Assembly: GCA_963693365.1 (NCBI GenBank)
Contig: CAVNZM010000008.1
Location: forward strand, 9,794,293 to 9,858,292
Origin: Amoebidium appalachense
Taxonomy: Eukaryota; Protista; Ichthyosporea
Length of the DNA: 64,000 bases
Direction of reading: 5' to 3'
Of the stretch, positions 1 to 64,000 are shown piece after piece; positions within the stretch are counted from its first letter, which is position 1; each line of letters opens with the position of its first letter. Below the pieces are notes generated by a model. The model ran no database searches. It had not been told where the DNA came from and saw only the letters and a program-made list of their open reading frames with translations. The translations under genes and the position numbers were made by a program.

Positions 1-285
1 TGCAATATTCCGAACTTTTCTTTAGTTTAATAAAGACTTATTAGCAACACATAGCCTAAGGTATCGAACATTAGCAGAGCCCATCCATAGGGGGGTCCCA
101 AATCATTGATTTAGCTGCATCTTAGTATCGAAATCGTAATCTCGTATAGAAAATTTAATCCCACCGCAGACAACAGCGTCATTTGTGCTTGGGTGGGTCA
201 TTTGGTGGTGGTGGTGGTGGTGGTGGTGGTGTGTGTGTGTGCGTGCGCGGCGTGTGTGTGTGTGGTGTGTGTGTGTGTGTGCATA

Positions 286-320
<35 letters not shown>

Positions 321-1588
321 ACACGGTGTGTTAGGAAAGGACGTGGGGAGGGGGGGGGGGGGGGGGGGGGGGGGGAGGCACATACTGGAAACTGAAAGCA
401 CGTTGGCCGGGAAATGACCCAGATGACCAGGAGTCGACACCCATTCCGGGCCCATCGGTGGGAAAAGACTGGATTTAAGTTTGCGTTAGGATCACAGGTA
501 CTTAGGCTACACCGCAATAATTCAATCTATGTAAGTGTTGGTGGTAATTATGGAAACTCTCGTGCTATCTGTGTATGTCCCCTCAGTATTTTATGTTATG
601 GTATTGCTTCTGTTCTCGGTACGTGGGATGTTCCTAAGGTTTTGTACGTGTTTATTTCGATTAGGAATGATGATTTCACGGTGTGCATATGCTTGTGTGT
701 GTGTGTGTGTGGGGGGGGGGGGGGTACATGTGTGTGTGTTTGCACACGCGTTTTATGAGTGATCCATGAAAAATGCCGACTTGGTCGTTATTTAAACAGC
801 TTAACCCTACTACATACATGCACCCAGGCACACCAGTCATAATAATAATTTATCTGGTTTGGTTTATTCATCTATCTCCATTCAACAAACACACACAGAG
901 AGAAGGAACACACGCCTGTGGCCATTGCAGTGTTTGTTTTGCACGGTGCATGGCGAGTAGAACCTACCGGAGATATAATAGGCGTGGAGTTCGTTTTTGC
1001 AACAGTCGGGCTTTTTCTTCTCCCGCCCAGAGATTCACTTCTCCTGCGCCCCCTCCCAATGCCTTCCTGTGTTGTCTACAAACAGAGCACCGCGTGAGTT
1101 GTCATAGCAAAAAAAAAAAAAAAAAAAAAAAGGAAAAAAAAAAAAAAAGGGGGGGGGGGGGGGGGGGGGCGAGGAGGAGGGAAAAAGAAAAAGTAGGGGG
1201 AGGGGAATAAGGGACCATCATGATTCATGAACTAGGATTTCGTTTAAAATTTGGGGTTGGAGAAAAAGGGGGAAAAGAAAACAAACAAAAAAACAAGCAC
1301 GCAGCGAAAGGCAGTGCGGGTTATACAAACGGTGCAAAGAGCCGTGCACAGACAAAAGAGTCTGCAGAGGAGGGAAAAGGTGTGTGTGTGTGTGTGTGTG
1401 TGGTGGTGGTGGTGGGTGGGGGGGGGGGGAGGAGGGGGGGGGGGGGGGGGGGGAGGGGGGGGGCTCACGGGGAAACGTGGGCCACCCCTGCACACACTTA
1501 AATGCTCACCCAACACTTCACCATCACCCTAAACACTTTCATACCCAAACGGGAAGTTCTGAAATCAGACAACCGAAAGCAGACATCA

Positions 1589-1624
<36 letters not shown>

Positions 1625-1685
1625 AACACCCACACACAGAGACCACCACCACCACCACCAAAGGTCTGTATATAGGCACGTTTAC

Positions 1686-9690
<8,005 letters not shown>

Positions 9691-12600
9691 GCACCGGCTC
9701 AACGGCCCCCCCAAATTCCCAAATTATGCCGCTAACTATAGTGATTTCCGGATAAATACACTGTCCGTCTATCTCACCATCCAAGGCCAAAAAGATAACC
9801 TACTAACGGCTAATGCAAGCAGGTTACGAAGCAAAGAGTTTGTCCGCCGCAACGGTTTTGCCACATAAAGCACCGTGGTGACACGAGGTTCGTGTACGGG
9901 GGTTCGTGGGATATGTGCACGGTTTTGCACTCTCAAATCGGATGCCAGGCCGAACGAGAAACCCAACGTATCATCGGGTGCTCGAATCATCCAGTCAATT
10001 CATGAAAATAAAAGTCTATTACTCAAAGTACAACTGTGTGCTGACTCAGCCAACAAAACACGGAGTTATGACGGTTGGCTCAATCCGGGCCGCCGTCACG
10101 ACGATTGGAGCACCGTGATCCACCTAGGCACTTGCCAGCCTGCGTGCGAAAATTCTGGGATACTGCGGCCGCCTAAGAGGAAAAGACAAAAACCGCCACT
10201 CACTCTTCAAGTAGCCTTCAAGTCACTCTAATGCATGTATTGTTTCGAAATGGAGCGCCGCTGGCACTGGTCAGGACACACTGGTAGTTTCAGCGAACCT
10301 TGGGTCTTGGAGGCTGGAAATAGTGTAGGCTGTGCGGGGCCTGGCTTCTCCCCCTGTGTTTGGGATGGAAAAGAGGGTCAGTACTGTGGAGCTTGTCATC
10401 GAGGCTTCACAGTGGGTGTGTTGTAAACCGTATGATACTGCCAGTTACAGCAATACAACCGAACTTATGGTTCACATTACCAGCGGAGTTGTATTGCCCA
10501 GGTGCTCGCTATCGTTCATTCTCAACTGCCACAGATTTTATGAACATATAACCGGTCGTAAACACCGACAGTGTGTGCATGATGTATTTCCGCCCACAGC
10601 CTGAAGAGTGAGGAGACTAGGCAGGAAGGGAGTTGCCAGGGAGTGCAGTGCCCCGACTGAGATAGGGGAGTAAGCCAGAGGCCCGGGACCCTTGAAGGAG
10701 AGAGTAACTGTTGTTGAGCGAAAGGGGACGACACAGCACACAGTCCAAGAGCGGCACTTCAAAGCGATATTTGAAAGCAACACAGAGCACACAGGAGGTG
10801 ATGTCCTGCATGCCATTGCTACACGTGTGCATGCCACAAAAATAGCACGGGTGCGATTTCGGAGGCGATCACACAACTTACGGTATGGGTGCAGGCCTGG
10901 TGGAGAAGGGGGGGGGGGGGGGGGGGGGTGGGGTGGGGACATCCCAGTAGACAGAACCAGCCACCGGCACCGTGACCGTGAGTGCCATACGGTCACGGGG
11001 CGCGTTTCAGCCAAGAACTACTACCCCAGTGTGAGGCCCACCAATAGACAGCTGAGCATGCCGCGGCTAGAGACTCAAGAGTCTAAAAGCACGTTAAAAC
11101 TACACAATAATATGGATGCGGTGTTCCGGCGGAGTCATCAATGCGTGCAATGGCAATGTTACAGAACTTCGTGAAAGAAGCTTTTGCCAAAGGATAATAA
11201 AAAAATTAGCACTGCCAACCAATTGAAAGTTCGTAACCTAGAATAGTCTTGAGTTGAAAGATGCATTCTGAATCACTGTTGGGCTAATGTAAAGAACTAC
11301 CGGGGTAACGATAGTATTCGCGGTAGCGGCCTTCGAGAGCCTTGCGGGTCAGATTAGAGTATACTTGTCAATCTCAGCCAGATGATTTGAATCCCTTCCC
11401 CAAAACTTTACGGTCCGGTTTAACTAGCTACAAGCTAAACAGAACCGTTATCATCGGATGTCGACTAGATGGTTTGATCAAGGGTTGGTGTAACTCAAGC
11501 TGAAGTGCTTTTTGTGCTTGGGTGCCACTTGTGACGGGGCAGCTGCCGCAAATTGAATTTACTAGTAACCCCAAAGTTTTTTCAGTATGACACGGACGCT
11601 ATAGTAGAGCAGTCACAGACTCTGAAAGTTTTCTGGCACACCGCTCCCCTAATACGACTCGATCACTTCTGTGACAGTGTTACCGCGGTCTGAGTACAAC
11701 AACCGTCACTGTTCTCAAGTGACTCCGTGACGGCCCCTCGAGCTCGTTTAGTACAGAACTAATACTATTAGGAAATCTTTTGAATCTCGTGCAGTCATCA
11801 TCATTACCTGAATCTGGAGTGCTTGTAGGAACTCAGTGTGCACTTATCACCGGGAAGTGCTCGTCTGTAAAAAGCACAGGAACCCTTGCTGTCAAACTCT
11901 GCAACTCCGCACACGCTGAGACAGCATAAGGATGACAGTGACTCCTCCAGAGCCTAAAATGATGCAAGACTGAGTTGGTTTCCGGTTCACTTGTCATCCA
12001 TCTGAGCCTATCGGATGCTCTGAAATTTCATTGCAAAGGAAAGAGCCAAAGAGAATATCCTGGGAGCACTATGAAAGCCTTGAGTCCTTATTTGCAGTCG
12101 CTGCCTCTCAGGTCACAACAAGGATTCCGACTTAGTTTCTCAGAAATGACACGTCCACTCACGGTTCGACCTTAAGCTTTAAGGTACCTTAAACGGTGCA
12201 CTTTGTAGCGATTTCAATGCCGCTGCCGTAAAAGTGACACTGTACATATCATGACGTAAAACGATTACTGCATATATCAGCTCACCAACCTACTTCTCCA
12301 TGTAGCCACATGTATTCACAATGTGATGTCTGTCTGATAATAATGACACCCGGTGACTATTCCTTATGGCCTACGCGTTCGTATCAAAAAAAAAAACTTT
12401 GTGACGTCTGCACGCAGGAAAATTTGGCAACGGGATTATGCCACGGTGCATGCGCCGCACGGGACTCCCACGCCTGCTGATTCCGGGCCCCCCGGGGATG
12501 GGCTGGGCGAAATGGGAGTAGGAATTTCAGACCCTGGGATCAATTATTTTATGGTCATGGCCTGATATTGCCGCATGGGTTTGTTTTTGTTCACTGGCCG

Positions 12601-13352
12601 GTTTTTTTTATTATTTATTTTATTGGTTCAGCGCTCGGCGACAACCGCCCCAAGCCTACATCTCGGTTGTCACTGCAACAGAATGCTACACTCTGCCTGG
12701 GTCCCGCCATAACAGACAGTACTAACCCAGGGGGCGCACAACCATGCCACAGCATGTCGCAATGTAACTTGAGATCTATCGACTACAGGCTATTGTAGCA
12801 ACTTCACCAGGCCAATCACTAGGTATCAATAGCAGTTGACGGCGCATGCGGATCCAGTCACTCACATCCTAGCAACCGTTGGGCCGGCCCAACCGCCGAC
12901 CCGACCCGTTGCCGGCTCTAACAGCCCGACGCCACTGGCCGGTGCGTACTAAAGCAACAAAAGTCAGCGTATATTTCGAAGTATACTATCATAACTAGAG
13001 AGCGAAAAACCTAATACGAAGAATTCATTTCTAATATGCTAGGTTCACTTTTTTGTTTTTTGAATAATCATCTGTAATTTTTGTGGCGGGGCCGCACATT
13101 CCGTAATTACCAGGAGGCTGTCGGCAGCCGATGTGAAGCGATGTGACCGTTCATCTTGAAAATCAAGTGTATACGTATGCACATATCCTGCATGTAAAGT
13201 ATACTTACGGCAATTATAAAAACAGCTATGAAAACCATTGGCATATTTTTTAGAAAAACATCAGGTTATTATTTGTAATTTTCATGCACACCGACGGTTG
13301 TTTATAATAATTATGATTCACAGGCCCCCCCTCAGGGGGAAAATTTTGAATT

Positions 13353-13488
13353 TTCTTCTCTGAGATACCTGTGATATCTCGAATGCTCATCATCAGCAAA
13401 AGTTCGAAGCATTCGAGATATCACAGATATCTCAGAGAAGAAGTTGCATTTTTTTCTTGAGATATCTGTGATATCATTCTCGAATGCT
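13353..13488. repeat. 35-bp inverted repeat (foldback) plus third partial copy
   Basis: TTCTTCTCTGAGATACCTGTGATATCTCGAATGCT (13353-13387) vs AGCATTCGAGATATCACAGATATCTCAGAGAAGAA (13408-13442), one mismatch; partial direct copy at ~13454-13488. Confidence 0.85.
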
Positions 13489-15121
13489 CTTCTTTTGCTG
13501 AGCATCTCAATAAAGTCATTATCAAATAATTTGAACTTGCGGCAGCCGTGACTTCCAAGTCTATATTAGATGCGATAGTTAGTGCACAATGTCATGGCAG
13601 CGCTCGAATGCTATTATGTAATCGAATTTTATGGTCGCCGAATTTTATGGTGCCAGTGGCAGCATAATGCCAAAAATGTAAAACGGCTCAGCTGGCTCTG
13701 AATGATTTTCTAAAGGCTTAGAGTTAGCGTTATCAGTAAACCGTGGGGTATATATATTGAACCATACTAATATGGATATTTGTTTCACATGTAATTACGT
13801 GGAATACTGTCAACTACAACTATGTATATTAAATAGTTTTAGCCTTTTGTAAATGTACGTCTACGGGGATTGGAGAAAGTGGGATGTCCGGCCGATCGTC
13901 GGGACGTGACCCAAAAATAGAAGTCAAAGGGAAAAGGGGGGGGATTTATTTTCTTTACATTAGATTATAGTATAGGTTACCAGCCACAAGTTTGGGCCCT
14001 AGATTATGGGTCGGTAATGGCACACGTTATCATAGAGACATCACATACGTTCGGTTTGCAGGCTCACTCGCAAGTTCACTGTGCGTGCTGCCATTTTGCC
14101 AAAGCCGGAATTCGAATATTTATCTGCCGGATCCAATGGCCGGATTTAAAATTAGAATGAAACAGCAAATTCCCCGACATCAATTTGATTGTGCATCAAA
14201 CGGGATGCGACCAACGGCGCTTGTAACATACACGGATTTATACAGATCAGTATACATCAGGTTGCCATTGAAAAATCATCCCAGTACCAGCAGTGGAACT
14301 GGCGTTTTTCCTTAGTGCACCCCTCCATCTGGAATTTGTCGATCGTCGAGTCGACCCGGCAGGGGCATATTGATGGCAACGCAATTGGTATTCCCGAATC
14401 CCGATATTACGGTATACGGAATGTGACTCTTCCCCCATCGTGTACTGAAAGCCTAAAGAGGGATTAGGGAGGAAACCGGGTTTCGATGCTTTTGGCCATA
14501 TAAAAAAGTCTATGATCCATAATACAGGTGTAAATGTACATTGTGAACCTTGGTCTCCTCACTGTAATAGATATAGCTTATCGTGCCATAGACTCAGAGT
14601 CACTTATGTCATATGCATGTCATATCACGCTGAATGGGAATCAGGGTTTGAATTGAAAAAGCGCACGCGGCGACATGCAGATAATATCAAATTACCCAGA
14701 AATTCTCCGATTGGCTACATATGTCGCATGGCACGTCCCATGTCGGTCTCCACAACACGTGAGCATGTTCGTATGCGAGCCGCTGTTCAATGCTTTCCCA
14801 AATTCCCGGGGGGTTTTTTTTAAACTGGGCCAAGCTACTGTAGCCATCAAGTTGACCGTGAGGCTCTCGGACGCGGCCACAGCCGCTGGGTTGAAAGTTT
14901 TTAGGACTAGGAAGAATTTAACTCACGATCTTCTAACAAGCAGCTCAGTGTAATTCTAACGAGGCAGCCAGCACCAACATAGTACAGTGGCACTAAGTGG
15001 CACGTGCGCCACGACCCGGCCGCGGGAGACCTAGAGAGAGTCGGAGGCCCGGAGGCTCCAAGCGCCTCACGCAAGGTCACTAAAGTGGAGAAGGACGAGA
15101 GAGACTCTGGAGGGGGAGAAA

Positions 15122-15164
<43 letters not shown>

Positions 15165-15186
15165 AGGGGGGAATCTCGGAGGGGGA

Positions 15187-16890
<1,704 letters not shown>

Positions 16891-17340
16891 CTCTCTCTTC
16901 CCCCCCCCCCCCCCCCCCCCCTGGCGGCCGATTCTCTCAGCCTGCCTGTTTCTCCCCGGGCCGGCCCTTAGGCTCTCCTTGCAGAATCCGTGCAACGGCC
17001 ATTGTGCAGCACCGTGTTATCGCCGGGATACGCGTACTGGCATGTGCGTGGCTTGGCAATCTCATGTGTTTAGCCTTTAACGCACTGTCATTCGAGTCGT
17101 TCACTGCAGTGCAAAGCACCCCGGGCTAATAGCCTACAGTATCATTCTGAAGGCGACCCAGGCGCCACGGCCGGACTCGGCGGACTGGCCAGAAAAGCCC
17201 GCCATTTGCCATAAATGGGCATATGTGAACCAATCAGGAGAGGCCCAGTACTATATAGTTATTCAAAGACTTTTGGAATTCAATTGCGAACTGGTGTATA
17301 GGGCCGCCCAGCTACCTTCGGGTGTTTCTAGATGGCCGTG

Positions 17341-17450
17341 CTTCGAACTGAGGTAGCTCTTATTTGCATGTAGGAAACCCAGGTAGTCTTTCAGCTACCT
17401 TCGAACTGAGGTAGCTCTTATTTGCATGTAGGAAACCCAGGTAGTCTTTT
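17341..17450. repeat. 58-bp tandem duplication upstream of Serinc-like gene
   Basis: CTTCGAACTGAGGTAGCTCTTATTTGCATGTAGGAAACCCAGGTAGTCTTT starts at 17341 and at 17399. Confidence 0.9.
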
Positions 17451-17661
17451 AATCTCAGTCGAACCTATTCTTTCTTCTCTTGGCCCTGCCCCAGCTTGGA
17501 ATCCGCAAGTCCACCGTAGGCTATCTCAGTGACAATCCCCGGCGTATTCGGCCAAAAAGCTTCACATTCTCATCCACATCCCATCTTGAACCGTCACCGT
17601 GACATCTTTAGCGCGGCCCGGCACGGTCCTTCTCGAAGCCAGCAAATAGACAATCGCCAAC

Positions 17662-25690
<8,029 letters not shown>

Positions 25691-26156
25691 TTGGCTAATG
25701 GTCTCTCTGCAAATCAAAAAGGACTATCGGTTACCAAAATAGGTAAATGTCGGGTTAAAGACGGATGAATGATGTGCCTTTGGGTGGGTGGTAGCTATAG
25801 TGAAAGTTTGACCAATCAGTCGAAGGCAGATACTGCGTTTATTAAGATGAAGTGTGTTTTGGTGCTGGTTGCCCAATTGCAATGACCAATGACTGCAACG
25901 CATTATAGCCATATATGGATATGGAAAATGGACGGCCTGGGTAAAAAGATTGCAGGAATGAAGGGTTATTGTTTAAGATATGTTGAATTTGGTGGGTATG
26001 AGTATGAAAGTGTATGAAGGGGCTGTGATAAAGTCAAATACTAGGTGTCTTTTGATTCTTGAATCCTAGCTTTCTCATCTTGATTCGATTGCTGGCAGTA
26101 CGAACTCGGACATCGGCATACACATACAGCACACACACACGTATGGATATGAATGT

Positions 26157-26295
<139 letters not shown>

Positions 26296-27558
26296 ACTCA
26301 CGCACGCACGCACGCACGCACGCACGAGCTGGTGATGCATGTGTTCTTGTCCTCGCATAACCTTTTTGTTTCCGTTTTTTTTTTCCCATTCACTATTGGT
26401 GTCATTATGTAGGTCAATCTTTACAGGTATCCGTCAGAACAATTGTTCTTATGATCTCCGTGTTCGCCCTTTGACGCCTATTCGGTTAGTTTTAGTTGTC
26501 CCAGTTGACATCTGTTTTGCACTCACAAATTTCACTCAATATTTGGTTGGGGATCACTCGTGAAGGCGAATGTATCTTTGCAATTTAATTTCCTTGAAAA
26601 CAATAAAACACAGATACAGGCAGTCAAATGTATCCCCCCCCCCCCTCCCCCCCCTACCCCCACCCCCCTCCTGCCCTCCCCTCCACCCCCCTCCCACCCT
26701 TTCCCCGACCCCCTCCCCCCCCCCCCCCCCCCACTCTCCCCACAACACACAAACACATTCACAAGAACACTCGTGCACATGCAAACACACACACATACGC
26801 GCACACACACACACAACATTTTTGTGCGCACACACACGAACAAGCACACACACACACACTTACACGGACACGGACACTCACTCACTCACATTCACACAGT
26901 CACACACGTATAGGCCGCCCGTGCTTGACTACTAATAGGTGTGTGCATTGAATACACTGACATGCTCACTATGCATGTGAGCTTGTTGATAGACCAGAAT
27001 GCACACGATTAAAACTGCTGCATTGACTGAAGAAGCTCGGCTTCGTTGCACGATTGATGACACTCATGTGATTTAGATCCCGTACGATTAGCCGTTATGT
27101 GTTTGTGTCCATGCCTGTTTGTATGGGTGTGTTGTGCCCACGTGATCAGGTACATGTGCCATGGCGTGGGGGTGTGTCGGCTCAGCACATGTGCAGTCCA
27201 CGGTATGAGCACGTGTGTGTGCGTGTGTGCATGTGTGTGTGTGTGTGTGTAGGGGGGGGGGGGGGGGGGGGGGGGGGGGTCGGTGGGTGGGTGGGTGGGT
27301 GTGTTTGTGTGTGTGACCGACACACTATAAGTTTGCAGGCACATGTGTATAACTGGCCAGCTGTCAGTGATATTAGCTTTCGCCCAGGGCCCAGGGGGAG
27401 GGGGGAGGGGGGAGGGGGGCAGGGGGACGAGGGGGAAAAGGAGAGGGCAGAACAGCCCCATCGTTATGTAGTATACGAACGTAATAGAGAAACAGAAAGT
27501 TGGAACCGAAACACAAAAGCACTTCAGGGATCCGGAAGAGGGAATGCCCGGGGGAGTG

Positions 27559-27595
<37 letters not shown>

Positions 27596-28059
27596 GTTTG
27601 TTGTTTGGTGGGGGGGGGGGGGGGGGGAGGGGAAGGGGGGAAGCCCCCGCGGGTCCCCGGATGCAGGAGACAGAGTGAGGGCGAACAAAAACAAACAATA
27701 TAGGTGATTATGGAATGGCATGGAAATTGAGACCACACATGTGCAGAGGGAACGGGTGTTTTTGTTTTGTTTTTTCTTTCTTTCCCCCCCCCCCCCCCCC
27801 CCCCCCCCATCCCCCCCCCTCCCCCCCCCGCGGGTCCCCTGATGCAGGAGACAGAGTGAGGGCGAACAAAAACAAACAACATAGGTGATTATGGAATGGT
27901 ATGGAAATTGAGACCACACATGTGCAGAGGGAACGGGTGTTTTTGTTTTGTTTTTTCTTTCTTCCCCCCCCCCCCCCCCCGAAGTTACGGTATGTACTGC
28001 TTGAGAAAGTAGTATCGCAGAGAATGGCAGAGTGCGACTAACACAATGGTCCACTATAA

Positions 28060-28246
28060 ACTTCGCTATATGCGGGAACCTCCTTAGAACCCACGGGACT
28101 AGACAGGGATTTTCTTTTGTCAGTAAAACAACGTTGGTATTGGGAAATCCGCAGGAAACTAATTTAGATAAAATATCTATTAGTAGAATCCTCAGAGACT
28201 ACATGCGAAACAATCTGTTATACGTGCAGATTGGAGATATAGTCCG
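28060..28246 (+). ncRNA. Group I intron catalytic core (IB-like), probably an organelle- or plasmid-derived insert
   Basis: P ATGCGGGAAC (28070), Q AATCCGCAGG (28146), R TCAGAGACTACA (28192), S GAGATATAGTCC (28234) in canonical order. Pairings P3 TTCGC/GCGAA, P4 TGCGGG/TCCGCA, P6a ACTAAT..TAGATA/TATCTA..TTAGT, P7 GACTA/TAGTC and P8 CAATCTGT/GCAGATTG all form. Confidence 0.85.
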
Positions 28247-28247
28247 C

Positions 28248-28509
28248 TCTTTATATCTTTTACCAAAAGCTCTTACAACACTGGCCAGCTCGTTTGAATG
28301 TGAGGTACAAAAAGGATCTTTCCCACATGAATTATTTCAAAGCTCCAAAGTACATGACTTCAATTTTATAGGCGAATGACCAGCATATGAATATTATACA
28401 GATATAACACAAGAAGATTATAATAATATGAAACAGGATGTATGGAATTGTAAAGAAGAAACGTTGAAATATTTAGAAGGTGATTTAATATCGCTCTATC
28501 AAGTAATTG

Positions 28510-28510
<1 letters not shown>
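28248..28510 (+). pseudogene. Protein-primed DNA polymerase B (pPolB) exonuclease-region fragment
   Basis: SLYLLPKALTTLASSFECEVQKGSFPHELF...FIGE*PAYEYYTDITQEDY...WNCKEETLKYLEGDLISLYQVI fits the S-xx-LLP-xx-L-xx-LA-xx-F, KGxFP and ExoIII YxxxD-xx-SLYQV pattern of linear-plasmid/Polinton-type pPolB; one in-frame TGA at 28377; AT-rich. Confidence 0.8.
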
Positions 28511-28544
<34 letters not shown>

Positions 28545-29528
28545 CGGGTCCCCTGATGCAGAAGACAGAGTGAGGGCGAACAAAAACAAACAACATAGGT
28601 GATTATGGAATGGCATGCAAATTGAGACCACACATGTGCAGAGGGAACGGGCGTTTTTGTTTTGTTTTTTCTTTCTTCCCCCCCCCCCCCCCTCGCTCTC
28701 TCTCTCTTTTGGTTATGGTTATGGTGGTGTTGGTGGTGGTTGGGGGAGGGGGGAGGGGGGAGGGGGGGGGGGGGAGGGTTAATGTCGGGGAGAACAGGAT
28801 CGTCACCAGACATTATTACATATACTAGAGCTGATTGAAATTCCGCTAAATGTTACACCACCTCACATCTGAGATGAGGGAGATGAGGTGGTTTTATAGC
28901 ACATGAAGTAAACTGTATATAATGGCTAGGTTAGCCATATATATTTATAACGTGACTCGAGATCTCGACTATTTTTTAAGTTAGAATCGACCAATGCCAT
29001 TCCTTGCTAAAATCACTCTAACCACTGGGCAGGGATGCACTCTAACTCACTAACTTACCGACTCTGTAGCTACAAACCTAAATCTATCACAAAAACCGAC
29101 TCATTACCCTTCTATCGCGGCAAAACATTTTCGAATTCACTAATATCATGAAAGTTTCACCCCCAACCAATACCACATCAAGAAGCCATATGTAGCTCGA
29201 TGTGAAGTCAACGTAACTAATAATTTATGCCTGTTGTGTACGCATTCCCAAATACCCTATCGCAGACTCCGAGTCCCAGTATGTCTTTTAGGTAATATTC
29301 CCAAGGGTTAGGCCCAGTCGCCATCTACCACCTTTAACCAAAGCCTTAACAGATTGTTTCAAAAATCCCATCGTCTCTCAGTGTTTGGCCAACACAATCT
29401 TTCTTAACCAACCCCTAATTTTCACTGCCCCTCAAAACCTCCCTGTTACCAGCACACACAGAAACATCACACATATCATAGTCACTGAGTAACCCTGGCT
29501 TTCCTCACATTTTCACCGGATATCTCCC

Positions 29529-31738
29529 TTACGCCGCAGATCGCACAAAACTAAACAGTTTCTTAATCGACTGTCTCCTCTCATGTCCCTTCTCCGGTGA
29601 GTGGCTCGGGGGGGACCCCATCCCAGCGTGCAGCCCGGATCCGTAGCCTCCCGCTATCCTCTGCTGATATTCCGGTGAATTTGTTTTCAAAATATAGTAA
29701 ATGGCGACCACGTGGTCACCGACCGACGCCACCGACGTGTCCGATGTCGACCTTAAACTCAGTCTTATGTCGTCATGACTGAACCCAAACGACTTAAGCT
29801 GCCTCACGGCATCATCCGAATCGATCAGCGACGGATCGGCCAATCCCGTGGGGTCCGGCGACGCCGCCACCGCAATTGTGCGATGTGATTGGGTGGGCCG
29901 GATAAAACTAGATCGCAACCTCTGGGGGAGGGTGGCCCAAGACCACTGGGGCCGGTCTAGCATCATCCACGGGTGGTGAAGGATCTCGTTTAAGGTAGGG
30001 CGGAGGTTGGGCTCGAATTGGAAGATTTGAGATAGGAGGCTGGCTGCTTCGTTGGTTAAGGCGGGAGGAGGGACATAGTGGTGCCATGTGCGTTGGTAAC
30101 GTTTCACCTCAAAGGGGAGAACGGCTGCGGGAAAGAGGGGAGGGTAAGAAAGCTGCAAACTCTTGATTGGATATGGAACACGGTGCAGGACATAAGAGGA
30201 TGTGCACAAAAGCGCGAAGAAGAAGGATGAAATCTATAGTGTATGACGCTTGTAGTGGTTTCTAGCAGGTGTGGGTATGCACTTGGGTGCGTGAGCGTGT
30301 GGTGTTTACTGCCTGCATCTACTTAACGTGCAAGACAAACCATCATCCACGTCTCTACATCTCAACAATGGGCAGACTAACGGACAAAGACCCCCCTCTC
30401 CCCCCCCCCCCCCTCCCCCTCCCTTTCCCCCCCATATCTCCTGCGCAACGAAATAGATACCTCTGCCCATGCCCAAAAAAGGACTCGATGCAAGGTTGCT
30501 ACGGCAAGCCCCCCCCCCCCCCCCCCCCCCACCCCTCTTCCCCCCTCCCCCCACCTCACGTCCCCACCTACAAGCATATTCGGTATTCCACTGTCACCCG
30601 ATTTCTCCATCCCACCCTCTTTACACTATTTCGTCTCATCTTCGACTACCCCTCTGCACGTCCTTTCCATACCCCTCCTCCTCCCTCCCTCTCTATATCC
30701 TAACAGAACCTCTTCTCCCCCTGGGCCCCCTCTTCTTTCCTTTGCCCCCTTCCCCCTTCCCCCCCCCCCCCCCCCCCCCCCCCCGTCCCCTTCCCCCCCC
30801 CTCCCCTCCCCCCCTCCCTCCCCCCCCCCCCCCCCCCCTCCTCGTCCCTGGATATTGTTCCACGTATTGAGTGTGTTCATACGCATAAAAGTAACCAAAA
30901 GAAAAAAATGGGATCCCCCCCATTCAGCGACCCATATTGCACGAAAAATTGCATGAAAAATGGCTCGTCCGTTGAACTCGACACTCTTCTTCTGCACCAA
31001 CACACCTGGCAACTATACACGTGCTTGAGTGCAACCCAAAGAGAAATTGAACTCACTGCCCACACGAGGTCGGCCACTATTCTTACCCGCCAGCATGGAA
31101 TGCAGAACAGCGCCCAGCGCCCACACCTCCGCAGGAGGGCCCAGGTATCCATTCCCGTTGTGCACATCGTACACCTCAGGGGCAGCAAACACCGCAGACC
31201 CAGTAGGTGACCACAAGGCCTCTGTCGCTGCATGACCAACAACAATAGAGAGCCCAAAATCGCACAGCTTCACGTTACCGCCAGCGTCGATAAGGACATT
31301 GGCGTTTTTAATGTCGCGCGAAATCACGTTTTTTTCGTGGCAAAACTGAACCGCCTGGACCAGCTGCCTGAACCAACGGCGTGCTGTGGGCTCATCCACA
31401 GGACCGTTATTGACGAGGTAGATGTGCAAATTGCTGCCGTTACAATATTCCATCACAATGTACATGTAGTTTTCATCTTCAAACACCTCGTACACGTGTA
31501 TAACGTGGGGATGGCCTCTGACCAAGCGAAGAGACGCGATTTCGTTTTCGAGTGTTGTCCTTTCCATTGTGAGTGATTTGTTAACGATTTTAACAGCAAC
31601 CTCCGCCCCCGTGAGTTTGTGTGTTGCCACATGGACGGCGGAGAAACAGCCCTGCCCTATCTGTGCGCCGAGTATGTAGTTATTGATGCCAGCAGTATTT
31701 AGTTGGCACTTCAGACAGTGTACGTTAGTCCCACACAT
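29529..31738 (-). CDS. AMPK-related (MARK/SIK-like, CAMK group) Ser/Thr kinase with UBA domain, 2 coding exons
   Basis: Exons 31738-31087 and 30124-29529 (G|GTAAGA ... CAG|CC, phase 1). GQGCFS, VAVK, RDIKNAN, DFG, AAPE, VWALG, RPTLNEILHHPW; UBA-like AVRQLKSFGFSHDDI...VAIYYIL. Confidence 0.92.
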
Positions 31739-32205
31739 TTTTGGTTTTTGGATGTACGCAAAGGCACCGGAAGAAAATATAGTAAATGTGTTTCTGGAAG
31801 AACAATAGGGTTAAGAAAAACGTTAACCTGTGTTTGTCGTCCCTCGTAACTGGTTAGCTAGCCAAAGTGCGAGCAGCCTTTGTTTTTAACAGGTAGTAAC
31901 TAAGGGTGTTTGTGTGTACAGTGACCAGCCCTTCGTATTCGGCAGGTCAAACTGAACGTTAACACGTGAAGAACTGAACGCATTCAAAAATATATTAGTC
32001 GAAATGTAACTGGTTTGCCTCAAAGTGGTGTGGTGTTGTTGTGTGCCTACGCCATGCCCGGAAAAACTGTACAAAGAAATCGTCCGAGCGTGGTAAATAC
32101 ACTCAAAAGTCCCCCTTCTACCCGCTACGCTCTAGGCAAGAAGTGAATGGGGTGAGTTGGCTTGTTCGAGTGTAAAGCCACCCCTAGATCTGGGACCGTT
32201 TCTCC

Positions 32206-32310
32206 TTTATATACTGCCCGGAGTGTGTATGGAATCTGCGATCCGTATGAATGATTTACAACCAATCAAAAAGCTGTCTTGTTTATTCTATCAGCCTAAA
32301 CAACCAATCA
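32206..32310 (-). promoter_or_regulatory. Putative TATA box and two CCAAT boxes for the kinase gene
   Basis: TATATAAA on minus strand at 32206-32213; ACCAATCA at ~32261 and ~32303. Confidence 0.45.
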
Positions 32311-33766
32311 AGTATCAGTAACCATTGCTTCGCATGGGAACAGAATCTTAGATCTCGAGCCACCAAAGCACAATATCTCAGTACAAGAATCCCATAAACC
32401 CAACAATAAAGGCATATGAGGTTTTATTGTTCTTTCTAAATTATCTCATAATATTAATCAACAAATACCTTACCTGTGTTCCATATGTACTCAATATTAC
32501 CGATAGGGAGGACATCCGCCCTGTGACCCTGCCCAAAGCCATAGATCTTATAGATTTGCCTGGATGCATCTGATTGGATCTTTGACCCGGCTTTCGCCGA
32601 CCAGGTGTGGGCGATCTGCCTAAGCTAGTGGTACATGGCGACACATGGGACGAAGGAACAAGAGGGAAAAAGGGGAACGAGGCACTTACAGTAGTGTGAG
32701 GGACGGTGACGGGACTCACACAGAGCTGCCGAGAGTCTGTATAGGGCCTGTGCTTGTAAGAGCGATGGCCGATCTGGCTGCCGTGAGCCGGGTGCGCCTG
32801 CCTATAACCCAGTGCGGCCGAGGTCACGTGATCTCGCTCGGGCATTCCCAACAGGGGAGTTAAGCTCGTCCCGAGCTCAAACCAGGAGGAAAAAAAAAAA
32901 GGGCGGCTAACAGAGTGACCAGCACACAGGGTATAAGGCAGCACCGAAAGTGGCAGTTATGTACAGGCATACTAGAATACAGACATGTGGCAGATATTAT
33001 GAGGTCCGTAGTAGCGATAGCGTAAGGGCTATGTGCGCAAGCCTATTGAAGCTATATTAGAGACCTATGCTAGGGCTAGCTATATATGAAAGAAAAAATG
33101 AACATGACGCTCTAGCTAGCGGCTAAAGCACAAGTAGCTAAGATGCTATTAAAGAACGTGCTAAAAGTAACTTAGTGTTATTTAATAATAAAGCCTTCAT
33201 GCATATAATATGTACAGGCACAAATTCATGCATACAACATGTGCAAATGAATTTTTCATTCGAAAATATAGTGTGTGTATACGTGTGTGTGTGTGTGTGT
33301 GTGTGTGTTTGTGCGTGTGTGTGTGTGAGTATGTGTGTGTGTGTGTGAGTGAGTGAGGGGAGCAGCTCGAGTGAGTAGCCAGGTTGGTACAGGGGTGGCC
33401 TTGCGAGATAGGGTGCTCGTGCACGTGCAAGTAGGCCTAGAAGCTTGGCGGCGGCGGGGGGGGGGGGGGGGGGGGGGGGAGGAAAGGAAAAAAGGAGGGG
33501 GGGAAGGGGGGGGGGGGGGGGGGGGGGGGGGGAACAGGAAATGAGGGGAAAGGCCTAGCGATTCGAGCGGCTCGAGTGAGTAGCCAACTCAGAAAGAGGT
33601 GGCCTTGCGAGGTAAGGCGCTTGGAAAAGAGAGGAGTGTATAATAAATAAATATGATTTTTTTTTTTTTTTTTTTTTAAAGGGTTGGGGACGGTAGGCAA
33701 TGGGTGCCTTCTGGTTACCAAGGGGGGGGGGGGGGGGGGGGGGGGGAATATCTTTTTATATTTCGA

Positions 33767-35406
33767 TCATGCGGTCATCCGGAAACCATGCGGGTTGACC
33801 GTTATGATCAGCGGCCAAGTAGTACAATCGGCCGTCAGGTGCATATGCCCATCCGGGGGAGATCCACGTATACGATAGTGGGGCGTGGATATTATGCGGG
33901 TAGGGTGCCAAGTTGGGCATATGGGGGTTCGGGTATGTATTTTGAGGGAGAACGTAAGGGATGTGGTGGGGAGGCGGGGGGGGGAAGGGGGGGGTAGTGG
34001 GGTTGGGGGTGGAGGGGGAGCGGCCTGCGTACTAGTAGGTACGGCTAGGCGGGGGGAGGGGAATGAGTCGGAGAGTGGGTAGAGTGGGTGGCTGGGCAGG
34101 CATAGCTTGAGGCATGAGGAGGGAGGGGGAGGGGGTTGTGGAAGATGTGTTGGAAGGGCAGGGTGAGGTTGAGGTTGAGGGGGAGGGGGGCGGAGGGAGG
34201 GGGCGTGCGGGAGGGAGGGGGTGGGGGTGGGGGTGGAGGGGGGGGGTGCCTGAACCACGAATTCTGCATCCTCAGGGAGATCTTCTTCTGCAAGTGGGTG
34301 TTGCCCAGGTGCGGGGGGATCTTGTGGTTGTGGGAGAGGTGGAAAGGGTAGGATAGCATCGTCCAAGGGGCGGTCATCTCGGTTGGTTTTAACCGATCGT
34401 GATGAACCGGAATTTTCATAAATTTACCGTGTGGAGTGACAGGCCAATCCGTGGTGAGGATCGCGGCCGGCGTGGCAGGTTGTGCATGATGCAACATAGA
34501 CTAAGTGGTGTATGTCGCTGTACATGGTCGGCCAATAGAAATGTTCGCGGATTTTCTGATAGGTTTTAGAAAATCCTAAGTGGCCACCAAGTACGCTTCA
34601 AGTATTTTACGTTTGAAACCGCGTGGTACCACGATTTGAAAGCTTGGTCCATGTGCTTGAGCACCCGGTCGGGTGCGTACAAAGACATGGTATAGGGTGT
34701 TGTTGTGCACGGTATAAGCGTCACGTTCAAGCACGAGACGGCGTGCGAGTTTATCATCCTCTGGTAGGATATTGTGCACCAAATAATCTATAATGGGGCG
34801 CACATCAGGGTCTGCGAGCTGTGCTTGTTGTAGCTCGGGTTTGGCTTAATGGTTTCGATATTGGGAACAATCGCGGAGACAAAGGGAGAGGATTGGTGGG
34901 GGAAAGAGGGGGACTCGGAGGGGGGCGGGGGGAGGGGAGGAGAGGAAAATCGAAGGATCGGGTGGGGGAGGGGTAGGGAAGGAGTTGGGGAGGGGCCATG
35001 TGACGGAATGGTCATGCGGGGAAGAGGGGGGTGGGGGGGCAGCGGGGGAAGGAGGGGAGGAGGAGGGGGGTACGAGGGGCCCGGGGCAGACACGAGAGGG
35101 ACAGCGGGGGGGAACTGCGCCTGCCTGGACAGTGCGTTTGGGACCACGTGAAGCTTGCCGGGCCTATGTACAACATCAATTTCGTATTCAGACAGCTGTA
35201 ACGCCCAGCGGGCTAGACGGCCACTGGCAGTCAGCTGCTCCGTTGATCATGAGGAACTGTAAAGCACAGTGTGGTCGGTAATCATAATAAAGCGATTACC
35301 GTAGACATAGGGGCGGAATTGTTGCATGGCATACAAACATGCAAGTGCTTCCAATTCTGTGGGCGCATAACTTTTTTCAGCGCCATGTAGTGCGCGGCTT
35401 GCGTAT
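33767..35406 (-). mobile_element. Degenerate Ty3/Gypsy pol remnant (RNase H, integrase zinc finger, C-terminal tail)
   Basis: YASRALHGAEKSYAPTELEALACLYAMQQFRPYVYGNRFIMITDH (35406-35270), VPNALSR, TYQKIREHFYWPTMYSDI...CTTC (~34565-34475), VHHDRLKP; frameshifts present, integrase DDE core missing. Confidence 0.85.
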
Positions 35407-35708
35407 TGATAATCTGCATAACCGGACAAATCGGTCCTAATAATGGCTAAAAAGGACAAAAGTGTCCTATCTTTTTCGGCGGCGTCGCTAAGCGTTGTTT
35501 TCGATAGGAAACACCCCACAAGCTGGGTATGGCCAATGAGGTCTAGTATTTTCCTGCCTTTTTTGTCTTTATAGGAAACCAATAGGACTGCAGGGTGAGT
35601 AGCTCTTGACGCGCAAAAGATCATGGGTGCAACCGTTTTCCCCCAGTTTTGGGGTGTCCGACTGTCCGATCACGGACACCATTTGGTTTCCGAACTAAAA
35701 GACACCGC

Positions 35709-36320
35709 TGTTGTATAATATGATCGTGTGTCTGTGACAAACAATATGTTTATAAATGAACGGGGTTGACTAGACCACGCTTTGCTTAGTTACGTGCTAG
35801 TCCTACTTACACCTAGTAAGCCGAGCACACTAAGTCCGCTCTGAAGCCCCCGACATGCCCTTATAACGGAGCTCGCACAGCGGCTCAGACATGCGCATCG
35901 GTATGTGCTTTTTGGCTACGAGAGCCAATCACATACGGTTCACGGTTCTGTCCCATGGCTATCACGGTTCCAATAAACCTATTGAGCCAATCGGGTGACA
36001 GTACTTGATTATCGATGCATTCCACAGTCATACCTCACGCGGCTACTTGCATATTTTCCCATGATAAAACTATAACTTAACGCTCATGGTTCCTCTGCTA
36101 CGTGTCGGTCCCATGTGGCTATTATATCTGTTTTCCCATGAATAATCCTGCAAGTTGCACGTGCACATACGTTTAACTCCATGCTCATGCGCACAAGACT
36201 GGGAGGGACATGCATACTGGCCTACCTAAGATCAAACACAGTGGTATATATACATGTACACGTGTGCGTATATCTCAACCTGTGTACATCCATACTAGAT
36301 ATCCGGTATAATATACCACA
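35709..36320 (-). repeat. 3' LTR
   Basis: No differences from 42801-43412 seen by eye; termini TGTTGTATA...TATACCACA. Confidence 0.97.
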
Positions 36321-36360
36321 CGCCCCACCGTAAAAAGAAGTATGTCGTCCTCGACATACG

Positions 36361-39300
36361 TCACCATGCTCCACACAATGAGTCAATGTATCCGTGGAAC
36401 GATGCAAGGTCACCTCTGCGTTGGTGGAACTCTCGGATCTTGTCCGGGCAGGCTAAGTCTTTCTCAGACTCCCAAGAGGTGAATGAATCATCTTTGCCTG
36501 CCCACTTGATCTGGTACCACTTGTAAGGGGTGGATTGCTTGCGCCGTTTCTGAATTCTTACGTCAAGCACCTTTTCCACCACCCACTCGTCCGGCAGAAC
36601 CTTGTTGAAGTTGTGACTATCGCCCGTGTCCGGGAGGTGAGAGAGATCTTGAGGCCGAATTCTATTTTGCTCACTCAATTCAAGCTGAATATCGTCCACG
36701 TGCCACTTAGATTTCTTCATAGTTGCTAAGCTTCGGATCTCGTACGTAACCGGGCCGACCCTTTTGACGATTTCGTAACCCGTAATCCACCGTACATCCC
36801 AGGCACCGATATTTTTGGCTTGATTCCGAACACGTATCCGTGCACCCTTCTCAAATTCACGAGCCACCGAGGGGCCTGGGGGCTCTTGTACGGCACGTTG
36901 CTGGACCACAGCACGGAGCAGAGGCAGACGGGCTAGTAACTCTCGCCGGTATGCCTTCCACTCTGGGTCCTTGAGTGCCGGGTGGTTACTGTTAAGAAGG
37001 GCAACGTCAGGGAATTGTGTTGCTTCTTGCCCGTACACAAGATAATACGGTGTACATTGCAAAATTTTGTGTGTTGTTGTGTTGTATGCATGTGTAACCA
37101 CCGGCAACAGAGTGTCCCAATTAGTGTGCTCATAATTAACGTACTTTGAGAGTGCATTATTAATAAATCTATGAGACCGTTCATTGGAACCGTTGCTTTG
37201 TGGGTGATATGCAGAGGTGCTCACTTGTGCAATATTTGCTATACGGCAAATCTCAATAATTAGCTCATTGAGAAATTCTGAACCCTGATCACTCAAGAGT
37301 GTACGAGGGGGGCCGTGTATATAGCAAATTACATTCATGAGTGCATGTGCAACATTAACGGCATGCTTAGATTGGATGGGCACAGTGATTAAATACTTCG
37401 TTGCCATATCCATAAACACACAAATGAAAGTATTACCATTTTTCGTTTCTGTGAACGGACCCATAAGGTCAACAGAAACACGAGAGAACATTTTTAAATT
37501 TTCGTATCTCTGTTCAAATGGCCTACTTCTCAAGTGTGGGTTATCGTTACGGCCTTGGCACTGTGTGCAGGCATTCACATAAGCAGTGATATCTTTGTGC
37601 ATGCGTGGCCAATAATAATTGTATAATCTTTCGTAAGTTCGTTCAATGCCAGTATGAGCCCCCCCGTCGTGCACACTTCTTAATAAATCAGCACGAAGGA
37701 TTTCGGGCACATACAGGCAACGACGACCATCCTTAGCCACATGATAAAGCACGTCATCCTCTATCACACACATTTGTGCTATTTTCTTAACCTTATTGTA
37801 TCCGAAATACTCAAGATTAAGACCGTGTGCAGCTCGTTCCCCCCCTGCCTGCCATTCCCGTTTGGCCTCGGCATCGAGGGAGGCAAGCCACCGTAGCCAC
37901 GTGATTATATCCTTACACATTTTGTCCCCCCCCTGTGCCATCATAATTGCTTCCTTCTGATAGCCGGCACCACCGAGTGCAGAAAGGGAGGGCAGGCCGG
38001 CTTGACTGAGTGCAGAAATTTGTGCACATTTCAAGCGGTCTGGATCGAAAATGTGTGTGAATTCGAGTGCATCGCCCCAATCAACAAACACTTCGGCTGG
38101 TTGCGAGCTAAGCTCGGATAAATCTGCTGTGAGAACCTCTTGTAATTCCTTTTTCACATCCCACCTTTCCAGTGTTATGTTTTCGTTCTCATGCAGAATA
38201 TATCCTATACGGCTTAACCCATCAGCATCGTGCATGGTAGGGCCAGGACGGTAGTATAGATCGAAATCATACTCCTGCATTTCCAAAGCCCACCGTTGCA
38301 TCCGTTCGTTTGCTATCCGTTTGACACCTTTAAGAGAAAGACAGGGCTTATGGTCACTTTCCACAATAGTATTTACTCGACCATACACGTACACCCTAAA
38401 CTCTTTCAGTGCCCAATAGATTGCATGCGTTTCTCGTTCGATGTTGCTCCACCTACGTTCGGTAGGTTGAAACATCCGGGAGGCATATGCCACCGTGCGG
38501 AACTTGCCATCATTTTGTTTTTGATACAGGCAAGCCCCTTCCGAGAACCGACTAGCATCACAACGAATAAGAAACTGACCCCCCGTGGGGGAAAGATCGG
38601 GCAGGGCAAGCACTTCCTCCGATAACGCCGATTTTAAATCTTTAAACGAGCGATCTAATTCGTCCGTCCATTTTAACCGTCGGTGTTTTTCTCCGTAACA
38701 CTCGGCATTCATGGGTCGGGCTCGCTCTGCATAATTTAAAATGTGACGGCGGAGATAGGAAGTAATACCCAGAAAACCCCGGAGTTGGTGTAGTGTGTTT
38801 GGTACCGGCCAATCTTTCACTGCCTGAACCTTTTTCGGGTCGGGCCGAATGCCATTCACACCTACAATCCAACCCAAAAACGGTATTTCCGTTAGCCCAA
38901 TATATGTCTTTGCCCCATCGAGCTTAACACCATATTCACCGAGACGGGTGAAAAGTCGGTCAAGCTTCTGTATTAATTCTGTTTCGGTGTGTGCACCCAC
39001 AGCTAAATCATCGGCATATATCACCACATCATCGGCCAGCGGGGCCAAAATCTGTGTCATGATAGATGCTAGCTGGGACGGGGAAGTACTGAGCCCCTGT
39101 GGTGCCACACAATAACGATACTGCACACCAGCCACAGAAAATCCTGTTTTTTCACGTGACTCAGCGTCTAGCAGTATTTGGTAAAAGGCACCCGACATAT
39201 CAGCTTTACAGAAATACTTATACCCAGCCAACTTCTCTATTTGTTGTTGCAAGTTGGGCATGGGCCAGGCAGATTTTCGAATTTGCTTGTTAATAGCACG

Positions 39301-39759
39301 AAAATCAGTCAGCAGACGGTATTTTCCGTTTGGTTTTCGTATTACGAAGGTGGGTGAATTATACTGACTGTGTGCTTGTTCCATCTGCCCTCTATGACAC
39401 ATATCCTCCACGATCTCCTTTGCAGCCTGCTCTTTCACTTGTTCCAACCTCCACTGTTTTAATCGAATCGGTGTGTTATCTCCCGTGTCTATGTGCATGG
39501 TGAATCCTTTAATCTGAGGAAATTCGTCGGGGTCCGTAGTGGTGAAGCAACGAGAGTGTGCTTCTAATAGTTTCTTAACCTCCGGAAGCATACTCTGAGG
39601 CACCCTATTCCAATCAAAACCGTGGGGAGCCTGGCCGGCATCGTGTGCACCCCCACCCGAAATTTCCGAAATCAAATTTTCGCGGGGGGGGTTTTTCATG
39701 ATCAACGGCACACATTGATTGGTCGATCGGTGAGTGTATCGGACCGCCTCGTGTCCCAC
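36361..39759 (-). CDS. pol: Pol: reverse transcriptase, RNase H, integrase, chromodomain
   Basis: RT (LTDFRAIN, PQGLSTSP, YADD), RNase H (CDAS, ESDH, DADGLSR), integrase HHCC + SVDLMGP / SDQGSEF / NERSH, C-terminal chromodomain EWVVEKVLD...YQIKWAGKDDSFTSWESEKDL. Probably entered by frameshift rather than own ATG. Confidence 0.96.
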   Translation of the reverse strand: MGHEAVRYTHRSTNQCVPLIMKNPPRENLISEISGGGAHDAGQAPHGFDWNRVPQSMLPEVKKLLEAHSRCFTTTDPDEFPQIKGFTMHIDTGDNTPIRLKQWRLEQVKEQAAKEIVEDMCHRGQMEQAHSQYNSPTFVIRKPNGKYRLLTDFRAINKQIRKSAWPMPNLQQQIEKLAGYKYFCKADMSGAFYQILLDAESREKTGFSVAGVQYRYCVAPQGLSTSPSQLASIMTQILAPLADDVVIYADDLAVGAHTETELIQKLDRLFTRLGEYGVKLDGAKTYIGLTEIPFLGWIVGVNGIRPDPKKVQAVKDWPVPNTLHQLRGFLGITSYLRRHILNYAERARPMNAECYGEKHRRLKWTDELDRSFKDLKSALSEEVLALPDLSPTGGQFLIRCDASRFSEGACLYQKQNDGKFRTVAYASRMFQPTERRWSNIERETHAIYWALKEFRVYVYGRVNTIVESDHKPCLSLKGVKRIANERMQRWALEMQEYDFDLYYRPGPTMHDADGLSRIGYILHENENITLERWDVKKELQEVLTADLSELSSQPAEVFVDWGDALEFTHIFDPDRLKCAQISALSQAGLPSLSALGGAGYQKEAIMMAQGGDKMCKDIITWLRWLASLDAEAKREWQAGGERAAHGLNLEYFGYNKVKKIAQMCVIEDDVLYHVAKDGRRCLYVPEILRADLLRSVHDGGAHTGIERTYERLYNYYWPRMHKDITAYVNACTQCQGRNDNPHLRSRPFEQRYENLKMFSRVSVDLMGPFTETKNGNTFICVFMDMATKYLITVPIQSKHAVNVAHALMNVICYIHGPPRTLLSDQGSEFLNELIIEICRIANIAQVSTSAYHPQSNGSNERSHRFINNALSKYVNYEHTNWDTLLPVVTHAYNTTTHKILQCTPYYLVYGQEATQFPDVALLNSNHPALKDPEWKAYRRELLARLPLLRAVVQQRAVQEPPGPSVAREFEKGARIRVRNQAKNIGAWDVRWITGYEIVKRVGPVTYEIRSLATMKKSKWHVDDIQLELSEQNRIRPQDLSHLPDTGDSHNFNKVLPDEWVVEKVLDVRIQKRRKQSTPYKWYQIKWAGKDDSFTSWESEKDLACPDKIREFHQRRGDLASFHGYIDSLCGAW

Positions 39760-40858
39760 TCACATGCCCTTCGTGCCCACACATGTTATCGGTAGGCACC
39801 CGGCCCGGTGGCACGGCCGGAGGTGAATTGGGTAGGCAACCTTCTCCACCCCCCGTTGCCCACCTGATGCACTGCGCTATTGCACCAACGACGGTTTGTG
39901 TACGACTGGGGTGGGGTTCGGCTTGCAAAACACTCAGTTCGTGTATGTACTCATGTCGGCTCGTAGGAACGAAATGACCGATGGTACCGAACACGTTCAA
40001 ATCCGGACCCACACCATTTTCGCACACAACAGCAATAGATTTATCCACACTAAGTTCACAGATGGTGGGGGGGAACTTATCTCGAAATTCACGAGTAGGC
40101 TCGAAGATACCGAGGGTGCCAGCAGCAGCAGCAGCAGCAGTCACCTGCACCGTTGCACGTAAGACACATCCAAAGCCAGATTTGACGGTGGTGTCGTGCT
40201 TGACGGTAACAGGACACATTGTGTAGGGGGTGTGCAAAGATGACGTCGGCACCACCATCCCCGACACCAGTGTTAGTGAGTGTGCTTGATGATTAGTGGT
40301 GGCAATGTGTTTGTTGGCAAAATCGTTCCCAATAATCATGTCATGCTTAATATTTTTAATTACTAAGCAAGGCCACATGAATGTTTGAGAACCGAGGCAT
40401 AACGGGAGCATCACTTCACCACTCACAGCTAGAGCTTTATCGTTTTTTCTTACAGAAGTAACAATAACATCCGAGGGTTGCAAAGCAAACTCCTGCATGT
40501 GTCGGGAAAAAACAGCTTCACTAACCACCGTGAATGATGCCCCAGTGTCAAACAATGCAAAGTATTTTTCATTACTCAACGTAACATTAACATAGATACG
40601 TCTTCCTGCATTGCATATGGCACTTATATCGAACACTTTTCTTATTCTATCGAGTGTTCGAAGTTTCTTTGTGGGGGGGGATAGGTGTGGGGGGGTGGGG
40701 GGTCGGGGGTCGGGGGAAGGGGGCTCGGAGGGGGGAATATCAGAAGAAGCCGGGGCAGAAGCACATGGTATAGGCACATTTTTAATTACTTTTTCGTGAC
40801 CCACTGGGTCACAATGTGCAATACATGCCGTATTCGTGCTTCCAGCACCGGCAATTAC
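39614..40858 (-). CDS. pro: Aspartic protease ORF (pro)
   Basis: ALFDTGASFTVV and DMIIGNDF; open in the gag frame immediately after the gag TAG. Confidence 0.9.
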   Translation of the reverse strand, partial: VIAGAGSTNTACIAHCDPVGHEKVIKNVPIPCASAPASSDIPPSEPPSPDPRPPTPPHLSPPTKKLRTLDRIRKVFDISAICNAGRRIYVNVTLSNEKYFALFDTGASFTVVSEAVFSRHMQEFALQPSDVIVTSVRKNDKALAVSGEVMLPLCLGSQTFMWPCLVIKNIKHDMIIGNDFANKHIATTNHQAHSLTLVSGMVVPTSSLHTPYTMCPVTVKHDTTVKSGFGCVLRATVQVTAAAAAAGTLGIFEPTREFRDKFPPTICELSVDKSIAVVCENGVGPDLNVFGTIGHFVPTSRHEYIHELSVLQAEPHPSRTQTVVGAIAQCIRWATGGGEGCLPNSPPAVPPGRVPTDNMCGHEGHVSGTRGGPIHSPIDQSMCAVDHEKPPPRKFDFGNFGWGCTRCRPGSPRF

Positions 40859-42736
40859 CTATTTATCACTTTGCTTGCCCTTCTTCTTGGCAGCTCGGGT
40901 GGGGCAATCTTTAAAACGATGCCCCGGCTGCTTGCAAGCCCAACAATTGGGCCCCCTCTTATCTTTCTTATTTTCCTTAGCCCATTTGCCCCCCCCATTA
41001 GATTTACCCTTACCACCAACATTACCCCCACTACCTCCGTGGCCACCCCCGTGACCACCACCACCACCACCATGCCCCCCACTACCACCACCCATCTCAT
41101 CTACAGCACCCACATTACGGTTACATTTTAAATTGTGAGCACCCACATCAGCCTCATACCGTCGGATGACACGGCCCATGGCTTGTTTGAGGGTGGTTGC
41201 AGCCCGGGCCTCGGAACAAAGGTCCGGGTAGTCGTTGAGGGTACGTTGGTAATGATGAAGCACAACCTCGGGCATGTCCTTGAGACCCGAGTTGGAGATG
41301 ATGCAATTAAATTTCTTGTGGAATGTCTTTATCGAGGCCCGAGTGTGCATAAAACGAAGCTTGTTCAGCTCGTTAAAATGCTCCTCCTTACGTTCCTTGT
41401 CTAAATACTTCTCAAGGAACTTAGCCCAAAAATCGTCGATGCCGGTGCACGTGGAAAGGTCGACGTTGTCGGCAGCATCTCGGGGGTCCCCGGGGCCCAT
41501 GCACATACGAATAAACATCAACGTGCGATTTAAGCCCACCAACTCCATAATACAAAAGAAAATTAAATGATGTTGGAGTTGTTTGTAGAATTCGTCGATA
41601 TCGGCATCTGCCTCGAGCATAGGACGGGACTGAATTGCTGCTGAGGGGATGTGTTGTATCTTTTCCTTCCCCTCCCGGTCGTCACCGTTGCCGTCGTTAC
41701 CGTCACCGTCATCACCACCGTCACCGTCGTCGCCACCACCATCACCACCACCGTTAGCACCTCCGGCACCATTAGCACCACCGGCACCACCGTCAGCACC
41801 ACCGTCCGGGGGAGGTGGGGGGCCACCGCCACCTGCATTACCATCCCCATTTTCGTTGGCAGCAGGAGGGGGGTTGTTATGCCCCCCCCGGCCACCACCA
41901 CGTCCACCCCTACCACCACGGCCAGAGTTCTTACGGGGGCCCCGTCCGGCACGAACCCACGAGGGGAGCATGCTTGGATGAAATTTTCGAGGGCCCCGGT
42001 TACCATAATAAGTAACCACTAGGTCGAGCTCACCACGACTAAGAGTCACTAATTGATTGATAAATTCATGTGACTTAGTGATGGGGGAAGACTGCCCTGA
42101 AAGGCACGCGTAGTTTTGCCTGGAAGTGAATACATTCGCGAGGGCGAGTAGTTGTTGGTGGAGCAAGGTGAGTGCCGTCGACGAACGGTACAGTGCCGTG
42201 CGCGCTGTACAGCTGGCAAACTTCGATACCAAAAATGCCAGCAGCACGAACAGAAGGAGACACCCAAGAACGCACCAGCACCAAGCTGCCAGGCTCACGC
42301 CCGTCTTGTTGTGCAAATTTGCATACTCCGTTAGGGCGCGTATGAGGGCGTCTGGTGCCTCGGCTTGCGTTTGCGTTGACCTCGACATATAGCCCGTGGA
42401 GAAGGTCGACTGATGAATGTCGATTGTCTTCAGGTGGCAAGTCTTCGGGGTCAAATGATTGGCCGTAGTCGGTTTCCCCTGAATGAAAAGAGAAGCAGTA
42501 TTGATTGTCGTGTTGCAAGTCGTGTGAACGGAAGTAGACACGGTCGAGCAACGGAAGGTCTGCTCCAGGAGGGTGCCACGGTGAAGAGCCGGGGGGGGAA
42601 AGGGGAACATTATAGCCGAGTTCTTCCAGGAAAATGATGTCGGCGTTTCTAGCTTCCCCCCCATGCAGGCCACTAGGGCCGGCATTGTTGTCACCAAAGT
42701 GGTTAGACATGTTAGGACCCAAACAACTAAAAACAT
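40859..42736 (-). CDS. gag: Gag (625 aa from first ATG after the PBS) with N-terminal hydrophobic/TM extension and CCHC zinc knuckle
   Basis: CWACKQPGHRFKDC knuckle, capsid-like FWAKFLEKYL...LNKLRF...SIKTFHKKF, Gly-rich linkers. Confidence 0.88.
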   Translation of the reverse strand: MFLVVWVLTCLTTLVTTMPALVACMGGKLETPTSFSWKNSAIMFPFPPPALHRGTLLEQTFRCSTVSTSVHTTCNTTINTASLFIQGKPTTANHLTPKTCHLKTIDIHQSTFSTGYMSRSTQTQAEAPDALIRALTEYANLHNKTGVSLAAWCWCVLGCLLLFVLLAFLVSKFASCTARTALYRSSTALTLLHQQLLALANVFTSRQNYACLSGQSSPITKSHEFINQLVTLSRGELDLVVTYYGNRGPRKFHPSMLPSWVRAGRGPRKNSGRGGRGGRGGGRGGHNNPPPAANENGDGNAGGGGPPPPPDGGADGGAGGANGAGGANGGGDGGGDDGDGGDDGDGNDGNGDDREGKEKIQHIPSAAIQSRPMLEADADIDEFYKQLQHHLIFFCIMELVGLNRTLMFIRMCMGPGDPRDAADNVDLSTCTGIDDFWAKFLEKYLDKERKEEHFNELNKLRFMHTRASIKTFHKKFNCIISNSGLKDMPEVVLHHYQRTLNDYPDLCSEARAATTLKQAMGRVIRRYEADVGAHNLKCNRNVGAVDEMGGGSGGHGGGGGGHGGGHGGSGGNVGGKGKSNGGGKWAKENKKDKRGPNCWACKQPGHRFKDCPTRAAKKKGKQSDK

Positions 42737-42800
42737 AGTACTTGCTTGATACGAGCACACTTGCAGCACAAGAACAGCGCTGCAGGGGGTGTAGCTCAGC

Positions 42801-43412
42801 TGTTGTATAATATGATCGTGTGTCTGTGACAAACAATATGTTTATAAATGAACGGGGTTGACTAGACCACGCTTTGCTTAGTTACGTGCTAGTCCTACTT
42901 ACACCTAGTAAGCCGAGCACACTAAGTCCGCTCTGAAGCCCCCGACATGCCCTTATAACGGAGCTCGCACAGCGGCTCAGACATGCGCATCGGTATGTGC
43001 TTTTTGGCTACGAGAGCCAATCACATACGGTTCACGGTTCTGTCCCATGGCTATCACGGTTCCAATAAACCTATTGAGCCAATCGGGTGACAGTACTTGA
43101 TTATCGATGCATTCCACAGTCATACCTCACGCGGCTACTTGCATATTTTCCCATGATAAAACTATAACTTAACGCTCATGGTTCCTCTGCTACGTGTCGG
43201 TCCCATGTGGCTATTATATCTGTTTTCCCATGAATAATCCTGCAAGTTGCACGTGCACATACGTTTAACTCCATGCTCATGCGCACAAGACTGGGAGGGA
43301 CATGCATACTGGCCTACCTAAGATCAAACACAGTGGTATATATACATGTACACGTGTGCGTATATCTCAACCTGTGTACATCCATACTAGATATCCGGTA
43401 TAATATACCACA
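42801..43412 (-). repeat. 5' LTR (TATA-like TTATAAG on minus strand at ~42952-42958)
   Basis: Same length and sequence as 35709-36320. Confidence 0.97.
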
Positions 43413-43482
43413 ACCGCATGATAGTGTGCGCGCTAGAAAACAAAAAGAACAAGGTAGAACTTCGGCAGAAAAAAAAAAGAAA

Positions 43483-44093
43483 ATGGTTAGGCGTTTAAGG
43501 AAAGACCAGAGAGTTTGGGTTTTTGCACGCATCTTTGATGGTAAAGCCAGGAACGATGATGAAAGTTGGAGTAAAGAGCAGTTTGGTGAAGAATGGGAAA
43601 CGAAACAGCTCACAGGCACAACTGTGCAAGTATTAAAGAACAACCCACCTTTGCTGGGTTAGTCGGTATGGTGTTTGTAAACACCTACCTGGCCTACAAT
43701 CATTTCATAACAGACGGGGACAAGAATGCACTTTCAAACGAGCAGTGGCGCCAAAAACTTGCGGGTGAACTTGAACTTCTCAACAACCCACTTCTGCAAG
43801 CCGGCAAACAAAGCACGCGCATACTAAAATCGCTGTCAACAAACACCACAACCGCCAAACGAAGCAACCTCTGTCACCCGGTGCTTATCGGTTCCGGCAA
43901 GCGGCCCGACAGTCACTGTGTTATGTGCGCGCGCACGGATCAAAAGGGATGCAAGCGCAGCAGGGTGAGCTGGATGTGCAGCAGGTGCGGTGTGGCATTG
44001 TGCTACAAAAATTCAGATCGCAACTGCTACGAGCTGCACCTGGAAAAGGGGGTGCCTGTACGCCACCGCAGAACCAAAGAGCAGGAGCAGTAG
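43483..44093 (+). pseudogene. Internally deleted piggyBac-like transposase, copy 1 (5' flank 35580-35708 split off by the LTR element)
   Basis: FAGLVGMVFVNTYLAY...WRQKLAGEL and C-terminal Cys-rich domain CVMC...CSRCGVALC...CYELH; N-terminus joined directly to the C-terminal part at ~43645, DDD core absent. Confidence 0.8.
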
Positions 44094-44113
44094 GTGTGAG
44101 AGAGAGAGGAGGT

Positions 44114-44148
<35 letters not shown>

Positions 44149-44710
44149 GGGGGGGGGGGGGACGTAAAGTTGCAGACTTTGCAGACTGCTTTGGGTTTGT
44201 GATCTCGAGCATACCTTTCGTGGGGTATAAGTTTCCTTTATTTTGTCTTTCTATTATAGAAGGGACTGGAACTAGTAGCAACAAGTGTATTCTCTAGCTA
44301 GCAGCACATAGTGGTCTTAGCCGCTCCAGAAACACACAATGAAGGCTATTTTTTAGTTTAAATTAAAATTTAGCGGAAAAACCACGTGTTTTCTTAGAAG
44401 GTCGCCAACTTCGATCGGATGCAAAAAACCCGACCACCTAATCTTAATTCTGAGGCAACCTACCTAACTAAGGTCCAACTTAGGGCACTTTTATCGAGAA
44501 AACCTTAGCCACACTGTCCCTGTTACCACCCGATCTACTTCTAATATTATGTTTACGACTTTTCTTCAATTTTCTGGCTAGTTAATGAGGAAAGTAAGTA
44601 CAAAAGCTTTTTAAGGCCTGGTTACTATGCAACTGCGCTAGAAATAGCGCGATCGTCTAAAAATAGGTTAATTACGACAAAAGTGTCCGAATAGATCTGT
44701 GCGAATTATC

Positions 44711-47600
44711 AATAGGACTGCAGAGTGAGTAGCTTTTGGCGCGCAAAAGATCATGGGTGCAACCGTTTTCCCCCAGTTTTGGGGTGTCCGACTGTCCGAT
44801 CTCGGACACCGTTTGGTTTCCGAACTAAAAGACACCTCATGATAGTTTGTGCGCTAGAAAACAAAAAGAACAAGGTAGAATTAGGGTAGAAATAGGTGAA
44901 AAGAAAAGAAAATGGTTAGGCGTCTAAAGAAACTTTGACCAGAGAGTTTGGGTTTTTGCACGCATCTTTGATGGTAAAGTCAGGAACGATGATGAACGTT
45001 GGAGTAAAGAGCAGTTTGGTGAAGAATGGGAAACGAAACAGCTCACAGGCACAACTGTGCAACGTGAAGTGTTAACCCTACTAACCCGAGTGGGCCATAT
45101 ATATGTTTTCAAGAGGTGCTGGTTGGGCGGAAAAGGCTCAAAAGTATGGAAAAAGCTGTGTCCAAGTATTATGTGATGACATAGAAACGTTTTCTAACAG
45201 CTTTAGCCATGTTTATACGCCTCTTTTTATTTTTCTATAGGACCCTTTTTCTATATAACTGAGTTCCGGAAGCGTGCTTTCGGATTTTCGAAAGCCATCA
45301 TGAACAACCATGTGCGAGCGAGGGATGTGTGTGATTGGCTCAGCATGAAAGTGCGAGCTAAGAAATCGATTGGCCAAATGGTTGATTAGCAGCTCATTAG
45401 CTTTGGCGTCACTGCGGCAACGTGTGATAAGCACTAGCGCACATGTACACGCCCTTTCCACTCGCATCATGCATGCCATTTTGCGAGATCACAAAAGGCG
45501 TATGTATTGTACATGTTTTTAATACGTAAATCAGGGGCGTGCTGTATTCTGACTCTTTGTTTCGTGTTTCGTGTGTAGGGGCATGCCCCTATATCTCTAC
45601 ATTTCCTAAATTCTTTTTCGTGGCCTGCAAGCTGTTGATTGGGTCGCGGGAGCAGGTCTTCCACATGTAAGATGCTGATGTAGACGTCATGCCTGTACGT
45701 ACGTACGCGTAGCTGGCGCGACGCTAGCGCTACGCACAACGGTAGTGTCGTGGAGCTCAATTTTATACCCTAAGTTGCTTCTATAAAGAAAATGAAGTTT
45801 AGTAAAGGTGTTTGCATTATATGTGTGGATTTCGTCCGCAACCTTCAAGGTTTGCCCAATTGCACGTGGCTTGCAACGAAATCTTATAGAGGGAAAACTA
45901 TCTTGACCGAGGCATTTGCCAACGATACATAAATGGCCCAGCGCTGCAAATGAGGGAACATAGTATACGTATACCTGTGTATACCTCGTACGTAAAGTAC
46001 AAAACTCTCCCGTGTCATACGTACATCCCTACGTACATGTTGCAAACGTCTACGTATACGTATATACAGTATGGATGCGCTTTGTAGGTCCGGGGCGAAT
46101 CGGCCGCCCCTACCAACCGAGGCCTGGGCATGGGAACGTGTACTGAGCGAGATCAGCCTGGAGAAAGCTAGCCGTGATAATGGACAAATCCGACAAGAGA
46201 CCGCCAGTTTCACGGCAGTCTAAGGCGTCTTTAGTTGCAAAATACCTCACCTATAATAGTTACATGTGGTAATGCTATAAATATTTTTATAAATTTATGT
46301 TTTTGTATAAAAATAATGAGCAGTTTACGCTATATAATGGGACAACCACGAAAAGCAGGCAACAAACAAATTGGCCGCATTCGCGTTACGTACTCTGATG
46401 ACCAATGATATTGGCGCCTTACACGAGCACACGAACTCGCCATTGCCGAAACGGCTTCCTTCTCCGGTTGTCTGAAATCTCTGTGCTATATGAAAACCAT
46501 GTTTTCTCTTTTTGGTTTTTTTTTACGGATTTACAGAAGTCCTTTGGGGTTTATAACTGTTGTTTCCGCATGACAGTAAAGTTACGTGTGCGATTGCTTC
46601 TGGATGCTCAATAGGATAGCTTCAACACTCAATAGATGGGACCTTCAAATGGACGTGAGTGCATGCATGCATTTGGCATCTTTTGTATCAGTCTTATCAG
46701 CGATGTAAAGGTGTACATTTTTGCCTCCCGTGCTCTTCAGTCACGTTATCCCAAGGCTGCGCAGCTGAAAAGACGGTTTACTTTATTTTCACCGGTGTTC
46801 CGCCAGTTTTCGGATCATTTCGCGGACTTGACCTCGCTTGAGGTATACGCCTACAGGCGCATGTAGGCCGTCGCTCTGGTCAAAACAAGTTGGGATCCCA
46901 TCGACAAACTCACATGGCAAGCTCATCGCGATCTATCCCTGGAAAGAGCCGATAAAATCGACCAATCTGGATCGCTCGAAGTCTGGGAACATTTTTGTCC
47001 CATCATCGATTGCGCTCGGATTCCTAGGGTTAAAGAACAATAAATGGTTGGTACACATAGACTACGACGGGAAAGTAGAAGAAGTACCACGGAGCGAGAT
47101 TCAGCTAGTTGTGGGATGTGCTAAGGCGTACTAGTATATAGACCTTTTTATTGGGGGGACTCCGAGGGGGGAGGGGGGGGGGGAGGGGGGGCAGGGGGCT
47201 CGCCCTCTCCCTCTCCCCCCATACGTTGGCAGGATAAGGATTTCAGCATGCGTGTAGTAACGACAGCAGGAAGTACGGAAGCAGGAGCTCCCCGTATCAC
47301 AAAAAACGGTACACAAGTGCCCAAGCCAAAAGCAGTGCACGAATACTTCACATATTTCAACAGTGCAGACGTACACAACAAACTCTGGCAAGGGAACAGT
47401 TCACTTGAGCAGGCATGGGCCCCCCACTACACCCTGGCACAGCACCTTTGCTGGGTTAGTTGGTATGGTGTTTGTAAACACCTACCTGGCCTACAAGCAT
47501 TTCATTGCAGACGGGGACAAAAAAACACTTTCAAACGAGCAGTGGCGCGAAAAACTTGCGGGTGAACTTCTCAGCAACCCACTTCTGCAAGCCGGGGCAA
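44711..47600 (+). mobile_element. piggyBac-like element remnant, copy 2 (interrupted by 45076-47029)
   Basis: 44711-45060 matches 35580-35708 + 43418-43628; 47248-47600 encodes PKPKAVHEYFTYFNSADVHNKLWQGNSSLEQAW then (frameshift) FAGLVGMVFVNTYLAY. Confidence 0.78.
45076..47029. mobile_element. Non-autonomous piggyBac-type element with TTAA TSD
   Basis: TTAA|CCCTACTAACCCGAGTG ... CGCTCGGATTCCTAGGG|TTAA (imperfect TIR); removal restores ...TTAAAGAACAA as seen uninterrupted in copy 1 at ~43633. Confidence 0.82.
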
Positions 47601-48719
47601 ACAAAGCGCTTTGGTTGAGTCTCCACGAGCAACAACAAAACACACCTATCTCCATTAAGGTGTCTCATGTTTCGTATGAATTTCACCCTTCGGCTGCTTC
47701 AGTTATCGCTAATTTCCGTGCTCGTGTTTAGTTCACCGACGAGAACGCCGGTCTTTTTTCGGCCCCGGGGGTACTGTTATGGAACATTTACTGCTCCAAA
47801 ATAAACGATCATAGCACCAGGACGTGTGTCCGCCATTGCACGATCATGCTAATAATAGTATATTATGTAAACACGTGTGATTATCATGTGCAGATCACCA
47901 AGTGTCACTCTTGACATGTGACACTCGCGTCCACACGGCGTCCATATCATGTTTTGGCACGCGCAGTTCAATGATCTGCGTGCGGCGGTATCCCGCCGGC
48001 AGGCGACTGCGCACGTCACTATATTGTGCATCGAATGTACATCAAGAGATTGAGGTAGACGGGCTCCGTGATTGGACTAGCAATTTAGCTGTCCAGATCA
48101 GGCTCGGGTAAGTGAGTAACGGTTGGCTGAGATCCCCAACAATTGTTGTCACACAATTCAAAGTTTGCCATGGGAGATCTGAAGGTATAAACAGCACACG
48201 CAAGCAAGACCAGTTCACCAGTTCATCATCACTTCTTCAAGACAAGTACTTCAGCTACAGATCAAAGTGTGCTGTGCCGCTGTTACTAAGGTTGACACCT
48301 ATACTGGTGCTTCATCAACCCGCTCTACCATACAACACATGTTTTTTTCCTTCTCTCTACCCTTTATTTCTAGCAAGGCTACGGCTGCGCTCTACCCCTC
48401 TGGCCGCTTATGCTATTGTAAGGGTCCTTTTGGCTGTAGCTGCCTAGCTCGCCACACGTGTGCTTGGTGCCCCGACCCTAGACGGTTGGAGCAGCCACCG
48501 ACGACGGTGCCCTGAGTCTAAACACCTCGGGCTACCTAATAGTATGCACACTTACACACACCACACCACGAACCACCACATATATACATCAGCGTAAATG
48601 TCCTGCACCACAGTTCAAAGGCCCGCAAGCGCTGTGACACCCAGACGCATCATCCTTCATTTCTGTTATCCGGAGAACCCGAGGTCGGCAGTCATACTTT
48701 TCCTAAGGTGTTGCCTCCG

Positions 48720-48765
<46 letters not shown>

Positions 48766-48862
48766 AAAAAACAACAACCCCAGTCTGTGGCACCCCTTCG
48801 TTTCTTACGATTTGCGCTCAGTGGCAGATCTCAATGCCTGAACCTCACTAAACCGTGCCCCG

Positions 48863-48930
<68 letters not shown>

Positions 48931-50230
48931 CCCCTATTTCATTGCACACCCACAACTTTATCCTGTAGCCTCGTGAATGCTCGCTCTTTTTTTTTTTTTT
49001 TTTTTTTTACACTCCACCAAGTAACTACACACCTCCGTGATGGCATATAGGCGGGCGGTGACACCATGTACCACCACTAGGTTTTCATCGTATGTAAGCA
49101 AAAGCGGAAGATACTCTCTTTTCATCCCTGCATCACTCAGTCTGCAGAAACTTCCTATCCTCCGACTAATGATGTCAATAGTACGTAGCTCTCAACGCGT
49201 GCTGCAGTCAGACAGCAGCAGCTAAAGCTAATCATAGTATGCATTGAAGATCTGTGCCAGGTGGCCACTTGGACGCTAGAGATGGTGCTGCTGCTGAACA
49301 CATGCTAAGGAAGCTGAGCACGAGGGATGATTGAGGCTTGACATGGGACAAAAGCATCATTGCCACACATATGCACCCGAATTGACACCCCAAACATACA
49401 TATTGTAGCGACATTCACACAAACCTGCCGCAGCCATGAGTCACAACCGCCTTCACGCACACCATCACACCCTCATATTGCACTTCAGCATCGTTTTCGC
49501 GGCGTATGTACACGCACATGGAAACCACCCACACACCAACACACCAGCCACACATCCACGCATATACACACACTCACCCCTCACCCACACACAGCGCCCA
49601 AACGTCGTACGCGTGTACGCGCACACAGTGACAACTTCCTTCACGGTGCACATGTCATTACACATCATGACGCCACATGTACAGTACCGTCACGGTCACG
49701 GTGCACGGTGCACTTGATCACGTGCACCGGGCCGTGAGCGAGGCTCCCGCCGATCGCGATCGGCGATCGATCAGATCAGCTGTCGCCGGTCCGTGAGTGA
49801 CCGTGACACCTGATGACCATTATGTACAGTGTGCACGATCGATACCTGGGGCTAATAAAACCAACACAGAACATATTTATTGTAGGTTGGCGCAGGTGTT
49901 TTGAACTATATTATTCTTCTTAGGGCCCTGTCGTTGCTATAGTATTTGTGGGTTCTGGAAGTGAGCATTGCAGAGCTAAGCCTTAGCCGAAGCATGCTAG
50001 CTTCGGCAAAATTGATGTGCATCGCCACGAGGCTGCCAAAAATGTTCGAAGGACGCTTCTATTGGTCAGAACATCAAACCAAGGAAGCCAATCACGGCAC
50101 CGTATGGCGTTGGACATTTTTTGGAAAAAATTGATGGCGTAAATGGGACATGATTTACAGCTAATCAACAGGTAGATTGTTCTTGATTGATGCGCAACCA
50201 ATCAAATCAAAACCATAATATCGTATGCAT

Positions 50231-52487
<2,257 letters not shown>

Positions 52488-52637
52488 GTATGCATAATTA
52501 TTTAGCCTCTTAGCCCAAATCACGCTTTTTGTTATACTCAGTGTAGGATTGGCAGATAGGTGGAAAAATTGCGGGGGAGCTTCATTTACTCTCTTACAGT
52601 TCGCTATAAATCACACTATGTTGCAGTCCATACCCTT

Positions 52638-52700
52638 GATTGGTTTATTTGAACCAATCATAGATCATTCAAGTATTCCCAGCTGGGACCTTTTATATAA
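52638..52700 (+). promoter_or_regulatory. CCAAT boxes and TATA box upstream of orphan gene
   Basis: GATTGG 52638, CCAAT 52654, TATATAA 52694; likely 5' UTR intron from GTAAGT ~52875 to CAG ~53200. Confidence 0.5.
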
Positions 52701-53235
52701 ACCGGCCAAAATGTCCCGAAACGACTTCAAGCCTCGTTCCCACGCCTGTAATCTACATCACCGTTTTTCGTCTCACTTTCTACTTTTTTTTTTTTTTTTT
52801 TTTTTTTCTTGGTTCGGCCAGTGCAATTAATCTGGTTTCTTCTCTTTACCTCAAAACGTTTGTTATATAAGCCCGTAAGTATTACACGCAGAGTTCATCT
52901 GCACAAGCTCGTTATGATTAGCCAGATTCGGTCGTGTATCGTTGGAGTACGCTGCTGTTACAGTTTCCATTGTGACCAGGGGCGAGAGAAACGTAGTGCA
53001 GTTGGGGAGAATCTTCAGGGAAGAATAAGTTAATAATACATGAATTGCGTGAACCAGAAATACACACACGCGCGCGCAAACACCATTAGTTTGCCAGTCG
53101 ACCGTCGTGTGAAGTGTATGTGTTGTTTCTTCTCGCTTGCCTGTGTAAAATTGGCAGGCTGCTACACTTCATCCAGCATTTTTTATGTGCTACACACCAG
53201 AACCAGGCTCCAGCCTGCGACAACATAAAGCACCG

Positions 53236-54269
53236 ATGCGCACTAAATTATTACTGCACATAGAGCATAAAATGCCTTCTATGAAAGTAGTAACGAGGCG
53301 TTTTCCCAGCCTGCCATCTATTCCCGAGAATGTACACACCGTTTTTAGTGACATGGAAGAGATCGAGGCAGAGGAAGGGGATGTGCGGCCAGTTGCCAGC
53401 ACAGCGGAAGCCGAGGTTTTGTCAGCAAGCGAGTCTGAGGGGTCTATGGATTACGATTGCATGGTTGAGACGGCACTGGAGACCATTGCAAGCACGCTTC
53501 TGAAGCAACACGGGTATGTATCTTTGTGAGGTTTCTGGTGTGTAGTTCTGCAAGCCGTTCATGTGGGAATGGTGTACAGTCACGCGCCTGTCCCGTGTCC
53601 GTGTATTACTGCAGTGGATTTGTTGCACGGACAGCAGGAACTGGTTTAGTTGTTTGTTTCGAGTTTTATACCCTCGTTTCTTGTGCAAGACTCCGCTCAT
53701 AGGTAGCCAAGTTAGTGAAGGATTGGTTTCTCCAGCACGGGTACTCCTGTCTGCCAAAAAAGCACGAAGGGGAGTGACTTTTGTGCTATCTTTTTTTTTT
53801 TTTTCGGTTGACATTCAAGCAGCTGAATGCTGACCTCTCCATTCCTCACAGGGGTGACACGTCTGCCTGCCTTGAGACTATTGAGGGGATTTTCAGTGTC
53901 AACTCACCCATGTCTTGGCTTCCCTGTTTGGTCTCACCGTCGATCCACGAATGCACAAACAACGAACAGAGCATCCTGTGCATCATTCGCAACTTTTGCC
54001 GGCTAAGACATATTCTTTTGGGGAGGCAGAACGATCACAGACACCCTGAAGATTTGGACTGGGACAGAGCGAAGGAAACAATGCACACCAGTCAGCTACC
54101 ACCTTGTGAGATGTACAAGTACATATATCGTTTCAACAGGCTCGCACACGCAGAAAATGTCGATGTTTCGGCGATGCAGCACATGGAACACTGTTTGCGG
54201 TTGTATTGCGCGGACGAGGACGTGAAGGATATGTACCTAACGCCGCTACCTGCATATCCTTATTTGTAA
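53236..54269 (+). CDS. Hypothetical protein (~230 aa), 2 exons
   Basis: Exons 53236-53513 and 53852-54269 (GG|GTATGT ... CAG|G, phase 2) join in frame; non-repetitive composition; alternative ATG 53272; no family recognised. Confidence 0.7.
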
Positions 54270-54938
54270 TTGCTTTGAATGTTATTGTTGTCTTTTTTTT
54301 AAAGACATGGAAGTGATCACTCCGTTGTTGATAGAGATCTGTCCTTTTGACTTTTGATAGCCTTAAAACCGACGCATATGCTTTGTCACGCGCAGGTGAG
54401 ACCTGTTGGTTTCCATTTTTGAGAACAAACGGCAAGAATGGTTGGTTTCCTTTTAGAGATGAGAACTGTAAGCCTGGATGTCTGGGCATGTATGGTAACC
54501 CTGGGTCCAAAAATAGGCAAAAACCCTCGCTGGCGAGTTTGTCTGCCAGGGATGGGATATGCACGCGTGTGCTTAATACACGTGATTGTGCATGTGCACG
54601 TGTATGATGCATATATATAGCTTTAGAGGGATATAATGCCGGGTGCTGTACACACCGGCTTGCTGCTGAACTTTGTCGCAGCACAAAAGTAAACGCTCTA
54701 AAAGAAGAGGGACACTGAGCGGACCCAATACTGTTATCCGAGTGCCTCGTGTCTCTGTTGTGTACATACTGATGTCGAAAAATCGTGAACAAGCAACACA
54801 AATTTTGTTATAGTGTACTATTCGAAGGAAGGCTCTTATATAAGACTACGTAGCCTACAAAGCATATGCATATGGTCCGCCTGGCTGCTGATATTGTCCG
54901 TATCCATATATTTATGCACCTACATGTCACGACCAAGA

Positions 54939-55315
54939 GGTTCTGACACGTATATATCCAGAAAAATCTGTTCGTTTATTCGAAACCTTCAACGGCACAA
55001 GCGGTTCTGACACGTATATATCCAGAAATCTGCTCGTTTATTCGAAACCTTCAACGGCACAAGCTGCTATCTTTGGAGGTAGCTCTTATTTTTCAAGGCT
55101 GACAAAACTCTCCATATATGCGTGTGTGAAACCTTTGTCTACTGATCCGAAGCGACTAATCACGCGCCAACTCATACCCTTGAAAACTCGCCAGAGTATA
55201 CTCGGTCATACGGCGGCTGAGGCCACAGTCGAACGTGGCGGCGGCACAAGCGGTTCGGACACGTAGGTATCCAGAAAAATCTGTTCGTTTATTCGAAACC
55301 TGCAACGGCACAAGC
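54939..55315. repeat. ~64-bp repeat, two tandem copies (54939-55064) and a third at ~55242-55315
   Basis: GGTTCTGACACGTATATATCCAGAAAAATCTGTTCGTTTATTCGAAACCTTCAACGGCACAAGC. Confidence 0.9.
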
Positions 55316-56133
55316 TTGTAACATATGACTGTTTCACGGTGCGTGTGTATGCATATGCATCTATGTGACATTTTCTTGTGTAACAGTTGTATGCAAACGT
55401 GTGTTGTGTTACTTGTGTCTGCTGTGTATGTGCATGTTTTGATCATGGTTGTTTTTGCGTGGGAGGACATGTATGTGTGCGTGCGGTGCATGCATGGGAG
55501 GGTGGGACATACACGGTCGGCCATCTGGAACACAAGATGGCCGTGGGGCCGTGGGAGGGAGGAGGGATGGAGGGCCCCCCCGGGGGGGGGGGGGGGAGGG
55601 GGGGGGGGGGGGGGGGGCAACTTTCAGGGCCTTTGTATGGTGTTATGTACTGTGCACGTGAGGGCCTTGATTCGTGGAAAAGTGGAACACAGCTGTCTGC
55701 TGAGATTGTTATCAAAGTCTATGAACGACCACTGTGACATGTATTGTGCATGTAACCACACAACGGATAAAATTAGTGTGTTCTGTGCCGTTTGGCTGTG
55801 CCACGCACATATTTATTGTGAACCTGATATGATACTTATCGTGCAAGAACCTATATTTTTGTGCGCAAAAAAGAAAAGTTGTTATAAAACAATAAAAAAA
55901 GTAGGAACATATATTGGAGCAAGATTGTCTGGCAATAACTGCCGCACTATAGAACACGAGTTCCAGAGCTAAATTAGAGCATAAAACCCACTATCGGGCG
56001 GTACTGCGGTGCGTGTGCATGTGCGTGTGCGCGTGTGTGTGTGCCTGTGTGTGTGTGTATGTGTACGCATGCTGGATTGATTGTCCTGGGAAGGATATTC
56101 ACATGCATTTAGACGGGAGGAAGACGTTTTTAA

Positions 56134-63800
<7,667 letters not shown>

Positions 63801-64000
63801 TCTCTCAGGGTTATGCAAACCGCTAGTGAGTCTTCTTATGTGTTGGCTATAATCGTTTAGCCGGACTGATCATAGCGAGGCGCAGGGAGAAAAACGGCCG
63901 AAGTAAGTGAAAATACTTTTTGCCAAACGTCTGCCGGCCTGTGCAGGCCAGTGGCGGCCGGTGGATCTCATTCGGAAATTTATGCAAATAGAATCCCGCT

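What the first reader, a model, noticed from the sequence alone, without database searches (positions are those of the whole stretch)
40859..42736. Retrotransposon Gag fused to a predicted type I membrane glycoprotein (signal peptide, ectodomain, TM helix, then capsid)
Seen: from ATG 42736 the gag frame reads MFLVVWVLTCLTTLVTT (signal-like), then ~125 Thr/Ser-rich residues with 4 Cys and sequons NTT (aa75) and NKT (aa143), then a 25-aa hydrophobic helix VSLAAWCWCVLGCLLLFVLLAFLVS-K (42298-42224), an RGG/Gly-Asp linker, capsid and CCHC knuckle, all without a stop. Known: Ty3/Gypsy Gag is normally cytosolic, env genes where present are separate ORFs usually downstream of pol, and MLV glyco-Gag has the opposite topology. 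Inference: a membrane-anchored Gag with its capsid in the cytosol and a small ectodomain outside or in the lumen could bud enveloped particles without a separate env, a possible undescribed route for cell-to-cell spread. The element is young, so this is unlikely to be decay.
Basis: partly seen in the sequence, partly recalled or inferred. Interest (0 to 1): 0.85.

Follow-up and report, generated by a model that had tools for sequence, protein, structure and literature searches.

The report
Membrane-anchored Gag with overlapping hidden gene
A recently inserted jumping gene carries, in front of its capsid gene, one stretch of DNA that is open in two reading frames: one frame would add a predicted membrane anchor to the capsid protein, the other likely encodes a separate unknown protein, and a role in cell-to-cell spread is untested.

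Summary
A young, full-length Ty3/gypsy element with a chromodomain (identical 612-nt LTRs, 5-bp target duplication) has a gag frame open from the first AUG after the primer site, through a hydrophobic N-terminus and a strong helix (aa 147-171), to the zinc knuckle. Variants among other copies avoid changes that alter both proteins (5 seen, 13.7 expected, p about 3e-4). Selection is firm for orfX and moderate for the gag frame, whose 'ectodomain' tolerates radical changes and looks like a spacer, not an Env. Most other copies have an AUG at codon 191, after the helix, which would give ordinary cytosolic Gag. Best reading: a glyco-Gag/IAP-like pair of Gag forms, one predicted to be tethered to ER membrane with the capsid in the cytosol, plus an overlapping accessory protein. 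Signal peptide, topology, expression and release were not testable; the capsid assignment is weak. Rivals: upstream gag frame open by chance, or a 94-nt intron that removes the helix.

The parts
42801..43412 (-). 5' LTR (TG...CA, 612 nt)
   Evidence: identical to the 3' LTR
43413..43417 (-). target site duplication, left copy (GCGGT)
   Evidence: an empty paralogous site near 44836 shows one copy
42785..42800 (-). primer binding site; complementary to tRNA positions 1-16, not to a CCA end
40859..42736 (-). extended gag ORF, 625 aa, from the first AUG after the primer site
42665..42736 (-). uncharged, moderately hydrophobic N-terminus (aa 1-24), candidate signal peptide
   Evidence: KD19 1.92; 4 of 6 variants silent, other two keep it apolar, p 0.13
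42299..42664 (-). Thr/Ser-rich segment (aa 25-146), predicted disordered, candidate luminal spacer
   Evidence: pLDDT under 50 for aa 26-128; radical substitutions among copies
42224..42298 (-). hydrophobic helix (aa 147-171), predicted transmembrane
   Evidence: KD19 2.74, GES 2.48; helix with pLDDT 77-79; chance tests
41972..42223 (-). post-helix segment (aa 172-255), coding in the gag frame
   Evidence: 6 of 10 variants in 41972-42166 silent, 2.5 expected, p 0.02
42164..42166 (-). codon 191: TTG here, ATG in the commoner allele of other copies; candidate start of cytosolic Gag
42075..42710 (-). orfX: overlapping ORF, 211 aa, second AUG, acidic N-terminal two thirds, no hydrophobic helix, no homologue found
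42205..42298 (-). candidate GT-AG intron (rival reading) that would join orfX codon 138 to the gag frame and drop the helix; weak splice sites
   Evidence: frame arithmetic and site scores; no joint seen
41672..41962 (-). RGG and Gly/Asp/Asn low-complexity linker
41102..41671 (-). capsid-like region (aa 356-545), weak similarity only
40904..40945 (-). CCHC zinc knuckle
   Evidence: Pfam zf-CCHC E 0.002, below cut-off
40770..40861 (-). gag TAG stop followed in frame by protease; stem-loop downstream (candidate readthrough signal)
   Evidence: fold z -3.4, 0 of 200 shuffles
39614..40858 (-). protease frame
   Evidence: Pfam Asp_protease_2
36361..39759 (-). pol: RT, RNase H, integrase, chromodomain; offset from the protease frame in this copy
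35709..36320 (-). 3' LTR, preceded by a purine-rich tract
35704..35708 (-). target site duplication, right copy

Best explanation
The leader of this young chromodomain-bearing Ty3/gypsy element is open in two frames and likely codes in both: the first AUG would give a Gag extended by a signal-like N-terminus, a loose spacer and a predicted membrane helix, which likely tethers capsid assembly to the cytosolic face of ER-type membranes. Shown: the two open frames, the helix, the order of AUGs (42736 gag frame, 42710 orfX, both with A at -3), and the pattern of variants among copies. Inferred: scanning ribosomes start at 42736 (membrane form) or leak to 42710 (orfX, a soluble accessory protein of unknown role); a start at codon 191 or 256 gives ordinary cytosolic Gag and Gag-Pol (through readthrough of the gag TAG); the helix inserts N-out/C-in; the membrane form acts as an anchor or assembly scaffold inside the cell, in the manner of IAP Gag or glyco-Gag, not as a fusogen.
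For: Either frame alone does not explain the other: with the gag protein fixed and codons resampled, orfX stayed open in 0 of 20000 trials; with orfX fixed, the gag frame stayed open in 70 of 20000 (727 of 20000 for orfX 1-137 alone). Of 29 variants in the overlap, 5 change both proteins against 13.7 expected, p 3e-4. Under 'only gag selected', 11 of 16 gag-changing variants are silent in orfX (p 0.001-0.011); under 'only orfX selected', 11 of 16 orfX-changing variants are silent in gag (p 0.007-0.037 over four weightings). Gag-frame selection reaches upstream of Met256 (6 of 10 silent, p 0.02). The helix is rarely a by-product of orfX (5 of 5000); T sits at codon position 2 in 10 of 13 core codons. 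Charges: 2 K/R and 2 D/E before the helix, 3 K/R and no D/E after. Majority contigs of three DNA runs show no listed difference across the helix (tables 3 and 8). Precedents for ER targeting of Gag.
Against: No expression, start-site or topology data. No homologue of the extension or of orfX in any search, so no deep conservation test. Only 40 of 69 variant rows were shown and the copies are related, so p-values are rough. Gag-frame selection upstream of the helix is marginal (p 0.013-0.051) and for the signal-like segment not significant (p 0.13). A diverged subfamily keeps YNVPLSP in orfX but rewrites the gag frame over 9 codons. T-periodicity over the whole helix is not significant (p 0.18). 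Minority contigs carry 1-2 nt deletions in two G-runs that would break both frames (table 4). How a ribosome would reach codon 191 past six upstream AUGs is unexplained. Sequon 143 lies only 4-9 residues from the helix, probably too close to be glycosylated (recalled rule).
Confidence: 0.45

Rival explanations
1. orfX is the only real gene upstream of the helix; Gag starts at codon 191 (or 256) and is cytosolic; the upstream gag frame, signal-like segment and helix are a by-product of overlap and are not used.
For: orfX selection is the firmer signal; gag-frame changes in the spacer are radical (W37L, S36F, L29Q, H71L, S67F; mean BLOSUM -0.33); the diverged subfamily keeps orfX, not the gag frame; AUG191 in a CACC-ATG context is the commoner allele in four of four runs; all six silent gag-frame variants downstream of the helix lie after codon 191. 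5' extra ORFs are known in plant elements such as Ogre.
Against: The gag frame would stay open by chance in 0.4% (whole orfX) to 3.6% (orfX 1-137) of trials and contain so strong a helix in 0.1%; the first AUG of the leader is in the gag frame; this copy, with identical LTRs, has TTG at 191.
Confidence: 0.2
2. One reading: the type I membrane Gag is the main structural protein and buds enveloped particles that leave the cell and enter others, the luminal part acting as a minimal Env.
For: Architecture and charge bias fit N-out/capsid-in; Env-less spread through a small membrane protein encoded upstream of gag is proven for Drosophila MDG1-group elements; full-length glyco-Gag has been reported as a type I protein in virions (title and passage).
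Against: The luminal part is predicted disordered, has no fold match, is poorly conserved, and is far longer than the 10-50 aa myristoylated ectodomain of sORF2/FAST proteins; MGGKLE at Met25 does not fit the MGxxxS/T motif used in that paper. No fusion machinery is evident. No data on release.
Confidence: 0.15
3. The helix is the translation of an intron: splicing GTGAGC (42298) to CTGTACAG (42205) fuses orfX codons 1-137 to the gag frame, giving a soluble Gag with an acidic N-terminal domain.
For: The join is in frame; it would explain orfX-type selection upstream and gag-type selection downstream and give Gag a start without an internal AUG; a T-rich tract translates as hydrophobic.
Against: Donor score is poor (-1.4; host donors in the window have AG before GT) and two AGs (42221, 42213) precede the needed acceptor; both frames stay open through and past the putative intron, which splicing would not require (about 12% each by chance); no joint in any of four runs, though none is on record as RNA.
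Confidence: 0.12

Closest known systems
Chromoviruses (Ty3/gypsy with integrase chromodomain), e.g. Dictyostelium Skipper-1
   Same: Order PR-RT-RH-INT-chromodomain, CCHC Gag, 5-bp duplication; Skipper-1 has gag and pro-pol in two ORFs with a chromodomain (PMC5633606, passages); gag-stop-pro readthrough in Skipper is recalled, not seen.
   Different: No membrane-helix extension or overlapping ORF found described for them in my searches; primer site matches a tRNA 5' end instead of a 3' end or self-priming (PMC6317226, passages).
MLV glyco-Gag (gPr80)
   Same: An upstream in-frame start adds a leader with a membrane segment to Gag, beside a normal cytosolic Gag (PMC5120145, passages); a type I topology has also been reported (PMC11908239, passages).
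   Different: Glyco-Gag has an 88-aa leader from a CUG, is mainly type II, and sits in a virus that has env; here the leader is 190-255 aa from an AUG, has two hydrophobic segments, overlaps another ORF, and there is no env.
IAP Gag and Ty1 Gag ER targeting
   Same: Gag routed to the ER by SRP: Ty1 (PMC3945221, abstract and passages); IAP (title in that reference list only; budding into ER cisternae is recalled).
   Different: Ty1 Gag has no discernible signal or helix; IAP uses a short N-terminal hydrophobic stretch (recalled), not a spacer plus 25-aa helix.
MDG1-group sORF2 / FAST-like proteins
   Same: Small N-out membrane protein encoded upstream of gag in an Env-less Ty3/gypsy element, next to a second small ORF (10.1101/2025.03.14.642691, passages).
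   Different: sORF2 is a separate 60-210 aa ORF with a short myristoylated ectodomain and a polybasic tail; here the helix is fused in frame to Gag and the ectodomain is about 120 aa without that motif.
Plant Ogre/Tat 5' extra ORFs; errantivirus env
   Same: Extra coding between 5' LTR and gag (Ogre); signal-ectodomain-helix layout of env (PMC13524379, passages).
   Different: Ogre's ORF is separate and not overlapping; env lies after pol and has a large folded ectodomain.

Membership tests
Ty3/gypsy chromovirus | LTRs with TG...CA ends and target duplication | tested here: met
Ty3/gypsy chromovirus | PR-RT-RH-INT order with C-terminal chromodomain | tested here: met
   Pfam hits, chromodomain E 4e-10
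Ty3/gypsy chromovirus | RT phylogeny within the chromovirus clade | not tested
   no tree built; nearest hits are only 30-40% identical
Ty3/gypsy chromovirus | Gag with retroviral-type capsid fold | tested here: inconclusive
   no Pfam capsid hit; weak profile match, probability 5%; region not folded
type I membrane glycoprotein | cleavable signal peptide | tested here: inconclusive
   uncharged 24-aa N-terminus, KD19 1.92; SignalP not available
type I membrane glycoprotein | single transmembrane helix, N-out/C-in | tested here: met
   by prediction only: KD19 2.74, strongest segment of the protein, positive charges on the C side
type I membrane glycoprotein | used N-glycosylation sites | not testable with these tools
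   sequons at 75 and 143 present; use unknown
Env / viral fusogen | folded, conserved ectodomain with homology to F, gB or retroviral Env | tested here: not met
   no sequence or fold match, disordered model, radical variation; single-sequence model is weak evidence
sORF2/FAST-like fusogen | separate 60-210 aa ORF, 10-50 aa ectodomain with MGxxxS/T, polybasic tail | tested here: not met
   fused to Gag, about 120-aa luminal part, motif not matched
glyco-Gag-like dual Gag | two in-frame starts giving a membrane form and a cytosolic form | tested here: inconclusive
   AUG1 and AUG191/256 exist in sequence; use of either not testable

The most novel reading that the evidence does not exclude
An Env-less chromovirus of a unicellular eukaryote builds its capsid on an integral membrane Gag, buds membrane-wrapped particles and passes between cells, with the overlapping orfX protein as a partner, and primes reverse transcription from a 16-nt tRNA 5' fragment.
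Probability: 0.12. Interest if true: 0.88.

Novelty: new variant of a known kind. Interest (0 to 1): 0.6.

Why it matters
If translated, this is an LTR retrotransposon outside animals that has independently reached a glyco-Gag/IAP-like solution, an integral membrane Gag, and has packed a second gene over it as compact viruses do. It bears on how retrotransposon capsids first engaged membranes, the step before an envelope, and gives a single-ORF test case. The overlapping ORF is invisible to longest-ORF annotation.

Tried and rejected
No whole genome is held for the window, so full copies could not be collected. Homologue searches: whole Gag gave 1 low-complexity hit among 7988 candidates scored; aa 1-260 against shorter proteins gave 0 of 1539; phmmer over 1.84 billion representatives gave 13 weak hits, none covering aa 1-260; orfX gave nothing in Pfam or PDB sequences but was never searched in the large protein collections (caps spent), so its lack of homologues is only lightly tested. 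Related loci: none in metagenome or viral contigs. The Atlas could not read the sequence. Folds without alignment: N-terminus mean pLDDT 49, orfX 30; Foldseek on the first gave no match at E 0.001; uninformative. Expression: no RNA holder listed; run X16 is only guessed to be RNA, its contigs leave 42209-42347 uncovered and show no joint; not used for or against. Self-priming rejected: no 7-nt or longer complement of the primer site's LTR-proximal end in the LTR. A programmed -1 shift between the two frames: three slippery-like heptamers in the leader, none tested further. The count of Thr codons lying on orfX xAC codons (26 of 26) is true by construction and is not evidence. My join of host inositol-monophosphatase exons had wrong borders and was used only to view splice-site letters. 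Earlier scan findings: none on this genome or sequence. Literature: ten full-text searches found no retrotransposon Gag fused to a transmembrane helix; subscription papers and supplements were not searched, and the IAP paper was not held.

Full report
Element. The finding lies in a 7704-nt LTR element on the minus strand, 35709-43412. The LTRs are identical over 612 nt, flanked by GCGGT on both sides, and a paralogous empty site near 44836 carries one copy of the 5-mer. Pfam finds protease, RT, RNase H, integrase and a chromodomain. Gag ends in TAG followed in frame by protease, with a stable stem-loop behind the stop (z -3.4), which suggests readthrough (inference). Protease and pol frames are offset in this copy, while contigs of three DNA runs differ by a small indel at that junction, so the offset is likely particular to this copy. 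The host is a eukaryote with GT-AG introns; it was not identified. A eukprot protein labelled Awhi (recalled as an ichthyosporean) is among the pol hits, at only 32% identity over 903 columns.

Observation. An open run of 255 codons and a helix this hydrophobic are each rare in resampled sequence (3 of 20000; 1 of 5000). AUG 42736 is the first AUG after the primer site. The N-terminal 24 residues are uncharged and moderately hydrophobic; with a recalled insertion scale the helix scores -4.4 and the N-terminal segment +1.0 kcal/mol. Charge bias favours a cytosolic C side. The capsid is assigned by position and a weak profile match only.

A second frame, orfX, is open from 42881 to 42075, with an AUG 26 nt after the first. 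With the gag protein fixed and synonymous codons resampled it stayed open in 0 of 20000 trials; the reverse held in 70 of 20000. So 'gag frame only' is rejected, and 'orfX only' is unlikely.

Variation among copies. Twenty of 24 listed runs hold the stretch. I laid four of them twice. For 41960-42790 the tool showed 40 of 69 variant rows; 39 lie in the ORF leader. Taken singly, two rows would be stops (42389 in gag, 42387 in orfX), but they occur with 42390 at the same full depth in all four runs, and together give sense codons in both frames (read by hand). Leaving these three out, 29 variants fall in the overlap: 5 change both proteins against 13.7 expected (p 3e-4); with them in, the stretch 42300-42710 gives 5 of 25 against 11.9 (p 0.003). 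Allowing for conservative changes, orfX selection holds at p 0.001-0.011 and gag-frame selection at p 0.007-0.037, or 0.013-0.051 upstream of the helix alone. Gag-frame changes in the spacer are radical; a subfamily about 14% diverged keeps YNVPLSP in orfX and rewrites the gag frame over the 30 nt that could be seen. Downstream of codon 191 the gag frame is the conserved one (6 of 10 silent). Indels: one in-frame 6-nt insertion, and 1-2 nt deletions in two G-runs in minority contigs of two runs, which are dead copies or artefacts. Caveats: rows are truncated, copies are related, neighbouring changes were classed singly, and contigs drop rare alleles.

Mechanism. The simplest account is dual coding. 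Ribosomes starting at the first AUG would make a membrane Gag: signal-like N-terminus, a spacer whose length and openness matter more than its sequence, a helix, an 85-residue helical segment, linker, capsid-like region and knuckle in the cytosol. Leaky scanning would make orfX. A cytosolic Gag could start at codon 191, which is ATG in 472 of 737, 167 of 227, 920 of 920 and 12 of 12 depth units in the four runs and TTG here, or at Met256. All translation steps are inferred.

Comparison. MLV glyco-Gag is the nearest design: an upstream start, a membrane segment, a normal Gag alongside; mostly type II, with a type I form reported (PMC5120145 and PMC11908239, passages). Ty1 Gag is sent to the ER by SRP (PMC3945221, abstract and passages); the IAP case was seen as a reference title only. 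MDG1-group sORF2 shows Env-less spread through a small membrane protein upstream of gag (bioRxiv 2025.03.14.642691, passages), but the criteria for that class are not met. Extra ORFs in plant elements are reviewed in PMC7264820 (first third read) and PMC1142308 (passages); PMC13524379, PMC6875170, PMC6317226, PMC5633606 and bioRxiv 2026.05.21.726589 were seen as passages. Ten searches found no retrotransposon Gag fused to a membrane helix; that covers open-licence main texts only.

Verdict. Real and unusual sequence feature; new variant of a known kind. The membrane anchor is plausible, the Env-like role is not supported, and the overlapping ORF and the tRNA-5'-end primer site are added findings. 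Interest 0.6.

Noticed in passing
window 42785-42800 (-): The primer binding site directly after the 5' LTR is complementary to tRNA positions 1-16 (acceptor 5' arm and D-stem), not to a CCA end. The 18-nt pattern starts a tRNA-Ala gene in 64 of 85 IMG/VR loci, other tRNAs in 10, none called in 11 (these are phage or bacterial tRNAs, the host tRNA is unknown). A variant site in run X16 matches the other common tRNA-Ala 5' type. Suggests priming by a short 5' tRNA fragment; one paper search found nothing.
   Followed up: partly
window 40770-40861 (-): Gag stop TAG in frame with protease, followed by a stable stem-loop (z -3.4): candidate readthrough signal.
   Followed up: partly
window about 39600-39760 (-): Protease and pol frames are offset in this copy; contigs from three DNA runs differ by a small indel there, so this copy may be non-autonomous or mis-assembled.
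   Followed up: partly
window 42318-42584: A subfamily about 14% diverged aligns here without gaps and then runs on unlike the window for about 220 nt before rejoining at the primer site; its N-terminus could not be read.
   Followed up: partly
window 33800-35700 (-): Decayed second Ty3/gypsy fragment (RNase H hit at 35250-35669) next to the insertion site.
   Followed up: no
window 28005-28376 (+): Short weak hit to DNA_pol_B_2 (E 5e-4, below cut-off): possible Polinton/adintovirus-like remnant.
   Followed up: no
window 43413-43804, 44655-45062, 47443-47595: The element inserted into a dispersed repeat with paralogues at 44.7-45.1 kb and 47.4-47.6 kb.
   Followed up: partly
window 31013-31810 (-) and 60500-63800 (-): Host genes: a MARK/AMPK-family kinase and an intron-rich inositol monophosphatase; introns are full of poly-C/G and CA repeats.
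   Followed up: no

Follow-up and report, generated by a model that had tools for sequence, protein, structure and literature searches.

Three types of primer were distinguished in a plant-wide survey, namely, a whole tRNA, a half tRNA cut at the anticodon, and a self-primer (PMC6317226). The truncated tRNA primers described in the available text of that survey and of PMC10886601 all belong to the Ty1/copia superfamily and are all cut at the anticodon; the elements using them include copia, Ty5, Osser, Bryco, Bianca, and the fungal Helenus, and the primers end in the anticodon arm. In Tf1, the element RNA's initial 11 bases pair with the primer-binding site, and the cut by RNase H falls behind them (PMC7175516, PMC4600332, as far as their available text goes). 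GalEa elements, which are fungal members of Ty1/copia, lack a classical site and have a Conserved Hairpin Site right behind the 5' LTR, formed through a downstream near-complement (PMC5445492). The dictyostelid Skipper elements carry a chromodomain and a CCHC Gag and have no TGG-type site, and the accessible part of PMC5006619 leaves their priming mode open.

We analyzed a 64-kb stretch of DNA, here called the window, that contains a chromodomain-bearing Ty3/gypsy retrotransposon whose putative primer-binding site is the complement of a tRNA 5' end. Like the half-tRNA Ty1/copia elements, it would use a 3'-truncated tRNA lying beside the LTR rather than a CCA end; unlike them, it belongs to Ty3/gypsy, and its match covers tRNA nt 1 to 15, with a putative end in the D-loop. 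It shares with the Tf1/sushi group (Tf1, Tj1, and Tcn1) a chromodomain integrase, a site that abuts the LTR, and a 5'-terminal RNA segment that would pair there and need cutting free, and an 11-bp pairing of the site to its own predicted RNA start is possible. It differs from that group in that the self pairing is imperfect, the tRNA match is perfect, and the site is four bases longer, and a quick tree built without Tf1 placed the element apart from the chromoviruses of fungi and plants that were sampled. The GalEa hairpin is likewise located directly behind the 5' LTR and formed by a downstream near-complement, but it is built on a palindromic 9-mer, has no tRNA match reported in the available text, and belongs to the other superfamily (PMC5445492). 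Skipper shares the chromodomain, the CCHC Gag, and the lack of a TGG-type site with the element studied here but differs in a degenerate polypyrimidine stretch for which no complement is found in the LTR (PMC5006619), whereas the site here is of mixed sequence with five C at its end. No Skipper sequence was present in the tree. The layout of Skipper-1, in which gag, a stop codon, pro, a frameshift, and pol follow one another, resembles that of the element here. Kojima's Troyka gypsy lineage is said to have an unusual truncated-tRNA site.

Structure of the element

The retrotransposon occupies 7,704 bp (35709-43412) on the - strand. Its two 612-bp LTRs were identical and had TG...CA termini, and the insertion was flanked by a 5-bp target duplication (ACCGC on the + strand). 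The flanking repeat recurs at about 44710-45060, and there the insertion site was seen without the element. The features used below, from the 5' end of the element to its 3' end, are as follows.

43413..43417, no strand: right copy of the target-site duplication; the left copy is 35704-35708
42801..43412, - strand: 5' LTR, 612 bp, TG...CA
42952..42957, - strand: TATA-like element TATAAG, 34 nt upstream of the predicted RNA start; a promoter by its position, presumably
42911..42923, - strand: initiator-like 5' end predicted for the RNA, with a neighboring variant at 42924; may act as a self-primer or as a strand that occludes the site
42785..42800, - strand: putative primer-binding site, complementary to nt 1-15 of the tRNA (to 1-16 should base 16 of the host tRNA be C), 0 to 2 nt from the LTR end
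42762..42784, - strand: inner stem-loop of 8 bp immediately behind the site; the listed variants fall in its loop or preserve its pairs
42752..42761, - strand: exact second copy, in the leader, of the RNA-start 10-mer; closes a hairpin that is predicted to cover site positions 4-12
40859..42841, - strand: gag frame, with a long hydrophobic N-terminal part and a CCHC knuckle close to its end; terminated by a single TAG
39614..40858, - strand: protease frame, beyond the TAG and in the same frame as gag
36361..39759, - strand: pol frame with RT, RNase H, integrase, and chromodomain; in a different frame and overlapping the protease frame
36321..36331, - strand: short G-rich run that precedes the 3' LTR and, by its position, would act as the polypurine tract
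35709..36320, - strand: 3' LTR, 100% the same as the 5' LTR

The Pfam domain order was PR-RT-RH-IN, which is that of Ty3/gypsy, and the integrase lay downstream of RT-RH, which is not the arrangement of the Ty1/copia superfamily. The pair of LTRs with TG...CA ends and the target-site duplication agree with a Ty3/gypsy LTR retrotransposon, and the best relative of solved structure was Ty3 Gag-Pol (E 9e-74).

Several features of the coding region were noted in addition. About 146 nt (39614-39759, - strand) belong to both the protease and the pol frame, which are read in different frames. In four close relatives, protease and RT share one frame, and the frame break here may therefore belong to this copy alone or stem from the assembly; alternatively, it may reflect a programmed +1 shift. 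A stem was predicted 3' of the single TAG that ends gag. The leader holds two overlapping open frames of more than 200 codons each (42075-42881 and 41974-42841, - strand). Neither was given an assignment by Pfam or the Atlas, the second frame reaching an Atlas score of only 0.76, and when variants were sorted by codon position, 8 versus 7 of 19 were synonymous in the two frames. The gag frame starts with hydrophobic sequence and has a strong transmembrane-like stretch near 42250-42300, which suggests a membrane-anchored extension of the predicted Gag protein.

The primer-binding site and its variation

The motif GGGGGTGTAGCTCAGC is located on the + strand at 42785-42800, and the TG of the 5' LTR begins at 42801. 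Since the element lies on the - strand, its RNA bears the complement of this motif right behind the LTR, in the orientation expected for a primer. An earlier note on this DNA had stated that there was no TGG-type site next to the 5' LTR and that the motif equaled nt 1 to 15 of tRNA-Ala from its first position. Both statements held: no TGG-type site was found near the LTR, the first TGG in the leader being at position 80, which speaks against canonical priming from a tRNA 3' end, and the 15-mer is identical to nt 1-15 of tRNA-Ala fragments printed in the available text of PMC3653858 and PMC7515703. The isotype is less certain than the match. The same start is common to human Cys and Val isodecoders, and Ala is the likely but not certain source of the 15-mer. 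The motif was unique in the window, even when its first 10 bases alone were used. Given base composition, the 15-mer would be expected by chance at 9e-10 per site; this rises to 3.7e-7 when 100 tRNA 5' ends and four spacers are allowed for and to 2e-5 when any tRNA offset is permitted.

The match was also compared with a set of 135 distinct tRNA genes taken from fetched loci and mostly prokaryotic. Within this set, every match of at least 9 nt to the site began at nt 1-8 of the tRNA, and no complementarity to the end of an anticodon arm, as in the copia/Ty5 type of half-tRNA priming, was seen. Seven of the 135 (5 Ala and 2 Asp) started with one of the two forms GGGGG or GGGGA, a count that is biased because the loci had been fetched using the motif itself. 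Fragments of tRNA-Ala that end in the D-loop do occur in nature, since the most abundant tRNA-derived fragment in Schistosoma eggs is a 19-nt 5' tRNA-Ala fragment with the same start (PMC3653858, in its available text).

Other readings of the motif were tried and rejected. A split site of the Ty3 type was discarded since the element showed no sequence complementary to an Ala-type 3' end, as was a Pol III promoter, for which no B-box was found. No tRNA genes were found in the window, and an Rfam search over 35000-44500 returned nothing relevant.

Variation at the site was followed in contigs of four public runs (X3, X6, X9, and X20) aligned to 42300-43500; the depths given are not copy numbers. 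In X6, the deepest contig over the junction (record 21, 42717-42829) departed by one letter and one gap, neither of them within the site, and accounted for a depth of 843.5 of the 1083.7 at 42789. Among the listed variants, the only change within the site was G to A at 42789. It reached 186.4 of 1083.7 in X6 and 41.1 of 41.1 in X20, compared to 0 of 19.5 in X3 and 0 of 189.9 in X9, and was thus seen in two of the four runs, both under one species label. The X20 contig had 16 differences over 158 bases (12 of the 16 are listed), and conservation within the family was seen up to the roughly 10% divergence of this contig. Part of the element was present in 20 of the 24 public runs that were listed, with five organism labels among them.

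The G-to-A change turns the site into a GGGGA start, which is printed as a tRNA fragment in the available text of PMC12025293 and was carried by five tRNA-Ala genes of the fetched loci. Alternation of the site between two tRNA starts would be expected under priming by tRNA, and the single listed variant would give this prediction thin support. Both internal pairings described below tolerate the change too. None of the listed variants shifted the site toward the complement of the RNA start. In HIV-1, the primer serves as the template from which the primer-binding site is copied anew, and the site returns to matching the primer in use (PMC13191261, in the part available). Because plus-strand synthesis re-copies the site from the primer, the site should match the true primer perfectly; the site here matches a published tRNA start perfectly and the predicted RNA start imperfectly.

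Internal pairing and candidate primers

The mechanism proposed in the earlier note overlooked that the site can also pair with the element's own predicted RNA start and with a copy of it in the leader. The best duplex between site and LTR involved LTR positions 489-500, 34 nt behind the TATA-like element, where nt 2-12 of the predicted RNA and site positions 1-12 formed 11 bp (-17.7 kcal/mol), including one G-U and interrupted by one bulge. Shuffled sequences reached this energy in 33 of 300 cases when the whole LTR was shuffled and in 20 of 5000 when shuffling was local. The predicted start is initiator-like, and in most other copies the likeness is improved by the base at 42924. Outside the two LTRs, the RNA-start 10-mer occurred in the window only as the leader copy at 42761-42752. 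The predicted hairpin that begins at the LTR end had a z score of -2.2, equaled by 5 of 200 shuffles; it was left undisturbed by all six listed substitutions and one insertion, which came mostly from one contig and included no two-sided change.

When the RNA was folded at 11 cut lengths, the share of the pairing ensemble taken by the RNA start varied from 0.14 to 0.98, and the two internal partners jointly covered the site at 0.75 or more in all 11. C13 to C16 were unpaired at 0.74 or more in eight of the 11, and the last four C of the site are beyond the reach of either internal copy. A tRNA-type duplex was predicted at -28.6, -31.3, and -34.5 kcal/mol for 14, 15, and 16 nt, compared to the -17.7 of the self duplex, with a net gain of -18 to -24 upon co-folding.

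From these sequence comparisons, we consider it likely that minus-strand DNA synthesis is primed by the first 14 to 16 nt of a host tRNA, probably tRNA-Ala. This reading is the best supported because the match is exact, starts from nt 1, and abuts the LTR and because the variant equals a second published tRNA start. The proposal of the earlier note, that the primer is a 5' tRNA fragment ending in the D-loop, is thus kept, but its length of 16-18 nt is shortened to 14-16: nt 17-18 would overlap the terminal CA of the LTR, as judged from the scheme of reverse transcription. In the fuller form toward which we lean, the internal copies would occlude the site and leave a CCCC toehold. In the free RNA, an internal near-complement is predicted to cover site positions 1-12, with the last four C open. 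The 5' GGGG of the tRNA would bind this open CCCC and displace the internal strand, and cleavage of the tRNA in its D-loop, before or after annealing, would leave a 3' OH at nt 14-16. Any pairing past nt 16, up to nt 18, would be only an extra prior to the cut. The nuclease that we would guess at first is the element's own RNase H, which yields a 3' OH and would act much as in Tf1 but on a separate RNA; a host enzyme followed by end healing is the alternative. Plus-strand synthesis would then copy the fragment up to its first base, and the match would for this reason stop exactly at tRNA position 1 and track tRNA variants.

The pairing with the predicted RNA start raises the question of Tf1-type self-priming, in which the first 11-12 nt of the element RNA would fold onto the site, RNase H would cut behind them, and the match to a tRNA would have been left behind by a primer used earlier. 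The duplex is in register with the LTR end, is the best that the LTR offers, lies 34 nt past the TATA-like element, and was seldom equaled by local shuffles; the improved initiator-like sequence of most other copies points the same way. The Tf1 primer is itself 11 nt long (PMC7175516), and Tj1, for which a self-primer is predicted, likewise has a stop codon behind gag, as is the case here (PMC4600332; both in their available text). However, perfect complementarity is described as necessary for Tf1 in the available part of PMC5445492, whereas the first 11 or so nt here include a bulge and a G-U and their start is predicted rather than mapped. Whole-LTR shuffles reached the same energy somewhere much more often than local ones, the leader bears the identical 10-mer where no role as a 5' end is possible, and the ensemble share of the RNA start is unstable with cut length. 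Self-priming also leaves the last four C and the exact tRNA match unexplained, and the position of the element outside the plant/fungal chromovirus clade, in a tree without Tf1, may argue against it as well. Under regular self-priming, moreover, the RNA-start complement should have been written over the site, and the site matches a tRNA instead. We regard this explanation as unlikely. The same overwriting argument, and the lack of such a variant among those listed, weighs against the idea that both routes are in use or that the lineage is in the midst of a switch between a cis primer, its own RNA start, and a trans primer, the tRNA 5' end, the two being alike by chance. Each match is improbable by chance and each ends at the LTR boundary, and the two routes share a geometry in which a 5'-terminal RNA segment lies on the site and the rest is cut away; even so, we find such dual use rather improbable.

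The hairpin bears on a further possibility, that the motif is an accessory site for an intact tRNA or a regulatory 5' fragment and that priming starts from the leader hairpin, or from an unseen site. The stability of the hairpin relative to shuffles, its survival of every listed substitution and the insertion, and the replacement of the site by a hairpin in GalEa elements (PMC5445492, in its available text) would fit this. On the other hand, copying of a primer would produce just this position, this orientation, and a stop exactly at tRNA nt 1; the hairpin variants come mainly from one contig without any two-sided change, the site is not palindromic as in GalEa, and no B-box was found that would fit a Pol III reading of the motif. 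We therefore give an accessory role very little credence. That the resemblance to a tRNA arose by chance is scarcely credible at this position, given the figure of 3.7e-7 and a variant that likewise equals a tRNA start, even though a looser pattern was found in 78 metagenome stretches, none with a reverse transcriptase match, which means that, in collections of great size, the motif does turn up in other places.

If priming by the 5' end of a tRNA is true, a fragment of 14-16 nt would form a fourth primer class beside the three given in the available text of PMC6317226 and would be the first truncated tRNA primer for Ty3/gypsy within the literature examined. It would bridge self-priming and tRNA priming mechanistically, it would make 5' tRNA fragments substrates of retrotransposition and not merely inhibitors, and the abundant 5' tRNA-Ala fragments that end in the D-loop would gain a role in promoting transposition. 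The pipeline of PMC13524379, as its available text describes it, uses the last 12 nt of tRNAs and assigned 1151 of 1512 elements. Pipelines limited to 3' ends would score elements of the present kind as lacking a site, and a rescan with 5' ends could therefore explain some unassigned elements, possibly Skipper-like ones. A much broader proposal, that an entire undescribed Ty3/gypsy clade uses the D-loop-ended 5' end of a host tRNA, freed in trans by its own RNase H through a strand-exchange switch with two decoy strands and a CCCC toehold, is possible but doubtful.

Relatives and other features of the window

The closest database proteins were unnamed, with 41-44% identity over RT-RH. Word-indexed protein searches gave relatives over the whole Pol at only about 22-36% identity and at most 47% over short stretches. 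A quick RT-RH tree was built from 57 rows chosen from 232 (the window, 31 close matches, and 25 named or chromodomain-bearing sequences); two more named rows had been removed for short coverage, and Tf1, Ty3, and Skipper were absent. The element was placed in a clade of 9 rows (SH-aLRT 99), outside a plant/fungal clade of 17 rows (100).

Further cases were sought in the literature and in sequence collections. The literature search covered full texts and supplements, with subscription papers, Repbase reports, and figures beyond its scope, and found no site complementary to tRNA nt 1-15; the available text of PMC4007536, PMC6875170, and PMC13524379 contains no case of a site for the 5' end of a tRNA. 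A second element with a primer site was not found in the window. The motif followed by an LTR-like TG was found at 14 viral loci, mostly tRNA genes or chance occurrences and none with an RT match, and a protein-based scan of viral loci gave one weak locus. When viral candidates were scanned with the clade alignment, 0 of 64 encoded a relative. None of 78 metagenome loci with the pattern matched the element's proteins or the fetched gypsy proteins. In one metagenome contig (L047, 1660-1682), whose DNA is of low complexity and eukaryote-like, the identical 16-mer precedes TGT; the spacing was equal, but no element was recognizable and the contig was not counted. Another locus (L086, - strand, near 358-380) had a tRNA-Ala-like 5' end within tandem repeats. 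Fifteen contigs filed under bacterial metagenome-assembled genomes (L094-L108) encoded gypsy-type Pol, and none of the 15 was best matched by a member of the clade. Two of these (L099 and L101) had clear LTR pairs and TGG-type sites, and the set is probably eukaryotic contamination.

The window holds other repeats and coding sequences. Beside the intact element, a second, decayed gypsy element (33700-35480, - strand) retains remnants of RNase H and of the integrase zinc finger; it is split by the repeat that the intact element entered, and its 5' end and primer site are missing. A repeat that carries a cysteine-rich frame is present in nested copies at 43413-44093, 44710-45062, and 47443-47607. 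This frame had no Pfam match, and we take it to resemble the C-terminal domain of piggyBac-type transposases. Divergent Ser/Thr kinase frames (29529-31810, - strand) had unnamed closest proteins of 46-56% identity, and an AT-rich coding-like insert at 27960-28510, between copies of a 115-bp repeat, differed in composition from its surroundings. The stretch at 47770-48340 (+ strand) has a TATA-like element and shares its last 8 bases with the end of the LTR, to which it does not align; it is possibly a solo LTR of a different family.
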